UHGV virus genome: UHGV-2199615 | Length of the DNA: 22,709 bases | From: a virus | Reading direction: 5' to 3' (one strand) | Shown: piece by piece, positions 1 through 22,709 of the stretch | Layout of the letters: each line of letters begins with the position of its first letter | Numbering within the stretch: the stretch's first letter is position 1 | Program-made: the position numbers and the translations under genes | Notes under the pieces: model-generated | Told to the model about the DNA's origin: nothing | What the model saw: the letters and a program-made list of their open reading frames with translations, nothing else | Database searches by the model: none

Positions 1-613
1 GGGCAAATCCACCCGGTATTCTCTCAAATAAAAAACGAGCATTTTTAAATCGACTGACATCTGGAAGAGTTGATACTTTAAAAGTAAGCCCTCGCCCATC
101 TATCTTTTCACCACCTGTTGCAACAGAAAGTAATTCTGATAGAGCTGATGTATCATCATGAACACCATCACCAATAGCCCCCCAACCTCTTACATCATAA
201 CTGTCTCTCCATCTTGCTATCTGAAGTTTTGGGTATTTATTCGCTCCATCTGGGTCTTCTAATTGCTGCCGTAGTTGATCAGGATCATACTTCAGCACAT
301 TCTGGAAATAGAACTGCTGTACGCCATACGCATCGTACACAGCCATAGAATGGCCTTGCACAGTTACGAACTTGGCAATCCGTCCGTTATATACAGGGTA
401 ACCAGCAGCGTTAATGATGATTGGTTGCGAAACAGGAACGTGAGAGCCGTCTTCGTTCTCTACATAAACCTGAATCCGGTTTTCAGGATTTACCGGGTCA
501 GTGTCAATTTTACCGATATAAATTTTGCCATTGGCTACGGCTTTAAAAGAACGCGCCATAGTGAAGAGTTGCGAAGGCATCGATACAATCACATTGGCTG
601 TAATGTCTGTCAT
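1..613 (-). CDS. Tailspike protein, 5' part (P22 gp9-type N-terminal head-binding domain joined to a different receptor-binding domain); 3' end lies beyond the window
   Basis: Minus-strand translation from ATG at 613 gives [59 protein letters not shown]..., the conserved P22/Sf6/HK620-type tailspike N-terminus as I recall it; GGAG about 8 nt upstream; frame stays open to position 1. Not in the supplied ORF track because it is truncated. Confidence 0.85.
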
Positions 614-671
614 TTAATTTGCTCCAGATGCAAAGAATCGCCGCAGCATGGCCACGGTGAATTTTGGGCAT

Positions 672-694
672 AAAAAAACCCAGCCGAAGCTGGG
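672..694 (-). terminator. Rho-independent terminator downstream of ant
   Basis: Minus-strand RNA reads CCCAGC-UUCG-GCUGGG followed by a U7 run (plus strand a7-cccagc-cgaa-gctggg). Sits between ant stop (714) and tailspike start (613). Confidence 0.6.
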
Positions 695-713
695 TCGTTG
701 CGTTGGTTATCTG

Positions 714-1616
714 TCAGTAATTATGTACTGAAGGAGGTAATTCTTTATTCTTAAGTCTCATCCATGCGGAAAGATTCGTTGGTCCGTCTGGCTCATTGAT
801 ATCAACATCTCGTGTGTGATTGATTAAAACGTCTCTCGCCATATCGATAATACGGGAGAACTCATAACCGCAGTCATGACATCTGCCGGAATAGTTCGAT
901 TGAATTTGTTTTAGCGCCGGATACAGTTCGCGGAATAATGCCTGTGAGCGGTTGGCATAATCCCATAGCCATACAAGGCTGTTTGCTTCTTTTGCAGAAA
1001 GCTCGTTGGTTTTCTTCTCTTGTTTGCCGATGAACTCACCTTCAAGCACTACCCTGTGGATGTACTCTACTGCTTGTGGTATCTGAGATGCATCAAGCTC
1101 TTCAATACTTTCCACATTGAAACGCTGATGAATCATTGCATAAGCTTCTGGGTACATTAGATGCTTTTTGCTGACTAGCATATTTACAGCATCACGAAGC
1201 GGAGTCCTGTCATCAACAGATGTTTTCTTCCGTGCATTTGCTGCCTCTCCCTTTGTCCAGTAGTCATGCAGCACAGTAAAGCATTCTTCCTGGTACTGAA
1301 TCAGTTTATCGCGGATGTCAGCACGAACTTTCTCAGGGTTGATGCTGAACAGCCATCCATTTAACTTCTTCAAAGGAAGGCAGAGTAGCTTACGAAGCTT
1401 ACCATCAGCGGCAACCATGTTCATATGAACACAGTTGAATTTGCTAATCTGCTTCATGAGTTTTGTTTGCTGCGTTGACCAGCTCATTCCGAGGTTTTCA
1501 ACGATTGGCTTCATCGCAACATATGCAACTCCGGCAGCCATGGCGGTGATAATTTGCTGACCGTTGAATGGCACGTAAGAGGTGTTCACTGCTTCTAAAA
1601 TTGCTATACTATTCAT
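714..1616 (-). CDS. ant: Antirepressor Ant (P22 immI-type)
   Basis: ORF 714..1682; start chosen at internal Met ([21 protein letters not shown]...), giving 300 aa, with GGAGA about 10 nt upstream. Sits downstream of an arc-like gene and upstream of tailspike, as in P22 immI. Confidence 0.8.
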
Positions 1617-1697
1617 GTTGGTTTTTCTCCACGGATTTACCGACAACCGAAGCCCTGACTGTTCCAGCAGTTGGGGCTTCACTGTTTTGATTTCTTT
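1617..1697 (+). ncRNA. Candidate sar-like antisense RNA complementary to the ant ribosome-binding site (about 70-80 nt)
   Basis: Plus-strand -10-like TATACT at 1605-1610 (a TTCACT -35-like hexamer lies only 14 nt upstream, so the promoter is weak evidence). Plus-strand hairpin gaagccctgactg(1649-1661)/cagttggggcttc(1668-1680), 13 bp with two G-U pairs, followed by a U-rich tract (actgttttgatttcttt). A transcript would be antisense to the ant SD and start codon. Inferred by analogy with P22 sar. Confidence 0.35.
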
Positions 1698-1848
1698 GCC
1701 GCATCAAGCATCACTTCTGAAAACGTGCGCTTGCCACTGAATACTCTTTCTCTTCTCAATTTTTCGTTCGTGCCAAATGATTCGCCATGAACAAAATTTG
1801 GTCTTAAAATGGTAATCGCAATCTCTTTGACTACTGCATCCAAGCGAA

Positions 1849-2001
1849 TCACACCGTTACCCCCTCTCTCTTCAGGCTGTCTATCAGGCGCTTGATAACC
1901 TCTGAGTTAAACGACCTGCACTCTTCCTTTGCCCTGCTACCGATAGCATCCTTTAACGACTGCGGCATCCTTACCAAAATCTTACTTATTTCTTTCTCCA
2001 T
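1849..2001 (-). CDS. arc: Arc-like ribbon-helix-helix repressor
   Basis: ORF 1849..2037; start chosen at internal Met (MEKEISKILVRMPQSLKDAIGSRAKEECRSFNSEVIKRLIDSLKREGVTV, 50 aa) preceded by GGAGGG. RHH signature (RMP...R..A...RS.NSE) and size similar to P22 Arc (53 aa). Divergent from the mnt-like gene. Confidence 0.7.
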   Translation of the reverse strand: MEKEISKILVRMPQSLKDAIGSRAKEECRSFNSEVIKRLIDSLKREGVTV

Positions 2002-2115
2002 GTTACCCTCCACGCAAACAACTCTTTTCGAATACAAAAGATAGCAAAGTGAGTATATCTAGTCAAAATTTTTTTGCATACACTTTGCTATCAAATTGAA
2101 TACCAAAGGTGTTAT
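2002..2115. promoter_or_regulatory. Divergent immI promoter/operator region (Pant-like leftward, Pmnt-like rightward)
   Basis: 114-bp AT-rich spacer between divergent arc-like and mnt-like genes. Perfect 12-bp inverted repeat gatagcaaagtg (2040-2051) and cactttgctatc (2081-2092), 29 bp apart. Confidence 0.5.
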
Positions 2116-2364
2116 ATGGCAAAGGGTGTGTCAATTTCTCCAACTACGGTAAGAATCCCTGAATCTTTACGCGAGGCTCTTGCTGTCAGAGCATCAAAAA
2201 ATGGTCGCTCTGTTAACTCCGAGATCGTCATGATTTTGCAAGCCGCGATTGATGAAGATAGGTCGCCAAAGTCAGTTGAGTCATTTGCTCAGCAAGAAGC
2301 TGATAAATTCAAAGAGGCGCTACTTGAGACGCTAAAGACCATGTATGCTAAGGATGAAAAATAA
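2116..2364 (+). CDS. mnt: Mnt-like ribbon-helix-helix repressor
   Basis: ORF 2074..2364; start chosen at internal Met (MAKGVSISPTTVRIPESLREALAVRASKNGRSVNSEIVMILQAAI...TLKTMYAKDEK, 82 aa). Resembles P22 Mnt (83 aa) in the N-terminal RHH and C-terminal helix, and is divergent from arc-ant. Confidence 0.7.
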   Translation: MAKGVSISPTTVRIPESLREALAVRASKNGRSVNSEIVMILQAAIDEDRSPKSVESFAQQEADKFKEALLETLKTMYAKDEK

Positions 2365-2900
2365 TGCTGCACACAATTCATTTCTTATGCCCTGTTAACA
2401 CTGCCACTGTTGGGCAACTTCAGAACCACTGTCTCACCGCATTATCTCAAGGCGCAACTGAATTAAATATCCATATATCAAGTCAGGGAGGGGAAACTGC
2501 TGCTGGCTTTACTGCGTATAACTTTCTTAAGTCACTCCCTGTTACCGTTAGAACTCACAACATAAGCAATGTTGAATCCATAGCTAATATCGTTTTCCTG
2601 GCTGGCTCAGAACGTTTCGCAAACCCATTATCAAGATTCCTGTTACATCCTCTATTATGGTGCTTTGCCTCCCCAGCCGCCGACCATGCCAGATTGAGAG
2701 AGTACGGGAAATGCCTCGATAACGATCTTGATCGCTTCGTTGAGACGTTCAATATCGACATCGGAACCCATATTAGGTGGGCATCCCTGATAGCAGACTC
2801 GACCATTTTGGATGCTAACAAGGCTCTTGAGCATGGCATAATTAATTCCATAAAAACTGCAAGGCTGGCATCCAATCAGGCAAACTGGTGGGTTGTTTGA
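2364..2900 (+). CDS. ClpP/S14-fold (Clp-protease-like) protein of unknown role, translationally coupled to mnt
   Basis: ATG at 2364 overlaps the mnt TAA (taATG). 178 aa with HISSQGGETAAGFTAYNFL and NVESIANIVFLAGSERFANPLSRFLLHP, which align by eye with the ClpP motifs NSPGG..AG..IYD and GQAASMGAFLLTAGAKGKR...SRVMIHQP. Candidate Ser, His and Asp positions are present. Confidence 0.6.
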   Translation: MLHTIHFLCPVNTATVGQLQNHCLTALSQGATELNIHISSQGGETAAGFTAYNFLKSLPVTVRTHNISNVESIANIVFLAGSERFANPLSRFLLHPLLWCFASPAADHARLREYGKCLDNDLDRFVETFNIDIGTHIRWASLIADSTILDANKALEHGIINSIKTARLASNQANWWVV

Positions 2901-2925
2901 TGGGTAAATCATGATTACTCCTTAT

Positions 2926-2950
2926 AAAAAACCCACCTGACGGTGGGTTT
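2926..2950 (-). terminator. Intrinsic terminator between convergent genes (strong on minus strand, weak on plus)
   Basis: Plus strand a6-cccacc-tgac-ggtggg-ttt. The minus-strand RNA gets a 6-bp GC stem followed by U6, immediately after the stop of the 149-aa ORF. Confidence 0.6.
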
Positions 2951-3398
2951 AGTCAAACATAGTGTTTCTAAAGTCTCTCGCATACCCTGCTAACACTCTC
3001 ATTCTATTATGATTGTTAGCAGACATGTGAGCTACAGGATGAAAAAGAGCAATCAATGAATACCTGTTCTCATCAAAAAGATTTTGTGCATAAACGAGAG
3101 CGGTATTGGATGTTTTATGCCACTGCAACTTTTGCGGTGTGCTGATATCTGTGCCATTTTTTATTGGCTCAAATTTATTTTCACCAATTGCTAAATGAAG
3201 GTGCATAAGGCCTGCATCTTCAATATCAGGAGGTCGATGATAAGAGGTGTCTCTGCCAAAATAGCTGGGCAACGTTCCCGTAGACTTGTAGATGATAAAA
3301 TCATCTACAAGTGTTTGTTTTAAATCAGGAAACTCAACAAAAACCGGGGAGAAAAAATAGTCAAAACTATCCTGATTATATTCCACGGTTACTTGCAT
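2949..3398 (-). CDS. Putative toxin, YafO-like (ribosome-dependent mRNA interferase family) by recalled motif similarity
   Basis: 149 aa; GAGG SD 7 nt upstream of ATG at 3398; starts 8 nt after the stop of the upstream 188-aa ORF. Segments DFIIYKSTGTLPSYFGRD, LMHLHLAIGEN and QKLQWHKTSNTALVYAQNLFDE resemble E. coli YafO as I recall it (FISYKRDGVLPDIFGRD, VAHIHLANENN, QLRQWSRTNDTAHLVYCQGAFDE). Confidence 0.6.
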   Translation of the reverse strand: MQVTVEYNQDSFDYFFSPVFVEFPDLKQTLVDDFIIYKSTGTLPSYFGRDTSYHRPPDIEDAGLMHLHLAIGENKFEPIKNGTDISTPQKLQWHKTSNTALVYAQNLFDENRYSLIALFHPVAHMSANNHNRMRVLAGYARDFRNTMFD

Positions 3399-3406
3399 GT
3401 TTTACC

Positions 3407-3973
3407 TCAGTGGAAGTTACCAGAGTGAAACACACGAGTCCCGTGCTCAGCAAGCGCACGCAAACCAGCCATATCTACGGAACTATCAAAAACAACCGGA
3501 ACACATGAGCGTTGTTTAATAAGACTATTCAGGTTGGTTACGGCAGATCTGGCATCAGCAACAACGATATAGATATCTCTTGCGATCTCTTTAAAATCAG
3601 CAGAAGCTTCTTTGAATACCGATTTCATTGCCCCTTCAAGTCCTCTCAATTGATGCTCTATCAATCGAGACTTTTCTGGTTCAATGATAGACAACACATT
3701 GTCTACATTCTCATCGGTAGCGTTTGCAAGAACACGATAAGCGTATTTCAGCATTCGAGACAATTCTTTAATCGAAGACACCGCCTCATGAAGCTCATCA
3801 TTAGCCCGTTCACTGCTGAATGAGGATTGATGGTAAGCGTGCTGAACGTTATCAGTAACAACCACCTCACAACTGAACGCAGAAGCTTGCTGTAATAGCA
3901 AACCTATTGCGACTCCAGCTTTGGCAGCGTTCAAGCTAAACATTTCATCAATCCCATTAGTCTCATTGCTCAT
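3407..3973 (-). CDS. Hypothetical protein (188 aa), first gene of a two-gene operon; candidate antitoxin or partner of the YafO-like protein
   Basis: ORF 3407..4003; start chosen at internal Met (MSNETNGIDEMF...) preceded by strong SD AAGGAGG. No motif I recognise, and no obvious RHH/HTH. Stop TGA lies 8 nt before the downstream ATG. Confidence 0.6.
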   Translation of the reverse strand: MSNETNGIDEMFSLNAAKAGVAIGLLLQQASAFSCEVVVTDNVQHAYHQSSFSSERANDELHEAVSSIKELSRMLKYAYRVLANATDENVDNVLSIIEPEKSRLIEHQLRGLEGAMKSVFKEASADFKEIARDIYIVVADARSAVTNLNSLIKQRSCVPVVFDSSVDMAGLRALAEHGTRVFHSGNFH

Positions 3974-4148
3974 ACAAACCTCCTTCTTATCGGAGATTAT
4001 CAATAGCTATGCATCCATTGAATACACGCTATGCGCAATAAGTTTACGTCACGTGATATCATTATGCAACCACCGTTCTATCACCGACTAACTTTACTCC
4101 CACTCCTATACATCATCTGGTATCCTGCGCAAAACTAAGGAGGTTGGT
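3974..4148. promoter_or_regulatory. Divergent promoter region between the 188-aa operon (minus) and the membrane-protein gene (plus)
   Basis: 175-bp AT-rich intergenic region; palindrome TCACGTGA at 4049-4056 is a possible operator; strong SDs on both flanks. Confidence 0.3.
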
Positions 4149-4499
4149 GTGAATGCTCAGTCTGTCATCATGGTTTTCCTTGGGCTGATTGTCGCAAAAC
4201 TATATCCAGACTGGTGGAAAGGGGCATTAGCTACTGTCGCCATCTATTTGCTTTTATCCATCGTTAAGCGATCACTCGCTGAGACCGTAAATCAAGCAAA
4301 ACGTTTCTCATTTAAGAGTTTAATAAACTATGTTACTGGGCTTATTTTTTGCCTTTCAATTCTGATCGCTTCGGCTTTTTTGCCCGTATCAATAGCTAAT
4401 TTTTTTGGCGCACCATATGAGGTAGGTTATCTATTCTCTGTTTCCTGTCTTGCCATTGCTCTTCTTTACCTGTGGACGAGATCAAAGAATAAAAATTAG
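4149..4499 (+). CDS. Small polytopic inner-membrane protein (116 aa); candidate superinfection-exclusion or lysogenic-conversion protein
   Basis: GTG start preceded by TAAGGAGG. Three to four hydrophobic helices (VIMVFLGLIVAKLY, ALATVAIYLLLSIV, LIFCLSILIASAFLPVSIANFF, LFSVSCLAIALLYLW). Convergent with the gp16-like gene, in the position occupied by sieA in P22. Confidence 0.55.
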   Translation: MNAQSVIMVFLGLIVAKLYPDWWKGALATVAIYLLLSIVKRSLAETVNQAKRFSFKSLINYVTGLIFCLSILIASAFLPVSIANFFGAPYEVGYLFSVSCLAIALLYLWTRSKNKN

Positions 4500-4516
4500 C
4501 CATCCGTGGCTGCCAG

Positions 4517-6532
4517 TTATTGAGCTTCTTTTTGTGATGCCTGTGCGACTCTGGTGAGCGATTGTGTGACCGTACTGATCGCTCTGTCATATGCTGTGCT
4601 ACCTTTTGGCGTATTTGCCAGACGTAACAAGGCATTTCGTATAACAGGGCTTTCGTATGCCTTCGCAGCTCCTCCTACGACACCAGCAGCAGGAACAACA
4701 AACGCAGCCGTTTTTAGCATCCCCGCTAATACTGCTGCGTTTATGATGCCACCACCAACTAACAATCCATAAAGCTGCTGACCATTTAAGTTTTGAACGT
4801 TCGCTTTTGCCGCGTGTCTTGTATCGTTGAGGTATTTAATAACGCCGTCCAGTTCCTTTCCATGTACGCCTTTAAAGAAAGTTGCTGATTGCTTCCTGTT
4901 CCGGTGTAACGCATTAATAAACTTTTCAACACTAATATTTCCAGACGGATCAGTCGCCTTATCTACAGCATTCTGAACTATGGCTGCTCGTGCGTTTTGC
5001 CTACCATTGTCATCCAGAAGCCTGTAAAGCTGAGAACGTTCTGATGGGTTTTGGCTAAAAACGAGTTTTGTTACATCCTCAGGTGTAGCCTTGCCGCTGG
5101 CTATTGCCTTTTGAACGCGCGTTCTTCTCATCATGTCATTGAATCTAGCCCATGAGCGATCAACCCTAGACATATTGGCAGCTTCTTCTGAGCCTAGTTT
5201 TTGGGATACTGCTTTTTTCATATCCGCTGTATATGCCTTGTAGACAATATCGCTGGCTTTCTGGAGCGTGTCTTTATCAACAGTCTCGTTTGAATTCATG
5301 AACCGCTTTCGAAGGTCAGTTCTGTTTTCTCTCGCCAGACGCAGGTCATTGGGTCCGCTGGTGATATCGTCTTTAAATTGCTGCAAGACTTTTACCGCGG
5401 CTCTATCCTGAGATTTGCCCGGGCGGCTTAACACGGCAATCTGATTGTCGATAGCTTTTACCGTGTTTGAGAGATCGACAGGGGTATCCCCCATAGCGTC
5501 AATTATGCGGTTATATCGCTTTCCTGCTGCCTCAATGAATTTTTGTTGCCCTTTAGTCGCAGATTCATAAAGCTGTTTATCAGAAATGCCACCCAGACCA
5601 TCGCTAAATGTTCTGACTAAATTTTCTCGTGCTTGTTGTTGATTCAGCCGATTCTTACCGGTTCCAAAAAAAGGAACTCTTTCGCCTAATGTCTGAGCCT
5701 GACTCTGCATAAAGGTTTTATCTTTCAGCGTGTCACTGGTCATTAACGGCAGGTTTCTTTCCGACGCAAAATCGACAGCAGCCTTTGCTTCCGGTGACAT
5801 CTCACCGCGAACAGCCCTGGAAACCGCACTAACTGTATTTTCCAGCCCCTTGCCAACACCACCAATGCCAGCAGAAATTACCGTTTGTGCAGGATCAATA
5901 TCTTCTCCGCCAGCAAGGCTGGTGCCACCCTGTAGTGCTAAATCTGTAGCAGCTGATTTCCCTATGGCACCAAGCACCGTTCCAGCCCTGCCCGCTGGTG
6001 TGAACGCTAACGCATTAGCAAGAAACGAAGTCAGGTCTTGCGGTGATAAACCTGGCTTGTTCAGGGCATAATCACCGGATGGCAGGGAAACGATAGTGTT
6101 ACCCTTCTCATCCTGCCTTAATTTCGCCCCCATACTCTGAAGAATCTTTTCCTGAGACGCGTCGGAGCCGAAAAGTTGAGACCATCCAGCCTTCAGGGCA
6201 TCCATGCTTAGTGAGTTCAACTCAGGGGCAGCCCCAACATTTTGCAGTCTCTCCATTTCTGGTGTCATTCGGCTTTCACCGGTAACGGCATCGCGCATTG
6301 CAGCACCTAAAACAGCCCCTTGCTCAGCAGAGCGATCTAGTCCTTCCTTCTGCTGAGTGGCAAGCTGTGCATATCCTGATGCAAGTGAGTTGTCTGCTGG
6401 CGATTGCTGAACACCTTGTTGTGTTGGCGCTGACTGACCAGCAAAATACTCATCAATGGCGGACCCAATATCTTCCGTGCTCGTACCATCAGGAAAGGTA
6501 AATGTCTTACCATTTGCAGTTACTTTCATCAT
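4517..6532 (-). CDS. Ejection (E) protein, P22 gp16-like
   Basis: 671-aa ORF, last of three consecutive ejection-protein genes (230, 483, 671 aa) matching the P22 order gp7-gp20-gp16; start overlaps the gp20-like stop (ATGA). Confidence 0.75.
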
Positions 6533-7980
6533 TCCACCGTAAATTGAATGCCTGATTTTGACGTGTAGCTACCTCCTGCTGATTGCTGAGTAGCTGGCTG
6601 TTGCCTTGATGATTTCTTCCCGCCATTACCAACATTAACGTTATATTGCTGGTTGTAATTGTCGGTATATTGCTGAATGTCGCGCATTGATTGTTGCAGC
6701 GCTTCAGGACTTGAGAAATCAGGCTTTGGCATACCCTGAAAATACCTATTGGCCTCTGCTTCGGTGTTGATGCCAGATGCCCCCATATCTCGGGCTGCTG
6801 CAATCCCCTGATTTTGCATTTTGCCCATGATTCGCTGTGCAGCGTTGTATAGCCTCCTCTCCTCAACACCAGATGCCCTGCTACGAATATCTGCACCAAG
6901 AGCAAAAGAACCTGAAGAACCTGTAATACCTGTCATGAAGCCAAGATCGTCAATTGATGCGCCAGAAATTGCATCAAGATCTTTCTTCATTTCGTAATTC
7001 TGTGCATTAGCTGCCGATGTAGCCGGAGCAGCAATAGAACTGGCGGGGACGCGAATCATATTGCCCTCGTTGTCTATTCCTTCGTAGAACGCATTAGCAC
7101 CAGCGCCGTGAAGCTTCCTACCAACCGTTACCGTTCTGCCATCTGCCAGTTGCACAACATTCTCCCCGCCAGCATCAGGACGACCTCGAACACGAAGATA
7201 TGTCTTTTGTTGCTCTGGAGACAGGCTGTTGAAATATTGATATTCTTTAACAGATGCAGGAACAGCACCTCCAGCAGTGCGCAGGGAGTTTTCACGGCTA
7301 ACAGCAATGCTTTGCGCCTTTAAACCTTCCCCAGCTTTATTGCTGCGAATCGTCTCTGCCAACTTGCCACGCTCAATATCCCGACCTTCCATTTGATCTT
7401 TGATATCGAAATACTTCTCATGACCGAGAGAAAATAGTGCCAGATTACCTGCGAAGTGCTGGAAGCCCTGCGGGTCATTAACCTGCATTTCCGCAATAGT
7501 TTCTGGAGGGATACCTAAACGACGCATCTCCTTTTCGTTATCCATCATGAACCTGCCAAATGCACCCGGACCAAGCGACGAAGCGACCTGAGCCTTAAGC
7601 GCCAGATTGCCAAAATCATCCCGCTGGGCGTCATCGACATACCCCATGCCTTTACGGACTTCCTCAAACTCTTCGGGGAATGCTGTAATAAGATTACGCA
7701 TCTGCTCCCTGTCGCCGGACGCATAAGCATCCGCATAACCTTTCTGGAATGCCGCTTTACGCTCCTGCTTTTGCTGCTGCTTATAAATATCAGCAACTCC
7801 AGCCAGACCACGAAGACCTGTCAGAGCAACGTTATTTGCACCTGATCGAGCCAGTTCATTGTTTTCGCGGATCAGACCAAGCGTTGCGTTAATGTCGCTT
7901 GCCTTTGGCGCATTCTCATTTTGCGTACCGATGCCAGCCAGAAACCCACCAGAATTAATACCCTGTTGCCACGTAGCCAT
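6529..7980 (-). CDS. Ejection protein, P22 gp20-like
   Basis: 483 aa (P22 gp20 is about 471 aa); position between the gp7-like and gp16-like genes. Confidence 0.75.
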
Positions 7981-7990
7981 TGATTACCCC

Positions 7991-8683
7991 TTAAAACAAC
8001 GAGCCAAGCAGACCAAGACCAGCACCGATACCAGCACCCCACGGAGTTGATAGCTCGAGAGCACTGGCTATGCCACCACCCAAAAGCGCACCGGATGCAG
8101 CACCACTAACACCCTGCTGCAATGCTGACGGTCGGTTGGCGTTTGCCGCTGCAAGAGCCGCGCTTTGCTGTGAAATCTGACTCATGTTGTTGGCATATGT
8201 TTGCCCGGCGTTTGCCTGCCCCTGAAGAGCGCCAAGACCGATATTTGCCAGGTTGTTGTAATTGTTCATTTGTCCAGATAGCCATTGCTGACCAAGCGTT
8301 GGTGCGATTGTTGCTAACTGATTACTGGTTGCGGTGGAACCCAATCCACCTGTTGCTTCCGCTGCCGCCAGACTCTGATAGCGAGCCTGACCTGCAAGGT
8401 CTTTATACTGCTGAGAGTTGTAATACTGGTTAAGTGCCTGACCTTGCCCTTCCAGAGACGATAAGTTCTCAAGGCTGCCGACATACTTCCCAGCCAGAGG
8501 AGTAAACAGCTTCAGGTTGTTCATGATGGTGTTGAACTGCTGATTTTGCAGGTCTGCGGCATACTTCTGAGCTTCTGCTGCATACTTTGCGCTTTTATCA
8601 GAACTGCCACCTTTCCCGCCTTTTTCAGGGTAATAAGGTTCCTCGCCGCGCAGTTTTCTGCCCAGCGTAAATGCATATAACAT
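7991..8683 (-). CDS. Ejection protein, P22 gp7-like
   Basis: 230 aa (P22 gp7 is about 229 aa); N-terminus MLYAFTLGRKLRGEEPYYPEKGG then a Gln/Ala/Gly-rich region; position after the gp14-like gene. Confidence 0.75.
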   Translation of the reverse strand: MLYAFTLGRKLRGEEPYYPEKGGKGGSSDKSAKYAAEAQKYAADLQNQQFNTIMNNLKLFTPLAGKYVGSLENLSSLEGQGQALNQYYNSQQYKDLAGQARYQSLAAAEATGGLGSTATSNQLATIAPTLGQQWLSGQMNNYNNLANIGLGALQGQANAGQTYANNMSQISQQSAALAAANANRPSALQQGVSGAASGALLGGGIASALELSTPWGAGIGAGLGLLGSLF

Positions 8684-8685
8684 GG

Positions 8686-9141
8686 CTATCTCCCGTGATT
8701 CAGGAAGTCGATTAGTTCTTCGCGTGTGGCGCTGTAAAACGTCACGTCATCCACGCCTTTGAAGTATTTCTTGATGGTTCCTACACGCTTAAGGCCAATC
8801 ATTGCGCAGTACATCTGCCCGTGGCGGAATTTGCGTGCAGCAAATGATGTGACGCACTGAACGGTGGTGTTGGTCAGAATGTATCGCCAGAACGCCAGCC
8901 CTATTTCCTTGCTGAAGCCGCGAATCTCTGGCAGGTACATGGCGTGGCAATCGAATGTAAGCGGCTGAATCTCCTGATAGTAAACAATGCCGCCAAACTG
9001 ACCGTGCACGTTCACCTCAAAGTAACGGCAATCAGGTTTGTAGTCGTATCCATCACCGTTGTTGCTCCCGGCGATGATGTCAGGGTGATTTCCTACTGCT
9101 TCGATCAGGTCGATGTTTCGCGTTGGTTTGAATGTAATCAT
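8686..9141 (-). CDS. P22 gp14-like head/ejection-associated protein (assigned by position)
   Basis: 151-aa ORF whose ATG overlaps the tail-needle stop; synteny with P22 gene 14. No motif recognised. Confidence 0.55.
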   Translation of the reverse strand: MITFKPTRNIDLIEAVGNHPDIIAGSNNGDGYDYKPDCRYFEVNVHGQFGGIVYYQEIQPLTFDCHAMYLPEIRGFSKEIGLAFWRYILTNTTVQCVTSFAARKFRHGQMYCAMIGLKRVGTIKKYFKGVDDVTFYSATREELIDFLNHGR

Positions 9142-9842
9142 CAGTCAATCAGCCCATGTAATCTAAGTGCTGTTTCAAGCGCCAGAATACGCTGCCGCGC
9201 CTGCTCCAAACCTGTAGCGATAGCTGCGACTTCGGATTGTGTGTACGTAGTGCCGACCGTGTATGACTGGTTAGCGTTGAATGAGCCAAGAAGTGGTGTG
9301 CCTGTGGCCGCTGTCCATCCGGTCTGCCTTGCTCCAACGACCTGAATTCCATCAACTGAATATGATGTTTTTACATCCAGCGGTGACGCAAGAGACTGCG
9401 ATTCTGTTACGGTTTTCGATACGTAATCACTCTTAATGTCAGATATATCGCTTTCTACGCCATCCAGTCTTTGGTCAACAGTGACCAGATGCGCCTGAAT
9501 ATCGATAACCTCATCCAGCAAGTAATCAACATCGCTACGCAGTACAACTATCTTCCCTTCGGCGGTTGTTAACCTGACCTCAAGGAGATTTATCGCTTTT
9601 GTGTTTGCGGTGATTCTTGCATCGTGGTCAGCCAGTTCGACATCCTGTTCATCGTTTTTCACCTGAGCATCGTAAGCGCCCTGACCAGCCTGATTTGCTT
9701 TCCCGGCAATTGCGCCGACATCAGCCCCCTGATTAATGACATACAGCAGGTAAGACTGGCTGAATATATTGCGTGGAAGGATTGATGTATCGAGCCGCGT
9801 CGCCTGCACAATAACAGGGGTGTTGAGATTCGAATCAGCCAT
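9141..9842 (-). CDS. Tail needle (P22 gp26-like), trimeric coiled-coil
   Basis: ORF track gives 9141..9944; start chosen at internal ATG 9842, which overlaps the gp10-like stop (TAATG) and gives 233 aa. [73 protein letters not shown] matches the P22 gp26 N-terminus as I recall it. Confidence 0.85.
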
Positions 9843-11260
9843 TACTCGATCCTTATCTGGCAGCCAGACAGAGTGACAGGTGACTTCGTGATAACGCGCA
9901 ATTTGAAGCCGACATTTTTCCTGATGCGCCCGACTCGCTTCCACAAAACGCGTTTGTCGTAAACAAACGGTTCATTCTGCTCAATCATCTGCTCACGACC
10001 GTAATTGATGCCGTCAGTGGTTGCAGAGAGAAAAAGGCGGTCGGCGTACTGCGCAACGCCAGTTGAAGATTCAACTTCAAGGTCGAAAACTCTGGCGTTA
10101 TCCGCTTTGAACAGAGGAGTAAACAGCAGATGCTCCTGTTGCTTGTCGTACTGGCTGCTGATGTCGAATTGCAATTTCCCGGTCACGGACTCCAGCTTAT
10201 CGCCGCACGTTATCTGATTGCCTTCGTAAATGAAGTCGATAGCGCGGTACACATCGTCATACAGACCTGTTTTCAGTACACACCATTGCGGAGCATTGGC
10301 GCTTGAAGATGCGTCGTATACGAGGACATGGCGCGGAAGATGGATAATCAGCAGCTCATGCGCATCAAATCGCAGAGACTCCATCACACCATCAGCCAGT
10401 TCATCAGCAGTGTAGGAGCGAAGAATTTTCTCAATGCTCGCGCTGGCGATTGGTGACACCTGCCCGGAACCGATGATGTATACAGACGGCGCACCTGTTG
10501 CCGGATTGCTGATGAACGCATAGGAATCAGCGAATGGCGTTTTGCAATAGGTTCCGGCGATGCCTTTTTGCACCATCAGTGATGGCTGTGCGACATACAA
10601 AGCAGCACCAACGGTGGTTGCGCCAGTCAGGGAGAAATATTCAATAGTCGATGAACCAAAGCAGACGATGAAGTCTCGCCATGTCCCGATACCGATGATG
10701 CCGTCCGGCTGCGATTCTGCGCGATATTGTGCACTGTATCGGTCAGGGTGCGATTCGTCTTCAAGGTCAGTGATAAACCATGAATCAGTTCCGTCTTTTG
10801 ACCACGCATAACGCCCACGTAAGCGAGTAATGTCGCGAACTGAACCTAACTCATACTGCGTGAATCCACTGTCTGTAGGCCAGTTTGAGACGGTTTTAAC
10901 CGTGCCATCATAACGATACTCGACCAGTTGACCATTAACGCCTACAGCCTGTGATGTTCGACCATGCGCCATTGATACGCGACCACTTCCGGCGACGTCA
11001 CCGACTTCGCTTTCTCCTTTGTACAGCTTGCCGCCACACACGCGATAAACAGCACTCTGCGCCATGTTGTACTCGACGCCGCGCGATATACCATTCACAT
11101 CAGAACGTTTGGCAATGCCCGGGAATGAGCGAAGATATCCGCTGCTGTTCAGGATTTCTTTGGGCGTAGCCAACATATTCACTGGCAGATAGTCGATATA
11201 GTCGGCGTTTCGAAAGTCTTTGCCGACACCTTTCATAAGCGGAAGTTGCTGAATCGGCAT
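9842..11260 (-). CDS. Tail accessory factor, P22 gp10-like
   Basis: 472 aa, the same length as P22 gp10; between the gp4-like and gp26-like genes. Confidence 0.8.
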
Positions 11261-11269
11261 TTATTCACC

Positions 11270-11731
11270 TCACGTACTCGGATCATCTTTCTCGATGTAA
11301 AACCGATTCCACGTAAACGCGCTTTTGTTACCACTACCGCGAGGCATGTCATTTCGCCGCTCAAGTGGTGGTATTTTGGTTAAAGCGATACAGATTGTCT
11401 GATATGCACTGTCAGCAGCGGTAAGGAGAGCGTCTGACGGCTGAATGACGTTATCCATGCACACTTGCACAGCGAGTTTCAAAGCGACGCCATCATTTGC
11501 CCATGCAGGGATGCCTGAATCATCGTCAGGTAACGGCATGATGCCGTTTTCTGTATCAGCAAACTGATACCCAAGCTCGATACCTTTCGCCTGCCATGCT
11601 GCCATCATGTCTTCGAGGTCATTAATGGCATCTTCAATTGCCTGAGGGTCAGCATCTGTCAACGTGGCATTGGAATACAGCCCGGCTTTTCGTAAAGCCT
11701 TTAGAACGAGATCACCCTTCGTTTTCGCCAT
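11270..11731 (-). CDS. Head-to-tail adaptor / tail accessory factor, P22 gp4-like
   Basis: 153 aa; MAKTKGDLVLKALRKAGLYSNATLTDADPQAIEDAINDLEDMMAAW resembles the P22 gp4 N-terminus as I recall it. Confidence 0.8.
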   Translation of the reverse strand: MAKTKGDLVLKALRKAGLYSNATLTDADPQAIEDAINDLEDMMAAWQAKGIELGYQFADTENGIMPLPDDDSGIPAWANDGVALKLAVQVCMDNVIQPSDALLTAADSAYQTICIALTKIPPLERRNDMPRGSGNKSAFTWNRFYIEKDDPST

Positions 11732-11900
11732 CTTCTTCCGCCTTAGCCACTTTTTGCTTCGTTGCGGTTTCTTCAGGAGTTTTTACCCAACCTTTTTTCA
11801 GGTGAGATTTAACTTCTTCGTCATCAACAATGATGTAATCGACAGCAAACTGACCGCAGGTGATCATGTTGCCTGGCTTATAGAGCATTGTTCGTGCCAT
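11712..11900 (-). CDS. Small hypothetical protein between coat and gp4-like genes (62 aa)
   Basis: ORF 11712..11939; start chosen at internal Met (MARTMLYKPGNMITCGQFAVDYIIVDDEEV...) preceded by GGGAGAAG. Sf6-type phages carry a small gene here. Its 3' end overlaps the gp4-like start by 20 nt. Confidence 0.4.
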   Translation of the reverse strand: MARTMLYKPGNMITCGQFAVDYIIVDDEEVKSHLKKGWVKTPEETATKQKVAKAEEDGENEG

Positions 11901-11911
11901 TGTCTTCTCCC

Positions 11912-11934
11912 AATAAAAATGGGGCCGAAGCCCC
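11912..11934 (-). terminator. Intrinsic terminator immediately downstream of the coat gene
   Basis: Minus-strand RNA reads GGGGC-UUCG-GCCCC followed by AUUUUUAUU (plus strand aataaaaat-ggggc-cgaa-gcccc), just after the coat stop at 11942. Confidence 0.55.
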
Positions 11935-11941
11935 ACCAAAA

Positions 11942-13195
11942 TTACTGCCCAGCAATAACGATGCCCGTATATTCAGGAACCAGTACAGAGCAACCGTACA
12001 GAGTGGTGAAACGCGCAGTGGTTACGCCTTTGATGTGGTCGAAGGAGTAAGACATGATCAGCGTAGCGCCCTGCTCGGTGGTTGCTGTCATTACCTGTGG
12101 ACCCTGACCAGTTGGGAACGCCAGTTTGCCGTACATCAGTTCAACAGAACCATCAGCCCAGAACAGGTTAGCAGGTGCTGCGTTCTTGTTGAGAATGGTG
12201 ATTGCTGCTGATTCTGCCGGTTTGGCATCGACGTTTGCATATGGACGACTCGCAACATCAGTATTTTCAACAGGGAGAATCTTTGGAGAAATTGTTACGG
12301 TAGTTCCGCTAACAGCCAGAACACGGAATACCTGCGGTTGACCGGTGGTATCTTTTGTGATCTGGTGTACGGAATTCACACCGGCAATGGTGAACGCATC
12401 ACCAACCTGCAAGCCAGATGCAGATACCGTAATAGTCCCCTGTCGGTTATCAACTGGCATACCATTTGAATCTTTCGCTTCAACCTTGTGTTCAGGTTGG
12501 CCTGATACTGTCAAGGATTCAGTGCTTCCTTTCGGTAATCGACCAGAAATATCGGTCTTGTAGCTATCGAAGGACGCAACCGGAGGGATTTGCGCTTTTT
12601 CGTATGCTGTCAGGGTTGCGCCCTGAGCATAGGCACGGTGACCAAGCTCGCCAGCAAGGTCTTTGTAGTTGAAGGGGTTCCAGAAAGAGCGACGGTTGAT
12701 ACCCTGAGGTACACCAATCGCCGTCATGGTGGCATCAATACCTGCCGCACAGTTCCACAAATCACGGCCCTGTGTACCTGCGGTTGAGTCAGCCATCGTG
12801 ATCACGTTAGTAGCACGCTGCGTGACCATGGAAATCAGGTCAGAGTCAATCTGTGCAGCAAGGCGCATACCTGCGGCGCGACCAGCTTCAGTTTTATGTT
12901 CCGGATCACGCATTTCACGCGCATCCAGAGTGTACAGAATGTTTTTCGGCTCCTTGAACACTGAAGGAACAAGGCGCTGAACCAGTGCTGTTGGCGTTTT
13001 GCTGCTGAGGTCGAGGCCTTCCTCAATATTCATGTGGTAATGCTGCGGACGATACAGAACATCACCTGCTCGCTGCATTGCTGTATCACCGGGACGGAAT
13101 TTTTTAGCGTTACGGGAAACTACGCAGGCGGCCTCAAAGCCTTCAACGTAGTTTTCGAACATGATTTCAAGGTCTTTTGCTAATTGGTTAGCCAT
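11942..13195 (-). CDS. Major capsid (coat) protein, P22 gp5 / Sf6 gp5-like
   Basis: 417 aa, directly after the scaffold gene; C-terminal region (NLFWADGSVELM..) resembles P22 coat (NVFWADDAIRIV) as I recall it; size fits the P22-like coat family (about 420-430 aa). Confidence 0.85.
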   Translation of the reverse strand: MANQLAKDLEIMFENYVEGFEAACVVSRNAKKFRPGDTAMQRAGDVLYRPQHYHMNIEEGLDLSSKTPTALVQRLVPSVFKEPKNILYTLDAREMRDPEHKTEAGRAAGMRLAAQIDSDLISMVTQRATNVITMADSTAGTQGRDLWNCAAGIDATMTAIGVPQGINRRSFWNPFNYKDLAGELGHRAYAQGATLTAYEKAQIPPVASFDSYKTDISGRLPKGSTESLTVSGQPEHKVEAKDSNGMPVDNRQGTITVSASGLQVGDAFTIAGVNSVHQITKDTTGQPQVFRVLAVSGTTVTISPKILPVENTDVASRPYANVDAKPAESAAITILNKNAAPANLFWADGSVELMYGKLAFPTGQGPQVMTATTEQGATLIMSYSFDHIKGVTTARFTTLYGCSVLVPEYTGIVIAGQ

Positions 13196-13213
13196 GCTTA
13201 ATGCTCCAATAGG

Positions 13214-14107
13214 TTATTTTTTTGCCTTTTTAGCGGCGAAATACGGCGTCCAGTCACCAGTTTCCAGCGCCTTGGCTTTCAATTTGTCGAGGTTGTTGAT
13301 TACTGCGCCGTTGCTCCCCTTAACCGTCGGGGTTGTGGCTGCCGTGGTTTTTGCTTTTGGCATGATTCTGGCCTTCGATTCGATACGTTCCAGCAGACGA
13401 CCAATTGCTACGGGGTTGGTAGCTTCTGCCAGTTGCTTGCGCAGTTCAGCGTTGCGACCAAGCGCCAGAACAACGATTTCCGGCTTCTCTGACTCAAACA
13501 GGATCGCGTTTTGTGTCTCGATGGGGATTTCCTCGAGTACGGCCTGCTCAGCTTCCTGATAGCCAGGAACTTTGAGAGCCTTAACACGTTGCTGATATTT
13601 GGATAATCGCTCTTGATAGGCAGCCTGAAGCTCCTGCTCCTTCTGCTTGCGAGCCATCTCCTGTTGCTGGTACTTGCCATTATCCTCTGCCCACTTAGCC
13701 ATGCGTTGCTGGTAGATTTCTTCATCGAAACCGATGTCCTCATCATCCAGTTTTGGCATTCGCGGTGGTTGAGTGATTACCGGCTGCTGCTCGACGGGTT
13801 TCTGAGACTGACGCATCAGCTCTTTCAGCTCGCGGTCTTTCTCTTTAATCGTCTTGCGCAGGTGTTTTACCAGTCCATGCTCAGCGCCATCTTCGCTGGT
13901 TGGCGAATCCAGCTTTTCGTCACCAAAGTAGAATTCCTGTTCTGATTCGTCGTCATCAGTTTCAGTAGCCTCCTCTGCATCATTGCCTGAGGACTCACTG
14001 CCATCTTCTGTTTCGACTTTTTCAGCCAGTTCGACATCATCAGGAATCTGCTCTGACGCGTCGGTTTCGATTTCAACTTCTGGTGTGTTTTCTGCCATCT
14101 GGTCCAT
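13214..14107 (-). CDS. Scaffolding protein
   Basis: 297 aa between portal and coat; highly acidic N-terminus, charged coiled-coil-like middle and basic C-terminus (..FAAKKAKK), as expected for P22-type scaffolds (P22 gp8 is about 303 aa). Confidence 0.7.
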   Translation of the reverse strand: MDQMAENTPEVEIETDASEQIPDDVELAEKVETEDGSESSGNDAEEATETDDDESEQEFYFGDEKLDSPTSEDGAEHGLVKHLRKTIKEKDRELKELMRQSQKPVEQQPVITQPPRMPKLDDEDIGFDEEIYQQRMAKWAEDNGKYQQQEMARKQKEQELQAAYQERLSKYQQRVKALKVPGYQEAEQAVLEEIPIETQNAILFESEKPEIVVLALGRNAELRKQLAEATNPVAIGRLLERIESKARIMPKAKTTAATTPTVKGSNGAVINNLDKLKAKALETGDWTPYFAAKKAKK

Positions 14108-14197
14108 TTGTTACCCCTGTTTACTCGATGTTCAGCCCATCGGAAGGCAATAGGGTGCCAGGCCTCATAAAGACAGCCATTGCACGTTATGGGTTAA

Positions 14198-16396
14198 TTA
14201 CTGCTGTGGTTGTTGCTGAGTTGATTTTTGCAGGATGCTGCTGATGTCCATGCGCTGCGCATGGCCCTGTGCCTGACTTTTCAGGACAAGCTCTGCATCA
14301 GCACGGGCATTGTCTCCTTGCTGTTGCTGGAACTGTCCGAGCAGTTTCAGAGCCTCGCGGATATCAGATTTCTGCTGGCTATCGGCAGATGCGAGGATTT
14401 TCACAACATTTGCCGCTGCAACCTGAGCATCAGTCTGTGCCTGGAATGCTTTAACCTGAATGGCTGCCTGCTCGTTCTGCGCTTTCTGCAATTCAGCCTG
14501 ACCAGCAAGAAGCTGACCTTGCGCAGCAACCATAGCCGGATCTGGCTGACTGGCCTGTTGTTGTTTCGCCTGCTCAACCATCTGCTGTTCTTCTGGCGTT
14601 CTCGGCTTGATAACTCCAGACAGAAGCAACTGATTGCGGTTGTATTCTTTAAGGTCGTCCATCCCTTCGCCGTCCATATTGTCGAGGATCATCGACGATA
14701 CAAGGTCGTGTTTCGGCGTTCCGGGCGGGATAAGTGCCAGCATGGAAAGTAACGACTTAACCGTTGCGTCACGGCGAGTAGCGAACGACTGACCGACATC
14801 GACAGTCACTTCATAGTTACCCTGCGAAAGGTCGTTAAGCGCGATAACCTGCCCTGTCTGACGGTCAACCACTTCACCAGTCATCAGCGCCACGTCATCG
14901 CTGCCGTCCTCATTAACGATACGCATCGGCGTATCGCTGCCATAGACTTCACGAGCCATAGAAAGCCACACAACGCCAGCGCGACGCATGGATTTAGCCA
15001 TGTTGTCCATGTAGATATAGGACTGCGTATCCATCCGGTTAAAGATGCTATCAACGGTATCGGTAGCAACGTTGCTCGGCATGTTCTCAAGCTGCGACGC
15101 ACCTGTAATTTGCTGAATAGCCGTTCCGGTGTACTGCAATAGCCCGGCAAGAGCTGGAGGCATTTGTGTCGGAGGCGTATAACTGCTGACCTGAGCCTGC
15201 GCAGTAATATCTCCGTTTTTGTTTTTCAGACTGACCATCGGCAGGAACGCCGGGCGCTTTTTGTTGCGCTCCGCCCAATGAGTGGCGAGAGGACCAGGAA
15301 TCATGTCAACATCAACTACAGGAATGCCATCACCGCCAGCCTGAGTAGCGTTATCTGCAATCATGGAAACCATCAGGTTCTCAAGACGCTGTGCATCCAT
15401 CGCTTTTGCTGCGTGGCCTTCGATTCGTTCCTGATTATCAACAAATGAGCGACGTCCATATACCGGGATGAGAGGAATATGTTCGCCCGGAATACGCTTC
15501 GGTTCTTCCAGCCATTCAGCGCCAGACAGAAGGCCGCAATAAACGCGGCGTTTCTTCACCGTTCGCTCGCCAATCAGTTCGAATGCACCATCGGTCAGCT
15601 CGTCGACAATATCTTTGATTTGCTCTTCATCATAGATTGCCGTTTCTCCGCTAACAGGGTTGCGCCATGCCGTGAGCTTCACCTTCTCTATGCGAACTTC
15701 GTAGTAGCGCCCAACATAGATGGCATCTGGCGTTGACCAGTCATATTGAGTGCCAGTCTCATCACGAGAAAGGCCTGCCGCGATGGAATCAGGGTATTCA
15801 GCCTCGAACGCTTTAGGCGTCATGGAGAACATTTCCATAGCCCACATAGCATCAGAACGGTCATATTGCTTGCTGTCCTGATCGAAGAAGACGCATGTCG
15901 CTGGGTCGTAAACAGGAAGAAGGCTGATGCGTCGCTGCTCGTTACTTGGGTCCATTTCATCTTCGTAATCGGCACACATGCGGAAACAACCGAATCCGCC
16001 CGTTACAGCATCATCAAATGCGTTATCACACGCTTCGCCACCTGATGTTTCCTGATAGTCAGCGCGGAATTTGCCGTTCATCTTTTTGGCTAACGCTTCC
16101 GATGCCTTGTCATCCTTCGGCCTGAATTTAACGCTGATGCGATTCTGTCGATACTCGCCAATGATGCGATCACATTCACGGGCAATCTTATTCAGTTCAA
16201 AGCGCGGGTAATGCTCAAACCTGCCTTCATCAAATGAGTAACCAGCGTTTGTGCTGCCTTCCCACTGTGCGCCGGATACCCGGACGAAACGTTGAGCCTC
16301 AATAATCTGCTCACGCATATCCTGCGTTGCTGACCAGGCATTATCAAAGTTGCACAGCACCTTGCGATGCCAGTCAGTCATCTTTTTTTCTGCCAT
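14198..16396 (-). CDS. Portal protein, P22 gp1-like
   Basis: 732 aa (P22 portal is about 725 aa); C-terminal segment PEEQQMVEQAKQQQASQPDPAMVAAQGQLLAGQAELQKAQNEQ closely resembles the P22 portal C-terminal barrel region as I recall it. Confidence 0.9.
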   Translation of the reverse strand: MAEKKMTDWHRKVLCNFDNAWSATQDMREQIIEAQRFVRVSGAQWEGSTNAGYSFDEGRFEHYPRFELNKIARECDRIIGEYRQNRISVKFRPKDDKASEALAKKMNGKFRADYQETSGGEACDNAFDDAVTGGFGCFRMCADYEDEMDPSNEQRRISLLPVYDPATCVFFDQDSKQYDRSDAMWAMEMFSMTPKAFEAEYPDSIAAGLSRDETGTQYDWSTPDAIYVGRYYEVRIEKVKLTAWRNPVSGETAIYDEEQIKDIVDELTDGAFELIGERTVKKRRVYCGLLSGAEWLEEPKRIPGEHIPLIPVYGRRSFVDNQERIEGHAAKAMDAQRLENLMVSMIADNATQAGGDGIPVVDVDMIPGPLATHWAERNKKRPAFLPMVSLKNKNGDITAQAQVSSYTPPTQMPPALAGLLQYTGTAIQQITGASQLENMPSNVATDTVDSIFNRMDTQSYIYMDNMAKSMRRAGVVWLSMAREVYGSDTPMRIVNEDGSDDVALMTGEVVDRQTGQVIALNDLSQGNYEVTVDVGQSFATRRDATVKSLLSMLALIPPGTPKHDLVSSMILDNMDGEGMDDLKEYNRNQLLLSGVIKPRTPEEQQMVEQAKQQQASQPDPAMVAAQGQLLAGQAELQKAQNEQAAIQVKAFQAQTDAQVAAANVVKILASADSQQKSDIREALKLLGQFQQQQGDNARADAELVLKSQAQGHAQRMDISSILQKSTQQQPQQ

Positions 16397-16397
16397 A

Positions 16398-17813
16398 TCA
16401 ACCTACACCACAAGGAATTGAGTAACTGGAATAGTCGGGTTGCGCAGCCGACTCCGGGCAATGCATACACATCATCAGCGCATCAGCCAGGTTAGGAGAT
16501 GGGATACCGAGCTTCTGCTTCATTTCGACCTTAGTCATAAGCTCCAGTTTCCCGTTATTATTGAATTTGCGCTGAATCTGCGTCAGTTCTGCAAACAGTT
16601 TCTCCAGCATCTTCTCGCCTATCGCTTCTTTGTCGAAGCTCAGCATGTCGTCGGGGTCTGCATACTCACCGTGGACAACCGCCCGATATGTCAGATACAG
16701 CCTGTCAGCCAGCGCGTAATAGAATTGCGCTCGCTTATTGCGGAATACATCGCCAATAGTGCGAACGTTGTCACCCTGTACGACTTCATCAGCCCATGCT
16801 CCGGCCTGATACGGAGCATCTTCATCGAATGGCGATTCGCTGCCCTTGAACATCGTGGCGGTAATTTTCTTGCCGGAGAATGCTTCCGTTGTCTGTCTGC
16901 GTAGCCCTGCACCGACACCATCGCCATCCCACAGGTAATGGTCAGCGCCGTCTTCAATCGCCAGCGAAGTAGCCCAGTCAGCACCCTCGTTGATGTCCAT
17001 CAGCAGACCTTCGGCAATGCGCTTAACTACCGAACCGTGACGCGATGCATAACCTTTAGCATCTGGCCCTGTATCTGATGGGTCATGCGCAGAGACAACA
17101 GCGCCTTTCGCTTTCCATCCGAGTTTCTTGTGCGCATCGGTTGCGGCTTCAAGCCATTCACGTTTGATGATTGCCATATCACTTGCGCTTACTGGCTCAC
17201 CAAGCCAGATGTGACGATACAGTGTCGGGTTTCTGCGTTTACACTCTTCCATCTCCAGACGGAGAACTTCAGGAAAGTGCGGGTTGTCGGTGTAGTTCAC
17301 CGTCAGCAGACAAATATCATCGGGAGGGTTTACTACGAATCGCTGATAGGTATCGTCGAGGATGTTTTTCGGGTTGAAGCTCACCCATATTTCGGAAAAT
17401 GGCTTGCGGATGGTTGGTATCAGGATATCCCATGATTCCTTCGTTACCGCTTCCGCTTCCTCCACCCAGCAGATATCAATGCCTTCGAGCGATTTAATCT
17501 TCGTCGGGTTGTTTTTGATGCCGTAGAACATGAACTCAGCATTCGTCCCGAGATGACGAATCATGGAACGCTGAATTTCAAACTCAGCCGTATACCCTTC
17601 ACGCTCTATGGTGTCTTCAAGCAGCCGGATTACCGAATCGCTGATACTGTTTTGCAGTTCACGAGCGCAGAGAATACGCACTGGCTGCCGACGCGCCGCT
17701 TCAACAAGCAGTCTCGCAATTGCCCATGATTTACCGCTACCTCGACCGCCTTTGGCGACTTTGTAGCGATGCGCCTCAATGAACGGTTCAAAGATAGGAT
17801 TAATCGAGGTCAT
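16398..17813 (-). CDS. Terminase large subunit (P22/Sf6-type, headful packaging)
   Basis: 471 aa; Walker A-like KGGRGSGKSWAIA near the N-terminus; start overlaps the small terminase stop; followed by portal. Confidence 0.9.
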   Translation of the reverse strand: MTSINPIFEPFIEAHRYKVAKGGRGSGKSWAIARLLVEAARRQPVRILCARELQNSISDSVIRLLEDTIEREGYTAEFEIQRSMIRHLGTNAEFMFYGIKNNPTKIKSLEGIDICWVEEAEAVTKESWDILIPTIRKPFSEIWVSFNPKNILDDTYQRFVVNPPDDICLLTVNYTDNPHFPEVLRLEMEECKRRNPTLYRHIWLGEPVSASDMAIIKREWLEAATDAHKKLGWKAKGAVVSAHDPSDTGPDAKGYASRHGSVVKRIAEGLLMDINEGADWATSLAIEDGADHYLWDGDGVGAGLRRQTTEAFSGKKITATMFKGSESPFDEDAPYQAGAWADEVVQGDNVRTIGDVFRNKRAQFYYALADRLYLTYRAVVHGEYADPDDMLSFDKEAIGEKMLEKLFAELTQIQRKFNNNGKLELMTKVEMKQKLGIPSPNLADALMMCMHCPESAAQPDYSSYSIPCGVG

Positions 17814-18250
17814 TTTCCGAATAGAGTGCTCATCGGTGATGTTTCAATCTGGATTGCGCCGCCGTCTTTGCCTGTTAGCTCGTGATCAACCTTGTCGCGC
17901 CATTTATCCTTCTGTCGGTTCTTAAGCCAGAAGATGGCAGCTGTTGTATCAGGCGGGTAATACTTCTCAAGAGGAGTTTCGACAATTCTGTTTTCAATAA
18001 CACGAATATCGATGTCTGGAGCCACGAAGCCCATAGCGCGTTGATAAAGACGGTCACTAACTTCTGCATCAGCGACGGCCTTACCCTTTTTTATGGACTC
18101 CGAAAACTCAGGATAATCAAGCTTCCACTTGTTAATAGTTGACTCACTGACTTCGAAGAAATCAGCAAGCTCTGCATCGGTGTAGCCCAGCAAGCACAGT
18201 TTGCGTGCCTGTTCGGCATACGCCTCTTGATACTTTGTTGGGCGCGCCAT
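17810..18250 (-). CDS. Terminase small subunit (P22 gp3 / Sf6 gp1-like)
   Basis: 146 aa immediately upstream of and overlapping the large terminase gene; helix-turn-helix-like N-terminus (LGYTDAELADFFEVSESTINKW). Confidence 0.8.
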   Translation of the reverse strand: MARPTKYQEAYAEQARKLCLLGYTDAELADFFEVSESTINKWKLDYPEFSESIKKGKAVADAEVSDRLYQRAMGFVAPDIDIRVIENRIVETPLEKYYPPDTTAAIFWLKNRQKDKWRDKVDHELTGKDGGAIQIETSPMSTLFGK

Positions 18251-18252
18251 GT

Positions 18253-18495
18253 TTATGCTCCGGTGGTGAACAGGTCTAACGCTTCCTTCGATTTACGCAC
18301 CGCTTCGATAGTGCGGGTCGTGATATCTGAATTAGCGCCGCCTGACTGGAAGTGAATTTTGAATAGCTCAAGCTTCAGTTCGTCAGTGCCAATGAACTGA
18401 AATGCTTCCTCTGCGGCTGCGTTCTGGTTCATGACCAGCTTGTAAATCTCTAACTGGAATTTCTGTTCTTCAGTCATGGGAATAATCTCTGCCAT
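18253..18495 (-). CDS. Hypothetical small protein upstream of terS (80 aa)
   Basis: ORF with GGAG SD; stop 2 nt before the terS start. No motif recognised. Confidence 0.45.
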   Translation of the reverse strand: MAEIIPMTEEQKFQLEIYKLVMNQNAAAEEAFQFIGTDELKLELFKIHFQSGGANSDITTRTIEAVRKSKEALDLFTTGA

Positions 18496-18722
18496 TGTTG
18501 GCTCCGTTTATCCGTTAAAAGGGATATCAGTTAAGTTATCCCGTGTAGGGTATAAGCCATTGTCGAGACCACTCATTGAATGGTCTCTGCAATAACCGAT
18601 GTCTTTCCATCAGTCCGCCACCACAAAGAATCTTTTTTGCCATAAGGCAGGAGGTTCATCTTTCAGTGGCTGCCAGTGTTATTTCCCCACTTTCTGGCTT
18701 GGGTTGTTTCGCTGTACTGCCG

Positions 18723-19265
18723 TTAATTGGTGAGTCCGGGGATTACGGTTTGCCCGTGCTGTTCAAGGCGTTCAATTCTCGCCAGTAGCTGAGGCTTCTT
18801 AATTTTTCCCCAGCGATTAAGCAGGCGGCCTGACATGCTGGCAACATCCTTCTCTTTCATGTACTCCAGCATTACGGCATTTCTCTCTTCTTCAAATTGA
18901 CGATGACCAACCTGAAGCATGGCGTACATCCAGTTGAATGCGTTGATGTAAGCAATTTTGATACGCATTGCTTCTTTTTTGGTGTAGGACATAACCAAAA
19001 GCATCAACCCATCCTTGCGGAGACGGTAGAATTTTTGCGGCTTACCATTCTGTAACTCATTGTTTTTATAGCAAAGCTCAAAGTTGAGCTTTGTATCAAA
19101 CTCAGGAGGGCAAGCTTCTATGGTTCGTTCAATGTCACGAACCACGTTCTTCGGCAGCTTTCCAAATGCTTTTGCCACCATAAAAGAATCTGTAACCGGA
19201 TCGTTGTTTGCTACAAAAATTAGGTCTCTGAAATCTATATCGTTAACAACGGTTGGGTAGTTCAT
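18723..19265 (-). CDS. rha: Rha-family phage regulatory protein
   Basis: ORF 18723..19334; start chosen at internal Met (MNYPTVVNDIDFRDLIFVANNDPVTDSFMVAKAFGKLPKNVVRDIERTIE...). The VTDS..VA..FGK..KNV.RDI pattern is typical of the Rha domain as I recall it. Confidence 0.7.
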   Translation of the reverse strand: MNYPTVVNDIDFRDLIFVANNDPVTDSFMVAKAFGKLPKNVVRDIERTIEACPPEFDTKLNFELCYKNNELQNGKPQKFYRLRKDGLMLLVMSYTKKEAMRIKIAYINAFNWMYAMLQVGHRQFEEERNAVMLEYMKEKDVASMSGRLLNRWGKIKKPQLLARIERLEQHGQTVIPGLTN

Positions 19266-19412
19266 TGCGTCTTTACCTTTTAGAAAGATGAGCCTGTTCG
19301 CACAGAAAAGCCGCCCCGAGATGGTCGCCACCATATACGGCAGTTCTCAGGCTCAGCTTTCTGAAAGACTCGGGATTGTTACGCGCTGCGATGCGCGGTT
19401 TACTGCAGATAT

Positions 19413-19436
19413 AAAAAAGCCCCGCGAATGCGAGGC
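19413..19436 (-). terminator. Intrinsic terminator downstream of the lysis cassette
   Basis: Minus-strand RNA reads GCCUCGC-AUUC-GCGGGGC followed by UUUUUUAUAUC (plus strand a6-gccccgc-gaat-gcgaggc). Confidence 0.55.
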
Positions 19437-19610
19437 TAAATCCTGGTATTTGTAATGACTGGCTCTTATCTCAACGCAGCCCCTTACCGCGCGCCAGATG
19501 CTCAATATCAAGCATCAGCAATGAGATGTTTAATCTGGATTCACTCCAGAAGTGATCACCACCCTGTCTACAGAGCCAGATGTGAAGGATGATGAGTAAA
19601 ATTATCGCTA

Positions 19611-20048
19611 TCATCGAAGGCATTGCGTCCTGATGTACTCCTGCAGGTAGTTAACCTGCGCGGTTATCCTGTCGATTCCACTTCGGAGACGGTAATAATT
19701 GAGTTCAGCATCTGCTGTAAGTCTTGGGTTTTCTCCATCGCCCATGCTGCTGGCTCCGGTCGTTGACTTTGCACAGGTGGCGGCGACTTGCAGGCGCTTA
19801 CGCCCAGCAGAAACATCAGCACGGAGACTTTCGATAGTCGCGTTAGCATCAGCAAGCTCCTTTGTGTATCTTGCGTCGAGTTCTGCTACATCACGTTGAC
19901 GCTTCCGCATATCAGCGATGATGGATGTGGCTTTATCGCGCTGCTCTTTGTAGGCGATTGCATTATCACGGTAATGATTAACAGCCCATGACAGGCAGAC
20001 GATGATGCAAATAATCAGAGCGGAGATAATCGCGGTGACTCTGCTCAT
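19611..20048 (-). CDS. Rz: Rz i-spanin (lambda Rz-like)
   Basis: 145 aa; N-terminal TM segment ([20 protein letters not shown]) then a charged coiled-coil region; start overlaps the R stop; lambda gene order S-R-Rz. Confidence 0.85.
19664..19855 (-). CDS. Rz1: Rz1 o-spanin lipoprotein, embedded in the +1 frame of Rz
   Basis: 63-aa ORF entirely inside Rz; lipobox-like LLGVSAC followed by a proline-rich stretch ([13 protein letters not shown]), as in lambda Rz1. Confidence 0.7.
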
Positions 20049-20521
20049 ACCTCAATCTCTCTGACCGTTCCGCCAGCCTCTTTGAATTTTGCAATCAGGT
20101 TGTCAGCCTTATGCTCGAACTGACCATAACCAGCGCCCGGCAGTGAAGCCCAGATATTGCTGCAACGGTCGATTGCCTGACGAATATCACCGCGGTCAAT
20201 CATCGGTAAAGCGCCACGCTCTTTAATCTGCTGCAATGCCACAGCGTCCTGACTTTTCGGAGAGAAGTCTTTCAGACCAAGCTGCTTACGGTAGGCATCC
20301 CACCAACGGGAAAGAAGCTGGTAGCGTCCGGCGGCTGTTGATTTGAGTTTTGGGTTTAGCGTGACAAGCTTGCGAGGGTGATCGGAGTAATCAGTAAATA
20401 GCTCTCCGCCTACAATGACGTCATAACCATGATTTCTGGTTTTCTGCCGTCCGTTATCAGTTCCCTCTGACCACGCCAGCATATCGAGGAACGCCTTACG
20501 TTGATTATTGATTTCCACCAT
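20045..20521 (-). CDS. R: Endolysin R (lambda-type lytic transglycosylase)
   Basis: 158 aa, [51 protein letters not shown]...; matches lambda R almost residue for residue as I recall it. Confidence 0.9.
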
Positions 20522-20828
20522 CTTCTACTCCGGCTTTTTTAGCAGCGAAGCGTTTGATAAGCGAACCAATCGAGTCAGTACCGATGTAGCCGATGAACAC
20601 GCTCGTTATATAAGCGAGATTGCTACTTAGTCCGGCGAAGTCGAGAAGGTCACGAATGAACCAGGCGATAATGGCGCACATCGTTGCGTCGATTACTGTT
20701 TTTGTAAACGCACCGCCATTATATCTGCCGCGAAGGTACGCCATTGCAAACGCAAGGATTGCCCCGATGCCTTGTTCCTTTGCCGCGAGAATGGCGGCTA
20801 ACAGGTCATGTTTTTCTGGCATCTTCAT
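20505..20828 (-). CDS. S: Holin S (lambda class I holin with dual-start MKM antiholin/holin motif)
   Basis: 107 aa, [39 protein letters not shown]...; essentially the lambda S107 sequence as I recall it. Confidence 0.9.
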
Positions 20829-21424
20829 GTCTTACCCCCAATAAGGGGATTTGCTCTATTTAATTAGGAATAAGGTCGATTACTGATAGAACAAATCCAG
20901 GCTACTGTGTTTAGTAATCAGATTTGTTCGTGACCGATATGCACGGGCAAAACGGCATGAGGTTGTTAGCGCAACCTCATGCCACCCGCTTTCACGAAGG
21001 TCATGTGTAGAAGGCCGCAGCATAACTATCACTGATGAATTCAGGATAGCCAGTGGCTACGGCTCAGGTTGGGTTGTGGCGGTCGGTGCTGAACTCCGAC
21101 TTAATGACGATAGGCGTGTACCGACGCCTCGTTTTACTTCCTCCGCTTTCACGGCTTCACCCTAGACCAGCTTTACGAAATCCTCGTAAACCTAACCGCG
21201 GCAGATATGACCGGCACGGTGTGCCATATCACGGACCGGCGGGTGTCTCGTTCACCTGATTAACGCATCAGCCTGCGTATTCACCACAACGATAAGAGTA
21301 CTGCGCGGCACCTTTCACCAATTCCGCGAGGTCTGCGGGTTCAATGCTCTTACCTGTTGTGCAAACAAAAAAGCCACCGTTGCAACTTAAGAGTCACTAA
21401 CGGCAGCTTACCTTCTAATTATGG
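20829..21424 (-). promoter_or_regulatory. Late-operon leader (expected to hold the late promoter PR', qut site and leader terminator)
   Basis: About 600-bp non-coding gap between the Q-like antiterminator and holin S, as in lambdoid phages; exact -35/-10 elements could not be assigned by eye. Confidence 0.35.
20954..20983 (-). terminator. Strong stem-loop in the Q-S intergenic region, possible terminator/attenuator of the late leader
   Basis: Perfect 12-bp stem ggcatgaggttg/caacctcatgcc with a 6-nt loop; on the minus strand it is followed by GUUUUGCCCG. Confidence 0.4.
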
Positions 21425-21943
21425 CTAAATGGATAATTGCATGTCAAGGTTTTTAACAGCAACATGCTTAACTTTCTCAACACGTTTACGCATTTTGAAA
21501 GCATTTTGCATTGGCTGGTATAAAACAAATAATGACGCTTTCAGGATGTCGTCAATTTCGTTTCTACAGGTTGCCAGTGAAGGTTTTCTCCATCCCTCGC
21601 CACCACGTCCACACATCTTGCGTGGCTTTGCAGTCGCGTGATAGTAGGATGCAATTGCTCGCTTAGATGAACCATGAGCGTAGTAGCTGAGGAGGATGCC
21701 AAAGGCTTTCTTGTCAATGTACATGACGGAATCAACGACCTGAGAAATCAACATTCCATCATCATCATTACACATTGGCCTTGTCATAATTCTTCCCGGC
21801 TCTACGCTCTCCATGAACTTCGCTATTACGCTGCTCATGCGCTTTTCCAGACGACCTGAATAAACCCATGCGCCCCACAGTTCAAGCCAGCCATTCAGCC
21901 ACTCGTGCTGCTCTTTGGTGAGGTTTAGTTCTCTTATGCTCAT
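21425..21943 (-). CDS. Late-gene antiterminator Q (P22 gp23-type)
   Basis: 172 aa immediately upstream of the late leader and lysis genes; WLELWGAWVYSG and RPMCNDDDGMLIS resemble P22 gp23 motifs (LERWGAW, CCDDDAM) as I recall them. Confidence 0.65.
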   Translation of the reverse strand: MSIRELNLTKEQHEWLNGWLELWGAWVYSGRLEKRMSSVIAKFMESVEPGRIMTRPMCNDDDGMLISQVVDSVMYIDKKAFGILLSYYAHGSSKRAIASYYHATAKPRKMCGRGGEGWRKPSLATCRNEIDDILKASLFVLYQPMQNAFKMRKRVEKVKHVAVKNLDMQLSI

Positions 21944-22128
21944 CGTCTTCCCCTCTTGCCTTGTTTGACCATCAGGACGCCGTTAACTATTACGTGACGC
22001 TCGCCTTTGCTGTCTCGGTTGTACTTGAGCACTGTTCCTCTTGCGCAGGAAAGCATCCTCGCCACTTCGGTCTGATTGCCTCGTGTCTGGATAAGAAGCT
22101 CTGGTATCGTTTGAATTGTGGCGTTCAT
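21940..22128 (-). CDS. ninH: NinH-like protein
   Basis: 62 aa; IPELLIQTRGNQTEVARMLSCARGTVLKYNRDSKGERHVIVNGVLMV resembles lambda NinH (..GNQTEVARRLKCSRGTVRKY..) as I recall it; start overlaps the rusA stop. Confidence 0.7.
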   Translation of the reverse strand: MNATIQTIPELLIQTRGNQTEVARMLSCARGTVLKYNRDSKGERHVIVNGVLMVKQGKRGRR

Positions 22129-22328
22129 GCGTTCTCCAGTTCGGTGATTTTTATTCCAAGCCTTCCGCCTGGTACTTTCACACCACGAATTACGCGAATG
22201 TCATCGAATTGCTCGTCGTCTTCCGCAAATCCGGCGTGGATAAGGGAGTCGAGTAAACCTTTCAGGATGTTGTCGAGGTCGCGGCGGCGGGAGTCTGGAA
22301 CGTCTGCGATGACTTTGATACGGAGTCG
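22125..22328 (-). pseudogene. rusA: rusA-like Holliday-junction resolvase, 3' fragment; 5' part displaced by an IS insertion
   Basis: Residues RRDLDNILKGLLDSLIHAGFAEDDEQFDDIRVIRG resemble the RusA C-terminus. The first 31 codons of the 98-aa ORF 22125..22421 are encoded by IS-end sequence, so the native gene is interrupted at about 22328/22329. Confidence 0.65.
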
Positions 22329-22709
22329 TGAACCGCCCCGGGAATCCTGGAGACTAAACTTCCTGAGAAAGAGGTAAACAGGATGACTAAAAATACTCGT
22401 TTTTCCCCCGAAGTCCGTCAACGGGCAGTCCGTATGGTTCTGGAAAGTCAGAGCGAATATGACTCACAATGGGCGACAATTTGTTCCATTGCTCCAAAGA
22501 TTGGCTGTACGCCGGAGACTCTGCGTGTCTGGGTTCGCCAGCATGAGCGGGATACCGGGGGCGGTGATGGAGGGCTCACCACCGCTGAACGTCAGCGTCT
22601 GAAAGAGCTGGAACGTGAAAATCGTGAACTGCGCCGCAGTAACGATATCCTTCGCCAGGCTTCCGCTTATTTTGCGAAGGCGGAGTTCGACCGCCTCTGG
22701 AAAAAATAA
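22329..22709 (+). mobile_element. IS3-family insertion sequence, IS629/IS1203-like, left end and orfA (continues beyond window)
   Basis: Terminal sequence TGAACCGCCCCGGGAATCCTGGAGACTAAAC starts at 22329 and is followed by orfA; matches the IS629 left end as I recall it. Confidence 0.8.
22383..22709 (+). CDS. IS3-family transposase OrfA (IS629-like, 108 aa)
   Basis: [57 protein letters not shown]...: HTH N-terminus and leucine-zipper-like C-terminus typical of IS3 OrfA; stop at the window end. OrfB (-1 frameshift) would lie beyond the window. Confidence 0.85.

Follow-up and report, generated by a model that had tools for sequence, protein, structure and literature searches.

Does the DNA opposite the start of the antirepressor gene ant encode an antisense RNA of the kind known as sar in phage P22, or does it only resemble one? 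The question was raised for a 22,709-nt stretch of viral DNA (UHGV-2199615; hereafter, the window), in which a sar-like RNA had been proposed on account of a −10-like hexamer and a hairpin followed by a U-rich tract. The sar RNA of P22 was the subject of Liao et al. (1987), Wu et al. (1987), and Schaefer and McClure (1997), as cited in PMC2629481. It binds the ant mRNA's ribosome-binding site and blocks the synthesis of Ant (PMC7968456, PMC10732415, PMC2629481), acting beside the protein repressors Mnt and Arc (PMC7968456, PMC10732415, PMC2629481, PMC11016777), and small-RNA reads at sar have been found in P22-infected cells (PMC13397905). For the RNA ends and the mechanism discussed below, we relied on the GenBank annotation of P22 and epsilon34 and on secondary papers. 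The features of the locus are collected in Table 1.

Table 1. Features of the sar/ant locus and its surroundings, with positions in the window
Feature	Position	Strand	Remarks
Terminator-like hairpin and T-run downstream of ant	677..696	−	From the terminator scan; epsilon34 has an annotated terminator at the corresponding place
ant (antirepressor), 300 aa	714..1616	−	Pfam P22_AR_N 4e-45, P22_AR_C 2e-28; 84% identity to P22 Ant
Psar −35 region, GTGTTC	1582..1587	+	Maps to the first hexamer of the annotated 29-bp Psar box (P22 NC_002371, epsilon34); predicted activity
Psar extended −10, TGCTATACT	1602..1610	+	Overlaps ant codons 2-5 on the opposite strand
ant start codon, ATG	1614..1616	−	The 300-aa ORF from here aligns 1-300 with P22 Ant
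sar antisense RNA	1617..1688	+	5′ end G1617 from homology; 3′ end expected in T-run 1685-1688; ~69-72 nt
sar hairpin I	1617..1644	+	6-bp outer stem GUUGGU/ACCGAC; anti-SD UCUCC in loop; MFE fold
ant Shine-Dalgarno, GGAGA	1626..1630	−	9 nt before ATG; covered by sar; read from the sequence
sar hairpin II, rho-independent terminator stem	1649..1680	+	14 bp, 3 G·U pairs, loop UCCA
57-aa ORF, GTG start (ORF57)	1679..1852	−	Between arc and sar/ant; phrog_17642 (function unassigned) 1.3e-43, full length
T-rich tail, ACTGTTTTGATTTCTTT	1681..1697	+	Non-homologous to the P22 tail AACTTTACGCG (alignment)
arc-like ribbon-helix-helix repressor, 50 aa	1849..2001	−	Pfam Arc 5e-12; 39% identity to P22 Arc
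Pant-like promoter, TTGACT-17-TATCTT with TG	2038..2066	−	From the promoter scan; would drive arc, ORF57, and ant
mnt-like ribbon-helix-helix repressor, 82 aa	2116..2364	+	Pfam Arc 9.5e-11, phrog_2685 1.3e-31

Identity of the RNA opposite ant

When the whole window was scanned with the Rfam covariance models, the sole match was RF00262 (sar RNA), at 1617-1683 on the plus strand. The match takes in the whole model (positions 1-68 of 68), and its score of 83.9 bits (E 1.4e-16) lies above the family's gathering score, which is 43; a covariance model that we built here gives 96.5 bits on 1617-1688. The match begins at the base that follows the complement of the ant start codon, runs antisense to the ant leader, and covers the Shine-Dalgarno (SD) sequence, and the same arrangement is found in P22. 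A Megablast comparison with phage records found that the DNA from 1400 to 1681 is 98.6% identical to that of Salmonella phage epsilon34 and about 88% identical to that of P22. In the P22 record (NC_002371), sar is entered at the corresponding positions as an antisense RNA, “regulator of ant gene”, together with its promoter and terminator; it is annotated as a 70-nt RNA whose first base adjoins the ant coding sequence. In the epsilon34 record (NC_011976), the matching bases form a misc_RNA feature named “sar: small antisense regulatory RNA”, and the promoter there is said to be “located by similarity with P22 Psar”.

Aligned with the P22 RNA, as the original prediction had suggested, the first 64 nt of the window sar are identical at 60 positions, and the corresponding figure for epsilon34 is 62 of 64. 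Of the four substitutions relative to P22, one replaces a hairpin I G·U pair by G-C in the window, one lies in the hairpin I loop, and two lie in the terminator loop. With a full-length Rfam match and near-identity to P22 and epsilon34 from the promoter through the terminator stem, the term “sar-like” proved too modest, and the RNA of the window is better called a sar orthologue. It is very likely that the segment from 1617 to about 1688 on the plus strand is the sar of a prophage that is P22-like (Lederbergvirus) and resides in E. coli K1 strains; judged from its sequence, it is thus a feature already known, a sar orthologue that had gone unannotated in the E. coli K1 prophage. Homology and the covariance model decided this identity, which generic scans for promoters and terminators could not have settled by themselves: the sigma-70 −35/−10 scan of the window missed Psar, and the four terminator-like sites found in the window, against 2.1 expected from shuffles, are not significant alone. 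The window sar itself shows sequence orthology, a covarying structure, terminator features specific to one strand, and an immI gene context.

As for the host, chromosomal prophages of E. coli APEC O1, S88, ATCC 11775, and others match the DNA from 1400 to 2400 with 100% identity, and the best full match in a phage is phiv205-1, a Lederbergvirus, with 98.8% identity over the same interval. Neither the APEC O1 annotation (RefSeq NC_008563) nor that of phiv205-1 (GenBank MN340231) contains a sar feature, despite the 83.9-bit Rfam score, and this absence is an annotation gap and not counter-evidence. Downstream of ant, positions 1-613 (−) encode a tailspike N-terminus, in which an endosialidase N-terminal extension (PF12218) comes after the P22 head-binding domain. 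This tailspike suggests a K1-capsule-specific, CUS-3-like prophage, yet its ant/sar module is of the P22/epsilon34 type and not of the CUS-3 type.

Promoter, fold, and terminator

The annotated 29-bp Psar box of P22 and epsilon34 corresponds to positions 1582-1610 of the window. The −10-like TATACT from which the RNA had been proposed is present at 1605-1610 (+), and the TGC just 5′ of it makes it part of an extended −10, TGCTATACT, which is identical in the window, P22, epsilon34, and 611R6. The complement of the ant start codon, CAT, follows at 1614-1616. The original prediction placed it about 7 nt from the −10; the gap is in fact 3 nt, with CAT starting 4 nt after the −10, and 7 nt is instead the distance from the last −10 base to the start at G1617 that homology indicates. 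This 3-nt spacing and the start region are the same in the window, epsilon34, and P22, and, among 121 related loci, 86 have TTGCTATACT at 3 nt from CAT and most others have close variants. The same promoter sequence also encodes Ant codons 2-4 (M-N/K-S-I-A; 1602-1616), so the N-terminus of Ant is tied to the promoter sequence.

The −35 region is less conventional. Its GTGTTC is the variant found in epsilon34 and differs by one base from the GTGTTA of P22; it agrees with TTGACA at two of six positions, one base further off consensus than the P22 hexamer. Such a poor fit, together with the failure of the generic scan to detect the promoter, could be taken to mean that the locus is a sar orthologue by descent that has fallen silent or decayed, with a Psar too weak to make a functional antisense RNA and ant under the control of Mnt and Arc alone, and the window, being a resident prophage, could be degenerating. 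We consider this improbable, given that epsilon34 has the same −35 box, that the extended −10 TGnTATACT is intact, that both hairpins are intact and hairpin I is even slightly stronger than its P22 counterpart owing to the G·U to G-C change, that ant, arc, and mnt are intact, and that DNA of 98.8% identity occurs in an isolated phage, phiv205-1. A functional sar is the reading that we prefer, and by analogy with the P22 work its Psar would be active in this prophage as well.

The fold of the RNA is unusually stable. An 81-nt stretch has a predicted energy of −32.4 kcal/mol, compared with −16.3 ± 2.8 kcal/mol for dinucleotide shuffles (z −5.84), and none of 200 shuffles was as stable. The minimum free energy structure of this stretch is the same as the centroid structure and consists of two hairpins. 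To judge whether these pairings are conserved, homologues were taken from 13 phage records and, with the terminator sequence as bait, from IMG/VR contigs; a covariance model was built from six sequences, and its 93 matches, 55 of them distinct, were aligned. Among the 55 distinct homologues, 98.7% of the cells are standard-paired, and both-sided changes occur in 10 of the 20 pairs. Hairpin I stands out, with compensatory both-sided changes at all six of its pairs; for instance, pair 1 appears as G-C, G-U, U-A, or A-U, and pair 5 as A-U or G-C. The observed covariation score was matched by none of 500 shuffles, and sliding the partner columns left 28 to 48% of the cells paired. The alignment was fitted to the model and most loci were retrieved with the terminator's exact sequence, so that hairpin II is conserved in this set partly by construction; this hairpin is nearly invariant also in the phage records found by whole-region BLAST, and among divergent immI regions no segment is more conserved. 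A plain MAFFT alignment analysed with RNAalifold recovered hairpin II alone and misaligned the divergent hairpin I, a misalignment that the covariance-model alignment solved. The covariation of hairpin I arises because the 5′ half of sar changes along with very different ant leaders, each version still folding.

Hairpin II is the element that would end transcription. It had been described as a 13-bp hairpin; the hairpin is there, at 1649-1680, but its stem is made up of 14 pairs, of which three are G·U, closed by a 4-nt loop, and on the plus strand it is followed by ACTGTTTTGATTTCTTTG. The plus-strand segment has a folding energy of −23.5 kcal/mol (z −5.15) with a T-run after it, whereas in the complement (−19.9 kcal/mol, z −2.65) the G·U pairs become A·C mismatches with internal loops, and GGUUGUCGGUAAAUCC follows, with no U-run. 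The terminator scan calls the sar hairpin on the plus strand only, and its only terminator-like sites on the minus strand, at 696-677 and 657-641, are both downstream of ant. The G·U pairs are conserved, as UG in 53-54 and as GU in 52 of the 55 distinct homologues. These computed differences support the claim, made at the outset, that the hairpin would terminate plus-strand transcription only, and, given that the G·U pairs and the T-run favour only that strand, it can be argued that selection acts on the plus-strand RNA. We also considered a bidirectional terminator that would end the transcription of arc and ORF57, and rejected it because the minus strand has no U-run and its stem is weakened by the A·C mismatches.

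From the 14-bp stem and the plus-strand T-run, the 3′ end is predicted at 1685-1688, for an RNA of about 69-72 nt, which agrees with the 70-80 nt at about 1617-1690 opposite ant that had been proposed. The tail itself, ACUGUUUUGAUUUC, is unrelated to the AACUUUACGCG of P22, and the tail type of the window was found in 8 of 121 related loci.

The immI module and the edge of the terminator

A complete immI module surrounds sar, with mnt-like, arc-like, and ant genes. For ant, a start at the GTG at 1682 (a 322-aa ORF) was rejected in favour of the ATG at 1616, from which P22 Ant aligns over residues 1-300 and which has GGAGA 9 nt upstream; in the P22 entry X01916, a ribosome-binding site is annotated at the place that matches this SD. 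The mnt-like gene is divergent and occupies the place of mnt in P22 and epsilon34. Between arc and mnt, a perfect 12-bp inverted repeat, GATAGCAAAGTG / CACTTTGCTATC (2040-2051 / 2081-2092), brackets the Pant-like promoter; its arms are unlike the P22 operators and are probably operator half-sites for the phage's own Arc and Mnt.

Other genes of this region deserve mention. A 178-aa ClpP-like protein is encoded at 2364-2900 (+) (PF00574, E 2e-11; “ATP-dependent Clp protease proteolytic subunit” in RefSeq), and the start of its gene overlaps the stop of mnt (ATGA), with which it is probably co-transcribed. The gene stands where P22 has other moron genes, an odd place for a protease-like gene, and the pair formed by mnt and the 178-aa gene recurs in EC.P3 and PhiR12_4. 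Inside the ant moron, there is also a YafO-family type II toxin at 2949-3398 (−) (PF13957, E 3e-22), and upstream of it a 188-aa protein at 3407-3973 (−) that belongs to phrog_8416 (function unassigned); the two may be toxin-antitoxin or defence cargo.

It is upstream of sar that the window departs from its relatives. In P22, arc is directly upstream, with its stop 4 nt past the stem, and in epsilon34 a P22-type arc and tail come right after the terminator, with no ORF between. In contrast, the window has an extra ORF, ORF57, and a heterologous arc further upstream. ORF57 has no Pfam match, is absent from P22 and epsilon34, and appears in APEC O1 and phiv205-1 as a hypothetical protein. A small extra ORF between arc and sar, unrelated to this one, is found in other phages too: orf73 in Emek, a 73-aa ORF in 611R6, and an 89-aa ORF in EC.P3.

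The TGA stop of ORF57 shares the final two bases of the sar terminator stem, and this overlap turns out to be common. In a survey of 117 sar loci, whose frequencies are biased because the loci were fished with the terminator sequence, TCA lies over the last two stem bases plus one (window 1679-1682) in 110, and in 62 it serves as the TGA stop for a minus-strand ORF, 40 aa or longer, that lies upstream. The ORFs that end there belong to at least 10 unrelated families, including Arc-like proteins, a 67-aa CxxC protein, 73-aa and 89-aa proteins, and the 57-aa protein of the window. At the same edge, homology to P22 and epsilon34 stops, and the window continues with ACTGTTTTGATTTC; moreover, the CUS-3 record has a “bsq2 boundary sequence” annotated over this region, and mosaicism of the ant moron has been described for epsilon34 (PMC2629481). 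We suggest, tentatively and as a possibility that we rate below even, that the 3′ edge of the terminator is a fixed joint of the ant moron, at which the stem gives the TGA to swapped genes and the swaps replace the sar tail. If this is true, the swap in the window, with its U-run longer than that of P22, could change the termination efficiency, the stability, or the Hfq binding of sar, and thereby shift the set-point of Ant repression.

Such a joint leaves the identity of the feature as sar unchanged. One could go further and regard the hairpin as mainly an element of the DNA or of the sense ant mRNA, that is, a recombination boundary or a stem that stabilises or attenuates the mRNA, in keeping with the exact end of homology at the 3′ edge of the stem, the CUS-3 annotation, the many unrelated ORFs stopping there, and the weaker hairpin that the minus strand also forms (−19.9 kcal/mol), but this is the least probable reading of all, as the three conserved G·U pairs are stable in the plus RNA only, their sense-strand counterparts being A·C mismatches, the stem has its T-run on the plus strand only, the covariation at six of six hairpin I pairs points to selection on RNA structure, a conserved promoter lies upstream at a fixed distance, and a boundary role is compatible with sar function and does not replace it.

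The module is not confined to one type of phage. In Escherichia phage PhiR12_4 (PV340553), ant, sar, arc, mnt, and the ClpP-like gene lie at 302-2314, between lambda-type tail genes (by annotation, tail tip assembly proteins K and L), and this placement indicates that the sar-bearing moron also moves into non-P22-like phages.

Predicted control of Ant synthesis and other phage antisense RNAs

By analogy with P22, sar would act after transcription, on top of the repression that Mnt and Arc exert on ant in immI. RNA polymerase would start at G1617 from Psar, which lies within the first ant codons, and would read away from ant until the 14-bp hairpin and its T-run (1649-1688, with the T-run at 1685-1688) stop transcription. 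The product would be a two-hairpin, untranslated RNA of about 70 nt, whose exact ends, like the start, are those expected from the P22 work. This RNA would be perfectly complementary, over positions −1 to about −70 with GGAGA included, to the leader of the ant mRNA that the Pant-like promoter produces, and its pairing would hide the ribosome-binding site, so that less antirepressor would be made; translational repression of this kind in the present prophage is predicted on the strength of the P22 studies. The original prediction had the RNA covering both the SD and the initiation codon of ant. The first part holds, as the SD and the leader from −1 to about −70 are covered, but a start at G1617 means that the complement of the AUG itself is absent from sar.

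Compared with known systems, the closest likeness is to P22, in which the 5′ end of sar also abuts the ant ATG, the RNA is also antisense to the SD and leader, and the extended −10, the two-hairpin fold, and the terminator stem are the same. The ant gene of epsilon34 is 98.6% identical over the DNA compared, and its sar shares the −35 variant of the window. The terminator hairpin and the extended −10 are also common to CUS-3, Kapi1, Emek, EC.P3, 611R6, and IMG/VR prophage contigs, but these sar variants have another hairpin I and another ant leader, with compensatory changes, whereas the window has the P22-type hairpin I.

Among the other cis-antisense regulators of phage and transposon genes, more distant parallels are found in the OOP RNA of lambda and P22 and in the small CA RNA that controls the antirepressor of phage N15. 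OOP works on the 3′ end of cII, in an RNase III-dependent way. Like sar, OOP and CA RNA are short, derive from phages, and each down-regulate a lysis-lysogeny gene, but, going by their descriptions, their sequences and target sites are unrelated to sar. Both have been cited alongside sar (PMC3134472, PMC10732415).

As sar is a textbook cis-antisense RNA, described in 1987, with its own Rfam family and annotated in P22 and epsilon34, finding it here carries little weight beyond annotation. For annotation, the consequence is that sar could be added to the E. coli K1/ExPEC prophages (APEC O1, S88, ATCC 11775, and others) and to phiv205-1. In addition, the edge of the terminator may be seen as a recurrent recombination joint of the ant moron. 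Finally, the maintenance of promoter and terminator while hairpin I co-evolves with the ant leaders provides independent comparative support for the published two-hairpin structure.

Follow-up and report, generated by a model that had tools for sequence, protein, structure and literature searches.

A ClpP gene of the PpClpP1 type behind mnt in the immunity region of a P22-type Escherichia coli prophage

Described accessory ClpP proteins and the P22-type immunity region

Accessory paralogues of ClpP, increasingly seen as 'rheostats' of regulated proteolysis in Pseudomonas, Listeria, Mycobacterium, and Streptomyces, have been treated as chromosomal features. PpClpP1 of Pseudomonas plecoglossicida (9UXT) is an evolutionarily divergent ClpP whose N-terminus is truncated and whose active site is Ser-His-Pro; of these residues, Ser and His are essential and the third residue (Pro) is dispensable (PMC12900304). 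It forms a homotetradecamer with a 42.7 Å pore, and its peptidase activity is measurable without any ATPase, being about 13-fold lower than that of the canonical paralogue when PpClpP1 acts alone (PMC12900304). PpClpP1 does not bind ClpX; together with the canonical ClpP, it makes a stable hetero-tetradecamer that binds ClpX and speeds ClpX-dependent degradation (PMC12900304). The protein was published as a drug target, and phage is nowhere mentioned in that paper (PMC12900304). An independent precedent is ClpP2 of Pseudomonas aeruginosa (PA3326), an accessory ClpP tuning both the assembly of ClpXP and the phenotype (PMC13056064). The ClpP1P2 hetero-peptidases of this species are singly capped only and were proposed to 'tamp down' degradation (PMC13056064). 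No description of a phage- or prophage-encoded ClpP, of a ClpP moron, or of a Clp protein in immI, mnt, or P22-like regions was found in the literature searched.

In a P22 lysogen, Pmnt is the active promoter and Mnt keeps ant repressed, and heads of the P22 type release their scaffold intact. The DNA analysed here, referred to as the window, is a stretch of 22,709 nucleotides (UHGV virus genome UHGV-2199615). E. coli ATCC 11775, APEC O1, and other strains share its 1,112-nt part from arc to a hairpin at 2927-2948 with 100% identity; the window is therefore an E. coli prophage. Positions 714-2364 have the layout of a P22-type immI region, with ant, arc, and mnt recognised by Pfam and PHROG matches and placed in the gene order of P22. 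Elsewhere, the window consists of a late operon of the P22 type, encoding the ejection proteins gp16, gp20, and gp7, a head-closure protein, coat, scaffold, portal, and terminase. The scaffold gene is situated between those for portal and coat, and the head module lacks a protease, which agrees with the initial annotation in treating the gene behind mnt (hereafter clpP) as an accessory one in a phage type without a prohead protease. The features of the region are listed below.

714..1682, minus strand: ant (antirepressor), left arm of immI; Pfam P22_AR_N 5e-45 and P22_AR_C 2.7e-28, PHROG 245 anti-repressor Ant 3.5e-97
1849..2037, minus strand: arc-like repressor gene, divergent from mnt; Pfam Arc 9.6e-12, 'Arc protein' in the annotation of phage phiv205-1
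2038..2115, unstranded: arc-mnt intergenic control region, at the position of the divergent Pant/Pmnt region of P22
2116..2364, plus strand: mnt-like repressor gene, 82 aa; Pfam Arc 9.5e-11, N-terminal RHH domain and C-terminal helix
2349..2353, plus strand: Shine-Dalgarno sequence AAGGA for clpP, inside the 3' end of mnt and 10 nt upstream of the ATG, as read from the sequence
2364..2900, plus strand: clpP, a short ClpP gene of the accessory PpClpP1 type, 178 aa; active site Ser72/His95, without an N-terminal gate
2927..2948, unstranded: hairpin AAACCCACC-TGAC-GGTGGGTTT, 26 nt after the clpP stop, homologous to the hairpin ending P22 mnt

The 82-aa mnt-like product aligns with P22 Mnt from end to end, the C-terminal helix included. 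The promoter scan gave a leftward promoter-like site (TTGACT-17-TATCTT, 2066..2038) in the arc-mnt intergenic region. The same region carries a perfect 12-bp inverted repeat (2040-2051 / 2081-2092), the arms of which may be operators.

Organization, mobility, and distribution of the mnt-clpP unit

The overlap of the mnt stop with the clpP start, reported in the initial annotation, was confirmed. The 178-aa ORF opens with an ATG (2364-2366) that shares one base with the mnt TAA (2362-2364), reading ...GAA AAA TAATG CTG..., and its ribosome-binding site sits in the last mnt codons (AKDEK). The junction ...GATGA(A/T)AAATAATGCTGCAC is kept behind all mnt alleles examined, and a scan of the interval between mnt and clpP found no terminator-like site. 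The hairpin at 2927-2948 is identical to the end of P22 mnt in 22 of 24 nt. As RNA, its plus strand folds at -14.5 kcal/mol (z -3.2) and its minus strand at -14.9 kcal/mol, followed by U6. It is likely to terminate the mnt-clpP unit and, on the other strand, the convergent yafO-like gene. The latter belongs to a YafO-like toxin pair in the cargo slot beside the mnt-clpP unit of the window; elsewhere, the same cargo hot spot holds sieA (P22) or a Panacea-domain pair (E. coli EC416).

Because the stop and start codons overlap, the Shine-Dalgarno sequence lies in the mnt tail, no terminator-like site intervenes, and the hairpin that ends mnt in P22 comes only after clpP, the co-oriented clpP gene is predicted to be part of the mnt transcription unit, in line with the co-expression that had been proposed for the two genes. 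No promoter of its own is evident for clpP in the window, and the gene would borrow the mnt unit. The consensus promoter scan likewise returned no convincing plus-strand Pmnt in the window; the number of sites corresponded to chance expectation, and the scan is uninformative in this respect. Judging from the biology of Pmnt in P22, clpP would be transcribed together with mnt from the lysogenic Pmnt, and its product would consequently be made in the lysogen.

The region shares with P22 immI the gene order, the divergent arc-mnt control region, and the hairpin ending the mnt unit; the two differ in what follows the body of mnt. The earlier statement that mnt stands alone in P22 was borne out by the comparison: P22 mnt is monocistronic, has no clpP, and runs into the hairpin, which includes its last codons and stop (AAA AAA ACC ACC TGA, i.e., KKTT and the stop). 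In the window, by contrast, the last Mnt codons are replaced, and clpP and a 26-nt spacer precede the hairpin.

Two natural pairs differ in the presence of clpP. In E. coli EC416, the arc-mnt allele is that of the window, but clpP is absent; the EC416 Mnt terminates in ...LRNMQENKKPT, and the TGA falls in the loop of an identical hairpin, which directly closes mnt. In the second pair, a clpP-bearing locus (L098) encodes a Mnt whose first 54 or so residues are the same as in P22 Mnt. The L098 DNA is 96% identical to that of P22 from arc to approximately mnt codon 65, including the arc-mnt control region. Past that codon the two sequences part, clpP follows in L098, and the match to P22 resumes at the hairpin (22 of 24 nt). 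The gene is present or absent between otherwise homologous genomes (the window versus EC416; L098 versus P22), as is characteristic of a moron. Based on these pairs, the mobile unit can be delimited at the sequence level as the last few Mnt codons (with the ribosome-binding site of clpP), clpP, and a short spacer, located between the mnt body and the mnt terminator. A derivation of P22 from the clpP form by one clean microhomology deletion was considered and is not supported in that form. The divergence of P22 and L098 from about mnt codon 65, with rejoining only at the hairpin, indicates a replacement or indel with the mnt body and the hairpin as its borders. The GC content was 0.42-0.46 across mnt-clpP versus 0.38-0.46 nearby and gave no clear foreign-DNA signal for the unit.

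The clpP gene was found in 128 of 5,426 complete E. coli genomes (about 2.4%), always on the chromosome, including the type strain ATCC 11775 and APEC O1. The mnt-clpP cassette also occurs in the P22-like phages phiv205-1, EC.P3, and E212, and the lambda-like siphophages PhiR12_1/4/5 have ant-arc-mnt-clpP between their tail genes K and L. In the clade of at least 80% identity (E. coli and Pectobacterium), the Mnt-like ORF ends exactly at the clpP start in 46 fetched loci, and the exceptions are deletions or truncations. The Mnt partners represent at least six N-terminal (DNA-binding) types with a common tail, ETLK(T/K)(M/I)Y(A/G)KD(E/D)K, leading into the junction AAATAATGCTGCAC. Relatives at 52-75% identity have no RHH gene upstream and are solo, on the strand opposite to the flanking late genes. 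They are found between the lysis cassette and terminase in Klebsiella and Leclercia prophages, next to terminase in Rahnella, between tape-measure and baseplate genes in Pantoea, and near an ERF recombinase in Proteus. The mnt linkage is therefore a property of one clade and not of the family. A general rule that an RHH gene always precedes the family was tried and discarded, as it is true for the clade of at least 80% identity only (46 loci) and fails for all relatives at 75% or less. The Pseudomonas orthologues at about 40% identity (the PpClpP1 group) lie among housekeeping genes (aldo-keto reductase, purine permease, and KGG stress protein). The common trait of the phage-borne members is a position in slots typical of prophage-expressed accessory genes. 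With regard to immI, the initial annotation had considered that the gene might prove to be a conserved, already characterised component of P22-like regions: it is indeed recurrent in a subset of immI regions, but it has not been characterised there.

Fold, active site, and missing elements of the clpP product

The clpP product has the ClpP fold and is a member of the ClpP / MEROPS S14 superfamily, as had been supposed from its ClpP-like motifs. With Pfam CLP_protease (PF00574) it scores 44.4 bits (E-value 2.2e-11; gathering score 20.2). At a threshold of E <= 1, the scan against Pfam yielded only this family and one chance match, with no Peptidase_S49 or SDH_sah signal, so the two other memberships raised in the initial annotation were not borne out. 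The AF2 model, built with 25 family members, has a pLDDT of 91.4 and a pTM of 0.88. The best solved-structure match is 9uxt_A, i.e., PpClpP1 (phmmer E 1.6e-35 over residues 3-175), and the model superimposes on it with TM 0.94/0.91, an rmsd of 1.5 Å, and 38% identity (Foldseek). The similarity to E. coli ClpP is lower (E about 1e-4 to 2e-4, TM about 0.82, identity about 21%). What the protein shares with the canonical E. coli ClpP is the fold, the catalytic Ser and His, and the oxyanion Gly; it differs in having no pro-peptide, axial loops, gate, or Asp171 equivalent.

Candidate Ser, His, and Asp residues had been proposed earlier, and the first two of them hold. Ser72 and His95 align with Ser97 and His122 of E. 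coli ClpP and are invariant in 31 family members with 38-100% identity. The oxyanion Gly is also retained (G43, corresponding to G68). The Asp fails: the position of ClpP Asp171 is occupied by Ser146, with A/S/E/G/T found there across the family, and the adjoining Asp145, probably the candidate meant in the initial annotation, is not conserved. The protein begins at the equivalent of E. coli ClpP residue ~24-25, so that the axial loops and gate are missing from the alignment, and the AF2 model opens directly with a beta-strand at residue 2. In the pocket that receives the IGF/LGF loops, residues Y60/Y62/F82/I90/M92/F112/L114/L189 of E. coli ClpP correspond to N35/H37/S57/H65/I67/F85/N87/K164, with six of the eight positions being polar. 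The gate and pocket were compared by a sequence alignment of about 21% identity to E. coli ClpP, anchored on the catalytic motifs, for which the E. coli reference was identical to 1tyf_A. By this alignment, the clpP product appears to lack three canonical ClpP features, namely the Asp, the gate, and the docking pocket.

Every PpClpP1-type feature checked was found in the protein: similarity over the full length (178 versus 183 aa), the same N-terminal truncation, and a Ser-His site with a non-acidic third residue. The third position is Pro in PpClpP1 and Ser146 in the window protein; this 'triad' proline is residue 150 when counted along the 9uxt chain and Pro151 in the paper, a difference that leaves the conclusion unaffected. 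Further differences are a conserved C-terminal WWV motif, which is found in the enterobacterial clade of the window protein, unlike PpClpP1, and the genomic setting, since PpClpP1 and its Pseudomonas orthologues are chromosomal, whereas the window gene is carried by a prophage, within the operon of a repressor. The family is small: in a set of 1.84 billion cluster representatives, the number of matches was 8 (E <= 1e-30), 524 (E <= 1e-10), or 2,639 (E <= 1e-3). Comparison with the Pectobacterium copy indicated purifying selection on clpP (dN/dS 0.077); dS was saturated in most clpP pairs, which limited dN/dS to a few values.

Possible role of the clpP product in the lysogen

The initial annotation did not foresee that the closest studied relative would be an accessory ClpP co-assembling with housekeeping ClpP. 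This relationship points to a modulation of host Clp proteolysis rather than to a free-standing new protease. The best-supported reading, which we hold to be somewhat favoured, is that the clpP product is a prophage-borne accessory ClpP of the PpClpP1 type that would pair with the host ClpP and alter proteolysis in the lysogen. According to this proposal, clpP would be transcribed with mnt and translated from its own Shine-Dalgarno sequence with the stop/start overlap. The product would be a self-compartmentalising Ser-His peptidase without an axial gate or the hydrophobic pocket for ClpX/ClpA. By analogy with PpClpP1, it would probably form tetradecamers, including mixed ones composed of one clpP-product ring and one host ClpP ring, and such complexes would make ClpXP/ClpAP proteolysis differ in rate or specificity.

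The analysis itself shows the ClpP fold, the residues of the active site, the loss of gate and pocket (at the alignment level), the operon anatomy, the mobility of the cassette, and the purifying selection. Expression in the lysogen, the oligomeric state, the association with the ClpP of E. coli, the direction of the effect, and a possible benefit for the phage or its host are inferred, and every mechanistic step past sequence and structure is an analogy to a single homologue, PpClpP1. A pairing with the E. coli protein in particular would be an extrapolation, because the identity to PpClpP1 is 38-40% and the partner of PpClpP1 is a Pseudomonas ClpP. P. aeruginosa ClpP2 offers a parallel as a second ClpP that, unable to bring in ClpX on its own, associates with the ring of the housekeeping ClpP and modulates proteolysis and phenotype; however, it represents a different lineage within ClpP, its gene resides on the chromosome in association with a biosynthetic cluster, and the sequence search did not place it among the top matches. 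That mnt is constantly linked to clpP in the E. coli/Pectobacterium clade could point to a role specific to immI, which the accessory-subunit reading does not need.

The clpP product might alternatively act as a stand-alone, unfoldase-independent peptidase, with an open-pore homo-tetradecamer degrading unfolded or unstructured polypeptides in superinfection exclusion or defence, e.g., against injected phage proteins. The open pore and ATPase-independent activity of PpClpP1 homo-14-mers are consistent with this role, as is the presence of clpP in lysogen-expressed slots adjoining the cargo hot spot of sieA, the Panacea-domain pair, and the YafO-like pair. The nearness to the hot spot is weak evidence, however, since clpP is in the mnt operon and not in the variable cargo slot, and PpClpP1 alone is the less active enzyme by the factor given above. 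The defence function suggested in the initial annotation received no support from PADLOC-DB 2.0, where none of the 5,027 models matched at E <= 0.1, and no Clp term occurs in the DefensePredictor paper. Taken as a whole, we regard a stand-alone peptidase as unlikely.

Another explanation is a safeguard of immI, in which the peptidase removes leaky Ant or turns over Arc/Mnt and so locks or times the immI switch. It would explain the co-expression with Mnt and fits the clade of at least 80% identity, where clpP is always joined to mnt, with ant and arc upstream and with at least six mnt alleles, and where the four-gene ant-arc-mnt-clpP cassette moved as a unit into lambda-like phages. The wider family does not conform to it: the solo relatives at 52-75% identity have neither an RHH nor an ant gene in their vicinity, which argues against a function requiring Mnt, Arc, or Ant, and the Pseudomonas orthologues at about 40% are chromosomal. 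Moreover, a gate-less ClpP has no evident means of selecting a folded regulator, and the clpP-less immI forms (EC416 with the same mnt allele, and P22) indicate that immI works without clpP. A safeguard role is accordingly judged improbable.

Similarly, there is little likelihood that the clpP product is a poison or decoy subunit, which would join host ClpP and lower ClpXP/ClpAP activity through mixed 14-mers capped on one side only, so that Clp substrates such as antitoxins, RpoS, and phage regulators are stabilised. The absence of the gate and docking pocket suits such a subunit, and the P. aeruginosa ClpP1P2 complexes, singly capped only and proposed to 'tamp down' degradation, resemble it (PMC13056064). 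On the other hand, PpClpP1, the one close relative tested, enhanced ClpX-dependent degradation in the mixed complex, and the invariant Ser/His together with strong purifying selection argue that catalysis matters.

The assignment as a head-maturation (prohead) protease, given in the GenBank annotation of phage phiv205-1 and echoed by matches to PHROG 94 'head maturation protease' (7.3e-21) and NCBIfam Clp_rel_HeadMat (NF045542, E 5.2e-13), is effectively refuted by an NF045542 score of 49.3 against a cut-off of 120, by the location of clpP in immI, about 9 kb from the coat gene and in the opposite orientation to the structural operon, and by a head module of portal, scaffold, and coat without a protease. 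The likeness to the ClpP-related prohead proteases (PHROG 94, NF045542) is a distant one of fold: the best viral structural matches had a TM of 0.86 or less and an identity of 25% or less and were mostly longer fusion proteins, whereas the window protein has no scaffold or capsid fusion, belongs to a phage type that needs no protease, and has a bacterial chromosomal ClpP paralogue as its closest relative. The labels 'head maturation protease' (GenBank) and 'ATP-dependent Clp protease proteolytic subunit' (RefSeq) are both misleading.

What is new about the accessory ClpP of the window is its context: a lineage known only as a chromosomal 'paralogue' is prophage cargo and, in E. coli, lies within a lysogeny-maintenance operon. 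PpClpP1, as a published drug target, would gain an evolutionary context with mobile relatives. The natural junctions with and without clpP behind the same mnt allele are a ready design for a scarless isogenic comparison. As a tentative extension, which we consider possible though doubtful, temperate phages might spread a small proteolysis-reprogramming cassette, in which a lysogen-made gate-less ClpP ring pairs with the host ring and rewires ClpXP/ClpAP output as a form of lysogenic conversion. If such rewiring takes place, its possible consequences include a more stable lysogeny, the exclusion of phages dependent on Clp-controlled proteins (lambda O, Mu repressor), and altered regulons for stress or virulence (that of RpoS among others) in the ExPEC and APEC strains in which clpP is common. 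If the product does co-assemble with host ClpP, prophages can alter which proteins the cell degrades, and this would be a previously undescribed mode of lysogenic conversion.

Intergenic elements and cargo slot of the immI region

Three elements lie close to the immI genes of the window:

1679..1852 (-): 57-aa ORF between ant and arc
2040-2051 and 2081-2092: perfect 12-bp inverted repeat GATAGCAAAGTG / CACTTTGCTATC in the arc-mnt intergenic region
2927-2948: hairpin 3' of clpP, found at about 3718-3740 in the P22 locus (L147) and at 3006-3029 in the E. coli EC416 locus (L148)

Both phiv205-1 and EC416 carry a hypothetical-protein annotation for the 57-aa ORF; P22 has no annotated gene at this position. 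The arms of the inverted repeat are separated by 29 nt, bracket a leftward promoter-like site, and are candidate Mnt/Arc operators for the immI specificity type of the window. The element that follows clpP in the window recurs in P22 and EC416 as a hairpin overlapping the stop codon of mnt, and the final Mnt residues there (KKTT*/KKPT*) are encoded by its A-tract and left arm. Further E. coli genomes contain the 40-nt stretch that includes this hairpin by itself (hits H105-H110).

To the right of clpP, the following genes were identified in the window:

2949..3398 (-): YafO-family toxin-like gene (Pfam YafO_toxin, 3.4e-22; NCBIfam, 79 bits, below the cut-off of 153)
3407..4003 (-): 198-aa protein of unknown function (phrog_8416)
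4149..4499 (+): 116-aa predicted membrane protein, flanked by the cargo genes on one side and gene 16 on the other

The YafO-like gene is located directly downstream of the phrog_8416 gene, and the two may act together in defence or as a toxin-antitoxin system whose partner is not YafN. The same slot is filled by ORF59 and sieA in P22 and by genes for a Panacea-domain protein and a hypothetical protein in EC416. No family match was obtained for the 116-aa predicted membrane protein; the position of its gene is close to that of sieA in P22.

C-terminal motif and annotation of the ClpP family

The enterobacterial ClpP clade shares a conserved C-terminal (N)WWV(T)C motif (alignment A1), corresponding to residues 174-178 of the window protein (2883-2897), while the Pseudomonas orthologues have HWTVSG instead. 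Residues 174-177 form a beta-strand in the AF2 model, and one conceivable role of the motif is to fill the apical pocket.

Annotation problems were observed within the family, including the labels "head maturation protease" (GenBank) for the phiv205-1 copy (L001, 5765-6301) and "ATP-dependent Clp protease proteolytic subunit" (RefSeq) in E. coli records. The Klebsiella representative (P0027) was called as 238 aa from an upstream start, with the family start (MIHTVHF) 52 codons downstream.

Occurrence of clpP in other genetic contexts

In Proteus mirabilis ATCC 29906 (L007), the clpP copy is adjoined by two genes (7421-9051) that encode a DUF4411 protein and an ImmA/IrrE-like protein of the M78-peptidase type. 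Together they resemble a prophage-switch or toxin-antitoxin module. The full ant-arc-mnt-clpP cassette was found in the lambda-like siphophage PhiR12_1 (PV340549.1, 3606-5618). Since it is situated there between the tail-tip assembly genes K and L, a tail operon has acquired an immI module by transplantation.

What the first reader, a model, noticed from the sequence alone, without database searches (positions are those of the whole stretch)
2364..4516. Compact cargo island between the ejection-protein genes and immI
About 2.1 kb carrying four non-structural genes in three transcription units in both orientations (ClpP-like; toxin-like operon; membrane protein), bounded by terminator-like hairpins (2926-2950 and a weak one at 4498-4511). 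By eye it is more AT-rich than the structural genes. This is the slot where P22 carries sieA, a typical place for lysogen-expressed defence or conversion morons, so the genes may have been acquired together or act together.
Basis: partly seen in the sequence, partly recalled or inferred. Interest (0 to 1): 0.55.

Follow-up and report, generated by a model that had tools for sequence, protein, structure and literature searches.

The report
Three independent cargo cassettes, P22-like prophage
The stretch is the known fast-changing cargo region of a P22-like E. coli prophage, made of three separately swappable units (a shortened ClpP protease gene, a YafO toxin with an undescribed partner, and a small membrane protein), not one island.

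Summary
The four ORFs, the 2929-2950 hairpin and the low GC are real. GC is 42.0% against 49.6% in the structural genes. The window is the APEC-1/CUS-3-like prophage of E. coli ST95 (100% identical to S88 and APEC O1). The region is the "ant moron" of P22-like phages, described in 2008.

It is not one island. Breakpoint mapping shows three units that occur in every combination:
- A 580-bp indel carries an N-terminally truncated ClpP paralogue, translationally coupled to mnt. It is about 50% identical to P. plecoglossicida ClpP1 (PDB 9UXT).
- A 1228-bp cassette (2926-4153) carries a YafO-family toxin and a 188-aa helical partner of no described family. It is bounded by two conserved ~42-bp junctions that flank at least six alternative cargoes in other phages.
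- A 116-aa membrane protein is linked to the gp16 allele. It sits where true sieA genes sit but is not a SieA homologue.

The partner-YafO pairing holds in 33 of 33 loci, plus one Pseudomonas prophage. The pair most likely acts as a toxin-antitoxin module. The truncated ClpP family is usually a lone prophage gene pointing against its neighbours. PADLOC finds no known defence system. The 4498-4511 hairpin is no better than chance. Interest is modest.

The parts
2116..2364 (+). mnt (Arc/Mnt-family repressor, 82 aa). First gene of the unit that also carries the ClpP-like gene.
   Evidence: Pfam Arc 1.4e-10. RefSeq calls it an 'Arc family DNA-binding protein' in S88. Homology to prophages without the ClpP-like gene stops at 2343-2345.
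2364..2900 (+). N-terminally truncated ClpP paralogue (178 aa). Its ATG overlaps the mnt stop (TAATG).
   Evidence: Pfam CLP_protease matches residues 24-165 to profile positions 37-180. E 1.6e-35 over the full length to PDB 9UXT, PpClpP1. Ser72 and His95 are invariant and there is no conserved Asp. Below all NCBIfam ClpP and head-protease cut-offs. dN/dS 0.077.
2344..2925 (.). ClpP-like indel unit (about 580 bp): the last ~7 codons of mnt plus the ClpP-like gene.
   Evidence: In L005, L006, L014, L016 and L018, homology runs to 2343-2345 and resumes at 2924-2926, with only about 9 bp between.
2909..2950 (.). Left conserved junction, containing the bidirectional hairpin 2929-2950. It is a strong intrinsic terminator for the minus-strand toxin operon and a weaker one for mnt-ClpP.
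   Evidence: Folding. A 42-bp 100% match lies under an annotated terminator in phage Emek. Found with at most 3 mismatches upstream of the right junction in about 30 of 44 junction-bearing contigs. The consensus scan missed it because the stem absorbs three of the U's.
2949..3398 (-). YafO-family toxin (149 aa), a putative mRNA endoribonuclease.
   Evidence: Pfam PF13957, 78.9 bits against a cut-off of 25. 38% identical to K-12 YafO, E 7e-20. Residues D33, F34, Y37, FGRD47-50, H66, H68 and H124 are invariant across 19 homologues including K-12 YafO.
3407..3973 (-). 188-aa all-helical partner, the putative antitoxin (phrog_8416, no Pfam or NCBIfam family). The start ATG at 3973 is preceded by AAGGAGG.
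   Evidence: A YafO gene lies 8 nt downstream in 30 of 33 loci and overlaps by 4 nt in 2. Only 24 clusters in 1.84 billion representatives. AF2 pLDDT 70, helical bundle, no PDB fold match. No similarity to YafN. dN/dS 0.115.
2926..4153 (-). Self-contained 1228-bp toxin cassette: terminator, toxin, partner and about 180 bp of upstream region.
   Evidence: The same end-points recur at 97-99.9% identity in eight different prophage backgrounds. Present in 55 of 5426 E. coli genomes, all at 99% identity or more.
4112..4153 (+). Right conserved junction. It holds the ribosome-binding site AAGGAGG and the GTG start (4149) used by whichever gene occupies the sieA position.
   Evidence: Shared with phiv205-1, JEP4, epsilon34, ST-35 and Emek, which carry different cargo. 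42 IMG/VR contigs carry it. At least 10 unrelated downstream genes follow it, including true type A SieA.
4149..4499 (+). Small polytopic membrane protein (116 aa from GTG 4149; RefSeq annotates 109 aa from ATG 4170). A positional analogue of sieA, linked to the adjacent gp16 allele.
   Evidence: Hydrophobic segments. No Pfam, PHROG or PADLOC family. No hit in 50,697 phage records. Present in 280 of 5426 E. coli genomes. Co-inherited with gp16 (window 4130-6385) in L044 and L045. Not similar to P22 SieA and lacks its motif.
4498..4511 (-). Weak hairpin claimed as the right boundary. Not distinguishable from chance.
   Evidence: -5.7 to -6.8 kcal/mol, z -0.5 to -0.8; 43-66 of 200 shuffles fold as well.

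Best explanation
**What the region is.** Window 2364-4516 is the variable half of the 'ant moron' of a P22-like prophage, between ejection gene 16 and immI. It is a mosaic of three independently exchangeable, lysogen-oriented cassettes, not a single island.

**1. mnt-ClpP unit.**
- The mnt promoter transcribes mnt and a translationally coupled, N-terminally truncated ClpP paralogue.
- By analogy with its 50%-identical relative PpClpP1, this paralogue would form a wide-pore tetradecamer that cannot dock ClpX by itself.
- It could stack on a host ClpP ring and so tune host Clp proteolysis in the lysogen. This step is inferred.

**2. Toxin cassette (2926-4153).**
- A bicistronic operon encodes a 188-aa helical protein followed 8 nt later by a YafO-family mRNA endonuclease.
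- It ends at a strong minus-strand terminator.
- The partner most likely binds and neutralises the toxin. Loss or depletion of the partner would free the RNase and stop translation. Prophage loss or infection by another phage could cause this.
- The outcome would be prophage addiction and/or abortive-infection defence.
- Shown: the pairing, the mobility as a unit, the co-divergence and the purifying selection. Inferred: toxicity, neutralisation and the trigger.

**3. Membrane protein.**
- A 116-aa polytopic membrane protein is translated from a ribosome-binding site and GTG that lie in a conserved junction.
- It occupies exactly the position where other P22-like phages carry sieA, and it is inherited with the neighbouring gp16 allele.
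- It is most likely another envelope-acting lysogenic-conversion or exclusion factor. This is inferred from position only.

**How the cargo is exchanged.** The two ~42-bp junctions (2909-2950 and 4112-4153) provide homology for cassette exchange between phages.
For: **Identity and prior description of the region.**
- The window is 100% identical to E. coli S88 and APEC O1.
- PMC2629481 describes the region between genes 16 and 9 as a rapidly changing 'ant moron' and names the APEC-1 prophage.

**Independence of the three units.**
- Breakpoints fall at 2343-2345 / 2924-2926 and at 4151-4153.
- All combinations are observed.
- Genome counts are 128, 55 and 280, against 49 for the whole arrangement.

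**Cassette junctions.**
- 42 viral contigs carry the right junction.
- At least 6 cargo classes lie between the two junctions. They include a SocA/Panacea pair and P63C-domain proteins.
- At least 10 unrelated genes follow the right junction, including true SieA.

**Toxin pair.**
- 33 of 33 loci are paired, and all pairs lie on the same strand. The gap is 8 nt in 30 loci.
- There are 23 distinct pairs. The partner diverges faster than the toxin (mean identity 46% against 60%).
- Mantel r = 0.84, with 0 of 2000 permutations reaching it.
- The same architecture occurs in phage HK639 and in P. aeruginosa prophage D14L.
- In distant loci the neighbours are tape-measure and minor tail genes.
- Residues conserved in K-12 YafO are retained.

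**ClpP-like gene.**
- establish the family, the truncation and the Ser-His pair. PMC12900304 gives the properties of PpClpP1.
- 33 of 36 diverged viral loci are counter-oriented to their flanks. 41 of 44 close relatives have mnt directly upstream.
- Individual contexts were read.

**Selection.** dN/dS values are well below 1.
Against: - No experiment or transcript data were available. No promoter for the toxin operon or the membrane gene passed the consensus scan, so expression in the lysogen is inferred from orientation and position.
- The partner has no recognisable DNA-binding domain, unlike most type II antitoxins.
- Its N-terminus is hydrophobic, and in distant homologues it looks like a signal peptide. 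That would be odd for a cytoplasmic antitoxin.
- PADLOC models give no defence hit.
- The toxin operon points the same way as the late operon, so it is also transcribed during lytic growth.
- All 55 E. coli copies are at least 99% identical, so within E. coli the distribution reflects recent spread rather than long-term retention.
- The phage ClpP-like protein is only distantly related to E. coli ClpP (24 bits). Hetero-assembly with the host ring is therefore an extrapolation.
Confidence: 0.72

Rival explanations
1. The four genes form one co-acquired, co-operating defence island. For example, the ClpP-like protease degrades the 188-aa antitoxin to release YafO, with the membrane protein acting as sensor or effector.
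For: - The genes are adjacent, and all are AT-rich.
- 49 ST95-type genomes carry the full set.
- Antitoxins are classically degraded by Lon or Clp proteases (general knowledge).
- An alternative cassette at the same site in Emek has a SocA/Panacea-type antitoxin. That family includes a ClpXP adaptor.
Against: - The toxin cassette occurs without the ClpP-like gene (L005, L006, L014, L016, L017, L018) and without the membrane gene (L005, L010, L014).
- The ClpP-like gene occurs without the toxin cassette (phiv205-1, PhiR12_1, Pectobacterium, and about 75 E. coli genomes).
- The membrane gene occurs without either (L044, L045).
- Distant members of both families sit in unrelated phage positions and are never together.
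Confidence: 0.04
2. The 188-aa/YafO pair is a lytic-cycle accessory, not a lysogen toxin-antitoxin or defence module. Examples would be a phage RNase used for host shut-off or mRNA turnover, together with its inhibitor or chaperone. It would be expressed mainly from late read-through transcripts.
For: - The operon is co-directional with the late operon here.
- In nearly all distant loci it lies among tape-measure and minor tail genes on the same strand.
- No promoter was detected by the scan.
Against: - The cassette carries about 180 bp of its own upstream sequence and its own strong terminator wherever it moves. This is the hallmark of an independently expressed cargo gene.
- It is dispensable: most P22-like phages lack it.
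- The YafO family is otherwise known only from toxin-antitoxin modules (PMC11980606).
- One copy has an eroded toxin next to an intact partner, as expected for toxin-antitoxin decay.
Confidence: 0.12
3. The ClpP-like gene is a (remnant) head-maturation protease, as annotated in phage phiv205-1.
For: - The best PHROG hit is phrog_94, 'head maturation protease' (7e-21).
- The phiv205-1 record annotates it that way.
Against: - It scores 49 bits against the NCBIfam ClpP-related head-protease cut-off of 120.
- It lies in the mnt operon on the strand opposite to the structural genes.
- 33 of 36 diverged relatives are counter-oriented lone genes between lysis and terminase genes and similar gaps.
- P22-type capsid assembly uses a recycled scaffold without a prohead protease (established knowledge).
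- The closest characterised relative is a cellular-type ClpP tetradecamer.
Confidence: 0.02
4. The cargo is decaying, functionless hitch-hiking DNA.
For: - E. coli copies are nearly identical (recent spread), so retention says little.
- IS3 insertions occur in the ClpP-like gene in three strains, and one copy of the toxin has a frameshift.
Against: - All four ORFs are intact in the window.
- Across diverged homologues dN/dS is 0.08-0.12 for the ClpP-like gene and the partner, and 0.39 for the membrane gene. Toxin dN is 0.079 with saturated dS.
- 23 distinct intact partner-toxin pairs exist.
Confidence: 0.05

Closest known systems
'ant moron' / immI-sieA region of P22-like phages (P22: 16 - sieA - orf59a - mnt - arc - sar - ant - 9; Villafane et al. 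2008, PMC2629481)
   Same: - Same position between the gene 16 and gene 9 homologues, and the same immI core: mnt, arc, a sar RNA (83.9 bits) and ant.
- Same orientation logic and the same high turnover of cargo.
- The APEC O1 prophage is listed in that paper.
   Different: - The gene content differs. There is no sieA, orf59a or hkcC.
- Instead there is a truncated ClpP behind mnt, a YafO cassette and an unrelated membrane protein.
- The two ~42-bp junctions and the three-unit breakpoint structure were worked out here. I did not find them in the papers I read.
E. coli K-12 YafN-YafO type II toxin-antitoxin system (dinB operon)
   Same: - The toxin belongs to the same Pfam family (PF13957) and is 38% identical, with shared invariant residues.
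- The gene order is antitoxin then toxin, with a very short spacer.
   Different: - The upstream partner is a 188-aa helical protein with no similarity to the 97-aa Phd/YefM-type YafN and no detectable DNA-binding domain.
- The toxin is below the NCBIfam equivalog cut-off (79 against 153 bits).
- The module is phage-borne and mobile.
PpClpP1 of Pseudomonas plecoglossicida (PDB 9UXT; PMC12900304)
   Same: - About 50% identity over the full length, and the same N-terminal truncation (178 against 183 aa).
- Conserved Ser and His, with no canonical Asp.
   Different: - Here the gene is prophage cargo in the mnt operon.
- The residue at the third triad position is Ser/Ala-Thr in the family rather than Pro.
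- Oligomeric state, activity and partnership with the host ClpP are untested.
- The paper does not mention phages.
P22 SieA superinfection-exclusion protein (Leavitt et al. 2024, PMC10883804)
   Same: - Same position next to gene 16, same orientation, and the same conserved upstream junction as true type A sieA genes in other prophages.
- Predicted polytopic membrane protein.
   Different: - No sequence similarity (E 0.29).
- It lacks the FxRYPxEAxxFNK motif.
- It is 116 aa instead of 162-164 or more.
- Function is unknown.
SocA/Panacea (DUF4065) two-gene cassette of Salmonella phage Emek
   Same: It occupies the same cassette site between the same two junctions, on the same strand, and is also a two-gene toxin-antitoxin-like pair.
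   Different: The proteins are unrelated. The antitoxin domain there is a described, promiscuous family, whereas the 188-aa partner here has no described family.

Membership tests
YafO-family type II toxin (Pfam PF13957) | Significant full-length match to the YafO_toxin profile above the curated cut-off | tested here: met
   78.9 bits against 25; residues 37-145 match profile positions 3-101 of 101.
YafO-family type II toxin (Pfam PF13957) | Homology to the experimentally characterised E. coli K-12 YafO, with retention of family-invariant residues | tested here: met
   38% identity, E 7e-20. 18 invariant columns are shared, including FGRD and HxH. It is not an equivalog by NCBIfam (79 against 153 bits).
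YafO-family type II toxin (Pfam PF13957) | Upstream, co-directional, closely spaced partner gene (antitoxin-toxin order) | tested here: met
   33 of 33 loci; the gap is 8 nt in 30 and a 4-nt overlap in 2.
YafO-family type II toxin (Pfam PF13957) | Cognate antitoxin of the YafN (Phd/YefM) type with a DNA-binding domain | tested here: not met
   No similarity to YafN. No Pfam or NCBIfam domain. The AF2 model is a helical bundle without a fold match.
YafO-family type II toxin (Pfam PF13957) | Growth inhibition by mRNA cleavage, and neutralisation by the partner | not testable with these tools
   Needs expression and rescue experiments. A single-sequence AF2 model of the toxin was unusable (pLDDT 37).
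ClpP (peptidase S14) proteolytic subunit | Match to the CLP_protease profile above the cut-off | tested here: met
   44.4 bits against 20.2.
ClpP (peptidase S14) proteolytic subunit | Canonical Ser-His-Asp triad | tested here: not met
   Ser72 and His95 are invariant in 22 homologues. The Asp position is variable (D/N/Q/K/S, then S/A-T). This matches the Ser-His-Pro state of PpClpP1.
ClpP (peptidase S14) proteolytic subunit | N-terminal axial loop region needed for gating and for docking of ClpX/ClpA | tested here: not met
   The protein starts at about profile position 37 and aligns from residue 3 with the truncated PpClpP1. All NCBIfam ClpP models score far below their cut-offs.
PpClpP1-like truncated ClpP clade | Full-length similarity to PDB 9UXT and the same truncated architecture | tested here: met
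   E 1.6e-35; query residues 3-175 align to chain residues 4-179.
ClpP-related phage head-maturation protease | Score above the NCBIfam NF045542 cut-off, and location in the head-gene cluster | tested here: not met
   49 bits against 120. The gene is in the mnt operon on the opposite strand.
SieA superinfection-exclusion protein | Position between the gene 16 and gene 9 homologues of a P22-like prophage, transcribed opposite to the late operon | tested here: met
   True type A sieA follows the same junction in 6 contigs.
SieA superinfection-exclusion protein | Sequence similarity to SieA type A, B or C and the motif FxRYPxEAxxFNK | tested here: not met
   BLASTP E 0.29 against P22 SieA. The motif is absent. 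The motif is taken from PMC10883804. Types B and C were not compared directly.
SieA superinfection-exclusion protein | Blocks DNA delivery by P22-like phages | not testable with these tools
   Needs plating and K+ efflux assays.
Known anti-phage defence systems (PADLOC-DB v2) | Any component matching a defence-system model | tested here: not met
   0 hits for three proteins. One insignificant ZorA hit (E 0.004, 13.9 bits) for the 188-aa protein. DefenseFinder was not available.
'ant moron' of P22-like phages | Variable, non-morphogenetic gene set between the gene 16 and gene 9 homologues, usually with mnt/arc/ant | tested here: met
   definition.

The most novel reading that the evidence does not exclude
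The N-terminally truncated, gate-less ClpP paralogue belongs to a widespread family of lone, counter-oriented prophage genes. On this reading it is a prophage effector expressed in the lysogen. It would co-assemble with, or act beside, the host Clp machinery. Its role would be to control lysogeny (for example antirepressor turnover in the mnt-linked E. coli allele) or to destroy proteins of superinfecting phages. That would be a new class of prophage proteolytic conversion or defence factor. In parallel, the 188-aa protein would be the founding member of a phage-restricted antitoxin family dedicated to YafO toxins.
Probability: 0.12. Interest if true: 0.65.

Novelty: new member of a known kind. 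Interest (0 to 1): 0.3.

Why it matters
The region itself is a textbook variable cargo slot, so the main value is negative. It should not be reported as a new multi-gene defence island.

Three by-products are useful:
- **YafO toxins in prophages are not orphans.** They have been reported as lone toxins, for example in P. aeruginosa prophages (PMC10449497). They in fact have a conserved, undescribed partner family. This gives an easy toxicity-and-rescue experiment and would improve toxin-antitoxin annotation.
- **The PpClpP1-type truncated ClpP is typically prophage cargo.** It was recently characterised structurally as a chromosomal 'paralogue'. Its prophage context reframes its biology and suggests testing for effects on lysogeny or superinfection.
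- **The two ~42-bp junctions define a cassette site.** They can be used to mine P22-like prophages systematically for lysogen-expressed cargo, including new exclusion proteins at the sieA position.

Tried and rejected
- **PADLOC scan** of the four proteins: nothing.
- **Fold search** of the AF2 model of the 188-aa protein against the PDB: only generic helical bundles, best E 0.06.
- **AF2 of the YafO-like protein.** The single-sequence model was unusable, pLDDT 37. So the RNase fold was not checked structurally, and no complex model could be made.
- **PDB sequence search** for the toxin: no solved relative.
- **Membrane protein.** tblastn against 50,697 phage genomes gave no hit. Comparison with CUS-3 hkcB and with P22 SieA showed no similarity.
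- **Promoter and terminator scan.** It found no convincing promoter for the toxin operon or the membrane gene, and it missed the real 2929-2950 terminator. A candidate TTGCAT-N17-TAAACT with an internal TCACGTGA palindrome, upstream of the partner gene, was read by eye. It is unverified.
- **First attempt to fetch loci** with the 23-sequence alignment failed for lack of conserved stretches. It was repeated with 12 sequences.
- **The 13-bp perfect palindrome inside the toxin gene** (3284-3312) was considered as a regulatory element. I rejected it as a family feature because it is absent from diverged homologues.
- **Literature searches** for a prophage ClpP-like anti-phage role found nothing.

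Full report
**Where the window comes from.** The 2.9 kb around the finding is 100% identical to chromosomes of E. coli ST95-type strains: S88, APEC O1, the type strain ATCC 11775 and many avian and human extra-intestinal isolates. In S88 it lies in a P22-like prophage next to intS and an endosialidase-type tailspike. Phage CUS-3 matches 69% of the window at 99.5%. It is different between about 1050 and 7780, where it carries two mnt genes, two hypothetical genes and hkcB. The structural genes are on the minus strand. The order read on the plus strand is:
- tailspike N-terminus;
- ant (714-1616, -);
- sar RNA (1617-1683, +; Rfam 83.9 bits);
- a 57-aa ORF;
- arc (1849-2001, -);
- mnt (2116-2364, +);
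- then the four genes of the finding;
- gp16 (4517-6532, -).

**Checking the observation.** The four ORFs exist as described.
- Pfam gives CLP_protease for 2364-2900 and YafO_toxin for 2949-3398. It gives nothing for 3407-3973 or 4149-4499.
- The last ORF has three to four hydrophobic segments.
- GC of 2364-4516 is 0.420 against 0.496 for the structural part. No same-size structural window falls below 0.468. immI to the left is just as AT-rich (0.435).
- The hairpin at 2929-2950 is strong: a 9-bp stem, -14.9 kcal/mol, z about -2.7. On the minus strand it is followed by a U-run. It is therefore the terminator of the toxin operon and lies inside the claimed island.
- The 4498-4511 hairpin is no better than shuffled sequence.
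- The ClpP-like ATG overlaps the mnt stop (TAATG). That gene belongs to the mnt unit.

**One island or several units.** blastn of the window against related prophages gives recurrent, sharp breakpoints.
- Prophages without the ClpP-like gene match up to 2343-2345 and again from 2924-2926, with only about 9 bp in between.
- The stretch 2926-4153 (1228 bp) recurs with the same ends at 97-99.9% identity in eight backgrounds.
- The membrane gene is co-linear with the gp16 allele (4130-6385) in prophages that have neither of the other units (L044, L045).

All combinations occur:
- toxin cassette alone (L005, L014, L016, L017);
- toxin cassette with a YobH-family gene (L006);
- toxin cassette with the membrane gene but without the ClpP-like gene (L018);
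- ClpP-like gene with the toxin cassette but without the membrane gene (L010);
- ClpP-like gene without the toxin cassette (phiv205-1, EC.P3 and E212; a Pectobacterium prophage; and the lambda-like PhiR12 phages, where ant-arc-mnt-ClpP sits between tail genes L and K).

Among 5426 complete E. coli genomes the ClpP-like unit is in 128, the toxin cassette in 55 and the membrane gene in 280. Only 49 have the whole arrangement. The idea that the genes were acquired or act together is therefore not supported.

**The cassette site.** Both ends of the toxin cassette coincide with ~42-bp sequences that are conserved in P22-like phages carrying other cargo.
- The left junction is 2909-2950, the hairpin. 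Phage Emek annotates it as a terminator.
- The right junction is 4112-4153. It contains AAGGAGG and the GTG at 4149.
- An exact 26-mer of the right junction is present in 42 IMG/VR contigs.
- Between the two junctions I found at least six cargo classes:
  - a 121-aa HExxH protein with a YjzC-like ORF (n=16);
  - this YafO cassette (n=6);
  - P63C-domain proteins (two classes, n=5 and n=1);
  - a SocA/Panacea pair (n=2, as in Emek);
  - a 2.7-kb class, seen once, that holds a transposase-like ORF and a truncated SocA/Panacea-like ORF (my reading of the ORFs; not scanned against families).
- Downstream of the right junction at least ten unrelated small genes start at the same place. They include hkcB-like and Sf6 gp38-like proteins, and genuine type A SieA (164 aa, with FGRYPGEAKGFNK). 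From their printed sequences, most begin with a hydrophobic or signal-like N-terminus.

The slot is thus a two-position cassette site. This refines the published description of the region as an 'ant moron' in rapid flux, which already listed the APEC O1 prophage (PMC2629481).

**The toxin pair.**
- The 149-aa protein is a YafO-family member. It is 38% identical to K-12 YafO (E 7e-20) and keeps all residues that are invariant across 19 homologues.
- YafO is a BECR-fold mRNA endonuclease of type II toxin-antitoxin modules with antitoxin-toxin gene order. Its ribosome dependence is debated (PMC11980606, PMC8546651).
- The upstream 188-aa protein has no Pfam, NCBIfam or PADLOC family and belongs to phrog_8416.
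- It is unrelated to YafN.
- Its family is very small: 6 clusters in a word-indexed search of 5.8 billion proteins, and 24 clusters at 50% identity in an exhaustive profile search of 1.84 billion.
- AF2 predicts a helical bundle (pLDDT 70) with no PDB match.
- In all 33 loci fetched through the partner, a YafO gene follows on the same strand. The gap is 8 nt in 30 loci and a 4-nt overlap in 2.
- The 23 distinct pairs co-diverge (Mantel r 0.84, 0 of 2000 permutations reaching it). The partner evolves faster than the toxin.
- The same pair is cargo in the tail region of phage HK639 and in P. aeruginosa prophage D14L. In D14L the toxin was reported without a partner.
- Neighbours of distant pairs are mainly tape-measure and minor tail genes.
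- dN/dS is 0.115 for the partner. Toxin dN is 0.079 with saturated dS.
- One contig has a frameshifted toxin next to an intact partner.

These features fit a toxin-antitoxin module with a new antitoxin family. Toxicity, neutralisation and any defence role remain inferred. Caveats are the lack of a DNA-binding domain, the hydrophobic N-terminus of the partner, and the absence of a promoter that passes the scan.

**The ClpP-like gene.**
- The 178-aa protein aligns over its full length (E 1.6e-35, about 50% identity) with PDB 9UXT, ClpP1 of P. plecoglossicida.
- That protein is N-terminally truncated and forms a tetradecamer with a 42.7 A pore. It has low peptidase activity and a Ser-His-Pro triad, and it does not bind ClpX. 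It forms a more active heterotetradecamer with the canonical ClpP2 (PMC12900304).
- In 22 homologues Ser72 and His95 are invariant and the Asp position is not conserved.
- The protein scores far below every NCBIfam ClpP or head-protease cut-off.
- Its relatives are prophage cargo. They sit between lysis and terminase genes (Klebsiella, Leclercia, Citrobacter, E. coli), between N and erf (Proteus), between tail-fibre and lysis genes (Chromobacterium), and behind mnt in a Pectobacterium P22-like prophage.
- In IMG/VR, 33 of 36 diverged copies lie against the orientation of at least 60% of flanking ORFs, and only one has mnt. 41 of 44 close copies have mnt directly upstream. ORF calls there are heuristic.
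- dN/dS is 0.077.

The head-protease annotation in phiv205-1 is therefore unlikely. A lysogen-expressed modulator of Clp proteolysis is the best guess, but it is untested.

**The membrane protein.**
- It has no family and no homologue in 50,697 phage records.
- It is present in 280 E. coli genomes and a few other enterobacteria.
- It always sits next to, and convergent with, a particular gp16 allele.
- It is not a SieA homologue: no similarity, no motif, and it is shorter.
- It occupies the sieA position behind the same junction.
- The GTG at 4149, 5 nt after AAGGAGG, is the more likely start than the RefSeq ATG at 4170.
- An exclusion or envelope-conversion role is plausible from position only.

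**Verdict.**
- The 'cargo slot' interpretation is right but already known.
- The 'acquired together or act together' idea is contradicted.
- No known defence system is present by PADLOC models.
- The pieces are new members of known kinds. Two are worth a small experiment: the YafO partner family and the prophage-borne truncated ClpP.

Noticed in passing
window 1617-1683 (+): sar antisense RNA of immI (Rfam RF00262, 83.9 bits against a gathering score of 43), overlapping the start region of ant. A 57-aa ORF (1679-1852, -) lies between arc and ant, which P22 lacks.
   Followed up: partly
window 3284-3312: A perfect 13-bp inverted repeat with a 3-nt loop inside the YafO-like ORF (codons LVDD-F-IIYK). 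It is far longer than chance would give in 22.7 kb. It is present only in the E. coli P22-like allele, is 8 bp in L019, and is absent in distant homologues. The scan flagged it as terminator-like on the plus (antisense) strand.
   Followed up: partly
L010 5560-5720 (IMG/VR 2537562173_000011): This copy of the toxin gene has a T6-to-T7 frameshift that removes the N-terminus. The loop of the palindrome is also inverted (TTT to AAA, Phe to Lys). The partner gene is intact, so this is an eroded toxin.
   Followed up: partly
window ~2390 (strains E10, FY26, NCTC11151; hits H10-H12, H190): An IS3-family element is inserted near the 5' end of the ClpP-like gene in three E. coli genomes. Villafane et al. 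2008 also drew an IS3 in this region for one prophage.
   Followed up: no
window 4149 vs 4170: RefSeq starts the membrane ORF at ATG 4170 (109 aa). GTG 4149 lies 5 nt after AAGGAGG inside the conserved junction. An unrelated YobH-family gene in L006 uses the same start. Other alleles are annotated at 129-130 aa.
   Followed up: partly
window 3407-3973 (-), residues 11-35; alignment A2: Met11 is nearly invariant, and many distant homologues start there. The following ~25 residues are hydrophobic, and in distant members they resemble signal peptides. This is unexpected for a cytoplasmic antitoxin and remains unexplained.
   Followed up: no
window 1047-7776 vs CUS-3 (L003): The prophage differs from CUS-3 in more than the cargo. 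Most of immI and the gp16 and gp20 ejection-protein alleles also differ. Only short islands of similarity remain, such as 6434-6567 in other phages. This agrees with the reported hypervariability of genes 16 and 20.
   Followed up: partly
L170-L177 (IMG/VR), ~78 nt upstream of the ClpP-like gene: In one sub-clade of the truncated ClpP family (52% identity), a 182-aa ORF lies on the same strand directly upstream. It may be a partner gene and has not been characterised.
   Followed up: no
L049 (phage PhiR12_1, 2025-4037): A complete ant-arc-mnt-ClpP-like module, 98% identical to the window, is inserted between tail genes L and K of a lambda-like siphophage. It ends at the same hairpin junction.
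   Followed up: partly
window 3960-4175: The intergenic region between the partner gene and the membrane gene holds an 8-bp palindrome, TCACGTGA, inside a candidate TTGCAT-N17-TAAACT promoter for the toxin operon. There are also mirrored ribosome-binding regions (inverted repeat 3970-3985 / 4137-4152).
   Followed up: no

Follow-up and report, generated by a model that had tools for sequence, protein, structure and literature searches.

Ribonuclease toxin-antitoxin (TA) modules carried by phages and plasmids, such as RnlAB/LsoAB and ToxIN, act as abortive-infection systems. Prophage exclusion morons are another type of mobile cargo, for example gp15 of phage HK97, which is located after the tape-measure gene. 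The chromosomal yafNO locus of E. coli K-12 is an experimentally proven TA locus, and its toxin YafO cleaves translated mRNA (PMC2814082). In a survey of P. aeruginosa prophages, YafO genes were entered as toxins with no partner (PMC10449497). In E. coli, a TA survey published in 2023 detected YafO_toxin 70H in 44% of ST95 strains; its only partner cluster was 93P, the domain of which is given as 'unknown' (PMC10790755).

The window analyzed here is the whole 22,709-nucleotide stretch of the virus genome UHGV-2199615, which as a whole is the part of a P22-like prophage that holds its late and accessory genes. According to the reading of its open reading frames, two adjacent genes, hereafter A and B, are both located on the minus strand, with A upstream of B. 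Positions 2900-4150 are 100% identical to the corresponding region in E. coli ATCC 11775, APEC O1, S88 and further strains.

Organization of the A-B operon

The elements of the locus, in window coordinates, are as follows.

3407..3973, minus strand: gene A, 188 aa from the ATG at 3973, a member of an uncurated family (PHROG 8416)
2949..3398, minus strand: gene B, 149 aa, a YafO-family toxin homolog
3974..4148, minus strand: leader/promoter region of the operon, 175 bp, intergenic and divergent from the membrane-protein gene
3979..3985, minus strand: Shine-Dalgarno sequence AAGGAGG of A, 5 nt upstream of the ATG at 3973, as read from the sequence
3399-3406, minus strand: A-B spacer of 8 nt, as read from the sequence
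3408-3405, minus strand: Shine-Dalgarno sequence GAGG of B, lying over the TGA stop of A, 6 nt before the ATG of B
2922..2950, minus strand: intrinsic terminator, hairpin at 2929-2950 plus U-run
3284..3312, no strand assigned: perfect palindrome of 13 bp within the toxin gene, loop of 3 nt (codons LVDD/IIYK; -16.2 kcal/mol)
4149/4170-4499, opposite strand: gene of a membrane protein of 110-116 aa, which immediately follows the gene-16 homolog and occupies the exact position of sieA

The preliminary description of this region had proposed a tight two-gene operon, and the 8-nt gap, the Shine-Dalgarno sequences of both genes and the terminator at the B stop codon were all confirmed. The mechanical open reading frame of A reaches back to a TTG at 4003; the ATG is used as the start by PGAP and in the Salmonella orthologs, and it is supported by the Shine-Dalgarno sequence and leader, which are unchanged in the orthologous Salmonella loci L007 and L008. 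The overlap of the GAGG of B with the TGA stop of A suggests translational coupling of the two genes. A spacing of 8-9 nt between A and B is also found in HK639, D14L, YMC11/02/R656, pJN2-26 and the Klebsiella plasmids. The terminator has a G+C-rich stem of 9 bp (AAACCCACC/GGTGGGTTT), which overlaps the stop codon of B and is followed by the U-run on the minus strand; the hairpin has a folding energy of -14.9 kcal/mol (z = -2.6). It was overlooked by a consensus scanner because some of the U-run bases were assigned to the stem. The same terminator is used back-to-back by B and a convergent ClpP-like gene.

We found no sigma-70 site of consensus quality on the minus strand in 3974-4148. The leader region is about 80% conserved in comparison with the orthologous Salmonella loci, which carry, as judged by eye, TTGACA-16-TATTAT at the aligned position, where the window counterpart is degenerate. 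Upstream of A, no operator repeat reached significance. Control of the operon by an immI repressor was considered and rejected, as the operator-like site at 4071-4082 has three mismatches and such sites are about as frequent as expected by chance (24 versus 22.5). The 13-bp palindrome was likewise rejected as a conserved RNA element: only a part of it is kept in homologs, and the codon choice for LVD/IYK can explain it. Searches of the locus gave no Rfam match at or near threshold and no tandem repeats, and hence no candidate for an RNA antitoxin or a known small RNA.

The late operon ends at its own terminator near 4498-4511, separately from the A-B operon. With a leader and a terminator of its own, the A-B operon thus constitutes an autonomous unit. 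Its layout, comprising the gene order, the 8-nt gap, a Shine-Dalgarno sequence over the stop codon and a private terminator, is that of a classical type II module. With respect to the criteria for such modules, the genes are adjacent and tightly spaced, and A belongs to no known antitoxin family.

Position in the P22-like genome

The A-B operon is located between the membrane-protein gene at 4149/4170-4499 and the mnt/arc/ant immI region, at a place where P22 has a spacer of about 320 bp and orf59a. The preliminary description had assigned the operon to the sieA slot. It does lie between the ejection-gene side and immI, but the exact sieA position is occupied by the membrane-protein gene, the product of which has no significant similarity to SieA (BLASTP E = 0.29). 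The operon therefore sits in an accessory slot next to the place of sieA.

Assignment of B to the YafO family

Judged by its sequence, B is a member of the YafO family, in agreement with the call made earlier from its motifs. The profile search proposed at that time gave a match to the Pfam family YafO_toxin (PF13957) with 78.9 bits (gathering score 25) and E = 3.4e-22, in which residues 37-145 of B align with profile positions 3-101 of 101. B is 38% identical to K-12 YafO over 120 residues (E = 7e-20), and the motifs FGRD, H(L/I)HL, LVY.Q, DE, P..H and FR are all present in B and aligned with those of K-12 YafO. The score of B against the NCBIfam YafO equivalog NF007377 is 79 bits, below the cut-off of 153, and the N-terminus of B contains a conserved extra segment of about 12-17 residues that K-12 YafO lacks. 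These two features indicate that B is a member of the family rather than an ortholog of YafO. By homology, B would be an endoribonuclease that cleaves mRNA and thereby blocks translation.

Every paired homolog of B carries PF13957. B lacks a signal sequence and has no match in PADLOC-DB 2.0. Its AlphaFold2 (AF2) model is poor (pLDDT 53). A Foldseek search of the PDB with this model placed the RelE-superfamily toxins HigB2, RelE, YoeB/ParE and YafQ on top, but these matches are not significant (E = 0.36-5). There is no YafO structure in the PDB.

Family and predicted structure of A

Neither A nor 23 members of its family could be assigned to a family in Pfam or NCBIfam, and the PDB contains no protein related to A in sequence. 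In PADLOC-DB 2.0, there was only one match, to a ZorA tail, which is spurious (E = 0.004). The only assignments of A are to PHROG 8416/22162, neither of which has a known function. The whole family is very small: a set of 1.84e9 proteins contains 24 representative clusters of it at 50% identity. The preliminary description had set the 188-aa protein apart from the YafN/Phd, RelB, RHH and HTH antitoxins; the null results with Pfam and NCBIfam agree with this statement, and a relationship to YafN was rejected at an hhalign probability of 0.3%. The case named in the same description as a refutation, that A belongs to a known family unrelated to toxin neutralization or defence, did not arise, since A has no curated family and no solved relative. 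A possible similarity to CpxP/Spy (LTXXQ) periplasmic proteins, prompted by a LIEHQ motif and one weak Pfam match, was also rejected.

As suggested earlier, the structure of the 188-aa protein alone was predicted. In the AF2 model (pLDDT 70), residues 54-155 form a helical bundle that is predicted with confidence; a helix near the N-terminus, at residues 16-35, is moderately confident, and the C-terminal tail has a pLDDT below 55. Fold searches with this model returned generic helical bundles only. The conserved core of A comprises the C-terminal 65-90 residues or so, and conservation across the family is strongest in the final helix of the bundle (ARSA..LN.L..Q) and in the tail (ES.ID...L..LA.HGT..F.S..FH). 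The corresponding region of the window protein is

3410..3601, minus strand: codons 125-188 of A, last bundle helix ARSA..LN.L..Q and tail VFDSS.DM.GL..LAEHGT.VFHSGNFH

From this conservation pattern, we infer that codons 125-188 may form the toxin-binding region. The N-terminus of A, on the other hand, is swappable: most members have a signal-like one, and the phage-plasmid clade has one that is basic and disordered. The combination of a conserved, low-confidence C-terminal tail with a swappable N-terminus fits modular antitoxins. Pfam and NCBIfam profiles detected no DNA-binding domain in A; the lack of a recognizable domain of this kind for autoregulation counts against a classical antitoxin.

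Linkage of A and B across mobile elements

Gene A was found directly upstream of a YafO gene in all 30 related loci (30/30), the two genes overlapping by up to 4 nt or lying up to 18 nt apart. The linkage was confirmed with HMMs built from both families, and the loci come from phage and plasmid collections and from contigs that encode the proteins. Among the INPHARED records with a YafO-like ORF, 16/16 have A upstream, and no family-A gene without a YafO-type toxin was found in the sample. The 30 loci belong to Escherichia, Salmonella, Proteus, Klebsiella and Pseudomonas, and the carriers of the pair include four phage morphotypes as well as plasmids, as listed below.

P22-like prophages: E. 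coli and Salmonella
Lambdoid phage HK639: after the tape-measure gene
Proteus prophages: myovirus-like
P2-like element: adjoining an OLD-family nuclease gene
Metagenomic prophages
P. aeruginosa phages: D14L and YMC11/02/R656
E. coli phage: PhiR40_1
Phage-plasmids: Klebsiella and E. coli
Klebsiella IncFIB plasmids: flanked by IS5 copies

The recurrence of the pair in the same slot of other P22-like prophages, raised in the preliminary description as a point to check, was found. Beyond P22-like prophages, the pair recurs in many unrelated phages and plasmids, including 43 Klebsiella plasmids. The slots occupied by the cassette are located by the sieA position, after tape-measure genes, beside an OLD nuclease gene and at prophage ends near integrases, and are thus moron, defence or accessory slots. 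The full pair is present in 55/5426 complete E. coli genomes, including those of the ST95 strains APEC O1 and S88; its absence from most relatives of each phage type indicates that it is accessory, and carriage as accessory cargo is part of the best reading of the cassette.

This distribution bears on a reading in which the pair serves the lytic programme of the phage rather than defence or addiction, with B as an RNase for host shut-off or transcript processing and A as an inhibitor that sets its timing. Indeed, the pair in HK639, Proteus and several metagenomic prophages is found within a same-strand late/tail cluster. However, the pair in the window has its own leader and terminators, and a terminator and a gene on the opposite strand separate it from the late operon; furthermore, the pair is carried by IncFIB plasmids that are not phages, where it is flanked by IS5 copies, and elsewhere it lies close to an integrase at the end of a prophage. 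We consider a lytic role very improbable.

The two families differ in their rate of divergence, with a mean pairwise identity of 22% for A versus 42% for B, so that A evolves faster. The distance matrices of A and B are correlated (Mantel r = 0.78, 0/5000 permutations), although co-inheritance alone could yield such a correlation, and the toxin distances are best tracked by the A helix at residues 125-155 (Mantel r = 0.80). Faster divergence of A together with correlated matrices is the usual pattern of an antitoxin and its toxin.

An improbable alternative is that A and B are independent cargo, A being an exported lysogenic-conversion or exclusion protein and B an orphan or attenuated YafO homolog that is either non-toxic or restrained by, e.g., the host YafN. 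Such a reading would agree with the exportable appearance of A (see below), with the absence of a signal sequence from B and with the partnerless YafO toxins of the P. aeruginosa survey (PMC10449497). It is disfavored by the adjacency and the coupling through a Shine-Dalgarno sequence over the stop codon, which are invariant in 30/30 loci, whereas independent morons normally reshuffle, and by the retention in B of all motifs that it has in common with the active YafO. Neutralization of B by YafN is itself unlikely given that B is only 38% identical to K-12 YafO.

Signal-peptide-like N-terminus of A

Most A proteins begin with a positive n-region, followed by a hydrophobic core of 10-15 residues and a polar c-region, the latter often containing a proline and then an AXA-type site, e.g., ...QPAALA|EAF, ...QPGAMA|ETF, ...CPAAMA|QEF and ...QPQAKA|AE. 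In distant members, the n-h-c regions and AXA sites are of the textbook type. Pro-x-x-A-x-A-type sites were identified in the family members P0016, P0017, P0021, P0028, L018 and L019. This signal-peptide-like N-terminus of family A was absent from the preliminary description. In the window, the respective segment is

3869..3943, minus strand: codons 11-35 of A, hydrophobic and signal-peptide-like by hydropathy comparison, MFSLNAAKAGVAIGLLLQQASAFSC

N-terminal hydropathy was measured as the maximum of the Kyte-Doolittle index over 15 residues. Family A has a median of 1.63, which falls between the medians of two control sets, 0.51 for 18 other proteins encoded in the window and 2.13 for eight signal peptides of the textbook kind. 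With 1.47, the window protein is a borderline case and falls below the lowest of the eight control signal peptides (1.61), and it has an acidic extension of ten residues (net charge -2) ahead of the conserved Met11. In the close subgroup, 16/26 of residues 11-36 are invariant versus 77/188 over the whole protein. The A proteins of the phage-plasmid clade lack the signal-like segment and keep the toxin linkage.

If functional, the signal-like segment would remove A from the cytoplasm, where YafO acts, and it is at odds with an ordinary antitoxin residing in the cytoplasm. On these grounds, a sensor or antitoxin coupled to the membrane was retained as the main rival. According to this alternative, which we hold to be unlikely, A would be membrane-targeted or exported and would link the toxin to what happens in the periplasm or at the inner membrane as part of an abortive-infection or exclusion module. 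A may then be a sensor or anchor responding to phage DNA injection or envelope perturbation, or an antitoxin made labile by Sec-dependent removal instead of proteolysis. Apart from the n-h-c architecture, the cleavage-type sites and the raised hydropathy of the family, this alternative is favored by the repeated location of the cassette next to ejection or tape-measure genes and to the membrane gene at the sieA position, which is a territory of injection-blocking morons, and by the lack of a detected DNA-binding domain in A.

Several observations, however, point in the opposite direction. The borderline hydropathy and the acidic N-terminal extension of the window protein disfavor Sec export, and the higher conservation of residues 11-36 in comparison with the rest of A in the close subgroup is atypical of signal peptides. 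The toxin-linked phage-plasmid clade does without the segment. An N-in topology would leave almost no part of A in the cytoplasm for contact with B, an exported A would be unable to restrain a cytoplasmic RNase, and we found in the literature no precedent for membrane-bound or secreted antitoxins. The above-average conservation of the segment, the existence of a clade without it and the cytoplasmic target together argue against a plain signal peptide in A. We consider it rather improbable that A is truly an export- or membrane-targeted neutralizer, by which the control of a cytoplasmic RNase would be tied to Sec export or to the status of the inner membrane.

A proposed toxin-antitoxin cassette with a non-YafN partner

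The most plausible scenario, to which we assign a probability of roughly 60%, is that A-B is a self-contained mobile cassette of the TA type, in which A would be the dedicated neutralizer of B. An antitoxin or phage-sensing role of A is suggested by strict synteny, translational coupling and the conservation pattern, all of them properties of the sequences. In this cassette, A would take the place of YafN, the Phd/YefM-type antitoxin of the chromosomal yafNO.

The cassette may operate as follows. In a lysogen, A and B would be co-transcribed from their own promoter and translated in a coupled manner. A would bind and neutralize B, chiefly through its last helix and C-terminal tail, and the tail may fold upon binding. 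Once A is depleted or displaced, B would be free and translation would be arrested. The trigger may be that the element is lost, or that an infecting phage shuts off the host or perturbs it in another way, and the outcome would be stabilization of the prophage or plasmid, or an aborted infection. The variable N-terminus of A would provide an accessory function. The proposed addiction or abortive-infection role is based on where the cassette resides, namely in slots for morons and defence genes in phages of four types, and on plasmids; we found no paper describing a phenotype for the pair.

Prior annotation and significance

In RefSeq, the toxin B is named and A is a 'hypothetical protein', whereas the partner is labeled 'YafM antitoxin' in the GenBank phage record PV340560, for which label no underlying study was found in the literature. 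Judged by lineage distribution, 70H/93P of the 2023 survey is probably the same pair as A-B, and the pair has thus probably been catalogued computationally, without characterization. The novelty implied by the preliminary description therefore holds in so far as A is in no curated family, and is reduced by the RefSeq name of the toxin, the PV340560 label and the probable 2023 listing.

The YafO toxins of phages and plasmids are now annotated as orphans beside a 'hypothetical protein'. If A is indeed their constant partner, a new antitoxin family would be defined and these annotations would be corrected. In pathogenic lineages, the pair is also a compact and testable candidate, made up of two genes, for a defence or addiction function encoded by a prophage. 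A functional signal-peptide-like N-terminus would imply an unusual control of the toxin, and an exported or membrane-bound neutralizer, if real, would represent a mode of TA or abortive-infection regulation that has no described precedent.

Comparison with known systems

The K-12 YafN-YafO system (dinB-yafNOP), the closest among known systems, resembles the A-B cassette in the toxin family PF13957, in the motifs and in having an upstream partner separated by a very short spacer. The partners themselves are unrelated: A is twice as long as YafN, is predicted to form a helical bundle, has a signal-like N-terminus and lacks a DNA-binding domain. The genomic context differs as well, the K-12 yafNO genes being part of the SOS-regulated dinB operon, whereas the A-B cassette is carried by phages and plasmids.

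The combination of a known toxin with an unrelated, previously unrecognized putative neutralizer is shared with the partner-swapped type II TA systems (NetFlax, PanA/Panacea), in which one toxin fold is found with antitoxin domains that are unrelated to each other and which are also mobile and often phage-associated (PMC10440598). YafO is mentioned 0 times in the NetFlax paper (PMC10440598). Family A is tiny (24 clusters) and was found in our sample with YafO-type toxins only, so that it is not promiscuous.

Similar to the exclusion morons sieA of P22 and gp15 of HK97, the cassette is autonomous and accessory, occupies a slot bordered by ejection or tape-measure genes on one side and by the following module on the other, and may possess a membrane-targeting N-terminus. 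It differs from these morons in the lack of sequence similarity and in having two genes, one of them for an RNase toxin. Finally, RnlAB/LsoAB and ToxIN belong to other protein families, and the A-B cassette has no candidate for an RNA antitoxin. If the defence role of the cassette holds, it would follow the same logic as these systems, in which a translation-arresting RNase is freed upon infection.

Variant and mobile contexts of the A-YafO cassette

The cassette formed by gene A (188 aa, the putative partner) and the adjoining YafO-family toxin gene was found in several mobile contexts, as well as in one variant form:

L023 (NZ_CP083052, Klebsiella IncFIB plasmid), 3592-7062: A-YafO cassette between two identical IS5-family transposase genes
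L005 (Proteus), 3893-4675, and L006 (P2-like element), 4130-4603: PF12869 (tRNA_anti-like OB-fold) gene, just upstream of the cassette
L026 (IMG/VR contig), 3610-4026: toxin ORF called as 138 aa, with shifted start and end

The IS5-bracketed arrangement looks like a composite transposon; homologs of A are present on 43 Klebsiella plasmids. L005 and L006 are unrelated elements, the first a myovirus-like prophage of Proteus and the second P2-like and carrying an OLD nuclease; the PF12869 gene that accompanies the cassette in both is possibly a cargo gene that co-travels with it. The single IMG/VR contig is identical to the window apart from the toxin ORF, and this toxin copy may be frameshifted or inactivated.

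Palindrome within the toxin gene

The toxin gene itself contains a potential hairpin:

Window 3284-3312: perfect 13-bp palindrome with a 3-nt loop, at codons LVDD-F-IIYK

This element has an energy of -16.2 kcal/mol and is terminator-like when read on the plus strand. Among toxin gene homologs, 8 bp are retained in Salmonella, a strong but different hairpin occupies the equivalent place in locus L009, and the remaining homologs lack one.

Neighboring genes and the immI region

The copy of the prophage in the E. coli ATCC 11775 chromosome carries an insertion between ant and the tailspike gene:

L001 (ATCC 11775 chromosome), 4190-6492: ISEc12, IS21 family (istA/istB)

Three further features were recognized in the window:

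4149/4170-4499, plus strand: multi-pass membrane protein of 110-116 aa, in the exact sieA position
2040-2051 and 2081-2092: perfect 12-bp inverted repeat GATAGCAAAGTG, in the divergent arc/mnt-like intergenic region
2074-2900, plus strand: RHH and ClpP-like gene pair (Pfam matches), convergent with the toxin operon

The membrane protein matched no family and has no similarity to P22 SieA (E = 0.29). The ribosome-binding region of its gene is kept in both orthologous Salmonella loci, and the ORFs behind it differ, encoding 297 aa in L007 and 140 aa in L008. The two inverted-repeat sites, which differ from O_arc and O_mnt of P22, are probably the immI operators of this phage. The gene pair encodes a Mnt/Arc-like RHH protein of 96 aa (Arc, 1.4e-10) followed by a ClpP-like serine protease of 178 aa (CLP_protease, 2.2e-11). 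The stop codon of the RHH gene and the start codon of the protease gene overlap. The pair could be another cargo module; in P22, its place is occupied by mnt and orf59a.

Follow-up and report, generated by a model that had tools for sequence, protein, structure and literature searches.

Our sequence comparisons indicate that the small gene at positions 4149 to 4499 of the window—by which term we refer to the whole stretch analyzed, the 22,709 nucleotides of the UHGV virus genome UHGV-2199615—fills the sieA cassette slot of a P22-like prophage from the start codon to the stop codon, and that this gene is, as judged from those comparisons, an allelic alternative to genes of the SieA family. The slot is framed on both sides, by a leader that finishes with the start codon and by a palindrome beginning at the stop codon, which arrangement may be new: neither the two-sided framing nor the bias of the slot toward envelope proteins was found in the literature on the ant moron and SieA, our coverage of which was incomplete. 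The family to which the encoded protein belongs is uncharacterized and absent from the PHROGs; SieA and the variability of the region were already known.

The region in question is the ant moron, located between the P22 genes 16 and 9 and described, in the sections of that work on which we draw, as highly variable and as carrying unique genes of unknown function, with the APEC-1 prophage of E. coli APEC O1 already included (Villafane et al., 2008; PMC2629481). The window corresponds to that region, and the 116-aa gene sits between the homologues of genes 16 and 9, with ant, arc, mnt, and the tailspike gene on the side opposite from gp16 (Table 1). The stretch from 2900 to 4600 is 100% identical to the P22-like prophage of E. 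coli S88, APEC O1, and ATCC 11775; positions 4149–4499, we conclude, are a true moron gene, carried by a P22-like prophage of the APEC-1/S88 type. In common with the exchangeable cassettes of the ant moron, the gene is variable among syntenic phages, possesses signals of its own, and is transcribed against the late operon; those same sections (PMC2629481) do not describe the leader with its end at the start codon, the palindrome next to the stop codon, or an envelope bias among the cassettes, nor do they characterize the present gene.

Table 1. Features of the ant moron region in the window (positions are those of the whole stretch).
Feature	Positions	Strand	Remarks
ant	714–1682	−	
arc	1849–2037	−	
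mnt-like gene	2074–2364	+	
ClpP-like gene	2364–2900	+	
YafO toxin gene	2949–3398	−	Pfam 3.4e-22
188-aa gene	3407–3973	−	phrog_8416
Divergent intergenic region	3974–4148		175 bp, between the 188-aa/YafO operon and the cassette
sieA-type leader	4118–4151	+	TGGTATCCTGCGCAAAACTAAGGAGGTTGGTGTG, including the SD and the GTG start
SD	4137–4143	+	AAGGAGG, 5 nt before the GTG
Cassette gene (116 aa)	4149–4499	+	predicted inner-membrane protein of four helices; GTG as start codon, TAG (4497–4499) as stop codon
Palindrome	4498–4511		AGCCATCCGTGGCT, overlapping the stop codon of the cassette gene
gp16-type ejection (DNA transfer) protein gene	4517–6532	−	671 aa; outside the cassette; next in the gene order are gp20 and gp7

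The sequence-only reading of this DNA had described the gene as convergent with a gp16-like gene and as divergent from the 188-aa/YafO operon across 175 bp, and both descriptions hold. The two convergent stop codons are 17 bp apart, and in P22 sieA is likewise convergent with gene 16, at a distance of 22 bp. The true start of the 188-aa ORF is the ATG at 3973, since the alignment to phrog_8416 opens at residue 11 and GAAGGAGG precedes that ATG, which start sets the intergenic region at the length given in Table 1; within that region, the conserved leader makes up the last ~37 nt only, the remainder belonging to a set of at least 14 upstream modules that can stand in for one another. As to the neighboring genes, the YafO partner is an unusually long protein of 188 aa, listed in PHROG as of unknown function, rather than a short antitoxin of the YafN type, and has a weak, coiled-coil-like match to the C-terminus of ZorA (E 0.004); the two genes move together as a module in its own right. 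The mnt/arc-type repressor gene overlaps stop-to-start with that of a serine protease of 178 aa resembling ClpP (Pfam CLP_protease 2.2e-11), whose nearest PHROG is a head maturation protease and which is an odd passenger for the immunity-I region; in locus L028, just the first 71 codons of this gene are left. The gp16 type of the window has no close nucleotide match among the sequenced phages of the collection and is common in E. coli prophages; matches to phages (e.g., N7, CUS-3, HK620) were confined to the gp7 end and to a portion of gp20.

The 116-aa ORF is a real, conserved gene under purifying selection: the dN/dS ratio was 0.14 in the comparison with the Yersinia copy (dS 1.24) and 0.35–0.46 among the E. 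coli variants. A query of 411 bp spanning the gene (window 4100–4510) was matched over at least 80% of its length in 227 of 5426 complete E. coli genomes (~4%). The GTG start and the strong SD that had been proposed from the letters alone were both upheld. Relatives that are 36–38% identical have an ATG at the GTG codon, and N2 and Q4 are conserved; since, in addition, the homology across different cassettes ends exactly at this GTG, we regard that codon as the real start. The RefSeq annotation of the start is inconsistent (window 4149–4170; loci L132 and L133, 4969–5023), the protein being given as 109 aa from an ATG at codon 8, as 116 aa, or as 129–130 aa through the leader.

Where three to four transmembrane (TM) helices had been anticipated, the topology prediction gave four hydrophobic segments, at residues ~3–19, 23–39, 59–83, and 92–110; and the AlphaFold2 model, of low confidence (pLDDT 64), places helices at 3–18, 23–49, 55–85, and 90–115. 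The lysine and arginine residues are concentrated in the loop 40–58 and in the C-terminal tail, which distribution, under the positive-inside rule, favors an N-in/C-in topology. With this orientation, the two conserved elements of the protein—the KLYPDWW turn, which is invariant, and the NFFGAPYE loop—are predicted to face the periplasm.

The left-hand frame of the slot is the leader. The 34 nt ending in the GTG of the window are identical at 33 positions to the leader of P22 sieA, which also ends at the P22 GTG, and the leader of the experimentally active type-B sieA of HS1 is related (27/31 identical), while an extended form of 40 nt (4112–4151) is common to other E. coli cassettes. A scan of IMG/VR for the leader core recovered at least 119 loci; a complete ORF followed the leader in 117 of the matches listed, and in 93 of these 117 that ORF starts at a GTG located 6 nt after GGAG. 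The leader scan of the GTDB species representatives gave, among the matches listed, two irrelevant ones only. The PsieA hexamers annotated in P22 are located farther upstream than the shared 34 nt and have no conserved counterpart in the window, and a consensus sigma-70 scan upstream of the cassette gene found no plus-strand promoter. The leader RNA is unstructured (z +0.94), and the Rfam search over window 3300–4800 found no known RNA. The expression signals shared with sieA, so far as can be read from these alignments, are at the translational level. Two promoter candidates picked out manually, CATCAT at 4111–4116 and TGGTATCCT as an extended −10, were unconvincing and are not claimed.

The right-hand frame is the palindrome CCATCC(A/G)TGG, which, among the loci listed, abuts the stop codon in 36 loci of six cassette families, the present one included, and lies within 30 nt of the stop in two further families, P22 sieA among them, so that it accompanies eight of 13 families in that sample; the palindrome is kept even in relatives of the cassette protein that are only 35% identical. 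As an RNA this element is weak (−5.7 kcal/mol; 3′ hairpin z −0.44). On the minus strand, a U-tract comes after the palindrome, and the two together have the look of a terminator downstream of gp16 (window 4480–4511), to which, because of the weakness of the 3′ hairpin, we do not assign a strong terminator role. This U-tract is the reverse complement of the last codons of the cassette gene, AAT AAA AAT TAG (N-K-N-stop), and therefore the C-terminus of the protein and the late-operon signal overlap. In loci L035 and L066 and their relatives, belonging to the 99-aa and 68-aa cassette families, the palindrome is followed by a second small gene in the same direction (…GGAGGTTAATATGGTAACAGTCGG…), and some slots therefore carry two tandem cassettes.

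The evidence is most direct in two E. coli strains, in which the present gene and a SieA-family gene stand as alternatives. U14A carries a variant of the 116-aa gene and E66 a 204-aa protein of the SieA family (E 2e-9 against the SieA of HS1 and 8e-8 against that of P22; motif TNRYPGEARRARK, TNRYPGEA); the flanks of the two are identical at 98/100 and 285/300 positions upstream and at 991/1000 downstream, and the ORFs between those flanks are unrelated. The assignment of the gene to the sieA position, which the sequence-only reading had made from gene order and topology, is thus substantiated by the 33/34-nt leader and by the allelic alternative between flanks 95–99% identical. In a third strain, STIN_95, the upstream flank of U14A and E66 leads into a gene for a secreted protein of 132 aa; the downstream flank there is divergent near the cassette (58/100 positions identical) and identical at 936/1000 over 1 kb. 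In the yicG-site P22-like element to which these loci belong (L135 in E66, L136 in STIN_95), a gene annotated as “Abi family protein” is found ~0.9 kb upstream of the slot; the gp16 gene of E66 is annotated as a pseudogene.

Taking together the IMG/VR loci listed, the window, and the annotated loci, we found the leader in front of at least 13 mutually unrelated ORF families, with which at least 14 upstream sequence modules combine freely. Counted over the window and the annotated loci in addition to the IMG/VR matches listed, these families comprise a 129-aa signal-peptide protein (at least 21 members), two distinct 109-aa single-TM coiled-coil proteins (at least 18 and at least 14), the SieA types A/B (at least 15), a 161-aa lipoprotein (at least 14), two-TM proteins of 62 aa (at least 10) and 75 aa (at least 8), the family described here (at least 6), and five smaller families with two to five members each among the loci listed. 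A signal peptide, a lipobox, or TM segments were recognized in 12 of the 13 families, and one appears to be soluble, again among the loci listed; and those of the non-SieA families that have a PHROG match are all labelled “unknown function.”

Every non-remnant member of the 116-aa family abuts one type of gp16, 63–97% identical, next to which gp20 and gp7 are divergent (21–57% and 38–53% identical, respectively). The association was nevertheless rejected as evidence of a functional coupling of the protein to this gp16 type, because many E. coli genomes have the same gp16 type with another cassette and because in these the homology to the window starts exactly at 4498–4500, that is, with the breakpoint at the stop codon; the association is for the same reasons best taken as physical linkage. 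An exception to this neighborhood is the prophage remnant of E. coli O111:H8 7-54 11A (locus L134, 4984–5373; also H121–H123), in which an intact homologue, 89% identical, stands beside ykgL/ykgO/ykgM, with genes for PerC-family and HTH regulators upstream and with gp16 and the other virion genes lost.

In searches with the protein itself, nothing significant was found in Pfam, PHROGs, PADLOC (0 families), or NCBIfam (noise far under the cut-offs); the profile search of the PDB gave 0 matches and Foldseek against the PDB none; and tblastn against 50,697 phage records gave no match, so that no isolated phage in that set carries the gene. An HMM search run exhaustively over 1.84 billion representative proteins recovered seven proteins only, all alike, of which four constituted added distant relatives. 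A clear match to a housekeeping membrane family, which would have told against an exclusion protein, was absent from Pfam, NCBIfam, and the PDB, as was a match to any virulence family; and under three RefSeq accessions of the family we found no literature report of expression or phenotype.

The earlier impression that the protein does not resemble P22 SieA was confirmed by homology search: BLASTP gave E 0.29, and the profile comparison by hhalign with SieA types A, B, and A+B gave probabilities of 0.1–0.5%, versus 98.8% for the control comparison of A with B. The SieA motif FxRYPxEAxxFNK occurs neither in the protein nor in any of the six reading frames of the window, and no SieA homologue was found elsewhere in the window. 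Because BLASTP, profile comparison, and motif search were all negative, the protein is not a member of the SieA family.

With SieA of Salmonella phage P22 and its relatives of types A, B, and C (Hofer, 1995; Leavitt et al., 2024) the present protein shares the slot inside the ant moron, the convergence with and abutment on gene 16, the leader with its SD and GTG start, and a predicted polytopic inner-membrane character, yet no sequence or profile similarity. SieA proteins have 162–212 aa and 3–4 TM segments, whereas the present protein, one third shorter, has four predicted hydrophobic helices within its 116 aa; the cytoplasmic loop of SieA measures ~50 aa and that of the present protein 19 aa; and the best-conserved motif is predicted to be periplasmic here (KLYPDWW) and is cytoplasmic in SieA, where FxRYPxEAxxFNK is the conserved C-terminal motif of the family (PMC10883804). 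SieA is required, and on its own suffices, to keep P22-like phages from injecting their DNA; sieA constructs with 85–106 bp of upstream DNA suffice for exclusion, and the P22 mutations that escape SieA affect the C-terminal parts of gp16 and of gp20. The means by which SieA acts on gp16/gp20 conduits of such diversity was left as an open question (Leavitt et al., 2024; PMC10883804).

Against this background we consider it quite possible, though we hold the view tentatively and by analogy, that the 116-aa protein is a non-homologous analogue of SieA that blocks the entry of the DNA of P22-like phages at the inner membrane. A weak promoter immediately upstream would drive its expression in the lysogen, as for sieA; the protein would insert in the inner membrane as a four-helix bundle with both termini in the cytoplasm and would prevent the conduit that the ejection proteins gp20/gp16 of superinfecting P22-like phages form from passing DNA across that membrane. 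Several observations argue for this reading: the near-identity of the leader to that of P22 sieA together with the precise U14A/E66 swap; the circumstance that 12 of the 13 slot families among the loci listed are of the envelope type expected to act on phage entry; the position of the gene 17 bp from gp16, whose C-terminal region bears SieA-escape mutations in P22 (PMC10883804); and the lack of any other SieA homologue in the window, along with purifying selection and the intact copy in the gp16-less O111:H8 remnant. The reading is weakened by the lack of homology to SieA, the missing cytoplasmic motif, and the shorter protein; by PsieA hexamers that are not conserved and the lack of a consensus promoter upstream; by the low confidence of the structural model; and by the consideration that a shared slot is not proof of a shared function, with one slot family being apparently soluble.

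More speculatively, and with a good deal of reserve, we suggest that the framed swap site circulates its at least 13 families of small envelope proteins as an anti-injection repertoire against the ejection conduit, of which repertoire the present protein would be a minimal four-TM excluder of unrelated fold with a periplasm-facing active surface.

The T4 Imm, HK97 gp15, and lambda RexB proteins are phage- or prophage-encoded proteins of the inner membrane, all small, which either prevent DNA from entering or exert their effect at the membrane; the likeness of the present protein to these is a functional analogy only, no Pfam, PHROG, or PADLOC model being matched. A different reading, which we judge rather unlikely, is that the protein serves in the envelope in some other anti-phage or protective role, whether against other phage types, in an abortive infection by membrane depolarization in the manner of RexB, or as immunity to a membrane-targeting toxin. 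The slot proteins are very diverse—a lipoprotein, periplasmic, single-pass coiled-coil, and two-TM proteins—and need not share a target, and the absence of the SieA cytoplasmic motif and the retention of the gene in a remnant without ejection genes would sit well with such a role; but no defense, Rex, or Imm model of PADLOC, Pfam, or PHROG was matched, no partner sensor gene co-travels with the gene, and the precise allelic swap with a SieA-family gene points elsewhere.

A further alternative, improbable in our estimation, is that of a lysogenic-conversion or host-fitness factor with no relation to phages, acting in membrane homeostasis, stress, or the virulence of ExPEC/APEC. The gene is common in the K1 ExPEC/APEC lineages; its intactness in the O111:H8 prophage remnants and the frequency with which morons carry genes of this kind, as stated in the sections of the ant moron description used here (PMC2629481), are likewise consistent with such a function. 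The family is, however, confined to P22-like elements, where it abuts gp16 always except in the remnant, and has no homology to any housekeeping or virulence family.

That the ORF might encode a holin- or antiholin-like regulator of lysis, or else be non-functional, we regard as very improbable. Similarities to holins did appear in the searches, in the form of a sub-threshold Pfam Phage_holin_3_6 match (E 0.065; 13.7 bits, the cut-off being 28.4) and of Foldseek matches to LydA holins (E 0.47–1.2), but all these scores are below significance (Foldseek E ≥ 0.23), and the gene is no part of the lysis cassette and runs antisense to the late operon; and against a spurious ORF stand the dN/dS of 0.14 and the conservation of both SD and start.

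The sequence-only reading had left open whether the protein acted independently or with the neighboring operon, of which options the first was borne out and the second was not: a joint module with the divergent 188-aa/YafO operon, to which the arrangement over 175 bp of shared sequence, seen in the window as in loci L089, L125, and L126, might point, is most improbable and largely refuted by distribution, the gene being found without the operon in at least five contexts—Yersinia (L003), L007, L009, L028, and the yicG-site element (L132–L134)—and thus being independent of it, while L101 has the operon and the window-type upstream module with a different cassette, and the obligate co-occurrence with YafO expected of a toxin–antitoxin partner is not observed.

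Should the 116-aa protein indeed exclude phages as a SieA analogue, an unrelated, minimal protein in the same slot would provide an independent handle on the step at which DNA delivery by podoviruses is vulnerable. The slot with its two frames, moreover, amounts to a list of a dozen more candidate exclusion proteins, which candidates are suited to the existing single-copy galK assay; and with the gene present in ~4% of the complete E. coli genomes, including K1 ExPEC/APEC, the protein could affect the susceptibility of those strains to P22-like therapeutic or transducing phages.

Follow-up and report, generated by a model that had tools for sequence, protein, structure and literature searches.

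CUS-3 of the K1 strain RS218 (CP000711), a P22-like K1-specific prophage belonging to Lederbergvirus, encodes N and carries its genes in the order cro-cII-O-P-nin...-roi-hkbD-rus-ninH-Q, with only ninH located between rus and Q. In other lambdoid phages (phage 82 and, in K-12, DLP12) rusA occupies the same place between nin genes and ninH-Q. The catalytic residues of RusA are Asp70, Asp72 and Asp91, and Bolt, Sharples and Lloyd are said to have found in 1999 that all three are essential. The silent rusA gene of K-12 can be switched on by IS2 or IS10 located upstream of it, and the resulting alleles rus-1 and rus-2 are suppressors of ruv. Regarding the insertion sequences themselves, copies that share at least 95% nucleotide identity are considered isoforms according to the convention of ISfinder. 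Sub-types of IS629 differ by 4–5% and IS1203 and IS3411 have been called isoforms of IS629 (PMC3271280).

The stretch of DNA analysed here, called the window in what follows, comprises 22,709 nucleotides of the UHGV virus genome UHGV-2199615. From position 11 to position 22328 it is 99.9–100% identical to a prophage present in 36 complete genomes, and the genomes with a matching prophage include UTI89, S88, APEC O1, ATCC 11775, FY26 and NCTC11151. Those of FY26 and NCTC11151 agree with the window at 100% identity throughout its 22.3 kb, and IHE3034 matches the segment comprising Q, ninH and rusA at 99.9%. Compared with CUS-3, the window displays 99.5% identity over 70% of its length. A gene for sar RNA is located beside the genes for Ant and Arc, which confirms an immI region of the P22 type; in P22 this antisense RNA regulates ant. 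The FY26 prophage adjoins intS, an acyltransferase gene and an endosialidase tailspike gene, a setting that corresponds to the CUS-3/neuO arrangement (PMC3046976). Judged from these matches, the prophage background is of the K1 ExPEC/APEC type and not EHEC. The features on which the analysis relies are listed in Table 1.

Table 1. Positions of features in the window and the basis of their assignment.
Feature	Position	Strand	Basis
sar RNA (RF00262), P22 immI antisense RNA	1617-1683	+	Rfam, 83.9 bits
Lysis genes Rz, R and S	19611-20828	-	Lambdoid late-control block
PR'-like late promoter (candidate) at the 3' end of Q, TTGACA-18-CATAAT	21418-21447	-	Consensus scan, 11/12; consensus match alone
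Q, late-gene antiterminator	21425-21943	-	Pfam Phage_antitermQ, 89.8 bits; Q in the CUS-3 annotation
ninH, start overlapping the rusA stop	21940-22128	-	Pfam Phage_NinH, 85.7 bits
rusA 3' remnant, codons 54-120 and stop, 204 nt	22125-22328	-	Translation, Pfam RusA, identity to intact rusA
Predicted 3-bp target-site duplication (TSD), TCG	22326-22328	.	Inferred from TSDs of near-identical copies
IS629 isoform, IS3 family, left 381 nt, ending with the window	22329-22709	+	Nucleotide identity
Left terminal inverted repeat (IRL), TGAACCGCCCCGGGAATCCTGGAGA	22329-22353	+	Comparison with the FY26 right end
orfA, 108 aa, helix-turn-helix	22383-22709	+	Pfam HTH_Tnp_1, 49 bits (cut-off 24.1)

The comparison with related prophages, which had been proposed in the first-pass annotation, revealed that their rusA is uninterrupted and intact with a length of 363 nt (in ST95-32 at positions 4726-5088 of locus L001). 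The segment 21400-22328 (929 nt) is shared at 99.9–100% identity, together with an intact rusA, by ST95-32, FY26, UTI89 and many more genomes, and the rusA remnant of the window matches the last 204 nt of the intact gene from ST95-32, FY26 and others at 100% identity. Its translation, RLRIKVIADVPDSRRRDLDN...ELENA*, matches the Pfam family RusA (PF05866) with 35.6 bits (cut-off 22.8) at profile positions 70-123 of 124. Residues 1-53 and an own start codon are missing, so that instead of a complete RusA of about 120 amino acids with its own start only the part from residue 54 onwards is left. Asp70, Asp72 and Asp91 are kept within the motifs RRRDLDN and EDDEQ, the numbering being based on a gap-free alignment of the intact 120-aa allele with K-12 RusA (1Q8R, E = 2.8e-26). 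The only start codon in frame with the remnant is a TTG inside the IS, from which a 98-aa open reading frame (22125-22421) extends. This open reading frame is a mechanical hybrid of IS and rusA, for which no match was found in the public sequence records searched. A functional RusA would not be expected from the remnant.

At the junction, the uninterrupted gene of ST95-32 reads ...GATACGGAGTCG TGATTTGGTG... whereas the window reads ...GATACGGAGTCG TGAACCGCCCC... The breakpoint is ambiguous by 3 nt, as the trinucleotide TGA is common to the target (after ...GAGTCG) and to the IS terminus, and BLAST homology to the uninterrupted rusA reaches 22331 because the target too reads TGA there. The terminus TGAACC fixes the start of the IS at 22329.

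From this position the sequence reads TGAACCGCCCCGGG, or, over a longer distance, TGAACCGCCCCGGGAATCC..., and the window holds 381 of about 1310 nt, that is the left 29% of the element. At 23 of its first 25 positions the left terminal repeat is the reverse complement of the right end of a full-length copy from FY26; it starts with 5'-TG and is identical to the repeats of many annotated IS3/IS629 copies. Positions 22329-22707 are identical (379/379) to IS3-family/IS629 copies from numerous E. coli records. Matches with E = 0 came from 6125 records, and some of the matching copies carry the PGAP name 'IS3-like element IS629 family transposase'. When compared with the two 1310-bp copies in the FY26 prophage, 380 of 381 positions (99.7%) agree, the sole difference being an A instead of a G at 22708. 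The IS629 annotated on plasmid pO157 of Sakai agrees with the window at 365 of 381 positions (95.8%, 16 mismatches), and the full-length FY26 copy, used as a proxy, agrees with it at 1259 of 1310 positions (96.1%, 51 mismatches). With a threshold of at least 95% nucleotide identity the element is therefore an isoform of IS629, a borderline assignment that is based on 29% of its length in the window. It does not belong to the IS629 sub-type of O157, from which it differs by the 16 mismatches in 381 nt and by its orfA stop codon (TAA versus TGA). These results bear out three statements of the first-pass annotation: that an IS3-family left end begins at 22329 within rusA, which both the reading of the sequence and the alignment with an uninterrupted relative confirm; that a C-terminal remnant of rusA adjoins ninH and Q, as seen from the Pfam match and the 100% nucleotide matches; and that the element is IS629-like, a fair name at 95.8% identity to the Sakai copy when sub-types are known to differ by 4–5%.

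It had also been suggested that the presence of IS629 hints at an enterohaemorrhagic host. However, the copy in the window deviates by about 4% from IS629 of O157 and matches the APEC FY26 copies except for one base, and IS629-like sequence was detected in 3747 of 5426 complete E. coli genomes. As the prophage is of the K1 ExPEC/APEC type and IS629-like sequence is without diagnostic value, the inference of an EHEC host is rejected. The practical correction is that the presence of the IS is no sign of such a host.

The end of orfA contains a run of six A (22700-22705) within the frameshift motif GGAAAAAAT (22698-22706), located where PGAP annotates the programmed frameshift that joins orfA to orfB in full-length copies. 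PGAP also marks an AL1L pseudoknot at the frameshift site of near-identical copies, whereas no AL1L pseudoknot from Rfam was detected in the window, where the element is cut by the window end. The full-length FY26 copies possess orfA, a frameshifted orfB and imperfect terminal repeats, and the DDE/rve transposase domain of orfB is present in the 1310-bp FY26 copy that is identical at 380 of 381 positions over the shared part. The stop codon of orfA is TAA (22707-22709) in the window and TGA in the copies from FY26, ETEC4085 and O157. The TAA variant was encountered in 51 other family copies (from E. coli, Shigella and other records), and in 49 of these TGCC... follows as it does in FY26. The idea that TAA marks a truncation or a new junction was rejected, since the 49 copies run on normally, and the variant is hence a natural SNP. 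It would turn the first codon in the orfB frame after the frameshift from ATG to ATA.

Near-identical copies are flanked by 3-bp TSDs, namely AAC and GGC in FY26 and TTC in ETEC4085. Among 27 full-length family copies, which had been fetched for other reasons and are enriched for IS-rich Shigella-like genomes, a 3-bp TSD was detected in 17, a 3- or 4-bp TSD in 18 and none in the remaining 9. In all, 31 copies had flanks long enough for the right end to be sought, and in the four that are additional to the 27 it was missing at about 1310 bp, as in the pO157 copy at 14207. The 9 copies without a TSD and the 4 without a right end make it evident that rearranged or truncated copies are not rare.

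A simple insertion of a complete IS629 isoform into rusA of a CUS-3-like, P22-type prophage of the K1 ExPEC/APEC type is the reading that we consider probable. It is supported by the two copies in the FY26 prophage, both of which are full-length (1310 bp) and possess 3-bp TSDs, and by the genomes of FY26 and NCTC11151, which hold about 17–18 copies of the IS while their prophages are identical to the window over 22.3 kb. Further support comes from ETEC4085, where the nin region of a related prophage contains a full-length family copy with the TSD TTC that is oriented like the IS of the window, from the 18 of 27 surveyed copies that keep a 3- or 4-bp TSD, and from the TAA variant, which runs into orfB in 49 of 51 other copies. 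The copy number of the IS in the relatives is consistent with ongoing transposition in the lineage.

According to this proposal, the IS629 isoform would have transposed into codon 53/54 of rusA, within the PR (nin) operon. The element would be a complete IS3-family member of about 1310 bp that makes its OrfAB transposase by a -1 frameshift, moves by a copy-out/paste-in mechanism and duplicates 3 bp of its target. Beyond 22709 the IS would run on as TGCCACTGCTGGATAAG... (TGCCACTGCTGG...) through orfB to ...CCCGGGGCGGTTCA at about 1310 bp. On its far side the trinucleotide TCG would be expected again, followed by the 5' 159 nt of rusA (TCG+TGATTTGGTGAAAATG...; TCG TGATTTGGTGAAAATGTC). An N-terminal RusA fragment (residues 1-54) would end with ...FTKSR and be stopped by the TGA of the IS terminus, and the Holliday-junction resolvase RusA is thus predicted to be inactivated. 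The transposase gene reads away from ninH and Q and against transcription from PR.

The other end of the window also carries an IS. Positions 1-11, GGGCAAATCCA, are exactly the last 11 bases of IS2, which in the K-12 copy IS2A follow right after the insD stop codon, and homology to the tailspike (endosialidase) gene of the relatives starts at base 11. From the IS2 end and the start of tailspike homology at base 11 it follows that IS2 interrupts the tailspike gene after roughly codon 200. A synthetic query representing this IS2-tailspike junction was found in no complete E. coli genome. The prophage therefore carries at least two IS insertions, of IS2 and of the IS629 type, and from the interrupted tailspike gene it is probably non-infective anyway. 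The window begins just past the insD stop codon of IS2 and ends exactly at the orfA stop codon of the IS629-type element, which suggests that a longer record was cut at gene boundaries to yield it, as happens when proviruses are called. With such cutting at gene boundaries, the 381-nt IS stub is evidence neither for a truncated nor for a complete element. This orfA stop codon is also where the IMG/VR locus L031 ends.

A complete IS could alternatively mark a rearrangement, that is recombination between IS copies or an adjacent deletion or inversion, which has parted the 3' remnant of rusA from the 5' half of the gene. In that case the DNA beyond the IS would be unrelated, and some of the nin/early region may be missing or located elsewhere. 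The prophage segment is flanked on both sides by IS elements, about 17–20 IS copies per related genome represent ample substrates for recombination, and a third of the surveyed full-length copies (9/27) lack a matching TSD, although IS-rich Shigella-like genomes are over-represented in this sample. In FY26, the closest relative, however, both prophage copies are simple insertions with TSDs, and the window is colinear with its relatives over 11-22328. A rearrangement is therefore regarded as unlikely, if still of some weight.

Another possibility is that the IS segment is a truncated remnant, consisting of orfA only or interrupted by another element, and thus an old and dead scar. The window does stop at the orfA stop codon and 4 of 31 surveyed copies have no right end near 1310 bp, but the start of the window also coincides with a gene boundary, the insD stop of IS2, so that cutting at gene edges explains the end. 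In addition, the 379/379 identity to active-looking multi-copy elements points to a recent event and 49 of the 51 other TAA copies are followed by normal orfB sequence, which makes a remnant very unlikely. An assembly artefact, in which a misjoin through a repeat has set an IS end beside a rusA that is really intact, is the least credible explanation and a highly improbable one: each end of the window falls within a multi-copy IS element, where short-read assembly commonly runs into difficulty, and the junction was found in no other public sequence searched, but the break is located exactly at the first base of the terminal repeat (TGAACC...), as in real transposition and where a misjoin would rarely fall, and the IS2 terminus at the other end is likewise exact.

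By megablast, the IS-rusA junction was present in 0 of 5426 complete E. coli genomes and absent from phage records, and no match to a degenerate pattern for the two predicted junctions was detected in viral contigs, species-representative genome contigs or JGI metagenome contigs. The predicted 54-aa N-terminal RusA fragment ending in …FTKSR does occur in public data. As a candidate for the IS junction it was rejected, since the sequences in question are intact rusA genes cut at contig ends. Of these contigs, 8 of 10 read ...TCACGAC at their end (…TCAAGAC in L013) and 2 of 10 stop at ...TCACGA. The extra C corresponds to uninterrupted rusA (CGA CTC) and not to the IS (CGA TGA), and this lead was therefore dropped. 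The ten contigs (L008-L017), out of 15 reported, end at nt 162 or 163 of rusA, and they originate from different assemblers (megahit k141 and k119, SPAdes, Logan, NCBI). Their ends probably reflect a common polymorphic or mosaic boundary at nt 164 among co-resident lambdoid prophages, which is located one codon away from the IS insertion point by coincidence.

From the gene order of CUS-3 it follows that the IS interrupts the PR operon two genes upstream of Q. Its position had been described as the upstream edge of the nin/Q region; this holds within the window, where rusA is the upstream-most gene of the region, but not for the operon as a whole, of which rus is the second-to-last nin gene in CUS-3. 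Upstream of their ATG codons, ninH and Q have Shine-Dalgarno-like sequences of their own (GGAG and GAGGGG, respectively). In a crude consensus scan of the 381 nt of IS in the window and of the complete copy from FY26, no sigma-70-like site facing Q was detected, and terminator-like sites in both sequences occurred at the level of shuffled sequences. The PR'-like site, a near-consensus sigma-70 site, is located where the late promoter PR' would be expected, and downstream of it there are about 600 nt without a long open reading frame or tRNA, up to the holin gene.

Adhya, Gottesman and de Crombrugghe reportedly showed in 1974 that RNA polymerase modified by N overcomes the polarity of IS insertions. 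Lambda can do without the nin region, as known from the nin5 deletion, and RusA is non-essential. On induction, N-antiterminated transcription from PR would probably still cross the IS to reach ninH and Q. On the basis of N-type read-through and of the dispensability of nin, both taken from lambda biology, the effect of the insertion on Q and on the activation of late genes is expected to be modest at most. A stronger proposal would be that the insertion in rusA exerts enough polarity to disconnect Q and the late genes from PR and that, together with IS2 in the tailspike gene, it belongs to a series of selected steps by which a neuO-carrying CUS-3-type prophage becomes immobilised in K1 E. coli; we judge this to have a slim chance of being correct. 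If it were true, IS expansion would be the means of fixing a virulence-modifying prophage in the chromosome, and an insertion that blocks Q would illustrate prophage domestication.

Related prophages contain comparable insertions. ETEC4085 (H16) and OkiPb01684 (H17) were considered as carrying the same event as the window and rejected, as their IS is located in roi/KilAC, about 480 bp further upstream, and their rusA is intact. The ETEC4085 copy of the IS629 family (L002 3868-5177, 1310 bp, TSD TTC) interrupts the roi/KilAC gene and has the same orientation to Q as the IS of the window, and the copy of OkiPb01684 is known from a similar two-piece match alone. A Clp-protease-like gene is intact in the window (2364-2900, plus strand). 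In FY26 this gene is split by the same IS (L003 8382-9691, TSD GGC), and a second copy splits the tailspike gene (TSD AAC). NCTC11151 displays the same extra segment of about 1.3 kb within its match as FY26. The insertions of the FY26 type in the Clp-protease-like and tailspike genes are independent IS hits within one prophage lineage. In the prophages of ATCC 11775 and MS7163, ISEc12 is present instead.

Taken together, the observation is real but ordinary, a strain-specific gene knockout by a common IS of E. coli, and the event is one of routine IS-mediated prophage decay. Both partners are sequences already known, and IS629-type insertions in prophages are well documented as strain-specific markers (PMC3271280). 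Beyond strain typing the value of the finding is small. The insertion site could act as a lineage marker, since it is absent from the 5426 complete E. coli genomes and from the other collections searched, and the case adds one further example of IS-driven decay among CUS-3-type prophages.

With regard to the described systems, the window is closest to CUS-3, with which it shares 99.8% identity across Q-ninH-rus and the gene order roi-hkbD-rus-ninH-Q-S-R-Rz. Relative to CUS-3, a mosaic portion makes up about 30% of the window, but this portion is 100% identical to the FY26-type prophages. Both rus and the tailspike gene are intact in CUS-3, whereas in the window rus contains an IS629-type element and the tailspike gene an IS2 end. 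The element itself resembles IS629, IS1203 and IS3411 of the IS3 family, whose terminal repeats begin in the same way, with TGAACCGCCCCGG. In K-12 rus-1 and rus-2 the IS is located upstream of rusA and activates it, in contrast to the window, where the IS lies inside the rusA coding sequence and is destructive. The IS629 insertions in the Sp and SpLE elements of O157 are likewise strain-specific, concentrated in prophages and useful as lineage markers (PMC3271280), whereas their host background and IS sub-type are unlike those of the ExPEC/APEC-type case described here.
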